Below the pieces are notes generated by a model. The model searched no databases. It had not been told where the DNA came from and saw only the letters and a program-made list of their open reading frames with translations. Position numbers and translations under genes: made by a program. A stretch of DNA of 64,000 nt from a virus (lineage: Duplodnaviria; Heunggongvirae; Uroviricota; Caudoviricetes): the IMG/VR virus record IMGVR_UViG_3300042934_000212; one strand, given 5' to 3'. This document shows, in pieces, positions 1 through 64,000 of the stretch (position 1 is the stretch's first letter; every line of letters begins with the position of its first letter).

Positions 1-1526
1 ATAATGTCATGAATAGCTGATGGCTTATCAGCAGTACCCATTAGATCCTTAGTCTTCTCTTTTCCGTTTACGTTTTGGATTTTACCACGTAATGGAAGAA
101 TACCATGAATCGCTGAGTTACGTGCTGCTGTCATTGAACTGACCGCTGAATCACCTTCTGCAATTAGAAGAATACATTCTTTGCGTGGAACAGTATCGTT
201 AACATCGCGTAGCTTCGCAACTTTACCTTTAAGTAAACGCTTAGCCATTTTACGATCTTCATCTGCATCTTTCTTGTTAGTACGTTCAGCACATCGAGCA
301 TAGATTTCTTCAACCCAATCATTATTCTTCTTGATTAGTTCTGCAAAGAATTCTTCGCTTAGTGCGTTCTGTACTGGTTTAATGACATTTTCGTTAGTTA
401 ACTTAGTTTTGATTTGTGAGTTGAATGTTGGAGTATTCATCTTAGTGACGTTATAAATCAACAAACCTTCTTCAATATCAGAACGGTTAGGAGTCATTTT
501 CTTTTGCTTAGATTTACGTTCTAGAGCTTTAATTACGCCTAATGCGAATTTCTGCTGGAAAGTATCTAAGTGTGTACCACCTTCTAAGGATGGTGCGTTG
601 TTCACAAGACCTTGCATGTGCAAATTCTTACTCAAGCCCTGTACTGCATTAGGAACGATTAGGAAAGTACTGTTCAAGCCAGTTTCCGCGTCATCCACTT
701 GTAGTGACATGGTTTTAGCAGAACCGAACAAACCTTTACGTGCTACTGTGATTTTCTCACCGTTCAAGTAAATTTTATAAGTTGGGTTAGCTGCTGCAAT
801 TTCTTTTAGAATACTGTAAACCAATTCGGTAGGTAAAGTGTGTACTTTGAATACTTCTTTACTGATTTTGAATCGAACAGTAGTTCCGGTTTTGTCTGCT
901 GCAATCTTACGAATACTTGGTTCTTCAATACCAAGTTCAGGGAACATTTGAGTTCCTTCAGTGAACTTCTGAGTGAATTTGTAATTGCCAGTATATTCGG
1001 AGTTTGCTTTGTCAGTTTTGTAAGGCTTACCAGTACGATGAATTTCTAGTTCAGCTTTCTCACTAACAATCATTACTACTGAACCACCTAGACCGTTCAT
1101 ACCAACTACGTTGTTACGTTCGTCATCGTTAAAGTTACGTCCAGTTTTCATTTCTGTTAGAACCATAGTACAGACGTGTTTCTGTGCTTCTGGAACATAG
1201 TCGATTGGAATACCACGACCATTATCGCTAATTTCGAATTCAAGTTCATTTTCATTATACGTTACGTGTAATGTTGGGCTTTTGGCACCGGACTTAACGA
1301 ATTCATCTAATGAGTTATCCACGATTTCGCGGAATGAAGTTAGTAAAGCTGGAACCCAACGTAGATTTTGTACGTTGAAACCATCTTCACCGAAAAGTAG
1401 TACAGGTTGTTCATGTTCTGATTTAGAACCCAAATACATTTCAGTACGAATACGAGCGTGTTGATATTCAGTTAATTGCTGAACACCGTGTTCCGCTAGG
1501 ACTGAACTTTTCTTTTCCTTTGCCAT
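1..1526 (-). CDS. DNA topoisomerase II large subunit (GyrB/gp39+60-like), 3' end runs off the window
   Basis: Not in the ORF track. Manual translation from ATG at 1526 gives MAKEKKSSVLAEHGVQQLTEYQHARIRTEMYLGS, then GHKL motifs EIVDNSLDE, DNGRGIP and GMNGLG, and TOPRIM motifs LIAEGDSA and PLRGKIQN. Confidence 0.95.
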   Translation of the reverse strand, partial: MAKEKKSSVLAEHGVQQLTEYQHARIRTEMYLGSKSEHEQPVLLFGEDGFNVQNLRWVPALLTSFREIVDNSLDEFVKSGAKSPTLHVTYNENELEFEISDNGRGIPIDYVPEAQKHVCTMVLTEMKTGRNFNDDERNNVVGMNGLGGSVVMIVSEKAELEIHRTGKPYKTDKANSEYTGNYKFTQKFTEGTQMFPELGIEEPSIRKIAADKTGTTVRFKISKEVFKVHTLPTELVYSILKEIAAANPTYKIYLNGEKITVARKGLFGSAKTMSLQVDDAETGLNSTFLIVPNAVQGLSKNLHMQGLVNNAPSLEGGTHLDTFQQKFALGVIKALERKSKQKKMTPNRSDIEEGLLIYNVTKMNTPTFNSQIKTKLTNENVIKPVQNALSEEFFAELIKKNNDWVEEIYARCAERTNKKDADEDRKMAKRLLKGKVAKLRDVNDTVPRKECILLIAEGDSAVSSMTAARNSAIHGILPLRGKIQNVNGKEKTKDLMGTADKPSAIHDI

Positions 1527-1560
1527 TTTGTAATTCCCTTTATTGTTTCTTAGCTAGCAT

Positions 1561-1589
1561 ATTATAGCATAAATTGTTTCTTTGTTTCA
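1561..1589 (-). promoter_or_regulatory. Early/middle-type promoter TGAAAC-N17-TATAAT upstream of the topoisomerase gene
   Basis: Minus strand reads TGAAACAAAGAAACAATTTATGCTATAAT; the same motif recurs ~12 times in intergenic positions. Confidence 0.75.
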
Positions 1590-1622
1590 AAAAAATAACG
1601 ACGCACATTGGCGTCGTTGTTA
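1588..1622 (-). terminator. Rho-independent terminator after the 784-aa gene
   Basis: ACGACGC/GCGTCGT stem followed by a U-run on the minus strand. Confidence 0.7.
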
Positions 1623-1629
1623 TTTATCC

Positions 1630-3984
1630 TTAGTTTACAAGGAGGAATTGTAGGTCGGCTGAAGGTGAATCTTCATCTCCCCAATATTTGTGAAACTTCT
1701 CTGGTGTAGCACGTTGAATAACTTCACCATCAGCAACTACATATACTTCATGGTTGGTAATCAACTTCTGCCAGAATCTAATAGCATCATCAGAATGTAA
1801 CGTATCACTCAAAATCTGTAGACCACTTTTAATAATATCCATATACATCTGATAGACAATTCCTTTACGTCCACGTTTTGCTGCAATTGCTTCTATATGG
1901 AATACTTTTCCAATTAATTGACCACTAACTACGGCAATCTCATTACCTGAATCGTCATACGCCATATATCCAGAACCATTTTTTGATTTAGCAACTGAAA
2001 ATCCATCATGTTCAGCAACAGGGACCATTTTATCTCTTGAATTCAACTTTGCAGTTTTATCAACAAATTCAACAGGGTCTGAATCAGCAAATGCATCAAA
2101 TCGTTGTGGCATTTCTTGTAATTGGTCATTGTTAATTAATTCTTGTTCATCAGCATCATCGATATCATGTTCCAATTCTGCATTCTGAATAATATCAGCT
2201 AAGCCACGCATTGAAGATTCAGCCATAGCTTCTTCGCCACGTTTACGACGATTAGCAGTACGATCTACGTAATAATCTAGACGCTCATCAAAATCAGCAA
2301 TATCACTTGCATTTATGAGTGCTTTAGAAATATGTCTAGGTTCAACTTCTGGTTTGTAATAACTGTCAAATAACTTGTTGGTGAAAGATTCAAAATCTTG
2401 TTCCTTCAAATTATTGAACATGTTTTCACCACCATTTATGTCGAGTGAATATTTTTTACCGGAAGCTTGAACTGTCATCTTGAATTTTACACCAGCCATC
2501 TCAATTTCAAAAAAACCTTCATCTTCAATATAATCATTAAAGGTGATTTTCTTAGTACTATCTTGATTTAAGAACTCTGCACTTTCAGCAAGGTTTTCAA
2601 CTGCAAATAATAATCCATGTAAATTTGCATCAGGGGTTGATTCATCTTCTAACTTATCTTTTAGCTTTAGAATATTTCTCATATTTCCAAGATATTCAAT
2701 TGGCAATGATGCCATTTGTTCTTTAGTTAGATCAATGCGAAGTTTTTTCTCATCACCTTCTTTAACTAGTAGGAAATATTCGTTTTCATATCTTTTTCTA
2801 AAAACTACTGAATATGATGGTTGATACCCACCATCAACAAATAATGTAAACTGTTCTGGATCTTCCATATTCACATTGTTATTGGTGGTTGGTTGCTGAT
2901 CGAATTCTCTCCATACTCGAAGATATAAATCCCCCATTAGGCTTTGTCCAGCTTCAGGGTAATCTAAACTCTTTTGTGAGTGGTGCCCGTCAGAAATATC
3001 CTTCTCTGATGAATCAAATTCATGGTCTTCATCTTGATTCAAATCATTATCATAAAAGTTACTTACGAACTTATAAATCAATTTCATTGCCTTATTTGCA
3101 CGAGCATCCTCTTTGTACTTTCTAAGTACTGAAATGATTTTGGATTGACCAAGAGTTTTCATAGAATATTGTATGGAATTGGAAATATCTTTATTTTTAT
3201 TTCCAGTAAGTTCATCTTTATTATTTTCAAGCCATTGAGTTGCACGCAACGCCAAATCTTGTACTTGTGGTCCAAATTCAACCCCACCAGCATAATATCT
3301 GTCATCAGATGTATGGGAGCCACTATAGCCTTTAGCACGCATAGTTTGCTGATCATTTGGGTTCAAATTTTTTAAAACTACTGACTGAATAGTGTGTTGT
3401 AACTCATGCTGTACAGTATCCATAAAATAATTTAGATGATCCACTATTGCGTTAATATCATTACTGTTTTTTATTTCAGCATTATAATTAGGAACGCCAA
3501 GATCTAACTCATTATAAGTTTCATCAGTACCACTACTACCAGCTTTATCAATGAATTGATTACTGATTTTCATAGTGATACGCATTTTATCAATAAGTTC
3601 TTTTGTCTTTGGATTTTTCTTTAAATTATCAGGTAATTGATTAAAGATCTCATCTGCATCCAATTTAAGATTGGTACTACTGTTAACATACTTCTTCAAG
3701 TCATTTGGTGAAAGTACTGAAGCATTATATTTTCGCTGGAACCTTTTACACCAATTCAATAGTGCAGTGGCTTTTTCAGATTGGCCTTTATTTTGTAAAT
3801 CATGCTGTTTCATTACAGCCATTGTTAAAAGTACTGAACCAATAAATTTCTGTACTCTCTGTAATAATGCTGGTGGTACATTTAAAACACCAACACCTCT
3901 AGCTTCATCCAGTACCTGTTCTTCTTCAGCCGGTGGCTGGATGGCGGCATTTAAATGCTCATGAGCCTTACTTATATTTGGCAT
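1630..3984 (-). CDS. Probable head-packaged multidomain protein with an N-terminal HExxH zincin-like domain and a C-terminal GNAT-like domain
   Basis: VQHELQH...YYAGGVEFGPQ motif; C-terminal FHIEAIAAKRGRKGIVYQMY...SDTLHSDDAIRFWQKL resembles a GNAT acetyl-CoA-binding motif; L-x-E sites (LDEA, LQEM). Confidence 0.55.
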   Translation of the reverse strand: MPNISKAHEHLNAAIQPPAEEEQVLDEARGVGVLNVPPALLQRVQKFIGSVLLTMAVMKQHDLQNKGQSEKATALLNWCKRFQRKYNASVLSPNDLKKYVNSSTNLKLDADEIFNQLPDNLKKNPKTKELIDKMRITMKISNQFIDKAGSSGTDETYNELDLGVPNYNAEIKNSNDINAIVDHLNYFMDTVQHELQHTIQSVVLKNLNPNDQQTMRAKGYSGSHTSDDRYYAGGVEFGPQVQDLALRATQWLENNKDELTGNKNKDISNSIQYSMKTLGQSKIISVLRKYKEDARANKAMKLIYKFVSNFYDNDLNQDEDHEFDSSEKDISDGHHSQKSLDYPEAGQSLMGDLYLRVWREFDQQPTTNNNVNMEDPEQFTLFVDGGYQPSYSVVFRKRYENEYFLLVKEGDEKKLRIDLTKEQMASLPIEYLGNMRNILKLKDKLEDESTPDANLHGLLFAVENLAESAEFLNQDSTKKITFNDYIEDEGFFEIEMAGVKFKMTVQASGKKYSLDINGGENMFNNLKEQDFESFTNKLFDSYYKPEVEPRHISKALINASDIADFDERLDYYVDRTANRRKRGEEAMAESSMRGLADIIQNAELEHDIDDADEQELINNDQLQEMPQRFDAFADSDPVEFVDKTAKLNSRDKMVPVAEHDGFSVAKSKNGSGYMAYDDSGNEIAVVSGQLIGKVFHIEAIAAKRGRKGIVYQMYMDIIKSGLQILSDTLHSDDAIRFWQKLITNHEVYVVADGEVIQRATPEKFHKYWGDEDSPSADLQFLLVN

Positions 3985-3985
3985 A

Positions 3986-6150
<2,165 letters not shown>

Positions 6151-6165
6151 AATCTTTAAGCTATA

Positions 6166-6696
6166 TTAAATGTCACCTGGGAAATCGCGACGGATTAGTT
6201 GTTCAATTACTTCTAGACTATCCATTGCATCGGATTCTAGTATTTCTACTAGATCAGTCTGAAGGTCTTGACCAAATTGCATGTTAATTGTTTCTACCAT
6301 GCAAGAGAATGTATGCATGATTTCGAATGAGCCTTTAGCAACAACTGCTGAACCTTCGTAGTGGATGCTATTAACAATGTCATGAGCTTCTTCGAATGTT
6401 TTACGAAAAATGTCCATAACAAGTTCTTGTACATATTCTTTTGACACAGTAGTACTATCTAAAAGTTCTAGATTATATTGCGGAACTTTTAGTGTAGAAA
6501 CTGGATTATCTTTCAAGAAAGCTTCAAAGCCATACTGGATAGCTTCAAGTTCTTCAACTTCAAATGCATTCTTGATCTTTGCAACATAGGCAGTAATATC
6601 ATTTGCACCAGCAATATAATATACTGAATTTTTGTAAGAAGCTTTGACCACATCAGTACCCATTAGGGAAAAAACTTCACGCACAATATTAATCAT
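6166..6696 (-). CDS. Hypothetical protein (late promoter upstream)
   Basis: ORF track entry; ATG at 6696 is preceded by GGAG; TAAATA at 6730-6735. Confidence 0.7.
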   Translation of the reverse strand: MINIVREVFSLMGTDVVKASYKNSVYYIAGANDITAYVAKIKNAFEVEELEAIQYGFEAFLKDNPVSTLKVPQYNLELLDSTTVSKEYVQELVMDIFRKTFEEAHDIVNSIHYEGSAVVAKGSFEIMHTFSCMVETINMQFGQDLQTDLVEILESDAMDSLEVIEQLIRRDFPGDI

Positions 6697-6766
6697 AATA
6701 AACTCCAAGATGAGAGTGGGTGTTAAAACTATTTAGTTAACACCCTTAAATTTTTAATGTACTTAC

Positions 6767-7276
6767 TTAGCTCTTAGCTTTGACTGTGCAGGTGATGTTG
6801 TTACCCTGAACTGCAATTTGCTGAACGAATTCAGAATCAGTTAGGCGTGAAACAACTTCATTTAGATGTTCTACGTTTGCCTTAACTAGATCTGGATTAG
6901 TTTTAGTACGACCAGTCATTTTCATAACGATGCGTACATGTTTACCTTCAGAGATAAACTTTTGTGCCGATTTTAATTTAGTACTCAAATCATGTTCATG
7001 AGTGCTATAGGCGAATTGAACTTCTTTTACTTGAACTGCGGTTTCACGCTGTTTCTTTTTGTTGCTCTTTTCAGTTTGTTTCTGCTCGTACAAGTACTTG
7101 TTCAAGTCTGCAATTTTCACTACAGGAATATCTTGTTCAGATACTTGGATTAAATCGAGTTCTTTGCTGTAAGCAAGAGAAAGTGCAGCACCGATTGCCA
7201 TTACTTTACTAGAACCTTCTTCAACTACGCGAACGTTCTTTGCAGTAATTTTTTCGTTGGCAATAACAGATTTCAT
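6767..7276 (-). CDS. infC: Translation initiation factor IF-3 homolog
   Basis: ANEKITAKNVRVV...AL..A...LDLIQVS...PVVKIADLNKYLYEQK..KKKQ..VKEVQF...HDL..KL....KFI.EG.HV matches both IF3-N and IF3-C. Confidence 0.92.
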   Translation of the reverse strand: MKSVIANEKITAKNVRVVEEGSSKVMAIGAALSLAYSKELDLIQVSEQDIPVVKIADLNKYLYEQKQTEKSNKKKQRETAVQVKEVQFAYSTHEHDLSTKLKSAQKFISEGKHVRIVMKMTGRTKTNPDLVKANVEHLNEVVSRLTDSEFVQQIAVQGNNITCTVKAKS

Positions 7277-7317
7277 ATAGATTTTATAACTCCAAGGGGG
7301 AAAACTTTATTAGGTGA

Positions 7318-7345
7318 ATCATATCATAAGTTGCAGAAAAGTCAA
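7318..7345 (-). promoter_or_regulatory. Sigma70-type promoter for the IF-3 gene
   Basis: TTGACT-N16-TATGAT with a TG extended -10 on the minus strand. Confidence 0.6.
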
Positions 7346-7346
7346 G

Positions 7347-7541
7347 TTATTTCTTGTCTTCTTCTGCTTTTAATGCTTTGCAGATTTCTTGTACAAATTT
7401 AAGATTTGCAATTGCAGTGTCTGCGACACTACGTGTACGTGGATATGGAGCTTCCTGTGACATTTTCTCTAAATCATAAATGATTTTATCAAATGCACCA
7501 ACGTCCTCTAGAATCCGGTTGTAAAATGTTTTGCCTTCCAT
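7347..7541 (-). CDS. Hypothetical protein
   Basis: ORF with a GGAG RBS, in the local gene direction. Confidence 0.7.
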   Translation of the reverse strand: MEGKTFYNRILEDVGAFDKIIYDLEKMSQEAPYPRTRSVADTAIANLKFVQEICKALKAEEDKK

Positions 7542-7563
7542 GTCAACTCCATGTTGTGATGTA

Positions 7564-8118
7564 TTAAGCGGTTAGTTTGATGTATTCAACAGTACTACTT
7601 ACAGTTTCTGCTGGAACAGTAACATAGATAGTCTGTAGTTCATGGTATGTATTAGTAGTGGTAGCACCTGGATACGGAGCACGAGTAACAGTCTTCTGTA
7701 CTTCTACAAATTCATTGTCAATCTCTTGTGCAAGAGCATCGTCGATGATCTTCTTAATTACACCTGATGCAGCAGTGAAGCGATCTGCTTCTGCTGGAGC
7801 ATCTTCAAGAGTACTTAGGAATGGTTCAATACTAATATAACCAACAACTAATTCTGCGTCTGAAGGAATGGCAGTTGCTGAACCTGCTGTACCAAAGTCA
7901 ATAGTGAAGTATACAGGAACTGATAGTTCACTTAGTTTACGTTCAATTTGCTTTAGACGAACAAATGCAATACCTTTGTCTTTAGTCTGAGCATCAGTTG
8001 GGGTTGTGGTGCTTGTGTTGTCATAGTCTGAGTACTGGTAGAACTTTTGATTATCTAATAGTTGTCCAGGTACTTTAATACTAAATGCGTTAAATAAATT
8101 GTTCATTTTAGTCTCCAT
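7564..8118 (-). CDS. Probable virion structural protein
   Basis: Ala/Thr-rich; TAAATA late promoter at ~8135-8140; true start may be MNNLF at 8106. Confidence 0.5.
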   Translation of the reverse strand: METKMNNLFNAFSIKVPGQLLDNQKFYQYSDYDNTSTTTPTDAQTKDKGIAFVRLKQIERKLSELSVPVYFTIDFGTAGSATAIPSDAELVVGYISIEPFLSTLEDAPAEADRFTAASGVIKKIIDDALAQEIDNEFVEVQKTVTRAPYPGATTTNTYHELQTIYVTVPAETVSSTVEYIKLTA

Positions 8119-8160
8119 ATATAGAACTTTATACTATTTATCACAAGGGGCGTGAACCCC

Positions 8161-9501
8161 TTAGAAGCGACCATTCTTTCGTAGCATTACGCTGTAACGA
8201 GGTCGTGTTAAAGCTGTATATAGGATACGGCATTTGGTATCATTGTTTGGAATTCTCTCAATAAAATCAGTATCGAACCAGATGTTATTGAAAGTACTAC
8301 CCTGTGACTTGTGAGCGGTAGTTGCATATGGATAGTTAATTACGTTAATCTTATTCTTGATTACATAATAATCTTGCCACATGTACGGCTTCTTAGTTAG
8401 AGGATTCTCCGCTTTTTTCTCAATCTTGTCAACTAAATCTTCAAGATGTTCTTCCAACTTCAAGCGTGAATATGGCCCAACTCCTAGAATAAAATTACCA
8501 TTCGGTAGTTTAAATTGCCAGCAATCAATACCTAAGAATGATTCCTGTCTAATTTCTGGACACTGGATAATCTGTTGAACAGTATATGGACAGTTTTCAG
8601 TGATTGTTTCGAATACAATCGGTTCACCTGCGATGAATTCAACATCGGTGTGTTCATGGAAAACTTCGTTTCTGATATACATGTTCGCAAAGTTGACACG
8701 GTAATTCGTATAAGCAATGATTTTGTTCTCTTGTACGAAATCATAAAGCTTACGAGACGAAGTACTATGTTCAGTTACATACTCTTTGTATACATCAAGG
8801 AATAACATTTCGTCATCAATTGGTGTAATCGTATCCATTCCCTCAAGATTGTTTAGTATAGACATGGGTTCATTACCTGTTCCGATACATTCACGAATCT
8901 GAGTTGCAACGTTGATTATAGGATTATCCAATGCCTGACGTAGTACTTCAGTTAGTTCATAACGAAGTCCAATGTTAAACGTAGGGCTTAATTTTGTTAC
9001 GTTGCCAGTACCTTCAGCTTCAACTGGTGGTAACTGACATGAATCACCAATAAAAATAATTGCTCTGCGAACACGATGTATCTGGCTCATGATGTGATTG
9101 TACATTTCCTCGGAAATCATACTACATTCATCAACGAACAATACATCTACCATTGCAGTGCTGTTCTTGGATTGTGGGTCATGTTTAAGTACTTGTCGGT
9201 TCTTCTCATAGACTAACTTAAGTCCAAGGAAAGAGTGGATAGTACTTACTAGTGCATCTTCTTTGTCTAATCCAACATTGACTAACATTTCACGCAATAC
9301 AGCATTTGCTTTGTGTGTTGGTGAAGTTACTGCAATGTTATATCCCTGATAGATATTTTCGATAATCTTAGAAACTAATGTACTTTTACCAGTTCCTGCG
9401 TATCCAATGATAACTGCCTCTGACCGACCAGGAAAGTTATTAATTCGGTCGATAATATCATCGAAAATATATTGTTGCTTGTCCGTAAGCGTAATACTCA
9501 T
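8161..9501 (-). CDS. dda: Dda-like SF1B DNA helicase
   Basis: GYAGTGKS, SPTHKA, STIHSFL, VDECSMI, GDSCQLPPV, YATTAHKSQGST and YTALTR motifs. Confidence 0.92.
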   Translation of the reverse strand: MSITLTDKQQYIFDDIIDRINNFPGRSEAVIIGYAGTGKSTLVSKIIENIYQGYNIAVTSPTHKANAVLREMLVNVGLDKEDALVSTIHSFLGLKLVYEKNRQVLKHDPQSKNSTAMVDVLFVDECSMISEEMYNHIMSQIHRVRRAIIFIGDSCQLPPVEAEGTGNVTKLSPTFNIGLRYELTEVLRQALDNPIINVATQIRECIGTGNEPMSILNNLEGMDTITPIDDEMLFLDVYKEYVTEHSTSSRKLYDFVQENKIIAYTNYRVNFANMYIRNEVFHEHTDVEFIAGEPIVFETITENCPYTVQQIIQCPEIRQESFLGIDCWQFKLPNGNFILGVGPYSRLKLEEHLEDLVDKIEKKAENPLTKKPYMWQDYYVIKNKINVINYPYATTAHKSQGSTFNNIWFDTDFIERIPNNDTKCRILYTALTRPRYSVMLRKNGRF

Positions 9502-9935
9502 TTCATCTCCTGTGCGGCCTTCTGAGCTAGGTCATTAGCCATTTCATTATACATATTACCCACGTGTCCATACTCGTGTGTATATGTACATTCATTACCT
9601 ATCGAATCTAACAATTGCCAGAGTTCTAGGTTTTCAACTGGTTTATTCTTTGAAGTTCTCCAGTTTTTCTTTTTCCATCCATGACGCCATTCATTCATAC
9701 CATTAACAACATATTTCGCATCAGTAAAGACCTCAATATTTCCGTTGTAATTATATTCCTGTCGAATGAATGATATTGCGGCAATTACAGCAGTAAGTTC
9801 CATTTGATTGTTAGTGGTGTGTTTCTCACCAAATGAAAGCTGATTAATAACTTCACCATCTTTCAGAATTACAATCCCAACTCCACCTGGGCCGGGATTA
9901 CCTAAACAAGAACCATCCGTGTGAATTCTATACAT
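9498..9935 (-). CDS. rnhA: Ribonuclease HI
   Basis: TDGSCLGNPGPGG, TTNNQMEL, TDAKYV, W...W.....KPVENLELW and GHVGN.YNE.ANDLA motifs. Confidence 0.96.
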   Translation of the reverse strand: MYRIHTDGSCLGNPGPGGVGIVILKDGEVINQLSFGEKHTTNNQMELTAVIAAISFIRQEYNYNGNIEVFTDAKYVVNGMNEWRHGWKKKNWRTSKNKPVENLELWQLLDSIGNECTYTHEYGHVGNMYNEMANDLAQKAAQEMK

Positions 9936-10465
9936 TATAATGTACCATATCTTACCATTTCAAAGTCTAATAGACTTCTTTTAATAAAATACGTTACAAC
10001 AATACCATCTTCTAATTCCACACAATTAGTTGGATAGAAATAATAACCTTCAGGTGCGGCATTATGGATATTGAAGAACGTATCACAATCAAAGTCTTCA
10101 TTAATCTGACTAAGAACGATTTCATCTACGTAAGGCATCGCTGCTTCGTATATTTTTGCCCCACCAATAATAATTATGTCATTATTAAATTTAAGGAAAG
10201 AATCTAGCCAATCTTGATGAATAAAGACAACATCTCGGTTTTTATTAATTACATTTGGTGGTACGTCACGAGTGGTGACCACGATATTAACGCGGTCTGG
10301 AAGTGGGCGTTTGGGTAAACTCTCCCACGTTTTGTAACCCATCAGTACTTTCTTACCTTGGGTTTCTTCCTTGAAGTGCTTGAAATCAGCAGAACTATGC
10401 CAAGGAATTGAGCCATCTTTACCAATCCCATTACTGGAATCAGTACATAAAATCATTTTAATCAT
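9935..10465 (-). CDS. folA: Dihydrofolate reductase
   Basis: GIGKDGSIPW...DFKHFK..T....LMGYKTWESLP.RPLP.R.NIV, IIGGAKIY and DCDTFF motifs. Confidence 0.96.
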   Translation of the reverse strand: MIKMILCTDSSNGIGKDGSIPWHSSADFKHFKEETQGKKVLMGYKTWESLPKRPLPDRVNIVVTTRDVPPNVINKNRDVVFIHQDWLDSFLKFNNDIIIIGGAKIYEAAMPYVDEIVLSQINEDFDCDTFFNIHNAAPEGYYFYPTNCVELEDGIVVTYFIKRSLLDFEMVRYGTL

Positions 10466-10839
10466 TTTGTTAATTCCGCTTTAACTTTACTGTGTCCTTG
10501 TGATAGTAACATGATCCGGTACATACCGACTGCAAGTACAGCAATCGCTAGTGGTATGCTGTTCATGAAATACCATACGATTAGTAGATGGCATAACGTT
10601 GAGCCAATGTAATTAACTAAGCGATTTTTGTATTCTTCACCAAAAAGAGTTTCAATTCCTTCTTTATAGAATGGTTGTACTAAAGGATAAAGCCGTACTG
10701 CTTTGTCTATACGGAACGCAATAAACACGGCACCAATACACATAAGTGAGTACCAGATGTGCAATGACTTCATATCACCTGTATAAAATAAGTACGATGT
10801 GAAAAATATGTTCAGTATATTATAAATAGTCGTAATCAT
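10462..10839 (-). CDS. Membrane protein (3-4 hydrophobic segments)
   Basis: Hydrophobic stretches; first gene after the promoter at 10868-10896. Confidence 0.7.
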   Translation of the reverse strand: MITTIYNILNIFFTSYLFYTGDMKSLHIWYSLMCIGAVFIAFRIDKAVRLYPLVQPFYKEGIETLFGEEYKNRLVNYIGSTLCHLLIVWYFMNSIPLAIAVLAVGMYRIMLLSQGHSKVKAELTK

Positions 10840-10867
10840 AAGACGCTTTTCTCGTTCATTTGTAAAT

Positions 10868-10896
10868 ATTATACCATATTCACGTTTTTCGTTTCA
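10868..10896 (-). promoter_or_regulatory. TGAAAC-N17-TATAAT promoter
   Basis: Minus strand reads TGAAACGAAAAACGTGAATATGGTATAAT. Confidence 0.75.
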
Positions 10897-10950
10897 GTTT
10901 TTTACACATTTTATATACAGTTAGGTAAATATGTATATAATTATTAAATA

Positions 10951-11685
10951 ATGGAGAGGATCAACAGGATTATGTTCAATATTAACGCTGACGTGATTAA
11001 AAAAATCCTTGAAGTATTCTCTAGAATGTCTGCACTAAGAATGATAGCTTTTTCTTTATGCATTATGATGCTAGGTATGGTCTATGTAACTTCTGATACA
11101 TGGTCTGCTTATATCGGTTCTAGGTTTAATTCATTGCAACAAAATGAAATGTTCAAACCTGCTACTTATCAGATTAAACCCCAAAACCTTGCAAGCATCA
11201 ACGCAACCATTGGTCAGTTTATTCAGCAAAACAATGATATGGCAATGATACTAGTTTATAAACTAGTTCCAGAGGCGGATGCATTCTATCAAGGGCGTGT
11301 GTTGGTAACAGGCATAACAAGTAAAAGTACTAATCTTAATTTGGAAAAGTACAACTTGAAGTGGCTGCCGATTAGTGCATTTCGTGCACAATCAAATATG
11401 ATATTAAAAGGTAAGACATTCATCGGTGACATAGGAGTTATTAGCCGCGAGTATCTACAACCGGATAATGAGTTAAGGGATGAATACCTTACGCCTGCAA
11501 ATCTGTTGGCAATTTACAATGATGGAGCCAAATATATAATTTCAATTCCTGTTAAAACCAGTAGGATTGATGGATATGTAAGCGTCTACTTCAAAGAAGT
11601 TCCCCAAACAGATGAAGAAGCAAAGCAATATCTTACACTTGCACAAGCAGTAGCTGGTGAGACAGGTTACTACATCTCATATTAA
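10951..11685 (+). CDS. Single-TM protein with a periplasmic GAF-like domain, T4 holin T-like
   Basis: One N-terminal TM helix; motifs ILVYKLVP and YIISIPV...GYVSVYF recall T4 gpT (AVYSFRP, YMYSCP...GTITMYW); TAAATA upstream at 10926. Confidence 0.5.
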   Translation: MERINRIMFNINADVIKKILEVFSRMSALRMIAFSLCIMMLGMVYVTSDTWSAYIGSRFNSLQQNEMFKPATYQIKPQNLASINATIGQFIQQNNDMAMILVYKLVPEADAFYQGRVLVTGITSKSTNLNLEKYNLKWLPISAFRAQSNMILKGKTFIGDIGVISREYLQPDNELRDEYLTPANLLAIYNDGAKYIISIPVKTSRIDGYVSVYFKEVPQTDEEAKQYLTLAQAVAGETGYYISY

Positions 11686-11696
11686 GGAGAATAAAC

Positions 11697-12353
11697 ATGT
11701 TTAATCGTAAACAACAACTGTCTATCGTTGGAAAGTTGCTCACTATGGTTGCGTGTTTCGTACTCGGTGTCTTTGTTCTGTTCAATATGGATTACATTCA
11801 TAAGAAAACAGAATCCGAAATGTCACCTATTATAATGAAGAGTTTAGCTACAGTAAATGTACAAAACAAATCAATTATAAATATGGAGTTCAGGAAAATG
11901 ATGATAAAATTTCCTGATATATCTTCGGTAGTCTTATACAAATTTGTATCAGACAAAGGAACCAAAATGTACAATGGTCAGATTTCAGTTACTTCTGAAA
12001 CCAGAGACGGACGTATGTTACCAAGTGATGACAATGTTACCCCTATGGTAGACGGCACAAATAATATTCAAGAAATACTTTTGAATAATGTACATTACGA
12101 AAACATTGCAACTATTCAACTACTTTGTGAAACACGTTATGATGTAACTCAACCATATTCATGTGAGAGATACAAAAGAAACGGAGCAATTTATAAGAGC
12201 ATCATATCTATTCCAATTGTTCAGGATGTAGACATAGGAGTAATTGGCTATGTCATGATCACGTTAGGCAATGAATACGATAACCTAGAAGTTCAAAACC
12301 TAGTCAACAGTCTAAGACCTAATATTTCAAGTATTCAGGTACTGTCAAAATAA
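11697..12353 (+). CDS. Paralog of the preceding gene (holin T/GAF-like single-TM protein)
   Basis: One TM helix; VVLYKFV and SIISIPI...GYVMITL match the upstream gene. Confidence 0.45.
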   Translation: MFNRKQQLSIVGKLLTMVACFVLGVFVLFNMDYIHKKTESEMSPIIMKSLATVNVQNKSIINMEFRKMMIKFPDISSVVLYKFVSDKGTKMYNGQISVTSETRDGRMLPSDDNVTPMVDGTNNIQEILLNNVHYENIATIQLLCETRYDVTQPYSCERYKRNGAIYKSIISIPIVQDVDIGVIGYVMITLGNEYDNLEVQNLVNSLRPNISSIQVLSK

Positions 12354-12383
12354 AAGTGGGAGCATTGTGCTCCCACTTTTTTT
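12352..12383. terminator. Bidirectional terminator between convergent genes
   Basis: AAAAGTGGGAGCA-TTG-TGCTCCCACTTTT. Confidence 0.85.
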
Positions 12384-13092
12384 ATGCAATAAATTTGCTT
12401 AGGTCGGGTTCGAAGAATCCAGTACCTTTAAGTACTTTGCCATCAACTGCACGATTGATTACATAGAATGTTTTACCATCATGTGTAACTTCACCAACAG
12501 TAGCACCAACATAATCTTCTTTGCCTTGTGAAACACGCACATCAATATCAGCTAATGCAGATTCCTTTGAAGTGCAGAACTTACTCATATTTGATTGGTG
12601 TACTTCGTTAAAAGCACCTACTAAATCAAAGTTATGTGCATGTGCAATACCAATTACGGAAAGTACAATGTTGTTTAGGCCAATCTGAACAGTGCGGCTG
12701 TCGCCCTGTAAAAGACCACGTTCGGTCTGGTTGTAACCATCTTGAACATGACGCTGTTTAGCGTATGCAGTGGAAATGGTTAATGCTTCTGATTTTACGT
12801 TTGGAATTTGATTATAAATTTCTTGTTCGATTGCATCAAGACCAAAGGTAGCATAAGCACCATAAGCAACATAAAGTACATCACAGATACCATCTAGGAT
12901 ACCTTCTAGATTGTCACTTTCTGCTGAATCGAATAGTTCATTCTTACCATTCATTTCTTCATCAATTAGACGTAGACGAAACTTACCAACTTTAGTTGTA
13001 GGATTTGTCCAAGCGGTATTAACTGCTTGACCTGCAACTGACATAAACTCTACTACTGAATCAAATTGTGTTTTTGTGGTAGTCATTACCAT
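12382..13092 (-). CDS. MazG-like/PRA-PH-family nucleotide pyrophosphohydrolase
   Basis: RLRLIDEE, DGICDVLYV.YG, AFNEVHQSNMSK and DGKVLKG..FFEPDL motifs. Confidence 0.85.
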   Translation of the reverse strand: MVMTTTKTQFDSVVEFMSVAGQAVNTAWTNPTTKVGKFRLRLIDEEMNGKNELFDSAESDNLEGILDGICDVLYVAYGAYATFGLDAIEQEIYNQIPNVKSEALTISTAYAKQRHVQDGYNQTERGLLQGDSRTVQIGLNNIVLSVIGIAHAHNFDLVGAFNEVHQSNMSKFCTSKESALADIDVRVSQGKEDYVGATVGEVTHDGKTFYVINRAVDGKVLKGTGFFEPDLSKFIA

Positions 13093-13463
13093 TCTCCATA
13101 ATATGCATCGCCGTACTGAACAGCAATGGTTCCAATTTCTGCAAACTTAGGTTCTATATCCGATAGAACAAATAGTAAATCTTCGCAGTACTTTTTAATT
13201 TTATCTTCATTAACTTCACTCGATTTCAATTGAGCGAGAATTATTGTTCCATCACCATTTGAACCAACAAACATACCGCTATCAAATTCGTACATAGCGT
13301 CTAGTAGTTGGTCTTCATAAGGAGTGTCGAAAGTGTCTGCGGTTAAATTAATAGAAACTAATGTTTCTGCATACTCTCCGATATGCAACTTCTTTTTAGT
13401 TCGGTTAGAACGAGATGTAGATTTCGGAAAGTTTACTTTCACTTCTTCAAAAATGTACTGCAT
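13086..13463 (-). CDS. YggL/DUF469-like ribosome-associated protein
   Basis: RSNRTKKKLHIGEYAE matches the YggL N-terminus (RSRRLRKKMHIDEFQE); C-terminal DAYY. Confidence 0.7.
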   Translation of the reverse strand: MQYIFEEVKVNFPKSTSRSNRTKKKLHIGEYAETLVSINLTADTFDTPYEDQLLDAMYEFDSGMFVGSNGDGTIILAQLKSSEVNEDKIKKYCEDLLFVLSDIEPKFAEIGTIAVQYGDAYYGEW

Positions 13464-13469
13464 TAATTA

Positions 13470-13703
13470 TCACTTACGGTTAGTACGACGTGCTTTACGA
13501 GCAACTTTGTTTGCTGCACGACGCTTGGATTTAATCTTTTGTTTTTCTGCTTTGTCAGCATCTTTCTTCATGTAATAACCAGAAAGACGTGCAATCATTT
13601 TGCGAGTATATTCTAGATCAGCTTCAGTCATTTCGTATCCTGGAACTTCTTCTGCTGCTGCTTCTAGATTCTTGTCTACCATCTGATTTAGTTTCTCGTT
13701 CAT
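13470..13703 (-). CDS. Hypothetical protein with a strongly basic C-terminus
   Basis: KSKRRAANKVARKARRTNRK; AAGGA RBS; promoter immediately upstream. Confidence 0.75.
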   Translation of the reverse strand: MNEKLNQMVDKNLEAAAEEVPGYEMTEADLEYTRKMIARLSGYYMKKDADKAEKQKIKSKRRAANKVARKARRTNRK

Positions 13704-13733
13704 GTTGTTTTCCTTTTCTGTTTCAACTCACAC

Positions 13734-13762
13734 ATTATACCACAAATTTTTCATCTGTTTCA
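13734..13762 (-). promoter_or_regulatory. TGAAAC-N17-TATAAT promoter overlapping the end of the upstream gene
   Basis: Minus strand reads TGAAACAGATGAAAAATTTGTGGTATAAT. Confidence 0.75.
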
Positions 13763-13956
13763 TTTTCTTCATGTCGCTGTACAGGACTGAAGTATACAAT
13801 TTTATCAGTTGGGATATGCATTAGATTGTTTAGTACTATACCGTTGTCATAAGTTTCAATTACAATACCAGAGATAAGTTCTCCAGTTACAAGACGAATT
13901 TGATATGTATAGTTAGGGTCAAATGTAAAAACATCTGAATAATTTTGCTGAGACAT
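13735..13956 (-). CDS. Sm/Hfq-like small protein
   Basis: YQIRLVTGELISGIVIETYDNGIVL...HIPTDKIVYFSP parallels Hfq [25 protein letters not shown]...MVYKHAISTVVP; acidic tail. Confidence 0.5.
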   Translation of the reverse strand: MSQQNYSDVFTFDPNYTYQIRLVTGELISGIVIETYDNGIVLNNLMHIPTDKIVYFSPVQRHEENETDEKFVV

Positions 13957-13968
13957 ATATATCTTCCA

Positions 13969-13994
13969 TGAAAAAAGGAGGCTATGCCTCCTTT
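13969..13994 (-). terminator. Terminator after nrdB
   Basis: AAAGGAGGC-ATA-GCCTCCTTTTTT on the minus strand. Confidence 0.8.
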
Positions 13995-14000
13995 AAGTTA

Positions 14001-15122
14001 TTATAGTTCGAAGTTACCAAATGATTCTTCGGAAATATCGTTCTCTACTCCACCTAGAATATAAGAACTGATTTCAGTTTCCTGTGGTGCTACCTGTACA
14101 TCGGCACCAGCAATCCAGCTTTGTGTCCAAGGTAAAGGATTGTTTTGACTAACACTGTACGGACATTTAACGCCAGCAGCGATCATACGCTTAGAACCAA
14201 TCCAGCGAACGTACTGCTTAAGAATAGCAGCGTTTAGACCAATGATTGAACCGTCTTTGAATAGGAAATCCGCCCATTCTTCTTCCTGTACAATAGCGTC
14301 CATGAACATTTGCTGTACTTCATCTGCACATTCTTCAGATAGACGTGCGAAGTCTGGATCTTCTTTCTTCAATAGGCGTAACATCATTTGAGTTGCCCCC
14401 AAGTGAATGTTTTCATCACGACAAATGAAACGAATGATCTTAGCATTACCTTCCATCTTTTCGTTCTCTGCAAAACTCCACGAACATGCAAAGCTTACAT
14501 AGAAACGAATACCTTCAAGAATGTTAATACTGTTAATACATAGCCATAGTTTCTTTTTCAATTCATAAAGATCAACTACAACTTCTTCACCATTAACAGT
14601 ATGAGTACCTTCACCTAGCAAACGATACTGAAGAATAGCATTATCTAGATCATCATAGTACTTTGCAATGTCTTCAGCACATGATGTAATTTCAGGAATA
14701 TCCAACATTGTGTCAAATACTTCTGATGGATTTGGGTATACGTTACGAATAATGTGTGTATAAGAACGGCTGTGAATACTTTCAAAGAAAGCCCAAGTTT
14801 CGATGAATGATTCAATCTCTGGTAGAGATGCAATTGGTAGTAGTGCTAGGTTAGGACCACGACCCTGTACTGAATCAAGTAGAATCTGACGCTTTAGGTT
14901 TGAAGTAAAGATATGACGCTCATGATCCTGTAGAGATTTAAAATCAATACGGTCTTTTGAAAGATCTACTTCCTGTGGACGCCAGAAGAAACTTTGATGG
15001 CTTTCAGTCATTTTTTCGAATGGTGAATATTTAACGGTGTCATAACGCTGAATATCAACTGACTCATCCAAAAACATTTTCTTGACTAGGTGGGAAGTTT
15101 CGTTCTTTTTAAATACTGACAT
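14001..15122 (-). CDS. nrdB: Class Ia ribonucleotide reductase beta subunit
   Basis: FFWRPQEVD, LLDSVQGR, ESIHSRSYTHI, LEGIRFYVSFACS, RDENIH and VAPQETEISSY motifs. Confidence 0.98.
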   Translation of the reverse strand: MSVFKKNETSHLVKKMFLDESVDIQRYDTVKYSPFEKMTESHQSFFWRPQEVDLSKDRIDFKSLQDHERHIFTSNLKRQILLDSVQGRGPNLALLPIASLPEIESFIETWAFFESIHSRSYTHIIRNVYPNPSEVFDTMLDIPEITSCAEDIAKYYDDLDNAILQYRLLGEGTHTVNGEEVVVDLYELKKKLWLCINSINILEGIRFYVSFACSWSFAENEKMEGNAKIIRFICRDENIHLGATQMMLRLLKKEDPDFARLSEECADEVQQMFMDAIVQEEEWADFLFKDGSIIGLNAAILKQYVRWIGSKRMIAAGVKCPYSVSQNNPLPWTQSWIAGADVQVAPQETEISSYILGGVENDISEESFGNFEL

Positions 15123-15132
15123 TGTTTATCCT

Positions 15133-15906
15133 TTATGTGTTAATCTTTTTGCCTAACTTATATGACAACCAGTGAATATCACGTAGGCCATCTTTAGAAG
15201 TAGCATGTAGTTCTAGTAACTCGTTCCATGTTAGAACTGTAGTATCTAATGGTGTATGTGCATGATAACGATCCATACCGTCTGAGCATGGGTCGAATGC
15301 TAAAATCTGTGCACCAGTTATAGTTTTTGCTGGTGGTTCTAATCCTAGTAGTGAACGAACATCATCAGAGATAATCTGAAATACTGCTAGTGCTGCTACA
15401 CTTAATTGATCCCATTTTTCTTTAATAAAATCTACAGTTAATTTTTGATAACGAGAGATATAGTTACTATCTAAGTACTCCCATTTTTCTTTGATAAAGT
15501 CTACCGTCATTGTCTGGTATCGCGAAATCTGTTCGCCAACTTTATCTGAGAATGCAACCAACTGATCCCACTTCTCTTTAAGGAAGTCTTCAGTTAGTGT
15601 TTGGTACTTAGTAATAGTTTCTATTGCTGTGGATTGAAAATCACTCCACTTTTCTTTAATCCATTCAATGGGAAGTACTACGTACTGTGCAATAATATTC
15701 TTATTGAACCAAGCCCATTTTTCTTTAATGAAATCCATTGTCATGTTTTGGTATCTAACTAATGCGTTAGCATCTAAACGATGAAAATGTTTTTCAATAA
15801 AGTCTTGAGGAAGTTTCTGGTATTGAACGACTTGATTCATATCCAAATCATCCCAAAATTCCTCAATAAATTCCAAATCCATTGGTTGTGTATAATCTAC
15901 TTTCAT
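15133..15906 (-). CDS. Tandem ~22-aa repeat protein (YQKLT.DFIKEKWD.L; tryptophan-repeat-like)
   Basis: About eight imperfect repeats visible in the translation, plus a separate C-terminal domain. Confidence 0.75.
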   Translation of the reverse strand: MKVDYTQPMDLEFIEEFWDDLDMNQVVQYQKLPQDFIEKHFHRLDANALVRYQNMTMDFIKEKWAWFNKNIIAQYVVLPIEWIKEKWSDFQSTAIETITKYQTLTEDFLKEKWDQLVAFSDKVGEQISRYQTMTVDFIKEKWEYLDSNYISRYQKLTVDFIKEKWDQLSVAALAVFQIISDDVRSLLGLEPPAKTITGAQILAFDPCSDGMDRYHAHTPLDTTVLTWNELLELHATSKDGLRDIHWLSYKLGKKINT

Positions 15907-15918
15907 TTATTGTACCGA

Positions 15919-15945
15919 TAAAAAATCCCGTCATAGACGGGATTG
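15919..15945 (-). terminator. Terminator after nrdA
   Basis: AATCCCGTC-TAT-GACGGGATTTTT on the minus strand. Confidence 0.75.
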
Positions 15946-15951
15946 TTATTG

Positions 15952-18279
15952 TTAGATTTTACAGCTATCGCAGTCATCTTCTGCTTCCATTGGTGGAAGA
16001 AGTACTACGATTCCTTTATCTTTCTTTTCACCTTCTAATTTATCCAAGTCAACTTCACCTGAACCATCATTGGTGTTCATGTAGTACAAATTCTTCAAAC
16101 CGTACTTATAAGCTGTTAGTAGGTCTTCTAGTAACATTGACATAGACAACTTCTTGTTAGGATAGTTTTCTGGATTGTAACTAGTGTTTGCACTAATACT
16201 TTGGTCAATGTACTTCTGTAGTACGCCACAGATTTTGATATAACCATCATTACTTGTCTGGTCCCATAGTAAGGTGTACTTATTTTTAAGTTTACCGATT
16301 TCTGGAACTACTTGCTTCAAAATACCATCTTTCGATGCTTTAACTGAAACTAAGTTACGTGGTGGTTCAATACCATTAGTACTGTTACTAATTTGTGCTG
16401 AGGTTTCTGCTGGCATTAATGCCATAGTTGTTGCATTGCGAATACCGTGTTCTGCAATATCTGCACGTAACGTATCCCAATCCATTTTTAATTCTGTTCC
16501 CACAAGTGAATCAATACTTCTCTTGTAAGTGTCGATTGGTAGAATACCTTTCGCATATTTTAGATTCTCAAATCCTTCACAGCGACCTTGCTCTTTAGCA
16601 AGTTGTACTGAAGATTTTAGAAGATAATATGACCATGCTTCTGACCACTCATTAATAGTTGCTAGTGCTCCGTCATCGTAACGTAGACCACGTTTAGCTA
16701 AGAAATAAGCTAAGTTGATGATACCTACACCTAACGGGCGATAAGCTTTTGTAGCACGTTCTGCGTGGATTACAGGGTATTCCTGATAATCTAGTAATGC
16801 ATCTAGTGCACGTACAGAAAGGTCACAAGCTTCTTCCATTTGTTCTGGAGTGTCGAAATTTCCCCAATTGATTGCTGCTAATGTACAAAGACTAATTAGG
16901 CCATTTTCATCATCTTTAACATCTTCAAAAGGAACAGATGGTAATGCGATTTCCTGACATAGATTACTTTGTTCAATTGGTGCAACGCTTGGATCAAATG
17001 GTGAGTGGTCATTTGTCAAATCAATGTTCTGAACATAGATACGACCCGTCTCAGAACGCTCTGTCATCAATTGTGAGAAGGTTTCTACTGCACTTAAGGT
17101 CTTACGACGAATAGTAGTGTCTGCTTCGTACTTAACGTATAGACGCTCAAATTCATCTTGATCTGCACAGAATGCTTCATACAATCCAGGAACATCGCTT
17201 GGTGAGAAGAATGAGATATTCTGACGATCAATAAGACGTTTGTATAAAGTCTTGTTGATTTGGAAGCAATAATCCAACTGACGCACACGTGAGTTTTCAG
17301 TACCTTTATTGTTCTTTAGAACAATTAGATCTTCGAATTCATAATGCCACAATGGGAAGTGAACTGTTGCTGCTCCACCACGTACTCCACCCTGTGAACA
17401 GGATTTAACAGTTTTAGCAACTGCTGATAGGAATGGAATCAAACCAGTATGTACTGCATCACCACCGCGAATCTCCGAACCAACTGCACGGACACGCCCG
17501 TAGTTAACACCTAGACCAGCTTTCTTAGAAATGTACTTCATAATAGCAGAATTACCTGCTGCGATACTATCTAAACTATCACCAACGTTTAGAACTACAC
17601 AGGAACTGAATTGACGTGTATTAGTACGTAGACCAGCCATAATAGGAGTTGGGAGACTAATATCAAAGTTACTTATTGCATCGTAGAATTTCTTAACCCA
17701 TTGAATGCGATTGTGTGTATAATTAATAAACACAATTGCAGCAATCATCATGTATGCCATTTGTGGGGTTTCAAAGATCTTACCTTCAATACCTTTCTTT
17801 GGATTCGCACGGTTTTGAACAAGGTACTTACCTTCCCACTGTTTCATCGCTACGAATGTAAATTTATCATCACGCTTATGCTTGATATAACGACTAAGTT
17901 CTTCTAATTCTTGTGTAGAATATTTTTCAAAGATTTCTTTATCGTATTTTCCAAGTTCTACTAATTTAGTTACGTGATCAACGAATTTGATTGGTTCATA
18001 TGTTCCATAAACTTGCTTACGTAGTGAATAGTTAATTAATCTACCAGCAACGTATTGGTAATTAGGAGTTTCTTCAGAAATAAGTTCTGAAGCTGCTTTA
18101 ATTAGAATGTCATGAATGGTTTGAGTATTCATACCTTCGAAGAATTGAAGTTGTGAACGCATTTCAATTTCAGAAACTGAAACTCCGGTTAACCCTTCAC
18201 ATGCAAAAAATAAAATCTGGTGAATTTTATCTAAATCAAGTGCTTCCTTTGCACCATTACGTTTAGTAACGTTTATCAT
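15952..18279 (-). CDS. nrdA: Class Ia ribonucleotide reductase alpha subunit with ATP cone
   Basis: VTKRNG ATP cone, PTPIMAG, FSSCV, SQGGVRGG, SNLCQEI, YY and a C-terminal CDSC. Confidence 0.98.
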   Translation of the reverse strand: MINVTKRNGAKEALDLDKIHQILFFACEGLTGVSVSEIEMRSQLQFFEGMNTQTIHDILIKAASELISEETPNYQYVAGRLINYSLRKQVYGTYEPIKFVDHVTKLVELGKYDKEIFEKYSTQELEELSRYIKHKRDDKFTFVAMKQWEGKYLVQNRANPKKGIEGKIFETPQMAYMMIAAIVFINYTHNRIQWVKKFYDAISNFDISLPTPIMAGLRTNTRQFSSCVVLNVGDSLDSIAAGNSAIMKYISKKAGLGVNYGRVRAVGSEIRGGDAVHTGLIPFLSAVAKTVKSCSQGGVRGGAATVHFPLWHYEFEDLIVLKNNKGTENSRVRQLDYCFQINKTLYKRLIDRQNISFFSPSDVPGLYEAFCADQDEFERLYVKYEADTTIRRKTLSAVETFSQLMTERSETGRIYVQNIDLTNDHSPFDPSVAPIEQSNLCQEIALPSVPFEDVKDDENGLISLCTLAAINWGNFDTPEQMEEACDLSVRALDALLDYQEYPVIHAERATKAYRPLGVGIINLAYFLAKRGLRYDDGALATINEWSEAWSYYLLKSSVQLAKEQGRCEGFENLKYAKGILPIDTYKRSIDSLVGTELKMDWDTLRADIAEHGIRNATTMALMPAETSAQISNSTNGIEPPRNLVSVKASKDGILKQVVPEIGKLKNKYTLLWDQTSNDGYIKICGVLQKYIDQSISANTSYNPENYPNKKLSMSMLLEDLLTAYKYGLKNLYYMNTNDGSGEVDLDKLEGEKKDKGIVVLLPPMEAEDDCDSCKI

Positions 18280-18358
18280 TATACATCCTTGTCGTTATGT
18301 TCTTTTTCTTAAAATATTTTGGTTTTCTATTTATTAGGGTCGAAAAAAGGCGGGAGCC

Positions 18359-18937
18359 TTAAAGTGCATCCCACCCGCGAAGTATGAATTCGACTGTAAA
18401 GCTTTCAGTACTATCATTTGATAGTTGAATTGCCATACGATTCGTTCCTGTATCAAAAGCTGGATCGTTAAATTCGATAACCACTAAACCTTCTGATTGG
18501 TTTGTATTGTTTTGTTGAGCGATTAAAACCGTATCGCCCTGAACCACAAGTTGTACTGCACCAGATTCAAGCAAGGTGCTTCCAGACGCATTACTATAAG
18601 CTACATACTCAAGAAACACTCTAGAACTACTTTGAATGTTTACGGTTGCGGTGCCGCTAGCTGGTACTGTTATTTTATATGGTTTGTTTACTATGCTGTT
18701 GATTATATTCCAAGGGGTAAATTCTGTTAAGATTTCTACGTTCTCTTTACCAGAATTAGGTGCGTTCTCCCATGTTCTACCTGCAACAATTGATGATGGT
18801 TCAGAAGAACTTGGTAGACCGACAAATACACGGCCTACGTCAGTACTAAACCCTAATTGTCCTTTTTCAAGTGCAAGTGGTAAGTCACGCTGTTTACCCA
18901 TACGAATTTGCATCAATGCAATTTCTTTTTGAGCCAT
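18359..18937 (-). CDS. Probable virion (tail/baseplate) protein
   Basis: N-terminal QIRMG...LP..L..GQLGF.TD.GRVFVG motif typical of phage fibre/baseplate proteins. Confidence 0.55.
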   Translation of the reverse strand: MAQKEIALMQIRMGKQRDLPLALEKGQLGFSTDVGRVFVGLPSSSEPSSIVAGRTWENAPNSGKENVEILTEFTPWNIINSIVNKPYKITVPASGTATVNIQSSSRVFLEYVAYSNASGSTLLESGAVQLVVQGDTVLIAQQNNTNQSEGLVVIEFNDPAFDTGTNRMAIQLSNDSTESFTVEFILRGWDAL

Positions 18938-18965
18938 AACTAAAATCTCCTATTAAAGTATAGGA

Positions 18966-19520
18966 TTATTTAGTGCTTTCGTCTTTTGCTTTTACTTCAG
19001 CAATACGAATATCAATTAGCTCATTTACTTTTGTACTATCTACAGCAGTAAGAATCTGTGCAGGTACTGCACTCTTAAGGTGTTTCATGTATGGTGCAAA
19101 AGATTTGAATTCTTTTTCTTGAAGTGCTACGGCGATTGCGTCTACATCTTCTTGTGCACTTTCAGTACGAACAATCTCAACTTCATCTTCTGGAATAACT
19201 ACTGAACTTTGAATTTCTTCAATGTCTTTCTGTTGTTCTTCGGTGTTAGTTTTATAACTTTCGATTGTTTCATCTACTGAAGTAGTTGGCTCTACTACTG
19301 GTTCATCCTGAATCATAATATCAGCGATTTCTTCAGCGATTTGTTGTGCAGTTTTGCCGCCACGACCTTTATATTCTTTCACTGCTTGGATAAGTTTATT
19401 TGGTAGTGGTAGTTCATCAAGTTTAGAATCATCTAGCTTAATTAGCTCTTGAATATCATAACCCTTTGCTTGTACTGCTTTCATTGCGAATAAATCTTGT
19501 TTCATTGCTCTTGTTCCCAT
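18966..19520 (-). CDS. Hypothetical protein
   Basis: ORF track entry, in the operon direction. Confidence 0.7.
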   Translation of the reverse strand: MGTRAMKQDLFAMKAVQAKGYDIQELIKLDDSKLDELPLPNKLIQAVKEYKGRGGKTAQQIAEEIADIMIQDEPVVEPTTSVDETIESYKTNTEEQQKDIEEIQSSVVIPEDEVEIVRTESAQEDVDAIAVALQEKEFKSFAPYMKHLKSAVPAQILTAVDSTKVNELIDIRIAEVKAKDESTK

Positions 19521-19523
19521 TTT

Positions 19524-20225
19524 TTACATTTCTCCACGTTGAGTGTAAAATTTCTCCACTCTTTCAATCCACATTCTTTTAGCTTCTTCAAAATCTTCAC
19601 CCTCAATAATAAATTCTTGATATTCAAGATTCTGAGGGTCTTTCCTGACACAAATAAAAATAACACCACGATTAATATCCGTACCGTGTTGTTGATTATG
19701 TGCTAGGGCATAAGCTGCTATTTGAAGGCGATAATTTTCAATGAATTCCCATGTTTTAGGTTTACGTGAATTCTTATAGTCCATTATAGAAGGGATACCA
19801 TTGTGCATTCCTACTAAGTCAGTAGTCCCAGCCCAAAGACCTTCGAAGAATAACGGTACTTCCTGACCCCATATTTCATCAATAGCAGGCCACGCGTTAC
19901 TTTGAATAACGTCAGCCATATTACGGGCAAGTACTCTAATTGGCATTCCACCATGATGATCAGGGTCACCGACTAATCGACGTTCCAGATTTTCATGCAT
20001 GAAAGTTCCGACTGTTGTTGCTTCTAATGTAATCTCTGCTGCTTTCGCTTCACCGATTGCTGCTCGCCATTTCCTCAATCCTTCATCATCAGAAGTGGCA
20101 CTTAGTATTGTAGTCACGGATGGTAGGTTTCCACTTGGGGTAGAATAAAGGCGACCTTCTGAGCCGCCTTCGATTCTTTCATAACCTACATACGTGTACT
20201 TATTAACGATAGGTGGAATGTACAT
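19524..20225 (-). CDS. PD-(D/E)xK exonuclease
   Basis: LPSVTTIL, GTFMH..LE, AGTTD...IMDYK and LQIAAYA motifs. Confidence 0.88.
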   Translation of the reverse strand: MYIPPIVNKYTYVGYERIEGGSEGRLYSTPSGNLPSVTTILSATSDDEGLRKWRAAIGEAKAAEITLEATTVGTFMHENLERRLVGDPDHHGGMPIRVLARNMADVIQSNAWPAIDEIWGQEVPLFFEGLWAGTTDLVGMHNGIPSIMDYKNSRKPKTWEFIENYRLQIAAYALAHNQQHGTDINRGVIFICVRKDPQNLEYQEFIIEGEDFEEAKRMWIERVEKFYTQRGEM

Positions 20226-20238
20226 CCTGTACTCCTAT

Positions 20239-20267
20239 ATTATAGCACATGTTTTTTGTTTGTTTCA
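20239..20267 (-). promoter_or_regulatory. TGAAAC-N17-TATAAT promoter
   Basis: Minus strand reads TGAAACAAACAAAAAACATGTGCTATAAT. Confidence 0.75.
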
Positions 20268-20268
20268 G

Positions 20269-20604
20269 TTATCTTTGTTTTAAATTGCTTGATGCTGCTT
20301 TTGTTGCCATATCACTTACCTGTTCTTCGGAAGTCTCTGCACTTGCTCCACCATCAGGGGATGTGTCAGTACCTTGCAAAGTAACAATGTCAGAATTTGC
20401 ATCCTGAACGAATGGTAATGTGTTTAAAATGTCCATTATTACATTGTATGGAACATCAATATTGGTACGCTTTTTAATTTCGTTAACCAATGATTGAACA
20501 CTAACTTGCTCACGACCAGTAGCGATGAGAGATAGTGCAATAGTACTAATCATGTTCCGTATGTCTTTACCTGGGGCATCTTCGGTTATTTGGTTAAACC
20601 TCAT
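20269..20604 (-). CDS. Probable head-associated protein
   Basis: MRFNQITE leader; GGAGG RBS. Confidence 0.55.
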   Translation of the reverse strand: MRFNQITEDAPGKDIRNMISTIALSLIATGREQVSVQSLVNEIKKRTNIDVPYNVIMDILNTLPFVQDANSDIVTLQGTDTSPDGGASAETSEEQVSDMATKAASSNLKQR

Positions 20605-20615
20605 GTTACCTCCAA

Positions 20616-21263
20616 TTATTTTAGAATCTTAAGAACCTTAGCGATCTTATTCTGATTTTCAGCTAACCACTGATTCATTTCTGATTTAGAGTTGAAGTAC
20701 TTATTACCTACTGAACCTTTAGTGCTCTCTAGTTGAATACCAAAACGTTTAGGGGTAGCAGATTCTTTCATCTCACGATCAATTGGAGTTGGCTCTGGTA
20801 GTCCTTCAGCGTCATCAAGATCTGCATCAGATTCAAAATCAAAATCATCACCACCAATATCTAGGTTTACATCATCAAATGAACCTTCATCAGAAGAACC
20901 TAAATCCGCAACTTCAGGTGCAGCCGTAATGTCACCAGTTAGTTTTAGAGTTTCGGTACTGATTTTGTCTTTAACATCCATAATAGTTTTAACAGCATGG
21001 TCTAATAGACCGCTGATGTTATTACGGAAACTTTCTGCTGATTCCAAACCGTGTTCAGCTTTAATACGATCCAATAGTGGACCTAGTACGTCAACACCCA
21101 TGTTATTAATAACTTCAGCTTGACGTTGTAGTTTATCTACGATTTCACCCTTAACTGCTAGTACGATTTCAGCTTTTTCGATGTTTGATTCATTAAGATG
21201 AACCAAGTTTAGAGCTTCAACACGACTACCGGATTCCATCATTTTTTGAAATTTCTTTGACAT
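20616..21263 (-). CDS. Probable prohead core/structural protein
   Basis: Acidic linker; L/M-x-E sites. Confidence 0.5.
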   Translation of the reverse strand: MSKKFQKMMESGSRVEALNLVHLNESNIEKAEIVLAVKGEIVDKLQRQAEVINNMGVDVLGPLLDRIKAEHGLESAESFRNNISGLLDHAVKTIMDVKDKISTETLKLTGDITAAPEVADLGSSDEGSFDDVNLDIGGDDFDFESDADLDDAEGLPEPTPIDREMKESATPKRFGIQLESTKGSVGNKYFNSKSEMNQWLAENQNKIAKVLKILK

Positions 21264-21295
21264 TTACTATTTCCTTATAAATGAAATTTATATCC

Positions 21296-22111
21296 TTATT
21301 TAGTTATGAAACCTTCTTCTTTTAAGAAGTTCATTACTTTTGTACGTAAGTCGCTTGCTTTCTTTTTATGTTCAGCAATAACTACATCCAATTCTTGTGC
21401 CTTATCGTACCTAGATTCTTTAAGTACATTCTGGCGTTGCTTCGCAGCATTTATTGCTTCTTGCACAACTTTGGTATATTGAATACCAGAACTGATAATA
21501 CCTAGTACTTTAGTATCAGTTAAAGTCTTTCCAGCGTTTAAAAGATTACGCAATGCGATTGCAGATTCATACATCATAATATTATCAAGAACAACCTGAT
21601 TGGTTGCATTACACTTGATACTGTACATTTTTGCATTCTTCATACCCATTACATTTTCTTCCATAATTGACCAATGCAAGCCTGGTTGATATGGACGATT
21701 TTGTTGTACGGGTGCCGATGATTGCTGTGTACGTTCTGGCTGTACCTGACGCATTCTTACTTGGATAGGGTCTTCAATAAAAGACTCGCCATCTTCTGGT
21801 ATATAATTACCATATACACTATCAAGGTCATTGGAATATTCATCCATAAAACCACCCTGATCATAAAACTGTGCATCTTCCTGATGAAGATTACCGTATT
21901 CGCCTGTTACTTCCTGTAATGAATGTAATAGGTTTTTTGTTTCAGCAAGGTTGACTCGTGCAAAATCATTTTCGAAAGTACTTCCGTCAGCTAATCTTGT
22001 ATTTTTAGTGACAGCTCGACCTTCTTCAATGTCATCAAACGCAGACATAATATCAGACATTAAGTTGATACCGTCCTGTCTGTGTTGGAATTCTCCAAAA
22101 TCTTCACTCAT
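21296..22111 (-). CDS. Hypothetical (probable structural) protein
   Basis: ORF track entry within a late cluster. Confidence 0.6.
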   Translation of the reverse strand: MSEDFGEFQHRQDGINLMSDIMSAFDDIEEGRAVTKNTRLADGSTFENDFARVNLAETKNLLHSLQEVTGEYGNLHQEDAQFYDQGGFMDEYSNDLDSVYGNYIPEDGESFIEDPIQVRMRQVQPERTQQSSAPVQQNRPYQPGLHWSIMEENVMGMKNAKMYSIKCNATNQVVLDNIMMYESAIALRNLLNAGKTLTDTKVLGIISSGIQYTKVVQEAINAAKQRQNVLKESRYDKAQELDVVIAEHKKKASDLRTKVMNFLKEEGFITK

Positions 22112-22326
22112 TGCTTACTCCTTTTAATTGATACGTAATATTCTGTGTCACCATCTTCATCTATATTTAATACTCCACGAGATACGAGTTTTGAACCCAA
22201 CTCCTGATAGTACTCACCTAGTGATTCTACTGGTACGCGAATATTAGCATCAACCTTTTTAATCAAACGATATTCTTCATTAGATACAATAATAGAGTAA
22301 CCATTCTTTGTATCTACTGATCTCAT
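22108..22326 (-). CDS. Hypothetical protein
   Basis: Translationally coupled overlaps with both neighbours. Confidence 0.7.
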   Translation of the reverse strand: MRSVDTKNGYSIIVSNEEYRLIKKVDANIRVPVESLGEYYQELGSKLVSRGVLNIDEDGDTEYYVSIKRSKQ

Positions 22327-23246
22327 TACTTACCTCTCATTCTCGAACAGAAGTCAATAATCTGTGAAAGTACTTCATCAGCGTTATCCATTGCATGATT
22401 ACCTTCAACTGATTCTTCACCGGAAGTGTTTTCGTCTGAACCTTCAATATCACCAATAGCTTGTGCTAAATCACCTAAGCCCGGATTGTGGTTGGTCAAC
22501 GGTGAGCTTGAATTCTCAAGATGATCAACATCAGGTGGTGCCATAGTATCTTCTGAATCGTTTTCTTCGTATTCAGCTTCTTGTACTGGTTCAACATCAT
22601 CAAGACCAAATACACTTAATTGGTTTGCTTTTGATGGATCTTTGGTAACTACTAATGTTTGGTCAGTTGTTGGACCAACATCAACGCCTACTACTGGCTC
22701 AAGTTCAGTACTACCTGAAGATTGACCAGGAACGGTAACTTTAAAGTTCTGGTTATTTGCGTTTTGTTGTAGTTGTGCCTGTTTCAACTTAGCAGCAGTT
22801 TGTGGATTAATCTGCGTCTGTTGAGTAGAGGTATTTTGCTTATTAATCTGGTTCGCACTTAGAGTACTTGCTAAATCTTCATTCAATTCATCAAATACAA
22901 GTGTCTTGATTTCAGCTAGAGTTAAGTGTGAATTCTCACGTAACGCAAATGCACAATGTCGTTTGTAGAAACCAACAAGTTCATTGACAGTTAGTTTATT
23001 CAAAGAACTTACTTCTGCTGATTCATTAATTTTGGTTGATGTGAAAAGTTTATGACTTTCACTCATTCTTGCCTTGTACCGTTGCAGTACTTGCATGATA
23101 GCACGGTTATCCGAGTTATCCATTGCCTGATTGATTTCCACGAAATCACCAGCGTCCATTGCACTTAGTGCTTGGCTCACATCCATTTGCAAACCGTTTG
23201 CATCAGCGAACTTTTGTAGTTCTTGTGCAGTTTGTTGTATATCCAT
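22326..23246 (-). CDS. Probable head-associated protein
   Basis: Multiple I/L/V-x-E sites, Gln-rich and acidic linkers; TAAATA at ~23288-23293. Confidence 0.55.
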   Translation of the reverse strand: MDIQQTAQELQKFADANGLQMDVSQALSAMDAGDFVEINQAMDNSDNRAIMQVLQRYKARMSESHKLFTSTKINESAEVSSLNKLTVNELVGFYKRHCAFALRENSHLTLAEIKTLVFDELNEDLASTLSANQINKQNTSTQQTQINPQTAAKLKQAQLQQNANNQNFKVTVPGQSSGSTELEPVVGVDVGPTTDQTLVVTKDPSKANQLSVFGLDDVEPVQEAEYEENDSEDTMAPPDVDHLENSSSPLTNHNPGLGDLAQAIGDIEGSDENTSGEESVEGNHAMDNADEVLSQIIDFCSRMRGK

Positions 23247-23293
23247 ATATTATCTCCAAAAAGAAAAACCTTTTCTGTACATGATGATATTTA

Positions 23294-23692
23294 TCATGTA
23301 CGGGAAAAGGTTTGCTTTGTGATACTGATATTTCGTTCAGAAGTCGTGTTATTAAATTTAGTTAAGCGTGTTCCATTTACATCAGTTGGTAAAACCAACG
23401 GAACTCCCATTACCTTAATGTCTACGTTCATTGGTAGAGCGAATTTAAAAGTACTTACAGTACATTCGCCCCACGAAGAAGGTAAATTATAGAATGATGA
23501 ATTGTTGTTTTTGCTTAAGTCAACTTCAGTCTTTGCAACGCTCACCATCATAGGACGATCAAATTCCATAACACATTCAATCAATCTCGATAAGTTCATT
23601 GCACCAGTAAATGTTCCATCCACGATAGGAGGTGTAAGACCATCACCAATATCAATTACCGTATTGATTGTATAAAATGTATAAGAAATCAT
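23294..23692 (-). CDS. Hypothetical (possible structural) protein
   Basis: ORF with an AAGGA RBS. Confidence 0.6.
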   Translation of the reverse strand: MISYTFYTINTVIDIGDGLTPPIVDGTFTGAMNLSRLIECVMEFDRPMMVSVAKTEVDLSKNNNSSFYNLPSSWGECTVSTFKFALPMNVDIKVMGVPLVLPTDVNGTRLTKFNNTTSERNISITKQTFSRT

Positions 23693-23693
23693 G

Positions 23694-23858
23694 TTAGTCC
23701 TTTTTCTTTTTATCTTGCTTGTATTCTTTGTATCCGAAGAAGTTAGATTTAGGCAAACGGGTTACCAATGGAAAATGAAATCCACCGGATACTGATGCAA
23801 TCCCACCAGCACTTGTTGCACCTGAAGATGCATTCTCGTTAATCTTTTTATTTTTCAT
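23694..23858 (-). CDS. Small probable head protein
   Basis: MKNKKINENASSGATSAGGIA echoes the major capsid N-terminal ESATAGATSAGNIA; start reassigned to ATG 23858. Confidence 0.55.
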   Translation of the reverse strand: MKNKKINENASSGATSAGGIASVSGGFHFPLVTRLPKSNFFGYKEYKQDKKKKD

Positions 23859-23859
23859 A

Positions 23860-24129
23860 TTAATTACCTTTGTTCTTTCGCTTTTCACTAAGAGCAATAT
23901 TCTCTAAGCCCTTTTCGAATTTACGATAATCACGGTTCTTAATACTCAGATAAAGCCGACGAGTTAAATCCTCGGCTTCTTCTTCATCAAATTCTTCTTC
24001 GATACTATCAAGTAGATTGATAATCGAATTTATAGCATGATCTGCACGATTACCTAAACTCTGTAATTTATCCTTATCAGAAGTATAGTTCATTATACTA
24101 TCTAAGAGATTGTGCTTGTTAGTTGACAT
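23860..24129 (-). CDS. Hypothetical protein
   Basis: ORF track entry, packed against the helicase gene. Confidence 0.7.
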   Translation of the reverse strand: MSTNKHNLLDSIMNYTSDKDKLQSLGNRADHAINSIINLLDSIEEEFDEEEAEDLTRRLYLSIKNRDYRKFEKGLENIALSEKRKNKGN

Positions 24130-24131
24130 AA

Positions 24132-25646
24132 TTACATCCTACCATTCAAAAAGTTTCGCATATGAGAAACTTTGTCTTGAGCCTTTGGTGTATTTATGTC
24201 TGAAGAATCTGTACTGTTCATATTTTGAGTAGTTGCAAGTTCTGGTTCTGGTGTTTTAGGTTTTGGTGTAACACTGGTTAGTTTGTTTTGCAACGCACTT
24301 AGACCTGATGAACCTGGTAATGTTGGTGTAGCCATTACTCCACCTTTACCTACTCTGGATTTACCACTATGACGGAATGAAGTGTTAATTTCCATTTCCT
24401 GTACTGTTTGTGGGTGATCTAGAACACGCAATGAATCAATATCGTAAGACATGATTAGTTTGGAACCTACTGCGGAACTGTTACGAGTTTTCTGGAAGTC
24501 AAAGACCATTTCACCACGTTCTTTACGTGCATCAATGTAGATTACGTTATCTGCGGTATAGATTTTAGAAATACCACCTGCAATCTGTGCCTGACTCTTA
24601 GTATCTTCACCACTAACACCACTACGGTTGAACTGACAAGCTGTGAATACGGTTAAATCCATTTTCATCGCAAGTGCACGTAGTTCTTCTGATACGAACT
24701 TATCTTTTACGAATGCGTTTGATTTATCATTCGGTCCACAACGATCAGAAGTTAATAGATCAAGGTAGTCCACACAAACATAATCAAGTTTAACGCCAGT
24801 TTTAATCTGTAATTCACGAATATAACTTTCAATGTCGTTTACAGTACTGACAGATTCAGGTAAACGGTGAATACGTAATTTACCGTTACTCTTTTCTTCA
24901 ATTTTTACCTTAGCAGCAGTTTCGCTAATATCAACCTTAACGCGACCCTGAGCAGTATCAACCATCATACCATAGATACGTACTGCTACTAGTTCTTTAG
25001 CAAGTTCTAGTGAGATATACGCACCATTTAGACCAGCTTTACTGAAGTTTACTGCTAAGTTTTGTAGTACTACTGATTTACCACCACCTGAAGCAGCAGC
25101 AAATATTTCTAGTTCCTGACGACCGAAGCCACCGAATAATTTAAAGTCTAGTGTTTCCCAGCCAGATTTAAAACTACCTTGCATATCAGCTAGTGAGCTA
25201 ATTACATCTTCAGGATTCTCATAAATGTCCAAACCCAAATCATTTTGAACAGTTACAAGCATAGCTTCACGAATTAGTTCTTCGATTCCACCGTAACGCT
25301 TTTGATTAACAAGTTCCATTCCTTGCTGAATTGCTAGAGCAAGTGCTTTATGACGACAGAATTCACCAACGCTATCTAGAACCGCTTGTTGATTAAGTTC
25401 TTGTACTGGCGTTTCAGAATAAACACCATCTGCGTTATGTTTAATGTCATTTAGCGTAGGAGCAACATTGTACTTACTTGAATAATCGTGTACATATTGA
25501 ATACTTGGTGCGAATTCCTTATCGAAGTATTCAGGCTTTAGGACATTCTTACACCGAACATATAAGTCGGGTGTACTAAAAATCTGCGAGAGAAGATATA
25601 GTTGATATTGAATGTCGTATTTTCTTACGTCCGTGTTAGCTGCCAT
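24132..25646 (-). CDS. gp41: Replicative DnaB-like helicase (T4 gp41-like)
   Basis: AASGGGKS Walker A, YISLEL, VDYLDL, SEELRALA, TACQFNR and KTRNS motifs. Confidence 0.92.
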   Translation of the reverse strand: MAANTDVRKYDIQYQLYLLSQIFSTPDLYVRCKNVLKPEYFDKEFAPSIQYVHDYSSKYNVAPTLNDIKHNADGVYSETPVQELNQQAVLDSVGEFCRHKALALAIQQGMELVNQKRYGGIEELIREAMLVTVQNDLGLDIYENPEDVISSLADMQGSFKSGWETLDFKLFGGFGRQELEIFAAASGGGKSVVLQNLAVNFSKAGLNGAYISLELAKELVAVRIYGMMVDTAQGRVKVDISETAAKVKIEEKSNGKLRIHRLPESVSTVNDIESYIRELQIKTGVKLDYVCVDYLDLLTSDRCGPNDKSNAFVKDKFVSEELRALAMKMDLTVFTACQFNRSGVSGEDTKSQAQIAGGISKIYTADNVIYIDARKERGEMVFDFQKTRNSSAVGSKLIMSYDIDSLRVLDHPQTVQEMEINTSFRHSGKSRVGKGGVMATPTLPGSSGLSALQNKLTSVTPKPKTPEPELATTQNMNSTDSSDINTPKAQDKVSHMRNFLNGRM

Positions 25647-25653
25647 TAAAACC

Positions 25654-26700
25654 TCAAATCCATTTGTCTGTTTGTACTCTTATGTCGAATCTATCAGTGT
25701 ATATACTTTTATGCAGTAGCTGTAAACAGAACAACCTACCGTACTTAGCACATGCTTCATCAAAATCCTTTATGTGACGAATTCCATTATCATCACGTAC
25801 TGTTCCGAAATCAGGCATTGCTACACTGAATCCGTTATCTATAGCTTGTTCGATAGTGACTAAACCATCCTTATCACGATCAGGAACAATAACTATATTT
25901 TTACCACGTTCAGAAGCCTTGTGTAACAACTCAAGTTGTGACGAACTCATGAAGTAGTTATTTGACGCCATGCCACCCATTAGAGCAGCATCTATTGGCC
26001 CTTCACCGACGAGAATAGTTTGTATTCTGTCGTCATTCAACAAATCAAAGTTATAAAAAATGCCCGTACTAACTTGATTGCGATAACGGAACTGACTATC
26101 TTTATCAATATGACGAGCGGTATAACCTATAATGTTACCGTTCATATAATATGGAACTATGAAACGTTGGTACATATAAAATTCTTTAGACGGACTCCAA
26201 TATAAATCTAAGTCCAACAAATAAGGATTGCGGTCATTTACTGCATTAATAACCTTGATAAAGTCTGGTGGTATGTTATCCATATTCACCCACTCTAAAA
26301 ATGGTTTTGCATCTGATGGCAATTCTCTTTGTACTATCTTTTGGTATAATTTAGAAGCCGATACGTCCTGTACTTCATATTCACCACTTTCAACCATTTC
26401 TTTAGCAATCAGCTTAATTGCAGCTAATTCTTTATCTGATGCACCATACGAATTAAGCAACGTTTCCATATCGCGACTTAAGTATCGGCCAGGTGACCAT
26501 CCGGTTTTAAGGTGACAGTTGAAGCAGTTATAGGTAATGGAACCATCATTTCGAAACATATGGTTTCCACGACCTTTTGTATCGGGTCTTGATTGCCCTC
26601 TGAATATACAGGCAGGGCAATTGTGTTGATTCCAGCGTTCCATGATTGGTGCCGGATCATTCATAATTGATGATATAATACCTTGTATCTGATTCATCAT
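25654..26700 (-). CDS. gp61: DNA primase (T4 gp61/DnaG-like)
   Basis: CPAC...CFNC zinc finger, GYTAR, and TOPRIM motifs EGPIDA, PDRDKDG and KDFDE. Confidence 0.88.
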   Translation of the reverse strand: MMNQIQGIISSIMNDPAPIMERWNQHNCPACIFRGQSRPDTKGRGNHMFRNDGSITYNCFNCHLKTGWSPGRYLSRDMETLLNSYGASDKELAAIKLIAKEMVESGEYEVQDVSASKLYQKIVQRELPSDAKPFLEWVNMDNIPPDFIKVINAVNDRNPYLLDLDLYWSPSKEFYMYQRFIVPYYMNGNIIGYTARHIDKDSQFRYRNQVSTGIFYNFDLLNDDRIQTILVGEGPIDAALMGGMASNNYFMSSSQLELLHKASERGKNIVIVPDRDKDGLVTIEQAIDNGFSVAMPDFGTVRDDNGIRHIKDFDEACAKYGRLFCLQLLHKSIYTDRFDIRVQTDKWI

Positions 26701-26732
26701 TCATATCCTATGTCTGTGTCAGTACTACGAAT

Positions 26733-26761
26733 ATTATACCACAATTATTTTAAGTATTTCA
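26733..26761 (-). promoter_or_regulatory. TGAAA-type promoter for primase/helicase
   Basis: Minus strand reads TGAAATACTTAAAATAATTGTGGTATAAT. Confidence 0.7.
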
Positions 26762-26762
26762 T

Positions 26763-27734
26763 TTATCTACGGATCAAAATCTTAGGAACCGTATTCAATG
26801 GGTTATAGTCTTTCTTGACTATATTAGGTGGGAAATTTTGAACAATCGGTGGAATTAGAGCAACAACTCTCACCCACATTAATTGTCCACGGAAATTGAA
26901 AGCCCTTATACCATCAATAGGAATAGGAATCCCATTAGGGTCGAAGTTATTTTCGATATAGTCTTTGCCATCTAATTTAAGAATGAACCACTTATAATCT
27001 TCAGCATCTTTAGGAGTTTCATTTAATAAACAACCCTGTAATTGAATGCGTCCAATGAAATTATGGAAATAATAAGCAACAGTACTTAAACCGTCAACTA
27101 ATCCATATTGTGCATCTGCTCTTATAGGAGAACTGTGCATTACATCAAAATCACCAACAACACCATTTGAAATAGGCTTTTGTTCTTTATCTTTGATAGG
27201 CAACCATGATGGATTTTTATCTGCACTGATTTCCTGACTTGGTGTGAATGTTGGTGAAGCCAGATTACTAATAATTAGTTCCGAACTTGCCTCATATCCT
27301 AAACCAGTATATAAGTACTCGGTAGGTTCAAATAGACTTCCATCCATTGTAACCTTAGTAATACTCCAACGGTACTTAGATCCTACGCTCAAGTCTTGAA
27401 TTACACCAGCAGGTACAATACAACCGTAGTAAACTTTCTGTTTGTTATTAATTGTTGGTCGTGCTTGACCAGCTTCTGAAACCCATGATGGTTTAATCTT
27501 ATCGAGTACTGTTTCAAAGATACGAGTATCGTTACGAGCATCATAGATACTGAAGACAAGGTATTGATTATCATTAATCAATGTGTATTTCCCATCAGCA
27601 TTATGTATTGTAAAGCTGACTGGATTGTTTGCACCTCTATAAATCGTAAGCTTCTCGTTGTTAAAAGGCATATTAAAATTGCCTAAAGAAACTTCATTAT
27701 TATAAGGATACATGTAAACGCCGTGATGTGCCAT
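26763..27734 (-). CDS. Probable virion structural protein
   Basis: Beta-rich sequence; TAAATA upstream at ~27773. Confidence 0.5.
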   Translation of the reverse strand: MAHHGVYMYPYNNEVSLGNFNMPFNNEKLTIYRGANNPVSFTIHNADGKYTLINDNQYLVFSIYDARNDTRIFETVLDKIKPSWVSEAGQARPTINNKQKVYYGCIVPAGVIQDLSVGSKYRWSITKVTMDGSLFEPTEYLYTGLGYEASSELIISNLASPTFTPSQEISADKNPSWLPIKDKEQKPISNGVVGDFDVMHSSPIRADAQYGLVDGLSTVAYYFHNFIGRIQLQGCLLNETPKDAEDYKWFILKLDGKDYIENNFDPNGIPIPIDGIRAFNFRGQLMWVRVVALIPPIVQNFPPNIVKKDYNPLNTVPKILIRR

Positions 27735-27788
27735 GTTTAACCTCTATAAATAATATATATTATCAATAACAATATTTATGGAAGTCCT

Positions 27789-28142
27789 ATGAATGAACAC
27801 AAAACTTATCCGTTCGTGACGGTCATAGAGCACGACGAGGTAATCTATTATGGGATCATCAAAATTAAGAGTAAACAATACATGACTTTGTACTGTTTCT
27901 CTGAAATGGATGAAGCTCATCAGGAAGAACTCTTGCTATTAGCGAATAACTGGTGGTGGCAAAGTAATAGAACTATTCCGATTTGCTTGTTTATGCAAGA
28001 AGAAATGGAAAAATTTGAACCCTTTACCAAACGATTTAATACTGACCAAGTGAAGGTTCACTCAGGTCCAGTAATCTCGCTAAGTGATCTACCAACCAAA
28101 CGAATCAAACGCCGCAATGTTGCACTCAAGAAGAAGAAATAA
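27789..28142 (+). CDS. Hypothetical protein
   Basis: Divergent ORF with TATAAATA upstream at 27745-27752. Confidence 0.7.
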   Translation: MNEHKTYPFVTVIEHDEVIYYGIIKIKSKQYMTLYCFSEMDEAHQEELLLLANNWWWQSNRTIPICLFMQEEMEKFEPFTKRFNTDQVKVHSGPVISLSDLPTKRIKRRNVALKKKK

Positions 28143-28776
28143 TGTATTCTACTAGTGCATTTAATTGTACAACAATCATTAAACTATATGCATAAGCATG
28201 GGGCTTTTTGAAGTAACGTAACTTCTTACCCTCTGCGTCTAGCCCAATACTATCATAATCCCAAATAACCCGCTCAACCTCATCCCAACTATTCATACTC
28301 TGACATTGACGCTTTCCAGGACGGATCATTGCAATAAACATTGCAAGCTCATCGATGCTGCGTGGACGCCAAACATTAAGTAATGTAATATGCTTTTTGA
28401 TTTGAGATAATTCTTCCACGAATTCCGGTACGAGTAACAGATCCCAATCCGGCTCTTTGTTCATCAACTCCTTCAGGTGATCCCTATCCCGTACATGTTC
28501 GTATGCCGATTGAGAAAGAATATCAACTTTTTGGTATCCTAATCTTTCGGCTTCTTTGTACTGAATACTTGCAAGACCACTAATCGGATCTACTGGTATA
28601 TTATCAAAATGAACACCACTGTTATGTGCAATTAAGCCATCTTCAGTAATTCGTTCAACACTTCGAGTACATGGTAATTGCTGGATAACTGACTTTCCAT
28701 CTTTGAAGTCAATATCAATATCAGTCCTAGCTTTACGATAATTAGTATCCGTTGTACTCTTGTGATCCATATCCAT
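28126..28776 (-). CDS. Minimal DNA polymerase III alpha (DnaE, C-family)-like protein
   Basis: RTDIDIDF, HNSGV, GYQKVDIL, PRSIDELA.FIAMIRPG and YFKKPHAYAY correspond to DnaE PDFDVDF, HAGGV, GLVKFDFL, ALFRPG and GFNKSHSAAY. Confidence 0.85.
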   Translation of the reverse strand: MDMDHKSTTDTNYRKARTDIDIDFKDGKSVIQQLPCTRSVERITEDGLIAHNSGVHFDNIPVDPISGLASIQYKEAERLGYQKVDILSQSAYEHVRDRDHLKELMNKEPDWDLLLVPEFVEELSQIKKHITLLNVWRPRSIDELAMFIAMIRPGKRQCQSMNSWDEVERVIWDYDSIGLDAEGKKLRYFKKPHAYAYSLMIVVQLNALVEYIISSS

Positions 28777-29089
28777 TCGTAATTTCCTTCAGTCTTTGTA
28801 CATCATTCTTTAGTGTCTGAATTTCTTGTAGCAGTACTGCAATAGCGTTGTGCTGTTCTTTTAATCTCTGTCTCATGGTATGCATTGCTTCTTCATGATT
28901 CTTAAGAATAGTGACAGTCTGCTCGATACGTTTTGGGTCGGAAACTTGAAAAGTTCTCCCACCTAAAGTGATTTCTGTTACCGAACCTCGTTGAACCATG
29001 TTCAACTTAGATTCAGCACTATCTTTTAAAATTGCACTCTTTTGTGCAAACTTTTCATCTGGTACAGATGAATACATTCCTTTGTTCAT
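28742..29089 (-). CDS. Hypothetical coiled-coil protein
   Basis: Heptad pattern in the C-terminal half. Confidence 0.65.
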   Translation of the reverse strand: MNKGMYSSVPDEKFAQKSAILKDSAESKLNMVQRGSVTEITLGGRTFQVSDPKRIEQTVTILKNHEEAMHTMRQRLKEQHNAIAVLLQEIQTLKNDVQRLKEITNGYGSQEYNGY

Positions 29090-29814
29090 AGTCCTGCCTC
29101 AACAAGTAAATTTCTTATATCCATAACTTCATCGTTATAACGGATTTGAAGAATCTTGAAATATGTTGGGTCAATGAATCTAACTAAGTAATCTAACTCA
29201 GAGTCTGAGAAACGATTAAGTAGTTTGTTACCACTTTCTGGTGACGCAGTATAAATTATCCAAGGAGATAACTTACCAGTTTCAAACCATAGTATTGCAC
29301 GTTCAGTACTTACATTTTCAAAGAAATCTACCCATTCATTATCTGTGGCAACGCCCCATTCAACTAACGCATTAATTGAACGTTCTATTCCACGACGGGG
29401 ATGTTCATTACGGATATTCTTAATAACCCATTCTTCATATGTCTTATGCGAACGCCATTCGTAAACAGTTAGTCCACTGGTTAACACATGAGTGATGAAT
29501 TGTTCCTTATTTAGAATATCATTAGTTAAAATGTACTGAGCAAATTCATAGAAGTCATTGAAGTAACGTGATTTGATAAATTGCATCAACGGTTCTTCAT
29601 TCTTCTTCATCTGGAACTTGTGTGCTTCCATAAAAAGCATATACAAACGAAATGCCTCACGCATTAAACGTGATTCACGGTCGTTGTATCGGTCACGCTT
29701 AATACAAGCATGAGTAAGTACTGTATCCTCACGCTTATAACATTTTCCACAAAATCTGCATTCATAAGTAGGGGCTTTAGCAGCCCCTTTGTTACTTTTT
29801 GCCATATTTTTCAC
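29086..29814 (-). CDS. Zinc-finger (C2H2/C2HC-like) protein
   Basis: YECRFCGKCYKREDTVLTHAC. Confidence 0.65.
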   Translation of the reverse strand: MKNMAKSNKGAAKAPTYECRFCGKCYKREDTVLTHACIKRDRYNDRESRLMREAFRLYMLFMEAHKFQMKKNEEPLMQFIKSRYFNDFYEFAQYILTNDILNKEQFITHVLTSGLTVYEWRSHKTYEEWVIKNIRNEHPRRGIERSINALVEWGVATDNEWVDFFENVSTERAILWFETGKLSPWIIYTASPESGNKLLNRFSDSELDYLVRFIDPTYFKILQIRYNDEVMDIRNLLVEAGL

Positions 29815-30637
29815 TTTCTGCTTTGAATTGTTTTAAAAGAGATTTTACCTCTTGTTCAGACGATCCTAAGTCTTTAAGCAATTCCTCAAAGGTATCTTTG
29901 GTATAGCCTGACAATAAAATTTTGTATTCTGCTTCAGTTAATTGAACAGCAGTATACTCAGATTGTGTTCGTTTGATAATCTCGAATAGAGTCTTATCAA
30001 CGTTCTTAATTCCTTTACAGTGTGGCAACCAGTTATGAGCACGTTTCTGTGGTCCAATCATTTCTGATACGGAGCACATCAATTGATAAACTAATTCAGG
30101 GTGATTCTTCATATCCCAAAAATCTTGGTTTACCATATCGTTTAGCATAATCAAATGGAACTTAATAGTTGTGCTGTCAATCAAAGAAATGATTTCAGAC
30201 CCACCAATACCAAATTCTTGCATAGTTGCAATCAAAGCATCGGCTGATGCTTTGTCTTGTACTGCGAACTTGATACGCCAATCGTATTTTGCGTGTTCAT
30301 ACTTAGCTGCACTGATGCAGACTCCTGCACCAGTACTGTTAAACTCATCCTTTAGTTCATTTAGTGCATCTTTACCACCTGATGACCATTTACCAAAGAT
30401 TGATTCTACTTTTCGAGCATTATAAGTTACTTGAACTGAATCATCAAGTGAACTAACCCAACGTAATACAATATATGGTTGGAAATGCTTCTTTTCTTTA
30501 TCACTTAATGTGTCAAAGTAATCATAATCAGCCATGTCAATCTTTTCGAGTAGAAGATTCATATCTAACTTGGTATTTGTACCAGTACTTGAATCTTCTT
30601 CTTCGGTTGCGATTGGTAGACCACTAAAATCGAACAT
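29792..30637 (-). CDS. Probable clamp-loader small subunit (gp62-like)
   Basis: FQPYIVLRWVSS...N..VN..F......HPEL.Y...W pattern typical of gp62-like proteins, with an insertion. Confidence 0.5.
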   Translation of the reverse strand: MFDFSGLPIATEEEDSSTGTNTKLDMNLLLEKIDMADYDYFDTLSDKEKKHFQPYIVLRWVSSLDDSVQVTYNARKVESIFGKWSSGGKDALNELKDEFNSTGAGVCISAAKYEHAKYDWRIKFAVQDKASADALIATMQEFGIGGSEIISLIDSTTIKFHLIMLNDMVNQDFWDMKNHPELVYQLMCSVSEMIGPQKRAHNWLPHCKGIKNVDKTLFEIIKRTQSEYTAVQLTEAEYKILLSGYTKDTFEELLKDLGSSEQEVKSLLKQFKAESEKYGKK

Positions 30638-31140
30638 TATTCACCAATTCCTAAAAATAAATCTTGGATTTTTTCGTTTTCATCTGCAAAGTACACACAC
30701 GGTGGATTCTTGCCATTGTGTAGAGGTACTGCAAGTAAGTTTTTCTTTGGTAGCATTGGAATTTGCCATTTAGTGGTTAGTGTAAACACACGTAGGACTT
30801 TAACGGGTTCATATCGTGGATACATGGAGCGGATTGGGTTATACACAAACGCTCGTGGATCTTTCATATTCAAAATATTCTCAATGGTACACATTTCCAT
30901 CATACCAGTATCTTCGTCGCCTAGCAAAATCTGCCATCCTAACGGTACTTGTACAATGTGATTTCCAATCTGGAGGTCTGCACTGATACTATTGAAAGAA
31001 ACGGTGTTGTGTATATGTTTGAAATAATAATCAGCATCTTCTACTGAGCTTAAATCTAATACACAATACATTTCTTCAGGGATGGTATCAGTTACCAAAT
31101 CCATTTCAAAAGATTGGTTTTCAGGGGTTAGTACATTCAT
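30637..31140 (-). CDS. Hypothetical beta-rich protein
   Basis: ORF track entry with a GGAAG RBS, coupled to the downstream gene. Confidence 0.7.
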   Translation of the reverse strand: MNVLTPENQSFEMDLVTDTIPEEMYCVLDLSSVEDADYYFKHIHNTVSFNSISADLQIGNHIVQVPLGWQILLGDEDTGMMEMCTIENILNMKDPRAFVYNPIRSMYPRYEPVKVLRVFTLTTKWQIPMLPKKNLLAVPLHNGKNPPCVYFADENEKIQDLFLGIGE

Positions 31141-31149
31141 GTGACTTCC

Positions 31150-31587
31150 TTAATAGTAATTGTCGCCTTCGTCTTCATCATCTTGATAATAATCTTCATC
31201 ATCATCAATACAGCCGTAGAACTCCAATCCATAGGTTTCACACAATTCTTGGATTTTATCAACATCAGTATCAAGGTACACATCAAAATTACCAGTGAAG
31301 CTAATTACATCAATGTAAGATTTAGCATCAGAACTGGCATAGATAATATCGTACTTGTGTTCTTTATCGAATTTAGCATCAAGACGTGCTTTAATGTCGT
31401 AGATATTAACCCACGAGTCATCATCTGCTTGGCAGCGGTAAACATATGTATCTTCCGTTTCTAGATCTGCAATAAAATCTAGTGAAGATACCATGTCGTC
31501 GATTAGTGATTCTTCCGATATTAGGGTATCAATAATCTCCAAAATTTCAGAATCGCCAATAAAAGCGATACTTGATCGAAGTTCCAT
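31150..31587 (-). CDS. Very acidic small protein
   Basis: 42 D/E versus 9 K/R in 145 aa; promoter-like motif upstream at 31619-31647. Confidence 0.7.
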   Translation of the reverse strand: MELRSSIAFIGDSEILEIIDTLISEESLIDDMVSSLDFIADLETEDTYVYRCQADDDSWVNIYDIKARLDAKFDKEHKYDIIYASSDAKSYIDVISFTGNFDVYLDTDVDKIQELCETYGLEFYGCIDDDEDYYQDDEDEGDNYY

Positions 31588-31639
31588 TTCAAAATTTCCT
31601 TTTATTCTGTATGTCTATATTATATCACAAATTTCCAAA

Positions 31640-33124
31640 TCATTCCATATTTTCCCAATTATCTACTTCCATTTCGACATAAGGATACTGAACTTCTTTG
31701 TAGTATGCGATTCGTTCTCGACGGTGCTTAGCACTGTACTTATTAGAACCAGAAATATCATAAATCTCAACGTGGTCTTTGTCTTCTGCTCGACGTAATC
31801 CACGACCGATACTCTGAATAGTCCTAACGAAACTCTTCCCAGGTTCGATTAGTACTACATTATATAGACGACTGATACTAATACCTGTACTTGCAACACC
31901 ATAGGTAGCAATTAGTATTTTGTTATCAGCCCAACGTATTTCACCATAAGATGCTTCACGGTCTTTCTTTTTGGTGTTTCCACGGACAAATTCTGAAACT
32001 GGAATTCCTAAGAACTCACATAGTAATTCACCTGCTTCCAATCTATCGACTAGAACTAGGGTGTTACCTGTTTCTGCAATTGCTGCAATGAAAGTTGCAA
32101 CATAACTCATTCGATCTCTATCAGTAACTAAGTACTTTAACTCTGCCTGATAGTCTGCGAACTTCATTTTGCTTTTCATCTTAATACAGTTTACATTACA
32201 TGTACTAAGAATCTGTTTGTCTTGTAACTCTTTTGCTGATATTGTATAGATTATATCACCAACGTTACATTTAATCTTTGCGGCTAGAACCGGATCTTTT
32301 GGTATTGTACCAGTTAATCCCCAACGCAAAGGAATATTACACATAACTTGTCCAAGTACGGCATGTAATGCTTCTGCTGCACTGGTATGTGCTTCATCGA
32401 CAATTACTGCTATAACTCCACTAATAAAGTCATGCACATCCTGTTCGGTTAGTTCTAATTCACCTTTCTTTGTTTTCTTCCATAGTGAGTTCAATGACTG
32501 CCAAGTAGTGATTGTGTGCTGGTGGTTAAGTTCTTTCTTATCACCATAAAACACACCAGCATCTAGGCCGCACATTTCATAATCATTATAGGTCTGCTGT
32601 ACTAGGTCTTTGTTTGGAACGATGATAATACTTCTACCATATTTCTCAACACTCTTAGACATAGCAGCGGTAATTAATGTTTTACCTGAACTAGTACTTG
32701 CTAGTAGTAAACCATGTGGGTTTTGAAGACACGTATTTACAGCATTTACCTGATGTTCACGTAGAATGATTTTTTTACCTTCCATGTGGTGACCAGCAGG
32801 GAATTCGACGTAATCGAAAATGTTTTCATCAATCGCTTCGAACTCGAAGTTGTGTTGAATACGTTGGTCTTCGATTTCAATCATTATATCATGTTTTTCA
32901 AGAATAGGTAGTAACTGGTCTAACATATGATAGTGAGTACTACCACCTATGTTCATAAAGTTCACTTTACCATCCCAGCGACCCATACGGCCTGCTGGAG
33001 TGAATTTTGCATATGGTAGTGTGAATGAAACCTTACGAATCATTTCTTGACGAATATTAGGAGCAAGCCCCTCAAATTTACAGTTAACTTCATCCTGAAG
33101 TATTAACTTACAAGTTCCACTCAT
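31640..33124 (-). CDS. uvsW: UvsW-like SF2 helicase
   Basis: WDGKVNF, LREHQ, STSSGKT, VDEAH, GLTGT, ASTGISI and QSIGRGLR motifs. Confidence 0.93.
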   Translation of the reverse strand: MSGTCKLILQDEVNCKFEGLAPNIRQEMIRKVSFTLPYAKFTPAGRMGRWDGKVNFMNIGGSTHYHMLDQLLPILEKHDIMIEIEDQRIQHNFEFEAIDENIFDYVEFPAGHHMEGKKIILREHQVNAVNTCLQNPHGLLLASTSSGKTLITAAMSKSVEKYGRSIIIVPNKDLVQQTYNDYEMCGLDAGVFYGDKKELNHQHTITTWQSLNSLWKKTKKGELELTEQDVHDFISGVIAVIVDEAHTSAAEALHAVLGQVMCNIPLRWGLTGTIPKDPVLAAKIKCNVGDIIYTISAKELQDKQILSTCNVNCIKMKSKMKFADYQAELKYLVTDRDRMSYVATFIAAIAETGNTLVLVDRLEAGELLCEFLGIPVSEFVRGNTKKKDREASYGEIRWADNKILIATYGVASTGISISRLYNVVLIEPGKSFVRTIQSIGRGLRRAEDKDHVEIYDISGSNKYSAKHRRERIAYYKEVQYPYVEMEVDNWENME

Positions 33125-33147
33125 CCTTGAGTTCCTTATTTTATATC

Positions 33148-33999
33148 TTAATGTGGTTGTTCATCTAACGCGATTAAACCATCATCCATCCTGCGGGTAA
33201 TTTCAAATTCGACTGTATGTGCTAGGTCGGCATCAAAGTTTGGCATATCAGGATTTAGTACATCCATATTCATAATCATCCAGGTTAGATAATTCTGAGG
33301 TACTTCTGACATTATCATGCCTTTATGTTTACCAATAGTCATAGTACTGTACAAAATTGGAGTGTTAGCTAATGCTACAACTTGAGAACCAATTTCCTTA
33401 TTGGTATCAATCAAACCGCGTTCAATCGCTATATTTACTAGATGTACAAGTACCTTATATGTCATGTAAACATCATCTTGAGCACTGTGTGGAATGATTT
33501 TACGGTCACAAGTCTTATGAAGACCGAATTTGAACCATAAGAAGCTTAGAGTTAAGTTTTTAAACTCAGGGTCTTCAGCAAATAGCTTTTTTGCTAGTTT
33601 AAGTGTACAAATCCAACGTGAATCATCAATGAAAGGGGCAAATTCAGTACTATCAAAGCGTTCGCTATTTTTTACTAGCATTCTGCGGTCAAACTGCACA
33701 TTGTGTCCTACAAAGTACTGTTTTAGTTCAAAGAATGGGTAAAAGTCACCGTGTCCGGTATCATAGGTACGTTCATTAGCTAAATCTTCGGCTGTAATGA
33801 AGTGAATTGCTGAAGCTTCTGCCGGAATATCGGCAAGTGGTTTGAATCGTTCGGTATAATTGACTACATCATCGAATGAATCATCTGAACCTTCAGGGAA
33901 GGAAGCACTGAATTCAATAATTTCCGAAATATCGTCAACTCCAGTGGTTTCAGTATCAATTACCAAAACATTTTTATAAAAGTTTTCTAAGTTATCCAT
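33148..33999 (-). CDS. DEDDh 3'-5' exonuclease (ExoX-like)
   Basis: DTETTG, GHNVQFD, HSAQDD and a C-terminal GKHKG...VP.NYL.W domain. Confidence 0.88.
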   Translation of the reverse strand: MDNLENFYKNVLVIDTETTGVDDISEIIEFSASFPEGSDDSFDDVVNYTERFKPLADIPAEASAIHFITAEDLANERTYDTGHGDFYPFFELKQYFVGHNVQFDRRMLVKNSERFDSTEFAPFIDDSRWICTLKLAKKLFAEDPEFKNLTLSFLWFKFGLHKTCDRKIIPHSAQDDVYMTYKVLVHLVNIAIERGLIDTNKEIGSQVVALANTPILYSTMTIGKHKGMIMSEVPQNYLTWMIMNMDVLNPDMPNFDADLAHTVEFEITRRMDDGLIALDEQPH

Positions 34000-34017
34000 A
34001 AATTCCTGTCAAAAAAC

Positions 34018-34041
34018 AAAAAGGACGCAATAAGCGTCCTT
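34018..34041 (-). terminator. Terminator after uvsY
   Basis: AAGGACGC-TTATT-GCGTCCTTTTT on the minus strand. Confidence 0.75.
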
Positions 34042-34045
34042 AAAA

Positions 34046-34510
34046 TTAATCTAATCTTGCGTCTTCGATACCAGCAGTTCTCAATTTAACGATGTTGTTT
34101 AACTGATATGCTTTCATCTCTAACGATTTTACTACGCCTGCCAATTGATTTCGGATATATGACACATCTGCAATCAATTGTGATAATGCAACTACGTCAG
34201 GATCTCCATCAACATACTTCTTACAGTCTGCACTTGATAGAGCACGTTTGTAGTGCTCTAAAAGATTCTTAAATTTCTCAGATTCGAGTTGTTTCATCTC
34301 GATTTCAAGTATTTCAAGGACTGCTTCGACCTGCTGGAATTGGCTGAAGCGTAATTCATGGAACGCAGGCAACTTTTGAGCAATTTGTTCAATCAACCCA
34401 ATTTGTTTAATCTCTCTACGGGCTTCTTCAAGTTCTTCTTCGAAGAATTCTACCATATCAAGTATTTTGGATTTATCATCTTTGATAATCCAGTGCCATG
34501 CTTTTGCCAT
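34046..34510 (-). CDS. uvsY: UvsY-like recombination mediator
   Basis: Helical protein directly after UvsX, with KKYVDGDPDV and K.L..K.YQL.NIVKLR motifs. Confidence 0.75.
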   Translation of the reverse strand: MAKAWHWIIKDDKSKILDMVEFFEEELEEARREIKQIGLIEQIAQKLPAFHELRFSQFQQVEAVLEILEIEMKQLESEKFKNLLEHYKRALSSADCKKYVDGDPDVVALSQLIADVSYIRNQLAGVVKSLEMKAYQLNNIVKLRTAGIEDARLD

Positions 34511-34512
34511 TA

Positions 34513-35649
34513 TTATACTCCGGTTACTTCTTCATCTGGTAGATCAATGTCAGCACCGAATTCTTCATCACCTTTTTCTTCTTCAGTAACATGAGAAATT
34601 AGTGGATGGCGATTGAATTGACCCATTACTAGATCAAGACATGAATTAGTGTTTTGTACCCAATCTTTACGATACTGTAGTACTTGCTCACCAGTGTCAA
34701 TGTCAACATATGATAGACGGTTACCTGATTTAACAATCAGACCATACTTTTCGAACATATCAAGTAGACCGCTTACAGGGTTCATACCTTCATTCCAAGG
34801 AATCTTGATTTCTACATCTTCGAATGGTTTATTATAACGAGTCTTCATTACTTTACACTTAGAACGAATACCGTTGACTTCTGATGTTTTGTTACCATCT
34901 TCGTCTTCTTTTAGTTTTAGTTTACCCATCACTACTACAATAGATGATGCATATACTAGACCGGAACCACCACTCACTTTCGGATCTGGATTGAACATAT
35001 CTTGGCTTTCGTATGAGTGGTTTACACATACCATACCAATGTTTAATGCTCCGATACTGTTTACACAGTTTGTAATGTAAGCTTTAAGTTGTTTAGGCTT
35101 GTGACCCATATCACCTTTTAGGTTACCAGCTTTCATTTGGTCATTTGCAATTTCAGTATTCAACATACCGATACTGTCAATTACGAATAGTACTTTAGGA
35201 CGTTCGTCACGTGGCACATCTTCATAATCTTTACGATAACCTTCAATGAATTCATAAGTGAATTTAGCAACGTCGCCAATCATACCCATGTTCATCTTAA
35301 GTAGTTTATCTTCTGAAGTATCCACGCCTAGTGCATGTAGCCAATCAGAATCTAGAGCATTCTCGGAGTCAATTAAGACAACGAAGATACCTTGTTTCTG
35401 TGCTTCACGGATAATGTTACCTGATACGATAAAAGATTTGCCTGAGCCTGATTCACCAGCAAACATAGTTACTTTGCCTAGAGGGATACCCTTATCAAAG
35501 GAACCGCTGATGCGATAGTTCAATGCGAAATTACCAGTACTAATCCAAGTATCAGGATCGTGGAATCCGATACTTACACCAGAGTTTTTCTTAACTGATG
35601 CTGTACTGTTTTTGATAATGCTTGCAAGACCTGCTGAAAAATTCTTCAT
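34513..35649 (-). CDS. uvsX: UvsX/RecA-like recombinase
   Basis: ISTGNFALN, GESGSGKS, DSENA, VIDSIG, SGGSG..YASS and KTRY motifs; ATG 35649 has a GGAG RBS. Confidence 0.93.
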   Translation of the reverse strand: MKNFSAGLASIIKNSTASVKKNSGVSIGFHDPDTWISTGNFALNYRISGSFDKGIPLGKVTMFAGESGSGKSFIVSGNIIREAQKQGIFVVLIDSENALDSDWLHALGVDTSEDKLLKMNMGMIGDVAKFTYEFIEGYRKDYEDVPRDERPKVLFVIDSIGMLNTEIANDQMKAGNLKGDMGHKPKQLKAYITNCVNSIGALNIGMVCVNHSYESQDMFNPDPKVSGGSGLVYASSIVVVMGKLKLKEDEDGNKTSEVNGIRSKCKVMKTRYNKPFEDVEIKIPWNEGMNPVSGLLDMFEKYGLIVKSGNRLSYVDIDTGEQVLQYRKDWVQNTNSCLDLVMGQFNRHPLISHVTEEEKGDEEFGADIDLPDEEVTGV

Positions 35650-35711
35650 ATTTCTCTCCATGAAAATGATTAAGGCCAATCCTTGGCCTTAATTTATTAC
35701 TTACTACTTTA

Positions 35712-36758
35712 TTAGCCGCCTTTAGCTTTTAGCTTAGCAACTAGCTCTGCTGGAGATAGTTTAGCGGTTGTAGCTGCTGGTGCCGCTGCTGCTGGAGCAG
35801 TTTCAACAGTTGCTGTTTCAGTTGCTGCTGGCTTAGTTTCTGCTACTACTTGAGTAGTTTGTGCTGGAGCCTGTGCTGCTACTGCTGGAGTAGTTGGAGC
35901 GGTATTGCTTGAGCCAGTTGCTGGCTTTTGGACACCTGCTGGACGATAGAATTCAGCCCAACGAGCCGGATCGTATGCTTCACCGTTACAAGATGCTTCG
36001 AACATCTCACGAATCGCATTCAATTCTTCTGGAGTTGGTTGTTTTGGCATGAATTCACTTAGAGTGAATAGGCCATATTGTTCAATCGCTGCACGTTCGT
36101 CACCGTTTAGTGGACGCTCTGAGAATTTGAACTGAGATGAGTCATAGGTATTGAAACCGCCACCGTTCTTAGTTTTGATTACACGGAAATCACGTCCATG
36201 TTCAAAATCAGTTGGTAGTTCTGCCACATCTGGATTCAAAATGATAGATTTGATTTTTTCAAACAAATCTTTGTTCACTAGAACACGACGGATTGGATTT
36301 TCAGGTGCGTTGTCGTCTTTAACTTCAACTGAACCTGGTGCAATCATACATTGGAAAAGATAAGTTTTCTTTTTCCAGTAAGATGATGCTTGTTTAGAAA
36401 GATCTTCGTTACCAGTTTCTTTTGCTACTTTATACCATTGACGAATCTCGGTAAGAATAGGGCAAGAATTTGGAACCCACATTTCGTTACATGGAACCTG
36501 TAGACGTACCTTATCGGTATGAACACCTTTAACGCCGTTAAAGGTAAGATTAATCATCTCACGCTCACGCCAGAAGTAAGTGTTGTTTGGATCTGCGTCT
36601 GGTAGAAAACGTAGATTTAGATCTTGGTTTTCAGGAATATTCCAGAACGCTAGAAACGCGTCAGGTTGACCATTTCCGGTGAATGTTCCACTTTTTGCTG
36701 CTTCAGCTTTTGCCGCTTCAGCCGCTAGTAATGCACGAATTTCTGCTAATGATGCCAT
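35712..36758 (-). CDS. gp32: Single-stranded DNA-binding protein (gp32-like)
   Basis: LRFLPD, C...CP, YWKK and GRDF..K.....YD.S.F motifs; located upstream of uvsX. Confidence 0.85.
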   Translation of the reverse strand: MASLAEIRALLAAEAAKAEAAKSGTFTGNGQPDAFLAFWNIPENQDLNLRFLPDADPNNTYFWREREMINLTFNGVKGVHTDKVRLQVPCNEMWVPNSCPILTEIRQWYKVAKETGNEDLSKQASSYWKKKTYLFQCMIAPGSVEVKDDNAPENPIRRVLVNKDLFEKIKSIILNPDVAELPTDFEHGRDFRVIKTKNGGGFNTYDSSQFKFSERPLNGDERAAIEQYGLFTLSEFMPKQPTPEELNAIREMFEASCNGEAYDPARWAEFYRPAGVQKPATGSSNTAPTTPAVAAQAPAQTTQVVAETKPAATETATVETAPAAAAPAATTAKLSPAELVAKLKAKGG

Positions 36759-36841
36759 TTTTTGATTTCCTTATCAATTTGCTTCTTTGTTTCTTTGTTT
36801 AATTTGCTATTTGTCTTCGGCTCCATGCCGTTGACTATCAT

Positions 36842-36870
36842 ATTATACCACATTATTCCGTGGCGTTTCA
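36842..36870 (-). promoter_or_regulatory. Proximal TGAAAC-N17-TATAAT promoter of gp32
   Basis: Minus strand reads TGAAACGCCACGGAATAATGTGGTATAAT. Confidence 0.8.
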
Positions 36871-36969
36871 TTTTTCTTATTATCGGGTGGCTCTAATTGC
36901 CAACGAATAATAATAAAAAACGGCTTTTAAGTCTGTGCTGACTAATTGAGTTGCCTCAAATCTATCTAC

Positions 36970-36998
36970 ATTATACCACAAAAGTGATAAACGTTTCA
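36970..36998 (-). promoter_or_regulatory. Distal TGAAAC-N17-TATAAT promoter
   Basis: Minus strand reads TGAAACGTTTATCACTTTTGTGGTATAAT. Confidence 0.8.
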
Positions 36999-37019
36999 TT
37001 TTTCTTTATGGAAGGAGGC

Positions 37020-38321
<1,302 letters not shown>

Positions 38322-38344
38322 TCAAATCTGTATAGATATATTTA

Positions 38345-40051
<1,707 letters not shown>

Positions 40052-40109
40052 CTATCTCACTCCATGCGAGTTTTCTAGACTATTTAGCAATTTAAAAAAA
40101 TAATTTCAG

Positions 40110-40640
40110 TTAGGAAATAAGTTTGAGTACTTTATTAGTATTAAAACGTAAGTAATTATCATCTATGCTACAGTTATCCAATAGGTAGAAGTCAATAGAT
40201 TTGCCTCTTAGACCTTGACTTGCATTATAAACAAAGTTAATTTCTGATCTATTGTCAAAAACCAACCGCTCAATACTACTAACGCGGATTGTAGAAACAC
40301 TATTCTGTGTTCTTTGTATTTCTTCTGGTAATTGTTTTTCAAAAGCTTCATGTAGCTTATATACAATAGATTTGATTTCCCTTGAGATTTGATATTCTTC
40401 AGTGCAGAGAGCTACTTTTATTCCAGGATGGAAAATAGCTAACCATAATGCGGTTACTGCAAGTAATGTTGATGAACCAAATCGCCTAAAGGTCGTTATT
40501 TCAGAATAACCACCATTTTTCATATGCAACATATGGGATAGTACGTCACATTGCTCATCACGAAGGTCTAAATTAAGGTATTGTTCCATAAAATAGAAAA
40601 TAGAGTGTTTGCAAATGTCGTATTCTATTAAGTAATTCAT
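40110..40640 (-). CDS. Degenerate paralog of the terminase ATPase domain
   Basis: Collinear with the TerL N-terminus, but Walker A is RRFGSS and Walker B is YLLDN; ATG 40640 has an AAGGA RBS. Confidence 0.75.
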   Translation of the reverse strand: MNYLIEYDICKHSIFYFMEQYLNLDLRDEQCDVLSHMLHMKNGGYSEITTFRRFGSSTLLAVTALWLAIFHPGIKVALCTEEYQISREIKSIVYKLHEAFEKQLPEEIQRTQNSVSTIRVSSIERLVFDNRSEINFVYNASQGLRGKSIDFYLLDNCSIDDNYLRFNTNKVLKLIS

Positions 40641-40682
40641 ATCTTCCTTAAAAAGTACCGCCAAATTGACGGTACGTACTAA

Positions 40683-41182
40683 TTAAAGCTGCTTTTGGGT
40701 GTATGTTAAGTCCATATAGGTCTTAAATGGTCCATAAAGTGCTTCGGTATTGTTTCTTTCTTCATAAATGTCAGTACTTAGAGTTAATCTAGGTAGATAT
40801 GACCCATTTTCACTTCGAACTAACCACCAGCCAGGATAGAAACGCTTTTTCGAGCGAGAACTTTTCCTGAAAGTACCGATGCCTAATGGATCATCATATA
40901 GAATATCGATAATCGTATCAGTATCGTTAATAGGGTAGTCTCCTAGTGCTTTAGAAGCATTCGTACTGTCAGTAATGACAATCTCGGCATAAGTGAACTT
41001 TTCACCAAGTAATTCTTCAAGACCAGCCATAGAATCGAATTTCAATGTACCCGTACTCGTAAAGAACTCAATTCCCTTACGTTCAGTAGTACCCTCGTCA
41101 TAATTGACGAGAATACCCATCTTTTCACCAGTTGTAGTTTCTACAATGAATGAATATTCGGTTAAAATCTTTAATACAGCCA

Positions 41183-41183
<1 letters not shown>
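40683..41183 (-). CDS. Hypothetical protein
   Basis: Coupled to the RNase H gene. Confidence 0.7.
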
Positions 41184-42196
<1,013 letters not shown>

Positions 42197-42198
42197 TC

Positions 42199-42227
42199 AT
42201 TATACCACATTTTAGGATGCAGTTTCA
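42199..42227 (-). promoter_or_regulatory. TGAAAC-N17-TATAAT promoter
   Basis: Minus strand reads TGAAACTGCATCCTAAAATGTGGTATAAT. Confidence 0.8.
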
Positions 42228-42359
42228 TAAAAGAAATAAATAATTGCATATAAACACTTTATACCATTTTTAACTCGTTATTAATACGAACGAATTGAAA
42301 ATGATAAATAACATTAAGCAGGCAACAAGCCTGCACCAAATTAGACAAGGAGATTTCTT

Positions 42360-42920
42360 ATGAGTCTTAATTCTTTTGATCGTAACTATGGTATGTCTGC
42401 TAATAGTCGCGAATATTGGGGTGGTAATAACGGTTTCGTAACTGTTGTTGTAACTCTACCTGCCGATGTTGAAATCGGTGCTACTGCGGTTGTTGCTGAC
42501 GGTACTGAAGTTGGTGATAACGCTGCTCAGACCGCACTATCTGCTGCTGAGAAGAACCAATTTATCATTGCTCAAGCTCTTGCACAACGTGCAGTTCTAG
42601 TAACTACTTCTGCTCTATCAAATGATGTTGATACATCTGCTGCTGGATTCGGAACTGTTGGTGGAAACGTAATCGCTTTCGGTTCCGCTGGTACTCTTGC
42701 TGATAATTCTTTCGGTATTACTTACATCATTGAACGTCAAGACGTATTCAATAAGCAAGTTAACAAGCCTGGTGCTACTTATGCTTTAACAGTAGATCCT
42801 GCAAGTGAAATCGCTGCTAACCTAGCTCAAGCTGGTGTATTCCAGAAGAAAGATGGTTCTGCTGCTGACGCTGCTGGTGTTGCAATCAAAGTATTTGCTG
42901 CTCTACCAGTACTAGTATAA
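42360..42920 (+). CDS. Abundant virion structural protein (paralog 1)
   Basis: TAAATA at ~42305, a 5' hairpin, strong AAGGAG RBS and high-expression codon usage; Ala/Val-rich. Confidence 0.65.
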   Translation: MSLNSFDRNYGMSANSREYWGGNNGFVTVVVTLPADVEIGATAVVADGTEVGDNAAQTALSAAEKNQFIIAQALAQRAVLVTTSALSNDVDTSAAGFGTVGGNVIAFGSAGTLADNSFGITYIIERQDVFNKQVNKPGATYALTVDPASEIAANLAQAGVFQKKDGSAADAAGVAIKVFAALPVLV

Positions 42921-42933
42921 TAGGGAGAACGAT

Positions 42934-43590
42934 ATGTTAGAACGTATTAATGGTTTTTCTGAAAGTGGTGTTCTAGGTTATTTCTACGGTAAGAACGCTC
43001 TAGTTTCTATCGCTATCAGTGGTGCATCTAATGTTGTTGTTAAAGTTACAGGTGCTGTATGTTCTTTCGTAGAACTTCAACGCTTCCTAAACACTGACGA
43101 CACTGCTACCATCGTAGCTTTCCTAAATGACAAACATGTTGTTCGTGTTGACGGCACCGCTTTCGTAGCGGCTTCACTAGAAGCTGATTACACTGCTGCT
43201 TATGCTGCACAAACTAACGTGAAACGTGTGATTGACATTGTTCAGCAACGTGCTGTTATTCTAAGTACTTCACTAACTGCACAAGATGTTGCGGTTGCTG
43301 GCTTCAAAAATGCTCCATCGGGTGTTTCTGCTGCTGCTTCCGTTGCAGATGCAAACGTGATTACTTTCCTAGTAGAACGTGCCGCTGTATTTGATAAAGA
43401 TCTTACTTCATTCCAAGGTGTTCCAGATGGTACAATTGATGAAGGTCGTCTACTAATTGATGATCTAACAACTGTTCCAATGCTATCAGCTACTGCTACT
43501 GAAGTCATTCTTATGTCTTCTGCTACCGCTGCTGACGCAGGTAACTTTGCGATTAAAGTGTACAAGGCAATCCCTGCACTTTCAATTTAA
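42934..43590 (+). CDS. Abundant virion structural protein (paralog 2)
   Basis: Shares QRAV, IT(Y/F)..ER..VF and AIKV...(L/I)P with the upstream gene. Confidence 0.65.
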   Translation: MLERINGFSESGVLGYFYGKNALVSIAISGASNVVVKVTGAVCSFVELQRFLNTDDTATIVAFLNDKHVVRVDGTAFVAASLEADYTAAYAAQTNVKRVIDIVQQRAVILSTSLTAQDVAVAGFKNAPSGVSAAASVADANVITFLVERAAVFDKDLTSFQGVPDGTIDEGRLLIDDLTTVPMLSATATEVILMSSATAADAGNFAIKVYKAIPALSI

Positions 43591-43602
43591 TAGATACAAA
43601 CG

Positions 43603-43635
43603 AAAAAAGGACAACATTATGTTGTCCTTTTTTTT
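43603..43635. terminator. Bidirectional terminator
   Basis: AAAAAAGGACAACA-TTA-TGTTGTCCTTTTTTT. Confidence 0.88.
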
Positions 43636-44353
43636 ATTCGTAAATCTTAAAATCAGTAGAACCAGTCGTTTGATTCATTTCGTCGTTTACGCTTGTTAAC
43701 TTTGTGTCGTAGTCACCGCTGTAATCTTCAGTGGCTAACTTCCGACCCCAATCTCTGATAAAGTTATCGATAATTTCATGTTCGTCATTGCCTGGATGAC
43801 CTTCAGAACGAAGTTTTTTCCAGAAATATTCATTGTAGTCAAATGACATAATAATATCATTTGCTTCCTCATCAAATTCCACATCGAATGCAAACCAAGG
43901 CTCTTTATTGAAAGTAGCTACTTCTTTGTCATATTCGTTCTGTGTGATCCCTTTGTACTTCAAAGCATAATCCAATGCTGCTAAGTACTTCTTATCTTCA
44001 TCTTTAATTAATTCGATGAATTCCTTATCATAAGCTTGTTGATCAATCTTGTTGTACTGTAGTTCCAAATTTAGGCGACGTAGTGCTACTTCACCTGGTG
44101 GAATTACGTGATGCTCTGAATCAATTTTGATTTTGTTATCTTCAAATGAAAACTCATCAAACATCCCATGCTTAAATTGAAGTTCGTTTTGTGTCTTCTG
44201 CAAGTCATACTTAGTTAAACAAGTAATCTCTGCACGTTTTAAATCTGCTTCCAATCCTTCAAAATGGAAATCGATTAGGGCAAGCTCTTTAGCTTTACCC
44301 TTTAGACCCCAATGTGACGGATAGAAAGAGAATGGTAGTAATCTCTTAGCCAT
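43634..44353 (-). CDS. Hypothetical protein
   Basis: ORF track entry; start reassigned to ATG 44353, overlapping the groES end. Confidence 0.7.
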   Translation of the reverse strand: MAKRLLPFSFYPSHWGLKGKAKELALIDFHFEGLEADLKRAEITCLTKYDLQKTQNELQFKHGMFDEFSFEDNKIKIDSEHHVIPPGEVALRRLNLELQYNKIDQQAYDKEFIELIKDEDKKYLAALDYALKYKGITQNEYDKEVATFNKEPWFAFDVEFDEEANDIIMSFDYNEYFWKKLRSEGHPGNDEHEIIDNFIRDWGRKLATEDYSGDYDTKLTSVNDEMNQTTGSTDFKIYE

Positions 44354-44630
44354 TTTTCTTCCCAAATATATCACCAATTTTCATAACATAATAAATCTTG
44401 TTATCTTCTTCTAGGGGAGTATTTAGTGAAGATTTACCAAAAACAACAACGTCGCCGTCTGCTAGGTTATGTTCTTCACGCTCACCATTATCTAGAAAAC
44501 GTCCTGGACCTACTGTAATTACAGTACCAGTACATGGCGGCTCAACTTTAGTAAGAATAATACTAGTTGTTTTTGGTGTATTGTCAGTTAGTTCGACAAT
44601 CACATAATCGTTAATAGCTTTTAAACTCAT
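44346..44630 (-). CDS. groES: Co-chaperonin GroES
   Basis: LKAINDYVIV, GTVITVGPGR..NG, GDVVVF and DIFG motifs. Confidence 0.88.
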   Translation of the reverse strand: MSLKAINDYVIVELTDNTPKTTSIILTKVEPPCTGTVITVGPGRFLDNGEREEHNLADGDVVVFGKSSLNTPLEEDNKIYYVMKIGDIFGKKNG

Positions 44631-44652
44631 TTTTGACTCCATTCAAAATAAA

Positions 44653-44859
44653 TTAGTAACCGCCAGTATTTGCAAAGAAGTTGCCACGGAAATATAAATT
44701 ACTACCTTTATCACCAGCAGTAAACGCTTCAAATTCCATAGACTTTTCAGCTTTACATTCAGAACAATCTAGTGGGTTGTCACGATCTGCAATCTTAACA
44801 ATCTTTTCAACAGAATGTTCGCAAGCTTCAGTAGTACAGCGATATGTATATAGTGGCAT
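44653..44859 (-). CDS. FmdB-family zinc-ribbon protein
   Basis: MPLYTYRC....C...CSEC...FRGNFF. Confidence 0.8.
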   Translation of the reverse strand: MPLYTYRCTTEACEHSVEKIVKIADRDNPLDCSECKAEKSMEFEAFTAGDKGSNLYFRGNFFANTGGY

Positions 44860-44871
44860 TTTTAAATCCTT

Positions 44872-45486
44872 TTAAACAGTAAGTTTTCGTGAATCTTCTA
44901 GTGCTTTATGATAAAGAGCTTTTGCAACTGCATTAGTCTCTAGTGCACTTAACGAGTTTTCTTCTGGAACACCCGCAAAGATTTGTTGTGTACTATTTAC
45001 TGTCTCAAAACCTACCCGAACTTCGTGTAGTGTTTTAGGGAAGAAGTTCATGAAAGAACTGTCTACAGATACGTTCAAATACTCTAATCCACTTACAGAT
45101 GCAGTATGAACATGGCCGTGAACATTCTTTTTACCACGTAATTCTTCAGGGTGAATTGGTGCATGTGACAACCAAAACTCTTTGTACTTTAGTAGTGAGT
45201 GAACTTCGTCGAATGCTTCACATAGTTTTTTAGTAGGAATGTATTCTGAACAGTGGTTACCCATGATGAGAATTTTACTACCAGGAAGTTCTTTAATAAA
45301 GTCCAGATACTTTTCATCAAAGATAACATCACCTAAGAAGAACATTGTATCACGTTTAGTACAAACTTCTGCAAGGACATATTGAAAATACAAGTCATTA
45401 TGTAAAGTACTTTCAAACAGTGGGCGGTATTTCCAAATATTGCGGTGACCCATATGGGTATCTGCAATAAAGCGTGGGGTACTCAT
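44872..45486 (-). CDS. Calcineurin-like metallophosphoesterase
   Basis: DTHMGH, LGD, GNH, SHAP and HGHVH motifs. Confidence 0.88.
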   Translation of the reverse strand: MSTPRFIADTHMGHRNIWKYRPLFESTLHNDLYFQYVLAEVCTKRDTMFFLGDVIFDEKYLDFIKELPGSKILIMGNHCSEYIPTKKLCEAFDEVHSLLKYKEFWLSHAPIHPEELRGKKNVHGHVHTASVSGLEYLNVSVDSSFMNFFPKTLHEVRVGFETVNSTQQIFAGVPEENSLSALETNAVAKALYHKALEDSRKLTV

Positions 45487-45503
45487 AATTATATCCTTTA
45501 ATT

Positions 45504-45528
45504 AAAAAAAGGGAACCGAAGTTCCCTT
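45504..45528 (-). terminator. Terminator with a UUCG loop
   Basis: GGGAAC-TTCG-GTTCCC-TTTTTTT on the minus strand. Confidence 0.88.
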
Positions 45529-45533
45529 AAAAA

Positions 45534-46265
45534 TTAAGCACCACTTACGTAGATGCTATAAACTGCAATACCAGTATCTACTGTTACGTTTAACATACCC
45601 GTTTTGGTAAAACCTAGAGACTTAGTTTCAGCATTAGATACGCGGTTTAATGCTTGAAGTACGCGGTCAATTGGATAACCATAACCTTTAGTTAGTTCAC
45701 CTTCTGTTTTAGAGAATAGTAAAGTACCTGTATGGTTGTTTTTATTCTTTTCACCAACGTAGAAGTATAAGCTGTCATCTTCGGTAAAGGGAGTGACTAA
45801 AGCAGAGAATGATTTAAACACACCAGAGAAGCTTTTTAGTTCATTAACCTTTGCGGCACTAGGTGTAACCTGTACGTCATATGGTTGGTCAGTGAAACGA
45901 GGTTGGTTTGGAATATATTTTTCCGCAACAACTAGGTAGTTAGTATTTGCATCGTCTGAATTGAAAGTTAGGCTTTTAACTACGCCATCTTTTGCATTCA
46001 CACTAATTTTTGTACTGTCTGATTTGTAGACATTTAGGTTCAATAGACCTTGAAGCATTCCAAGATTACCAATACCAAAACGACCAACAACTTCAGGTAC
46101 ATCTTCCTTAGTATATGCTCGCATTACTAAGTTTTTATCGGCTGTATAAGCTTCCATGTAAACACGTTGACCCTGACCGCGATCTTCACTTGAAACAGCG
46201 ATACAATCAAAATCGATACCAGAGGTAGTTGTTACTAGGTCGCGTAGTACGTCACGTAATTCCAT
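45534..46265 (-). CDS. Sliding clamp (gp45-like)
   Basis: 243 aa with a two-domain alpha/beta pattern (FGI.NL..L..LL), near the polymerase gene. Confidence 0.65.
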   Translation of the reverse strand: MELRDVLRDLVTTTSGIDFDCIAVSSEDRGQGQRVYMEAYTADKNLVMRAYTKEDVPEVVGRFGIGNLGMLQGLLNLNVYKSDSTKISVNAKDGVVKSLTFNSDDANTNYLVVAEKYIPNQPRFTDQPYDVQVTPSAAKVNELKSFSGVFKSFSALVTPFTEDDSLYFYVGEKNKNNHTGTLLFSKTEGELTKGYGYPIDRVLQALNRVSNAETKSLGFTKTGMLNVTVDTGIAVYSIYVSGA

Positions 46266-46296
46266 TTGTTAATTTCTCCATTTTGTTAACAAGCAC

Positions 46297-46325
46297 ATTA
46301 TACCACATTTTATGTGCTTGTTTCA
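46297..46325 (-). promoter_or_regulatory. TGAAAC-N17-TATAAT promoter
   Basis: Minus strand reads TGAAACAAGCACATAAAATGTGGTATAAT. Confidence 0.8.
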
Positions 46326-46331
46326 TTTTTA

Positions 46332-46823
46332 TTAGATGTTTCGGGTTCGAGCAGTTTTTTGTCTAGACGTTACTGAACTCTGCAAGTCAGAAATAACGTT
46401 GCTTAGTTTACTATAATCAAGACTATCGTCATCAATGCTAATAGTTACATTTTTCAATGCATATGCAGGTAAATCATCGTTAGTGAAAGTTGCAGTATAT
46501 GGTTGTGTACTTACCCAAGGAGAACCAATTCCTGGAAGATTAGGTTTGTTGTTCCACGGATTGATATTATCCCAAGGGGAAGTGTCAATTGGTGGATATG
46601 GTTTGATTGTTGGTGAAACAATAGGTACTTGAACAATCTTTTCAATAGTTTTGGTTTCAATTTTATAAAGGGAGATAACTTTCCCCCCCTCTAACATTGA
46701 TCCAACCTTTTTGAAACCTGAACCTTCAAGAATTTCTACTTCTTCTTTAGTTTCAGCACGTACAATATCGTACTCACCACAGGAAGAAATCGCTCTCCCT
46801 ATGCGTTCATAAATGTTAGACAT
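46332..46823 (-). CDS. Hypothetical protein with a Pro/Trp-rich linker
   Basis: ORF with an AAGGA RBS. Confidence 0.7.
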   Translation of the reverse strand: MSNIYERIGRAISSCGEYDIVRAETKEEVEILEGSGFKKVGSMLEGGKVISLYKIETKTIEKIVQVPIVSPTIKPYPPIDTSPWDNINPWNNKPNLPGIGSPWVSTQPYTATFTNDDLPAYALKNVTISIDDDSLDYSKLSNVISDLQSSVTSRQKTARTRNI

Positions 46824-46837
46824 ATATTTTCCTTATA

Positions 46838-49800
46838 TTACCAATCGAAGAAACCTGTGTTTAGTTCGATGGTACTTTTCTCTGTTATACCAATATCCAT
46901 ATCTAGAATACCGAAGATATTACCTAACTTTTTGGTTAGTACTGCTGTTTCCATAGTGTCATCATCAAATGGTAATTCCATGAACCACTCTGGTAAGTAG
47001 TCTGCACAGTCAATTGGGTATCCAACTTTAGTAATTCCTAGTGGATTAGGTTTTAGGTCACAAACAATTACTTTCGTACCGTCTGTTGCCTCTGGAACGG
47101 ACATATCATCGTTCAATTCACGAAGTCTATTCCAATATATTGCTGCTTTAACGTGTCCAACTGAGCATTTACCAGTATCCTGGAATTCTTTCGCTTTGTT
47201 GGTATAGTTCTTAACAGTTTTTGGTGATCCTTTCTCGATACTTGGTTTATCTTTGAACTCACGTTTGAATGAACGAACACGTTCACGTAATTCTTCTTCA
47301 GATTCACCAATTAGTAATGCAAGTAACGTCTCTTCTAGGAAGTTTTGGATGTATTTTGGTGTGTCTGAACGTTTAATCTCTAGACCCATTGCCTTAATCT
47401 TACCAGGCTTACCATCTACATCTAAACGGAAACCATCTTCCCAATATTTTAGAATCGCATAACGCTTTTTCTTCAAGAATAAGCCACGAGAACCGACCAT
47501 TTCTAGATCTGCACCTACAATCTTACCGTTTTCAATACCAGTATTGAAGGTTTTATCCATAAAGTCAGGGAAAGATGCACCTACAGTGTCACCAATCATT
47601 TGATATAGCTCAACTACTTCATCTTTCGATAGGTTGAATTCCATATCGTTCTCTTTATAGTAGTGTGCAACACTGAAATATACTGAGTCGGTGTCGCCAT
47701 ATACTACTACACCGCCGTTGTGGTCATAAGTCTCAGTACATACTTCGTTAATCTTGCTTGCAAGGTGTTTAGTCATACTACGACCAGTTAATGTAACTGA
47801 TTGTCCTAGACGTTTATCGAAGAAACGAGAACCTTTGTTCAACAACGCACCATATAGTGAGTTTAGAAGAATTTTACGAATCTGTTGGTTCTGTTTCCAG
47901 AATGCAGATTGAGTTTTGCAGTACTTCTTATCTGTATCAGCTACAAATACTCGACCATCTTCAATTCTCATGCCGTTTTCTGCAAGAATCTTAGCCATTT
48001 CTGGAATATTCTTCTCACCCATTGCTAGGCGTAGCAAATAAATCGGATCATCTTCATGAAGGTTGGTTTTATGAATGCCAGTGCCTTTTTGTAGTGCTTT
48101 TAGCTCATTTTCCAAGTCAGCTAACATATCTGATGGCATTTCCCAGCCGTCAGTTGCTAAGTGCTTATAGTCAATTACCATTTTCTGCTGTGCTTTACGC
48201 TCAGAATACCAAACAGTAAGAATTTCTGGAATTACACCATATTTTGTCTTATCGAATAGAGTTCCGTTTGCACTTAGTACAATAGTACTGTCATCACCGA
48301 AGATAATATCATATAATTCTGCACCTGTTGATTGGAAACTAGAACCATCTTCCAAATCTACTGTAATTAGTTCATTTGATTTCTCACGAACCATTGTAAA
48401 TTCAACACTTGCAAACAAACCGTGCCATGCTTCAGTCCATTTAGGTTCAAATCGACCACGACCACCATTTTTAGCCCATTTAATACGCTGATCTTCAATT
48501 TTAGAAGCAAGATAAGCATCTGTATAATCTTGACGTAGTTGGCCTAGAATACATTCAGTACTCATACCTAATGTACGTAGAACTGTTGGGTATAGTGAGT
48601 TGAAGTCCACACAACCTAACATATCAATTAGACCTAGAATCGGATCTTGCACCCATGCTCCTGCCGCCTTAGCACCAGTTTGGGATTCACCTTCTTCATC
48701 ATCATCTAAATCAATATCGTAATCTTGATATTCGAAATCTTCTTCATCATCAATTTTACGTTTGTTGAATACTACTTCACCGCGTTGGTGAGCAAGATTG
48801 ATAATTGCGGTATCAATTAGTGCTACTGAACCCATAGTTGTTGTGATTAATACACATTCTTTATGAGCAAGACGGTTATGTAGGTTAATGAAGTCCATTT
48901 TTTCATCGATTTTCTTAAGTAGAATACTATCCTGCTTAGAATAACGAAGGAAACGCATGTAATCTTCACGATATAGCTTATCCAATGAACCATCATATGG
49001 TACTTTGTTTTCACCAGTTACTTTCTCAGCAATATAATCAAGTTTATATGACTGTTCGACTTGTCCAGCATGTTTTTTATATAGTGCTAGATAGTCTAAG
49101 TGTACACGACCAATCAAATCGTATGTTACGATAGTTTTACCGAACATATCTGCTTCACGTGCAGTAGGTTTTCTATTCCACAAGCACCAACGAGCCAAAG
49201 TAGCTTCGTTAAAGATCTTACGAGTACGGTTGACCATATAAGGAATATCATAGAACTCACTATTCCAACCAGAAAGTACGTCACTGTCTTCAATTAGTTC
49301 AAAGAAGGTTTCGAACATCTCTGTTTCTTCAGTATAGAGTACTACAATACTGTTCGGGTCATTAGTTTCTGCATTTAGACGGTTTATAATGTCTTGTGCT
49401 TCGACTGCTTCCATTCCAGAAGGTGCCATTGTAAGAACATAGTCTTTACCTGTCCAGCTTTGGTAAATGGAGATTGCAGTAACGCGGTTGAATGGATCGC
49501 TAGGTGAAGCATATCCAAATTTAGGGTGAAAGTCTGTTTCAATATCGAAGAATGCAATATTGAGGTCAGGAGAAGGCTTACCCATGTAGTGTTTTGCTAG
49601 GGTTTTAAATGTAACATTACAGTCTGCTTCATAAATCTTTGCAGTACTAGGTAATGATTCCATTTGTTTTTTCATTTCTGAATATCGCGTGAATTCAAAC
49701 TTCTCAGCTAGTGTTCCGTTGATAGTTTTGTGTTCACCACGTGGAGATTCTACATAGTATTCGTAAACTGGTTCGATTTCTCGAAGAATACGACGACCGT

Positions 49801-49867
49801 TTACACGTTCAGCTACATGCAGAACTTCTCCGGTACGTTTTCTATCCATATATCCATCTATATACAT
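46838..49867 (-). CDS. gp43: Family B DNA polymerase (gp43-like)
   Basis: Exo DIETD, GWNSEFYD and YKLD; Pol DFNSLYP, KILLNSLYG, YGDTDS and KKRY motifs. Confidence 0.97.
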   Translation of the reverse strand: MYIDGYMDRKRTGEVLHVAERVNGRRILREIEPVYEYYVESPRGEHKTINGTLAEKFEFTRYSEMKKQMESLPSTAKIYEADCNVTFKTLAKHYMGKPSPDLNIAFFDIETDFHPKFGYASPSDPFNRVTAISIYQSWTGKDYVLTMAPSGMEAVEAQDIINRLNAETNDPNSIVVLYTEETEMFETFFELIEDSDVLSGWNSEFYDIPYMVNRTRKIFNEATLARWCLWNRKPTAREADMFGKTIVTYDLIGRVHLDYLALYKKHAGQVEQSYKLDYIAEKVTGENKVPYDGSLDKLYREDYMRFLRYSKQDSILLKKIDEKMDFINLHNRLAHKECVLITTTMGSVALIDTAIINLAHQRGEVVFNKRKIDDEEDFEYQDYDIDLDDDEEGESQTGAKAAGAWVQDPILGLIDMLGCVDFNSLYPTVLRTLGMSTECILGQLRQDYTDAYLASKIEDQRIKWAKNGGRGRFEPKWTEAWHGLFASVEFTMVREKSNELITVDLEDGSSFQSTGAELYDIIFGDDSTIVLSANGTLFDKTKYGVIPEILTVWYSERKAQQKMVIDYKHLATDGWEMPSDMLADLENELKALQKGTGIHKTNLHEDDPIYLLRLAMGEKNIPEMAKILAENGMRIEDGRVFVADTDKKYCKTQSAFWKQNQQIRKILLNSLYGALLNKGSRFFDKRLGQSVTLTGRSMTKHLASKINEVCTETYDHNGGVVVYGDTDSVYFSVAHYYKENDMEFNLSKDEVVELYQMIGDTVGASFPDFMDKTFNTGIENGKIVGADLEMVGSRGLFLKKKRYAILKYWEDGFRLDVDGKPGKIKAMGLEIKRSDTPKYIQNFLEETLLALLIGESEEELRERVRSFKREFKDKPSIEKGSPKTVKNYTNKAKEFQDTGKCSVGHVKAAIYWNRLRELNDDMSVPEATDGTKVIVCDLKPNPLGITKVGYPIDCADYLPEWFMELPFDDDTMETAVLTKKLGNIFGILDMDIGITEKSTIELNTGFFDW

Positions 49868-49945
49868 CTTATCTCCTTATAATTAACGCACTTAAAAGCA
49901 TAATGCCCCATTCATTGGGGCATTATTTACTACTTCAAAACTATA

Positions 49946-50251
49946 TTAGTAGTCTGAGTCATCCATTTGAGCTAGATTACCAGACACGGTAAGAATAGTT
50001 TCAACTTCGTCTTGAGCACGAACTTTATCGAAGAAATCTTGCTTGTAGATACGCATTGCAGCAGATTTTAGCTTAGCCTTATCAAGACCAATTTCATCAG
50101 CTAGTGTATCCATGAAGTCGCTATATGATTCTTTGATTGTGTCGATGTGAGTCAGTTGAACTACAGCAGAATTTAGGCCATCTTTAAGCTTTTTACGTTG
50201 AACGTCGTTTAGCTCAGTTGCTTCAATTTTAGATTCTGTTTTCTTAGCCAT
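49946..50251 (-). CDS. Small dsDNA-binding protein (T4 DsbA-like)
   Basis: Helical ~100 aa with ADEIGLDKAKLK....IYKQDF; has its own promoter. Confidence 0.5.
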   Translation of the reverse strand: MAKKTESKIEATELNDVQRKKLKDGLNSAVVQLTHIDTIKESYSDFMDTLADEIGLDKAKLKSAAMRIYKQDFFDKVRAQDEVETILTVSGNLAQMDDSDY

Positions 50252-50306
50252 TTGTGTTTCTCCATGTTATAAAAAAAGCACCCCAACTCTCCGTTGGGAT
50301 GCTCAT

Positions 50307-50335
50307 ATTATACCAGATAATTTTTTTTCGTTTCA
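50307..50335 (-). promoter_or_regulatory. TGAAAC-N17-TATAAT promoter
   Basis: Minus strand reads TGAAACGAAAAAAAATTATCTGGTATAAT. Confidence 0.75.
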
Positions 50336-50340
50336 GAAAT

Positions 50341-50910
50341 TTAAATCGTAGGCCATGAAGGATTTTGATCAGTTAAAACTACTTCATGGTGTAGTGAGAT
50401 TAGTGCTTTCTCAAGAACATCAAGGCGTTCTGCATCAGAAGCACTTAGCACTCCATGCTTTTCTAACACATTTAGGTTGGTAATTTCTTCGACAATCTGC
50501 GACATTATTTCTTTCTTTTTAGCAGTATTGACTATTAGTAATTCATCAATTGCTTTTTCACGAGCATGGACACCTTTCGATTTATTCCATGACCAGTTAG
50601 TGAAGAATGCGGGATCGTAAAAATTCACTGGAACTTCGTCTTTATTAACTTCAACAATAGAACTAATAATTTCAGTTGATAGACCGAGAGTAGTTACGTC
50701 AAAAGCATAGCTTACAATCATACCATCTTCATCTAACAATAATTTAAGTGTATCTTCTGCAAATTCGGAAAAATGTTCCGTCCATAGTTTCCCATCTTCA
50801 TCACAAAAGACAGGGAAAAAAGTATTTTTAATTACGGGGAAATTAGAACGAAATTCTCCATAATTTATTTCCTTTTCATCAAATTTATGTAAACCTTTTA
50901 CTAATTTCAT
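50341..50910 (-). CDS. Tail fibre assembly chaperone (Tfa-like)
   Basis: Directly downstream of the fibre gene; C-terminal helices ending in WP. Confidence 0.6.
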   Translation of the reverse strand: MKLVKGLHKFDEKEINYGEFRSNFPVIKNTFFPVFCDEDGKLWTEHFSEFAEDTLKLLLDEDGMIVSYAFDVTTLGLSTEIISSIVEVNKDEVPVNFYDPAFFTNWSWNKSKGVHAREKAIDELLIVNTAKKKEIMSQIVEEITNLNVLEKHGVLSASDAERLDVLEKALISLHHEVVLTDQNPSWPTI

Positions 50911-50920
50911 ATATTACCTA

Positions 50921-52504
50921 TTAAGTATAAGCTACTGTCTGCCAAGTTCCATCCATTAAGTATTGCAATGGGCGTAAGTAAACCCAATAGTTAGAATCAC
51001 CAAAGTCAGCCCATGCAGTCATTACACCGCCTGGTAAACTTTCAGTACCGTTACGCTTTTTAAAGCTCTGTAATGCACCAAATCTGATACCCTGAACTCC
51101 AGGAATAGCTAAAACAACATTACCATTAGCATCTGCTGCTGATCCATTAACACTACGAACAATATTTTTACCACCAACAGTTCCTGTATTTCCTGAAACC
51201 GTTATACCAGATGAAGATAGTACGCCTGTGTTTGTTATAGTTACTTCAGAACCACCTGCTGAACGTAATCTTAGGGTGTTAGTTGTCGAACTATGATATA
51301 TCGCTGCACGTTCACCACCGGAAGAATTCTGGAACCAAAATACTAAGTTAGTATCGTTTGCACGAATTGCTGCACTGTTTGCAATAGTTAAAGAACCCGT
51401 CATTGTATCACCAGCTTTCAATACATATCGCGAATCGCCCGCAGACTCATTTAAAGCAACGCTTGGCTGTGCGATATTATATAAAATTGCCACATTAAAG
51501 TGAGCAACATCAATATCAGTAATAGAATGGTTGTGAGTTGAGGTGTTTCCATTAGGATATATTGCAAAGGTAGTACTGAATGCAACACGACTATCTGAAC
51601 CAGATACTGCCATGACTTCACGTGTATCATTTTCACCGTTAATTCGTAATCCACTATATGAATTACCATCATTCCAAGATTTACCGAAAATGAATAAACC
51701 ATCATCTCCGTTACCACCTGATAGTCCTAACATCATACCAGTTCCGTGATAGTGCTGTGGATCAGTAATAGTTGTGTTACCAATACTACCAGAACCAGCA
51801 ATTACAGAATCTATTTTTGTTACACCGGAAGTAGAGATACCCTTTAGGTATGCATTCTGGTTTAAATTAGGTACTACTTGTGTTACTACAGTCGTTCCGT
51901 TCCAAGTCCAGTAAAGTCCGTCAGCTAAACACCAACCCGTTTTAGAAACAAACGGTGCTGCTTGTGTACCATTTCTACCATTTTGACCACCACTTACACC
52001 ACTCATCTGTTCACGAATGCTTGCAATGTTTTGACCAGAAGTTAATGCATAGTGCATGATACTTCCAGGTGGCGATGATGTATATAATCCAGGAATATCG
52101 GTTGTGCTAGTTGTGCTAGAAGGGAATACAATATTAAGGTTTGTTCCACTCACAGATGCGGAAGGTACTGAACTTGATGAATAGGTTACAGTACTTACAC
52201 GGTTTGCAAGCTTATTGTTTACTTCTGTTAATTGGGTGTAAATCGGAGCAAGAATAACATCTGCACCTTGTAATTCAACCCATGACATACCATTATGGTA
52301 TTTCAAAGTCTTTGTACTAATATCAAACACTACCGCACCAGCTTCACCGATTGGTAATTGTTTGTTTGGGAATACAACAGACGAAGCATCAAGTCTTAAA
52401 GGACGTGGATTACTTGTAGTTCCACCTTCGATGACTATAGTCGCTGTATTCGTACTAGTAATCTGGTTACTAGCATGATTAAATCTTATACTCATATAAA
52501 TCAA
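50921..52504 (-). CDS. Tail fibre protein
   Basis: Collar-like PPGSIM...GW.LADG...VPNL, YVLKAGDTMTG, VRSVNG..ADANGNV, and a C-terminal RPLQY..DG.W.T. Confidence 0.85.
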   Translation of the reverse strand: MIYMSIRFNHASNQITSTNTATIVIEGGTTSNPRPLRLDASSVVFPNKQLPIGEAGAVVFDISTKTLKYHNGMSWVELQGADVILAPIYTQLTEVNNKLANRVSTVTYSSSSVPSASVSGTNLNIVFPSSTTSTTDIPGLYTSSPPGSIMHYALTSGQNIASIREQMSGVSGGQNGRNGTQAAPFVSKTGWCLADGLYWTWNGTTVVTQVVPNLNQNAYLKGISTSGVTKIDSVIAGSGSIGNTTITDPQHYHGTGMMLGLSGGNGDDGLFIFGKSWNDGNSYSGLRINGENDTREVMAVSGSDSRVAFSTTFAIYPNGNTSTHNHSITDIDVAHFNVAILYNIAQPSVALNESAGDSRYVLKAGDTMTGSLTIANSAAIRANDTNLVFWFQNSSGGERAAIYHSSTTNTLRLRSAGGSEVTITNTGVLSSSGITVSGNTGTVGGKNIVRSVNGSAADANGNVVLAIPGVQGIRFGALQSFKKRNGTESLPGGVMTAWADFGDSNYWVYLRPLQYLMDGTWQTVAYT

Positions 52505-52539
52505 TCCTCGCGTTTATATATTATAGAGATATTTATGAT

Positions 52540-52851
52540 TTAGTCCATGTCTTCTTCTAAATCGTCAAGTACTGCATCTATCATATTAGCTGCAAGTTTC
52601 TTTGGCATTTTGTACCATTCTTTTCCGACACCTTGTGTTGCATTCATCTGCTTTAATCTTTTATTAACTTCTTTTTCAGCAGCTTTGGCATCTTCAAAAA
52701 AGACTTCATGGAAAACTTCATAATCTCTAAACGGAGAACCAGTTTGATATGTACTTAGTCGAGTTTTCATTTCTTCTTTTGATGTAAATCCAATTTTAAC
52801 CCATTCAGGCCAAGCTTGGTTTACAATAACATAACAGATTTGATTGGACAT
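52540..52851 (-). CDS. T5orf172/GIY-YIG-like domain protein
   Basis: YVI.N.AW...VKIGFT...RL..YQTGSP...E...EWY. Confidence 0.8.
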   Translation of the reverse strand: MSNQICYVIVNQAWPEWVKIGFTSKEEMKTRLSTYQTGSPFRDYEVFHEVFFEDAKAAEKEVNKRLKQMNATQGVGKEWYKMPKKLAANMIDAVLDDLEEDMD

Positions 52852-52879
52852 TGTTTTACCCTCTTTTTAAGTGGGGTAT

Positions 52880-53356
52880 TTATCCTCTCAGAATCTGTAC
52901 CTTTATACCTTTATCATTAAGATTGGAAAGTACCGGATTGGCGTTTAGTACTTGTCGTGTAACATTTTGTTGACCGTATTCATTCACTGGAACACTAACA
53001 CTACCGATTTGGCTTGGTATTTCGTTGAGCATAGGTGCATGAGGATTATCGCGTGTCAATCTGTCCTGATATAGTTTAATATATTCTGCATATGCCATTT
53101 CTTCAAAGTCGGAATACATAATATCTTGAACATAAGTATCGAAATCGTAATATACTGTATCTGAACCACAGCAAAGTACTCCCAACTCTTCGATATATCC
53201 TACGGTTTTGTATTCTTGATACAATATATCAAAACGGCTATGTACACTTCTATGATACTTCTGTTGTGTATTAGTATACACTACTACAGTAGAATCTGGT
53301 TTTATGATCATATAATTTTCTCCATGATTATACCACATTATTGAAAGTTGTTTCAT
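52880..53356 (-). CDS. Hypothetical protein
   Basis: ORF with TAAATA at ~53370. Confidence 0.65.
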   Translation of the reverse strand: MKQLSIMWYNHGENYMIIKPDSTVVVYTNTQQKYHRSVHSRFDILYQEYKTVGYIEELGVLCCGSDTVYYDFDTYVQDIMYSDFEEMAYAEYIKLYQDRLTRDNPHAPMLNEIPSQIGSVSVPVNEYGQQNVTRQVLNANPVLSNLNDKGIKVQILRG

Positions 53357-53397
53357 ATGGTATCGGACGTATTTAGTTTACGGGTAGCAGAAACGCG

Positions 53398-53421
53398 AAA
53401 AGGACGCCTAAGCGTCCTTTT
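53398..53421 (-). terminator. Terminator after the major capsid gene
   Basis: AAAAGGACGC-CTAA-GCGTCCTTTT. Confidence 0.85.
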
Positions 53422-53465
53422 CTTTTTAACATCAGATTTGTTTTAAACCTAAATGATACTTCAAA

Positions 53466-54641
53466 TTACATGAAGGTTACGTTGCGGATTGCAATTTTGC
53501 TGTAGTAGTCAGCAGCGTTACCTAGAGATGAAGTACTGTCAGTTAGCTGTACATAACCGTAACGAGTTAGGAAGCTAGTAACTAGTTCACCAGTGTTAGG
53601 GTCCATTACAGTACCAGAAGCCATCAATGGGATGTATGGGCAATAGAATACGCCAGCATCAGTTTCTTGATTTCCTTTGTAACCGATTAGTACATCAGTG
53701 CTGTCATCAGCATAAGTATCAACATAGATACGCATGGTTGAGTTTAGAACACCAACGAACTTAACGTTAGTAGGAGCTTCGAAAGTACCTTCAGTAGTAC
53801 GTGCAAAACTTGAAGTAGTTGCAGACTGAAGAATAGTTAGAGCGGTTGGTGAAACAACGGCCCAGTTCGCTGCACCACGTTTGGTACGACGAGCAACTTC
53901 GTTTGCTTGACGGTTGATTAGAGTAGCTAGAGCAGCGTGTTCATCACCAACGAAGGTAGCAACACCGGTAACTTTAGACTGGTCGTAAACAACAGCAGCA
54001 GCACCAGGAAGTGCACGTAGACGAGCTAGTAGTTCTTGGTCGATTTCAGTTGTGATTTCTTGTGCGATAGCAGCCATTAGTTCAGCTTCAACGTCAATAC
54101 CGTGTTGTGCTTGTGCATCTTGTGCAGATTCAACAGTCCAACGAGCAGATAGACGACGAGATTGAGCTTCTACGGTTTCACGTAGAATACGGATGTTAAC
54201 ACGACGACCCATTACACCTTCAAGTTGTGAAGTTGGAGCAGCACGTGGTGCGGTATTATCAGAATTCACTTCACCAGTATATGACTTAGCGATTTTGTAT
54301 GGTGATAGTGCTTCTTCACCAGCAACAACGCCAGGTGCATTATCAGCATATTGAACACGTAGAGTGTGGATCTGACCAACTGGTCCGGTCATTGGTTGAA
54401 CACCGATGATTTCGTTAGCAATAACGGTTGGCATAACACGACGGATAATCGGTAGAATAACCTTGTTTAGTGTTGCAATGTTACCAGCAGAAGTTGCACC
54501 AGCGGTTGCAGATTCGCGTAGCATTACTTTACGTTGGTTATCAAGAACTGTTTCCATAACAGTTTTACGATTAGTAGAAAGACCTTCAACAAGCTTTTCC
54601 TTAACAGCAGCCCATTTAGATTCAGTTAATAGTTGTGACAT
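53466..54641 (-). CDS. gp23: Major capsid protein (gp23-like)
   Basis: IIRRVMP..IA.EIIGVQPMTGPVGQI, SRRLSARWT.E.AQD, EID.E, YCPYIPL and TRYG motifs; ATG 54641 has a GAGGAG RBS. Confidence 0.96.
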   Translation of the reverse strand: MSQLLTESKWAAVKEKLVEGLSTNRKTVMETVLDNQRKVMLRESATAGATSAGNIATLNKVILPIIRRVMPTVIANEIIGVQPMTGPVGQIHTLRVQYADNAPGVVAGEEALSPYKIAKSYTGEVNSDNTAPRAAPTSQLEGVMGRRVNIRILRETVEAQSRRLSARWTVESAQDAQAQHGIDVEAELMAAIAQEITTEIDQELLARLRALPGAAAVVYDQSKVTGVATFVGDEHAALATLINRQANEVARRTKRGAANWAVVSPTALTILQSATTSSFARTTEGTFEAPTNVKFVGVLNSTMRIYVDTYADDSTDVLIGYKGNQETDAGVFYCPYIPLMASGTVMDPNTGELVTSFLTRYGYVQLTDSTSSLGNAADYYSKIAIRNVTFM

Positions 54642-54718
54642 TATAAATCTCCTCAAAAGATATTTTTTTACTTTTCTGTATACTTTATTTATCAGACAGA
54701 AAAATTAGCATTTAATAA

Positions 54719-55834
54719 TTAACGATTTTTGTTCATTCCTGATAATTTAGTAATTTCATCTAAGAAATCTAAGTCATCAGAGGACAAGTCATCATTGATA
54801 CTTTGGCGGTTTCCGGTAACTACTTTACCTTCCGTTAGAGTATTTTTAGCCTTATTATTAACTGCTGGACGGCTAGGATTAGCAGCAGATTCATTTACAG
54901 TACCCTTAAGAACAGACTTGTGGTACTTGCTGAAATTTTCTTTTAGCTTCTCGGTTGGAGATGTTGCTAGTAGAGATTCCATAATTTGTTTTTGCTGGGA
55001 AGTTAGTGGCTTTGTTAGTTCAGAGATGATTGCAGAACGTGCTGCGTTATCTTCCATGATACGAACTTTACGCTTAGCATTATCAGCTTCTTTACGTGCT
55101 TCACTTAAAGCAACAGTAGCGGAAATTGCTTTTTCTTCAGCTTCTTTAACAGATTCGTTTAGCTCACGAAGGATAGAACTTTCGTTATATTGCTTGCTAT
55201 AGAATTCGTTTGAGAATGCTTCGAAAATCTTACGACCAAACATATTTTGTTTTGCTTCTAGTAGTTCACCTTTAAGAGCACTTAGGTTCTTTTCGGTAGT
55301 CTCAGCAATATAAGTCGCTGCGGTTTCAGCAGTACGCTTAATGAAGTTTGCACGTGCTTCCGCAATTTGCTTACTTCCTTCTGCAATCAACTTAACGCGA
55401 GTTTCTACTAGTTCACGTTTTTCTTGATGGAAATCTTTAAGTTCTTCAGCTAGGACACGATTACTGAATCCCATGAATTTACTTAGACTTTCATTAATAG
55501 TTTTGCGTTCTTGACGCATGGTTTTTACTTCTTCAGCTAGTACTGTGTTAGCAAAGTCTGAGAAATTACCCAAAGTCTTACGAAGTTTAACGCGGTCTTC
55601 TACTAGTTTACGCTTTTCAGCATATACATCTGACATTTGTTCGCTGATTACTTCAGCCATCATTTTGTCTAGACCTTCTGTTAGTTTCGATAAGTCTTCT
55701 TGGTAACGTTCTTTCATTTCTTCACGCATTTCAGCAGCTACATTAGCTTTTTCTTCATTCCATGCTTCCTGAATAAGCTGTTTAGCTTCGTCAGAAAGAG
55801 ATGATTCTTTTAGAAACTTATCCAATTTTGACAT
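54719..55834 (-). CDS. gp22: Prohead core scaffold protein (gp22-like)
   Basis: Coiled-coil with many L-x-E sites, located between the protease and MCP genes. Confidence 0.8.
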   Translation of the reverse strand: MSKLDKFLKESSLSDEAKQLIQEAWNEEKANVAAEMREEMKERYQEDLSKLTEGLDKMMAEVISEQMSDVYAEKRKLVEDRVKLRKTLGNFSDFANTVLAEEVKTMRQERKTINESLSKFMGFSNRVLAEELKDFHQEKRELVETRVKLIAEGSKQIAEARANFIKRTAETAATYIAETTEKNLSALKGELLEAKQNMFGRKIFEAFSNEFYSKQYNESSILRELNESVKEAEEKAISATVALSEARKEADNAKRKVRIMEDNAARSAIISELTKPLTSQQKQIMESLLATSPTEKLKENFSKYHKSVLKGTVNESAANPSRPAVNNKAKNTLTEGKVVTGNRQSINDDLSSDDLDFLDEITKLSGMNKNR

Positions 55835-55898
55835 TCGTTTTCTCCTTTAAAGTACAGATAGTATCTGCACTTGATGTACAGATATTTATAAATTTATT

Positions 55899-56534
55899 TT
55901 AATAACCTTTCAAATCCTTAAAAAATTGATGAATTTCATTATCAATTCCTTTAGCATTTACATTGGTCGATTCAAATACACGTTTTGAACCAGTTACAGG
56001 TGATCCGTACTTACTATTTAGAGATTCAAATACCGCTTTAGGATACGCATCTGGAGCACTAGGTTGTGCTACAATATCAATAGTTACGATTTCAAAATCT
56101 GATACAATACCGTTATGGTCAACATTACCTGAACCACGTGAACTTACACCCAATTTAACGCCGCTCTCAATCATAGTGCGAATATCTTTACCGTGTGTAG
56201 TGTCAAGTAGCATAATAGTAGCCATACCATTTGCACCTTCCATCCAAACTTCAGTAATCATACCCACAACACGATCTAAGTTAACAGTTAGTGTTTCAGG
56301 GTGGTCACATTCACATAGAATACTTTCACCACGACGAATCCTTTCAGCCATGTTATTTACTGCTCTCGCAATCTCAGCGAAAGGATATACGCGTTCGTTC
56401 AAGTTTCTACGGTCAGCTTGAATTGCAATACCACGAAGGTAGCAATTCTTACGTCCAGTAACCTGATCCTCTTTGTACTCTAGTACTATTCTAGAATCAT
56501 TGAATGAAGACCATTCTCTAATCATATTGCTCAT
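55899..56534 (-). CDS. gp21: Prohead protease (gp21-like)
   Basis: N.N.RVYP, E.DHP, LGVSSRGSG and D.V..PSAPDAY motifs. Confidence 0.94.
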   Translation of the reverse strand: MSNMIREWSSFNDSRIVLEYKEDQVTGRKNCYLRGIAIQADRRNLNERVYPFAEIARAVNNMAERIRRGESILCECDHPETLTVNLDRVVGMITEVWMEGANGMATIMLLDTTHGKDIRTMIESGVKLGVSSRGSGNVDHNGIVSDFEIVTIDIVAQPSAPDAYPKAVFESLNSKYGSPVTGSKRVFESTNVNAKGIDNEIHQFFKDLKGY

Positions 56535-56556
56535 AAAAATGATCTCCGTTCTTTAA

Positions 56557-57423
56557 TTATTTTTGTTTTGGAAGTGGTGATTTAGAATTAGCAGCAGTGG
56601 TTTTTTGAACCTTAGCTGGCTTCATTACATTTTTACCTGAATCCATAACGTTGTTATTGTCGTCAGTGGTGTAGCTTAGTGTGTCAGCAGTATCGAAACT
56701 TTTTACAGTACCTGGATCTGAATGAGCACCATCTTTAATAGTTACTGGCTTAACACCATCAACTGGAGACTTAGCATTAGGAGCAACTACAGACTTCTTG
56801 TTAACACCAGCTTTCTCAGTTTTTTCTGGAGCGGTTACAGGTTTCATCTTGTATGCTTCACCAACTTTTTCTTCACCGAAATCTACATCAGAGAATTCGT
56901 CTTCTGATTCTTCTTCAGCATCACCGAAGTCATCAGATTGATCGTCGAATTCTGCATCCCCACCTTCGATTTCATCGAACATACGCTCTAATGAATCAAA
57001 TGCAGATTTGATAGATTCCCATTGGTCAGCGTCAGGTTGTGCACCGGATTCATCTGCATCAACATCTACGTCAACGTCAAAATCATCAGATTCTTCTTCT
57101 TCTTCTTCTTCTGCTAAACCAGAAGCTGAACCGCCGCCGATATTTACAGAGTTTCCACCACCAACATCAACTCCGAACATACCTTCATCAAGTTCTTCTT
57201 CTTCGTCTAGTTTGTAGCCAACATCATCAGTCATATCTTCTGAAGGATCGGTGTCTACGTCTTCGCAAACTTCTTCTTCCTCAGCTTCCATTTCTTCTTC
57301 TAGTTTCTTGTTAATTTCTTGTGCTTGTTCAACAAAGTACTTACGCATTTTTTTATCAGCTACTTCGTTGTCGCCATTAGCAAAAGCCTGGATAGCTTCT
57401 TGCAATAGTTTAATATTTGCCAT
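56557..57423 (-). CDS. Acidic prohead core protein (gp67-like position)
   Basis: Very acidic with LxE sites, between portal and protease; ATG 57423 has a GGAGGA RBS. Confidence 0.6.
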   Translation of the reverse strand: MANIKLLQEAIQAFANGDNEVADKKMRKYFVEQAQEINKKLEEEMEAEEEEVCEDVDTDPSEDMTDDVGYKLDEEEELDEGMFGVDVGGGNSVNIGGGSASGLAEEEEEEESDDFDVDVDVDADESGAQPDADQWESIKSAFDSLERMFDEIEGGDAEFDDQSDDFGDAEEESEDEFSDVDFGEEKVGEAYKMKPVTAPEKTEKAGVNKKSVVAPNAKSPVDGVKPVTIKDGAHSDPGTVKSFDTADTLSYTTDDNNNVMDSGKNVMKPAKVQKTTAANSKSPLPKQK

Positions 57424-57534
57424 TATATCCTCCAAAAGATATACAAAAATTTATTTTGGTATGTCATTATTTATTGAATGAAAAAATACCATTTTCAAAA
57501 AAGCTTAAAAATGGCACTTTTCAACTAAAATAAC

Positions 57535-57765
57535 TTACATCATGCCGCCGCCACCGCCAGCATCTGGAGCAGGTGCATAAACAACTGCTACCACTGCATT
57601 ACGTTTAGCAGCTTCGTTCTTTTTAAATTCTCGGTACTTTCTCAAGTTGTTGAGAATTTGCAATGTTAATTTAGGTTTGCGAGTATCGGTGATTTGATAT
57701 ACTGTCTGATCATCTTCAGGGTCATACATCGAATCATCTTTAGCTTCAAAAATTTCGTCCAACAT
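57535..57765 (-). CDS. Small prohead protein
   Basis: MLDEIFEA leader; TAAATA at ~57813. Confidence 0.55.
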   Translation of the reverse strand: MLDEIFEAKDDSMYDPEDDQTVYQITDTRKPKLTLQILNNLRKYREFKKNEAAKRNAVVAVVYAPAPDAGGGGGMM

Positions 57766-57824
57766 AACCTACATCCTTTATCATTTAATCGTTCATCTGA
57801 ACGAATCATAACTATTTATGCTCG

Positions 57825-59561
57825 TTAAAATGAATTGCCTAAACTATTTGGGTCAAATCCATCACCACCTGATTGATCCTGATATTCTGAATCGGCACCT
57901 TGTAAGTTACCGTCTTCATCCATACCTAAATCATTTTCTGGTGAATTTGGAGATTCAATACCTACTGATTGAAGACCCGCATCTGCTCCTGGAGCATTTT
58001 GACCAGAACTATCTTGCATAGCTGCTGGATTTTCTTGTAACCATAGTCTTTCGTTCTCAACTATATCGTCTTGTTCAAAGCCCATCTTCTTCATGATGAA
58101 TTGTTTAGAGAAATAGTGGAGGTCATTTAATGGCATATAAGTTTGAATTAGTTTAGCGTCCATTTCTGCCTTACGGTTTGCCGCAAAGTTCATTGGTGGG
58201 TTAAATGTAACTTCAAATGATGAAGCACTAATGTTATATCCATTTTTAATCATATAACGCTTAAATTCTTCATCGAAAATACGACAAATAATACGTTGAT
58301 AACGCATACATTCGTTGTTAAAGCGAAGTTCACTTGCCATTGCCTGTGTAGCACCGTCACCAAACATAGCAACACCGCCATCATCTGGACCCATTGGTAG
58401 ATAAGAAGCAGGAATCTGTAATCCACGAATTAATTTGTTATTGAAATAACGTAAGTCGTCAATCTGTCCTAAATTATCACCACCTGGTAAAGTTTCTACC
58501 GAAGAACCACGACCTTCCGCTGTTTGTGGGAAGAAATAGTCTTCTAGGATACTTAATGGGTTATATGCTGCGTCCATTAATGAAGTACTTCCACCTTTGT
58601 TAGAAGGAATTCTACGCTGGTGAATATCGTTCTTAACACGCTCTACATATGCCATTGCCTGATGAGGTTGCATATCACCTACGTCAATTTTAAATACACG
58701 ACGTTCTGGTGCACGTTGAACACGATAGATAATAATACTATCTTCCAAAAGTTCTTTTTGTTTGTAGACTTTAAAGATATTTTCTAAAATACTTGTACCA
58801 AAAGGCCAGAAAGGATCTTGTCCTGTATTTAGTGACAAGTGAATTACGTGTTCTGCCGCTACTGGTAGTACATCTAATTGTCCGTTAGTGCCGAATGGGT
58901 TAGAACTGTCAGTACTTCCACCTGCTGCTCCAGCAACTGAACCATATTGGTTTCCAGCACCGGAAAGTGAATTAGGTAATGAACCGTAAGCCTGTTTATC
59001 AAATCCTAACTGCGTATTACTCATTACTTTGTCACGAATGTTTAAAGAAATGTCACGCATATAATAAATTATTGGATTTTTACCAGTTGATTCATTTACT
59101 ACAACCTTATCGACGTTCATTGGGTTTACCCAATACCATTCGAAGGTTTCTGGATCACGAACAAAGAATTGATCGCCATATTTTAGAATTCCACGGATAA
59201 TGTCATAGATACGAACCTTGAATTCGTTCATGTCACTCCATGATTCTAGCCTGTCTTCCAATGTAGTGACTTCTGTATCACCCATTGTGTCTTTATATTG
59301 AATCTGGAATGGTAATCCAAAATCTTTAGTACTTTGTGTACAGAAATCCGCAATAATATTTAAAGCAGTGCGAATTTCAGGATCTTGGTCCATTTGATCG
59401 TATTGACGATAACGGTCAACACGGTTTGATAGTCCAGTGTAAACAGCCGGAAGATAAGAAGCGAAGTTTGTCTTCGCTCCTGATGACTGTACTGGATTGT
59501 TGTTTTGTGGGGTGCTCGATATTTTCGAACGCCCCATTGTCATATGACGCTTCCAACTCAT
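57825..59561 (-). CDS. gp20: Portal protein (gp20-like)
   Basis: YDQM..DPEI..A, LLEDSIIIYRVQRAPERRVFKIDVG, EDYFFP..EGRGS.VETLPGG.NLG and ELRF motifs. Confidence 0.96.
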   Translation of the reverse strand: MSWKRHMTMGRSKISSTPQNNNPVQSSGAKTNFASYLPAVYTGLSNRVDRYRQYDQMDQDPEIRTALNIIADFCTQSTKDFGLPFQIQYKDTMGDTEVTTLEDRLESWSDMNEFKVRIYDIIRGILKYGDQFFVRDPETFEWYWVNPMNVDKVVVNESTGKNPIIYYMRDISLNIRDKVMSNTQLGFDKQAYGSLPNSLSGAGNQYGSVAGAAGGSTDSSNPFGTNGQLDVLPVAAEHVIHLSLNTGQDPFWPFGTSILENIFKVYKQKELLEDSIIIYRVQRAPERRVFKIDVGDMQPHQAMAYVERVKNDIHQRRIPSNKGGSTSLMDAAYNPLSILEDYFFPQTAEGRGSSVETLPGGDNLGQIDDLRYFNNKLIRGLQIPASYLPMGPDDGGVAMFGDGATQAMASELRFNNECMRYQRIICRIFDEEFKRYMIKNGYNISASSFEVTFNPPMNFAANRKAEMDAKLIQTYMPLNDLHYFSKQFIMKKMGFEQDDIVENERLWLQENPAAMQDSSGQNAPGADAGLQSVGIESPNSPENDLGMDEDGNLQGADSEYQDQSGGDGFDPNSLGNSF

Positions 59562-59576
59562 TTTTATATAACTCCA

Positions 59577-61769
59577 TTATACATTTCGAGGTGCTTCAGT
59601 ATTATCTGCAATCTGTCTCAATATCTGTGCAACTTGACCGTTGTTCTGCCCTTGTTGTTCTAAACTATTTAGTATTTGTCCAAGTAGCTTATTTACAGCG
59701 TCATTAGCAGCATTACTTGCTGTTTGAGCTTGGGTAGATTCGGCTTGGTCTGCTTGTTCAACTTTTGCAGGTGGAGTATATTCTGGTGGAGCAGTTACTT
59801 GCTGTCTTCCCGCTGTTTGTGGTTGGGAAGCAGTTGGTGTAACTGGCTTAGCATCATTTGAAGCAGTTTTACCAGGGGCAACAGGTTCTGTCTTTTTATC
59901 GTCATCACCAGCCCACCACTTTTTAAACCTACTCATTGCGTCATTTAACTTATTGTTTAATGAATTATAGGTATCCATGAATGAATTTTTAAGACTATCG
60001 AATGAAAAGTCCATGCTACCTAACTTTTTGAACCCATCAATGATATTGTCATATAATGAACCAATTGCAGACTGTGCAGCTTCAGCTTTTTCATCGGAAC
60101 TTGAATTCCACCATCCAGTAATCTTATCCCATAGTAATTGGGGTAGATTCATAAAGTCATTCATGAATTTCTCAAAGGAATCGGATACTTTCTTATAACT
60201 ATCACCAAATAAATCATTAGCCCAGCCCTCTAACAGACCCTGAAGGTATAACATCCCACTATCAAAGATTTTAGGAATAGCTTTTAATGAATCTCTTATA
60301 AGTTTTGCTGAGAAATCCCATGCACCATCTGAATTATTTGCTAAATCTAATAAGTACTTTGCTGCTGATTCAGTCGTGTCTGCATAAAACTTGCTAAATG
60401 GTTCAGTAAAGGTTTTACCCAACCATAAATTAAATTTATTAGTAAATTCTTCAACAATTGGACTTGGATTATTCTTTGGATCATTCAAAAGTTTTTCAGT
60501 TTGTAGCATTTGACGGTGGAAATTTTCTGCTGCTGTATTACCAACTTGCCTATCAATATCTGCTTGCTTAGAAATCATGTCCTGATGTTCATGAATAAAG
60601 TTTGCTGTCATTCGGTTGATAGTACGTTGATCCGTAATACCAGATTTCTGAACACCTTGCATGAATTGTGCAAACTGTTGAGATATTTCATCGTTAAATT
60701 CTTCGGGCAATGAACCTAATGACCACTTCGAAGCATTTAATTGCTGTGCAGTCTTACCAAATTCACCCATAGAAGCAAACATACCATTCCAGGTCTTCAT
60801 AACTTCAATGGATTTTTCTTCCGTCATTCCTGCTTGACTTTGCAATGCAGAAATTGTTGCTCCAGTATCAATGTTATTACTTAAATCATTAAATCTAGAT
60901 AATAGTTCATCAACGCTCTTACCAACCGCTTTACTCAAATAAGTCATTGAGCCTACGAACTTTGTAGTACTCTGAGATTCGCTCATATTACGCATCGTCT
61001 GCTGACTAGCGTACATTTTTTCAAATTTAAAGTTTCTTGCAGTAATGTCAGCTAATTGTTGCTGAGATACCCCATATAACCCCATTTGTTCCTGTGTAAG
61101 TTGAACGGTATTTAGTAATTTACCAAAGTGTTCTACACCATCACCATATTGTGCTTCCATTGCAGCTAAAGCATCGCTGTTTTTAGTTACTGCCTGACTG
61201 AATTCATTAATACTCATGAATGCAGAACCAGAACCTTTACGTACTGTCAGCATACCATTAGCAAGGGTAAGACCAGCACTGTTTAATTGGTTATACATTT
61301 GTAATTGTTGGTTCAAATAGTCATAGACCATCGCACCAACTTGTACAATTTGCATAAATCCAGAAGCTACTAAACCGATTGGTCCAGGTAACATTCCTAG
61401 TGACCTTTGAAGTACTTTTGCTGAAGTACCTACTGCACCAACAACATTCTGAATATTACCGTTATTACCTAACGCGGTTCTTCCAAGGTTTCCAGCTTCA
61501 CCGAACAAATCCTTAAATGCATTCTTGAAGCTACTGCCTCCAGAATTGTTTCCATTTCCATTTCTTCTACGGTTGTTATTACGGTTTCCGCCATTTGAAC
61601 CACCAGAATTATTTCCATTGTTATTATTACCTGAACCAGAACCTGAATTTTTTCCAGTATTCTTTTTAACATCAAGTAGTATTTCACGCATTGCACTTAA
61701 ATTATCATTCATGGAAACACTTTGGTTTAACAATTCCTGTTGGATATAGTCGTTGCTTAATCCGGCCAT
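59577..61769 (-). CDS. Tape-measure-like protein
   Basis: Long helical Ala/Gln/Met-rich protein with periodic W/F in the C-terminal half; adjacent to the gp26-like gene; ATG 61769 has a GAGG RBS. Confidence 0.55.
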   Translation of the reverse strand: MAGLSNDYIQQELLNQSVSMNDNLSAMREILLDVKKNTGKNSGSGSGNNNNGNNSGGSNGGNRNNNRRRNGNGNNSGGSSFKNAFKDLFGEAGNLGRTALGNNGNIQNVVGAVGTSAKVLQRSLGMLPGPIGLVASGFMQIVQVGAMVYDYLNQQLQMYNQLNSAGLTLANGMLTVRKGSGSAFMSINEFSQAVTKNSDALAAMEAQYGDGVEHFGKLLNTVQLTQEQMGLYGVSQQQLADITARNFKFEKMYASQQTMRNMSESQSTTKFVGSMTYLSKAVGKSVDELLSRFNDLSNNIDTGATISALQSQAGMTEEKSIEVMKTWNGMFASMGEFGKTAQQLNASKWSLGSLPEEFNDEISQQFAQFMQGVQKSGITDQRTINRMTANFIHEHQDMISKQADIDRQVGNTAAENFHRQMLQTEKLLNDPKNNPSPIVEEFTNKFNLWLGKTFTEPFSKFYADTTESAAKYLLDLANNSDGAWDFSAKLIRDSLKAIPKIFDSGMLYLQGLLEGWANDLFGDSYKKVSDSFEKFMNDFMNLPQLLWDKITGWWNSSSDEKAEAAQSAIGSLYDNIIDGFKKLGSMDFSFDSLKNSFMDTYNSLNNKLNDAMSRFKKWWAGDDDKKTEPVAPGKTASNDAKPVTPTASQPQTAGRQQVTAPPEYTPPAKVEQADQAESTQAQTASNAANDAVNKLLGQILNSLEQQGQNNGQVAQILRQIADNTEAPRNV

Positions 61770-61835
61770 GTGTTTTTCCTCATAAATAATCGTATACAAA
61801 ATATATAGTATAGTCATATTTATTATGGAGTCGAT

Positions 61836-62693
61836 ATGAATAAGATGAACCCTTTATCAAAGTACACTAAAGTAGAAGTACTTTATGCTAAATTGGTAAG
61901 TAATGATGTTGTGAAATACCCTGAAGGTGTTTTACTTAATAACACGGTAGAATGTGGTATCTGTGCTCGTTCTGCACGTGATGAATTGATGTTCAATAAC
62001 CCTGATGCACTAATGAATGGTGAAGCAGTAGTTAATGTTATTGAAAACTGTGTTCCTAATATTGGAAACGCACGTAAACTTTTTGTACCAGATGTTGAGT
62101 TACTTCTAGTTGGTATTAAACTAGCAACTAAAGAACGTGAATATCACATCGAAGTTGATTGCCCTAACTGTAAGCATCACGGTGCATTTGAGCGAGATTT
62201 ACAAGTACTACTTGATAGTGCTGATTTACTTGAAGAACAACCAGAACTATTACTTGAAGATGTTGGTGGATTGCTACTAAAATTCCGTCCTCAAACTTGG
62301 GAAGAATATTCAGCATTCGGTCAGAATATGTTCCAACAACAGAAGAAAGCACAAGTCCTAGAGAATCGTGAAGATTTAACTGAAGCAGAGAAAATGGCTG
62401 TTTTTAGTGAGATTTTTGAAGTTATGACTAAACTAAGTTTTGATATGATTGTTTGTAATATTGACAGTATTGAAACTACAGAAGGAATGGTTATTACTGA
62501 GAAGGAGTTTATTGCAGAATGGTTAGGCGAACAGCCAGCATTTGTACTTAAACAAATTCGGGAAAAAGCAGATTGGATTAATAATACTGGTATCTCTCAC
62601 GAGATGGATGTGGGATGTTCTAGTTGTGGTCATGAATGGACTATTGAGAATCTTCAATTTGACCCTAGCAATTTTTTCGCACAAAGCTTCTAA
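61836..62693 (+). CDS. Baseplate hub/tail assembly protein (gp26-like)
   Basis: NPL..Y, A.DE....NPDAL.NG, D...LL..I, CPNC, CSSC and a terminal NFF. Confidence 0.75.
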   Translation: MNKMNPLSKYTKVEVLYAKLVSNDVVKYPEGVLLNNTVECGICARSARDELMFNNPDALMNGEAVVNVIENCVPNIGNARKLFVPDVELLLVGIKLATKEREYHIEVDCPNCKHHGAFERDLQVLLDSADLLEEQPELLLEDVGGLLLKFRPQTWEEYSAFGQNMFQQQKKAQVLENREDLTEAEKMAVFSEIFEVMTKLSFDMIVCNIDSIETTEGMVITEKEFIAEWLGEQPAFVLKQIREKADWINNTGISHEMDVGCSSCGHEWTIENLQFDPSNFFAQSF

Positions 62694-62713
62694 TCTCTGA
62701 ACCACACGAGATC

Positions 62714-62890
62714 ATGCAGGAGATAGCAGATCTAAGACTGAATTCAGAAGACATTAAGAATGGGCTTATGGAAGTGTCTGTATACATAGAAAATACTACG
62801 TATGAAATGCTATTGAATATGCCAGTGACCGATAGAGATTTGCTTGTGAAGCAATACAACAAAAAGGTTAAAAAAGAAAATAAGAGATAA
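62714..62890 (+). CDS. gp51-like small ORF (possibly a -1 frameshift extension of the gp26-like gene)
   Basis: Not in the ORF track. MQEIADLRLNSEDIKNGLMEVSVYIENTTYEMLLNMPVTDRDLLVKQYNKKVKKENKR; the frame is open from 62669. Confidence 0.7.
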   Translation: MQEIADLRLNSEDIKNGLMEVSVYIENTTYEMLLNMPVTDRDLLVKQYNKKVKKENKR

Positions 62891-62892
62891 CT

Positions 62893-62920
62893 AAGACCAG
62901 CCTTTGTGCTGGTTTTTTTT
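62893..62920 (+). terminator. Terminator after the gp26/gp51-like genes
   Basis: ACCAGC-CTTTGT-GCTGGT-TTTTTTT. Confidence 0.8.
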
Positions 62921-62944
62921 GTATCTGAATTATTATAACTCTTT

Positions 62945-63630
62945 AGATTTGCCATACTTCGTATGTCAAAGAATTTTCGTTGTCTGTACATTCACTGCGT
63001 TCTGTACTGAACAACTCAATTCAGTTCTATTTCTTAATTCTCTTATTAATAACTGTTACGTTCAACACTATTATACTGACGAGATTTTGTAGAGGACTTT
63101 ATCATCCCCCCGCAGGGGAATGAAGACAATAAAAAAGTACCAATTAAGGTACTGATATTGTTCTGACGATGATAGTCGTCGGATTTAATTGTATCGTAAA
63201 TTTCTTATTAGAACGAAAGCGGGTTGATCTGTTTCTCTCTATTACGGTCATGTTCAACGGTCGTGGGCTTACCACACTCAGCCTTAAGTCTATACAATCA
63301 AACTTAAAACCTATTCAACTGAAAATGGACGGATTTATATTGTATAAATTCCATCGCAAAAATTAACATCAGTTAAATTCCCTTAGCTTTTTGGTAGGGC
63401 GATTCCTATATATCTATCGAGGATGTTCTGTTAAGCCTAATGAACATCTTTATAGTGCCGTATTGCCGTGATTCGTAGTCTTATGTCGCTTTGTATGACT
63501 GCTAGTACTCTAACGGGTGTCTTCTGCACTTCGAACTGCTTGAACTTCTCATCTATCCTCTACATTTTCGAGTGAATTAGGTTCTATTTTATCAGTACCG
63601 TTCAGTACCGCCAAGCAGGGTTGTTTTACT
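62945..63630. other. Long structured non-coding region (candidate ncRNA or replication origin)
   Basis: No credible ORF; at least eight hairpins and a long-range helix 63088-63096/63556-63564; a promoter points into it. Confidence 0.5.
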
Positions 63631-63638
63631 ACATTCAT

Positions 63639-63667
63639 ATTATACCACAAAAAAGCTTTCTGTTTCA
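63639..63667 (-). promoter_or_regulatory. TGAAAC-N17-TATAAT promoter facing the non-coding region
   Basis: Minus strand reads TGAAACAGAAAGCTTTTTTGTGGTATAAT. Confidence 0.8.
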
Positions 63668-63709
63668 CATTCTTGTAAATACATATACGTAGACTTTTTT
63701 GGGGTACAT

Positions 63710-64000
63710 ATGAAGAAAAGATTAAAAAATCCTAAAGAGGCAGCAGCCTATAGGAATGAACTATTAAAAAAACAAAAAGGTATTGATCCCATTTTAGGTA
63801 TTCCGATTACCAAACCTGTTCTTGATCACCAACACTCAGGCAACCAACATTGTCGTGAAGTACTTCAAAATGAAGTAAACGGTTGGGAAGGTAGAGTAGT
63901 TAACTCATATCGTAGATGCCTTGGACATTTAACGGATAAACCAATACATGAAGTACTAAGAAATCTTGCAGACTATATTGAGCGTAATGGTAATATACCA
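63710..64000 (+). CDS. Recombination endonuclease VII-like protein (runs off the window)
   Basis: Manual translation MKKRLKNPKEAAAYRNELLKKQKGIDPILG...VLDHQH....CREVL..EVNGWEG...LRNLADY; TAAATA at 63676. Confidence 0.8.
   Translation, partial: MKKRLKNPKEAAAYRNELLKKQKGIDPILGIPITKPVLDHQHSGNQHCREVLQNEVNGWEGRVVNSYRRCLGHLTDKPIHEVLRNLADYIERNGNIP

Follow-up and report, generated by a model that had tools for sequence, protein, structure and literature searches.

The largest stretch without genes in an otherwise packed piece of phage DNA raises the question of what it encodes. In the window, i.e., the whole stretch of 64,000 nucleotides that was analyzed, this gap (62992-63709) comprises 718 nt without an ORF of at least 80 aa, the next in the window measuring 401 nt, in agreement with a sequence-only reading of the same DNA. 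That reading had left two options, namely a structured plus-strand RNA with an antisense regulator or a transcription-primed R-loop origin whose displaced strand folds. Comparison with related phages indicates that the gap holds the minus-strand gene of a conserved, pseudoknotted non-coding RNA of approximately 470 nt. The gap is bounded by the baseplate hub gene and a 58-aa ORF on one side and by the endonuclease VII gene on the other:

61836-62693, plus strand: baseplate hub gene (phrog_150)
62714-62890, plus strand: conserved 58-aa ORF (phrog_18291)
62893-62916, both strands: putative bidirectional terminator closing the RNA unit, listed by the terminator search on each strand
63162-63632, minus strand: predicted core of the non-coding RNA, about 470 nt, its start placed from the promoter
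63639-63667, minus strand: phage consensus promoter, with TGAAAC at 63662-63667, 14 nt, and the extended -10 box TGGTATAAT at 63639-63647
63710-64000, plus strand: endonuclease VII gene (phrog_423), cut off by the window end

Copies of the unit in jumbo phages and host islands

Sequence similarity assigns the source of the window to the GAP32/CBB-like (RaK2-like) jumbo phages; its baseplate hub is 85% identical to that of CBB and 82.5% identical to that of GAP32. The nearest record, G001 (355 kb, 100% identical over the element), was used as a stand-in for the whole genome of the window phage. Using blastn, the stretch had matches at 243 places, spread over 62 of 50,697 phage records. Five copies are present in G001 at about 13, 70, 150, 233, and 312 kb, all on the same strand, and five each in GAP32, BF, and Munch; a covariance model counted four copies in 121Q, four in Turkey5, five in G003, and three in RaK2. 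The putative RNA gene of the window belongs to a set of three to five copies, oriented alike, in the related giant phages counted. The copies are spaced more evenly than random, with P values of 0.001-0.002 in four five-copy genomes, which are related and not independent, and of 0.02-0.03 in the four-copy genomes; the three copies of RaK2 are unevenly spaced (P 0.22). Across genera, the copies occupy matching places. The hub-side copy shows the same gene order in all four annotated phages (GAP32, BF, Munch, and 121Q), and the window copy adjoins endonuclease VII and gp46; the other copies in the genome have different neighbors. Between the RNA promoter and endonuclease VII, Munch carries a 318-aa ORF (L003:2221-3177) with repeated Cys/His motifs and a nuclease-like C-terminus, which we take to be of the homing-endonuclease type.

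None of 72,556 plasmids contained the unit when two different copies were used as blastn queries. One full copy each was found in a Buttiauxella genome, on a 12-kb island, and in two of 5,426 E. coli genomes, which share the same 11-kb island. These two islands are unrelated, lie at different sites, and are bounded by direct repeats (att); both encode a tyrosine integrase, a serine resolvase, and defense-type cargo. No Rep, primase, or helicase family was found among the 20 island proteins, six of which are without an informative Pfam family and could include an unknown Rep. No further islands were detected in 400 more genomes of the order (blastn) or in 150 of the family (covariance model), and a loose pattern scan of species genomes gave one true copy among the 120 loci listed, the rest being mostly chance matches. 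A search for a partner protein common to the phage and island loci found none. The E. coli ffs island (L381:2842-13532) has the SRP RNA gene as its integration site and an integrase interrupted by IS3; its cargo comprises a PDC-M45-like DUF488, dual-OB and DUF4326 cluster and the resolvase. The Buttiauxella island (L412:4736-17000) encodes an integrase, cI-like and winged-helix regulators, LprI, a resolvase, nSTAND3, AbiGi, and DUF4238.

Fold and strand of the RNA

A profile search over 381 sources yielded 116 full-length hits; five truncated hits were dropped and 76 distinct copies were kept, which have a mean identity of 64% and correspond to about 54 effective sequences. Base pairs were tested in a fresh alignment of 37 non-redundant copies of these 76 (<86% identical). 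Over 76 base pairs, 95.3% of the cells were paired and 64 pairs showed two-sided change, a result matched by none of 500 shuffles, although these counts lean in favor of the helices, which were derived from the same sequences as tested; many pairs occur as three or four pair types. Pairing fell to 35-39% when the helix partners were slid. Nearly all top signals of mutual information are Watson-Crick pairs. The column pair 63228/63120 is 91% complementary, yet its neighboring columns do not stack. Four helices cross others, forming predicted pseudoknots:

63536-63618, minus strand: pseudoknot 1, 63614-63618 with the loop 63536-63540; in helices 1-2, two-sided change in 5 of 5 pairs
63410-63463, minus strand: pseudoknot 2, short and the weakest, 63461-63463 with 63410-63412; 92.8% paired, two-sided change in 1 of 3 pairs
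63188-63298, minus strand: pseudoknot 3, hairpin loop 63292-63298 with 63188-63194; 97% paired, two-sided change in 7 of 7 pairs
63223-63258, minus strand: pseudoknot 4, 63254-63258 with the loop 63223-63227; 100% paired, two-sided change in 5 of 5 pairs

From 63630 to the end of the tail segment X described below, the copies measure 380-532 nt (median 455), and they differ by large indels of varied length, so that no reading frame is conserved. An optional stem-loop module (63325-63354 in the window; columns 420-455 and 600-630 of alignment A2) is present at either of two RNA sites, at both, or at neither.

Folding energy, for which the sequence-only reading had called, is weak evidence by itself: over the whole stretch, z was -1.9 on the plus strand and -2.7 on the minus strand, and for 63128-63632 it was -1.8 (minus) and -1.6 (plus). 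The case for a structured RNA is therefore made by covariation, which proved strong across the related phages, on the minus-strand transcript (76 distinct copies). In line with the earlier impression that no recognized RNA family is involved, Rfam gave no match at gathering score and nothing better than E 0.5. The Rfam covariance models, among them GOLLD, ROOL, OLE, RNase P, tmRNA, and group I/II introns, had 0 matches in the window and 10 loci, and ARAGORN found no tRNA or tmRNA in the window. No description of the RNA was found in the literature searched. In the supplementary material of PMC10690425 that was searched, neither three 12-nt motifs nor three genome names had a hit; fragments of the RNA could be among the candidates of that work. 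By these comparisons, the four-pseudoknot RNA, which appears to coevolve with its flanking DNA, is an uncatalogued RNA family.

The minus-strand promoter at 63639-63667, already recognized as a phage consensus, has 14 matches in the window, 13 of them on the minus strand, against a chance expectation of 1.8. These matches to TGAAAC-N14-TGnTATAAT, ten exact and four near, extend from 1561 to 63667. The extended -10 box precedes 74 of the 76 copies and the -35 motif 67. Since G-U cells outnumber A-C cells 283 to 31 in the conserved helices, the RNA strand is the minus strand. The claim that several stems work only on the plus strand holds for the window copy, in which 63162-63183, 63420-63450, and 63475-63502 fold better on the plus strand; it fails for the conserved helices of the 76 copies, which have G-U pairs in 283 cells on the minus strand and in 31 on the plus strand (of 5472). 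The hairpin 63162-63183 was also considered on the minus strand, where 50% of its cells paired, compared to 48.7% in shuffles, and was discarded as unconserved.

All eight hairpins listed in the sequence-only reading are able to form, and its sequence elements, TGTAGAGGA at 63088-63096, TCCTCTACA at 63556-63564, and the CAGTACCG repeat, are located as described. The first two had been thought to pair in a long-range helix closing a domain of about 470 nt. Among the copies, 60.9% of its cells are paired, the same as after shuffling (60.9%), and 275 of 500 shuffles were as high; the helix is an accident of the window copy and is not conserved. Its left arm is part of a covarying local hairpin (63572-63570/63560-63558). 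A plus-strand RNA with an antisense regulator made from the promoter at 63639-63667 would agree with the three hairpins that fold better on that strand in the window copy. We give this proposal next to no credence, as covariation and the G-U asymmetry both lie on the minus strand, the long helix is unconserved, and plus-strand promoter-like sites are at chance level (9 in all vs. 16 in shuffles). The structured RNA would rather be the minus-strand transcript of the very promoter that had been assigned to the regulator.

The RNA tail and the DNA downstream of it

Downstream of the last pseudoknot follow, in this order, a tail segment X, an optional terminator, a G-run hairpin, and a DNA site Y, beyond which lie further candidate elements:

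63163-63173, minus strand: X, 11-nt RNA tail, which repeats Y imperfectly in direct orientation; its predicted partner is the template strand at Y
63128-63153, minus strand: intrinsic-terminator-like hairpin and U-run, in some copies only
63102-63123, either DNA strand can fold: G-run hairpin, in which 63105-63110 (five G, then A) is invariant in 76 of 76 copies
63076-63085, minus strand: Y, downstream DNA site in lock-step with X; the X sequence less one base, 88 nt downstream
63020-63075, no strand assigned: A+T-rich stretch past Y, a possible but weak unwinding element
62994-63000, minus strand: C-GCA-G DNA-type mini-hairpin, non-template strand
62953-62965, minus strand: C-GAA-G DNA-type mini-hairpin capping the stem 62948-62970, a predicted single-strand signal

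Among well-filled alignment columns, the identity of X and Y is the strongest non-complementary signal. At position 2, X and Y are identical in all 76 copies (45 T/T and 31 C/C), and on a tree of the RNA core, from which X and Y were left out, this position shows seven changes in X, seven in Y, and seven joint ones. Agreement at other positions is 76/76 (positions 5 and 6), 75/76 (position 3), 67/76 (position 10), and 50/76 (position 4), and in RaK2-type copies further positions are changed in both X and Y. Cognate X and Y share 9.2 of 10 positions, compared to 7.9 when pairs were shuffled (highest value 8.3 in 5000 shuffles), in a test for which 75 of the 76 copies were parsed, a few of them with a misplaced Y. 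In a tree-aware test, all four pairs on starred branches agreed (p 0.125), which are too few pairs for significance. Paralogues inside one genome differ in step at X and Y (BF, Munch, and 121Q), a behavior that is not required by one binding protein, and the fixed differences that separate X from Y have survived in every copy, whereas gene conversion should tend to remove them. A single-sequence view could not reveal a multi-copy family or a tail covarying with downstream DNA.

Inside the RNA, no partner of X was found; the column that covaries most with X is Y, and in 13 of 75 copies examined the best complements of X lie at unrelated places. If the partner of X is the template of Y, every one of the 11 transition differences becomes a wobble; in the opposite arrangement none does, although the independent events are few and 9 of the 11 differences come from one clade. 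Since the RNA tail evolves in step with this DNA, X likely pairs with the template DNA strand at Y.

A terminator-like hairpin precedes Y as a separate element in 32 of the 76 copies, or in 48 when a less strict criterion also admits folds that take in X. The CAGTACCG repeat was considered as an antiterminator, as it pairs with the terminator arm in the window copy; it was rejected because cognate arms matched no better than permuted ones (P 0.62, 24 non-redundant copies), and no conserved antiterminator pairing of the terminator with a 5' hairpin was found in the same 24 copies. Folded as DNA, the G-run hairpin is better on the top strand in 42 copies and on the bottom strand in 32. In the window copy, its template strand has a C-GCA-G loop and could extrude as a cruciform; this loop varies among copies. 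The A+T content reaches 77% in the bin 5-30 nt past Y, compared to 59% in the RNA core, with 64-72% in later bins and a genome that is itself A+T-rich.

Within 150 nt past Y, C-GNA-G mini-hairpins are found on the non-template strand of 69 of the 76 copies and on the other strand of two, with 1.36 per copy vs. 0.10 after shuffling; the RNA core is not enriched. Those with a stem of at least 4 bp occur in 50 of 76 copies, mostly 68-114 nt past Y, and number nine in the whole 64-kb window. In G001, four of the five copies have a C-GNA-G hairpin, and the whole 355-kb record has 37, so they are not unique to these sites. Both host islands have kept Y and the mini-hairpins. According to PMC13037366, C-GNA-G loops have high stability in DNA and far lower stability in RNA, and they are present at ssiA and at the origin of G4. 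The loci studied here resemble ssiA of RSF1010 and the G4 origin (PMC13037366) in carrying such a hairpin on the strand predicted to be single, but only the loop motif is common to them; no primase site was identified in the present loci, where the hairpin is a candidate signal.

These downstream elements bear on two other explanations. GOLLD, ROOL, and OLE are large ornate RNAs, and the RNA of the window is like them a large, pseudoknotted, phage-borne non-coding RNA; unlike them, it has no Rfam match, is tied to downstream cis DNA signals, and has evenly spread paralogues. It could be a trans-acting scaffold or sponge in the style of GOLLD, ROOL, or 6S; X and Y would then be protein-binding sites or serve only the processing of the RNA itself. 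Its size, four pseudoknots, and own promoter and terminator would suit such a role, its presence in host defense islands (PDC-M45, nSTAND3, and AbiGi) fits a decoy, and phage PA5oct expresses ncRNAs, unrelated to that of the window, that make up to 5% of phage reads (PMC7318152). We nevertheless consider this role improbable: Y lies outside the RNA in terminator-bearing copies and still tracks X, the paralogues of one genome differ in step, the downstream DNA-type hairpins are kept even in islands, and Rfam shows no match to GOLLD/ROOL/6S-type families.

Very improbable, in our judgment, is a mobile or self-copying element of the bridge-RNA, retron, or intron type, with X as guide and Y as target or end. 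Several copies per genome, a guide-like segment of 11 nt, the integrative islands, and the presumed homing-type nuclease ORF just upstream of the Munch copy would be in keeping with it, but the positions of the copies correspond across genera, the promoter directly adjoins the fold and leaves no 5' exon, and no Rfam intron matches. A retron msr-msd was rejected, as reverse transcriptase (PF00078) was found in none of three phage genomes and among none of the 20 island proteins, and the DNA hairpins on the RNA-like strand (69/76 vs. 2/76) are on the wrong strand for msDNA. An IS110 bridge RNA was likewise dismissed from the loci only: the neighbors are the hub and endonuclease VII in 4/4 annotated phages, and the islands carry tyrosine and serine recombinases.

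A candidate transcript-primed origin

Comparison of the copies shows the promoter, the fold, its strand, the lock-step of X and Y, the invariant G-run, and the non-template mini-hairpins. On balance, and with only somewhat more confidence than doubt, we favor the interpretation that each RNA copy is a transcript-primed R-loop origin of DNA replication, which would work like ColE1 RNA II without belonging to the ColE1 family. Of the two options raised at the outset, the plus-strand one falls, and a transcription-primed R-loop origin with a folding displaced strand is best supported by the anatomy. GC skew, suggested as a further check, does not switch at the copies and follows the gene strand.

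In the proposed mechanism, the RNA would be made from 63632 leftward and fold during synthesis, leaving X free. X would then hybridize in cis to the template strand of Y, aided by the G-run hairpin, and anchor an R-loop. The RNA end could become the leading-strand primer, either via read-through and RNase H cleavage or via trimming behind X. C-GNA-G hairpins would form on the displaced strand, onto which helicase and primase would be loaded. With several origins at intervals, a 350-kb genome would complete its first round of replication sooner, and the small host islands might employ the RNA unit either as an origin without Rep or as a decoy while a phage infects. An RNase HI gene was found in two of four phages.

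In ColE1, as described in PMC5043065 and PMC4412123, the persistent hybrid of a 550-nt RNA depends on an rG:dC contact, the primer is generated by RNase H, and helicase loading takes place on the non-template strand; what triggers the persistent hybrid is still termed speculative in the former. Compared with ColE1 in these two sources and PMC5935869, the present unit is similar in its folded non-coding RNA, about 500 nt long with the promoter upstream, its G-run, predicted template pairing, predicted single-strand signals on the displaced strand, and lack of a Rep protein. A folded transcript of about 550 nt from an upstream promoter has its probable counterpart in the conserved promoter and fold. 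For the rG/dC stretch, an invariant G5 run is present in 76 of 76 copies, but it lies beyond the optional terminator, and the covarying anchor is X/Y. Unlike ColE1, the unit has no sequence match to 72,556 plasmids and no Rfam match, four covarying pseudoknots, a mixed 11-nt anchor sequence coevolving with its target, an optional terminator before Y, and several copies in a lytic phage chromosome; an antisense RNA I was not seen, the plus-strand promoter-like sites of the window being at chance level.

T4 has at least five origins, two of which work by R-loops (PMC3016281). With T4 oriF/oriG as described there, the present case shares a T4-like phage, several origins (here predicted), a promoter followed by an A+T-rich stretch, and RNase H in some relatives. 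The T4 origins differ in measuring about 100 bp, having no common motif, and needing no particular RNA sequence, according to that paper, whereas every copy of the present unit has kept a conserved 470-nt fold and a covarying target. That R-loop origins of T4 need no structured RNA (PMC3016281) counts against an origin, as do the length of the predicted X/Y hybrid, which is only about 10 bp with a bulge, the true mismatch at position 4 in 25 of 76 copies, and the relative PA5oct, in whose whole record the covariance model found no copy. The terminator between X and Y, which the window copy also has, is awkward for a ColE1-style read-through. In the literature searched, no described replication origin was found for these 350-kb phages.

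Binding of the RNA to Y could instead serve a role other than priming, as spaced anchors for genome entry, organization, segregation, or packaging, or as an RNA-guided nick for recombination-dependent replication. The lock-step of X and Y, the even spacing, and the fixed positions are explained equally well in this way, termination would free a discrete RNA that has X close to its 3' end, and the window copy lies beside endonuclease VII and gp46. By itself, this role leaves the strand-specific DNA hairpins 70-115 nt past Y unexplained; in addition, other copies have other neighbors, and no partner protein is common to the phage and island loci. We regard it as unlikely.

If the preferred reading of a transcript-primed origin is true, a compact, clonable unit would mark all origins of these 350-kb phages, such an origin would be built on an independent RNA fold whose target-pairing segment was revealed by evolution, and small defense islands would have a Rep-less origin. 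Going further, the RNA might represent a new class of RNA-guided replication initiators, whose 3' tail guide opens its own DNA and primes without Rep, possibly with its own catalysis, at spaced jumbo-phage origins, with the Rep-less islands as satellites; this extension is tentative and rather doubtful.

Public RNA runs were matched with the 121Q copy. Of the 24 listed, eight were examined, seven of which consist of contigs that are uninformative on strand, ends, and level. Contigs of wastewater RNA runs span the flanking genes as well as the RNA, and runs X1 and X13 look like DNA. Run X9 gave one contig over 685-895 at a depth of 2.5, and the sole raw-read run had 0 reads on the RNA.

The ncRNA001-004 of PA5oct were considered as expressed homologues and rejected, as no profile or model match was found in the stretches with 001, 002, and 004, nor in the whole record. 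PA5oct ncRNA004 (about 620 nt, expressed, from a related jumbo phage, according to PMC7318152) resembles the window RNA in having same-strand paralogues and a G-run hairpin near the end of one copy. It differs in that its best profile score is 0.6 bits, within the range of shuffles, and the covariance model finds nothing in PA5oct. Two same-strand paralogues of ncRNA004 with invariant blocks are unannotated, one of them in a 900-nt annotation gap, and have no Rfam match. The members of this family are located as follows:

L383:1570-2240: PA5oct ncRNA004 family, at 246.1 kb
L384:1500-1630: PA5oct ncRNA004 family, at 76.0 kb
L385:1500-1630: PA5oct ncRNA004 family, at 12.9 kb

Judged by these comparisons, PA5oct ncRNA004 belongs to a second multi-copy RNA family, distinct from that of the window, in a jumbo phage that has no copy of the latter.
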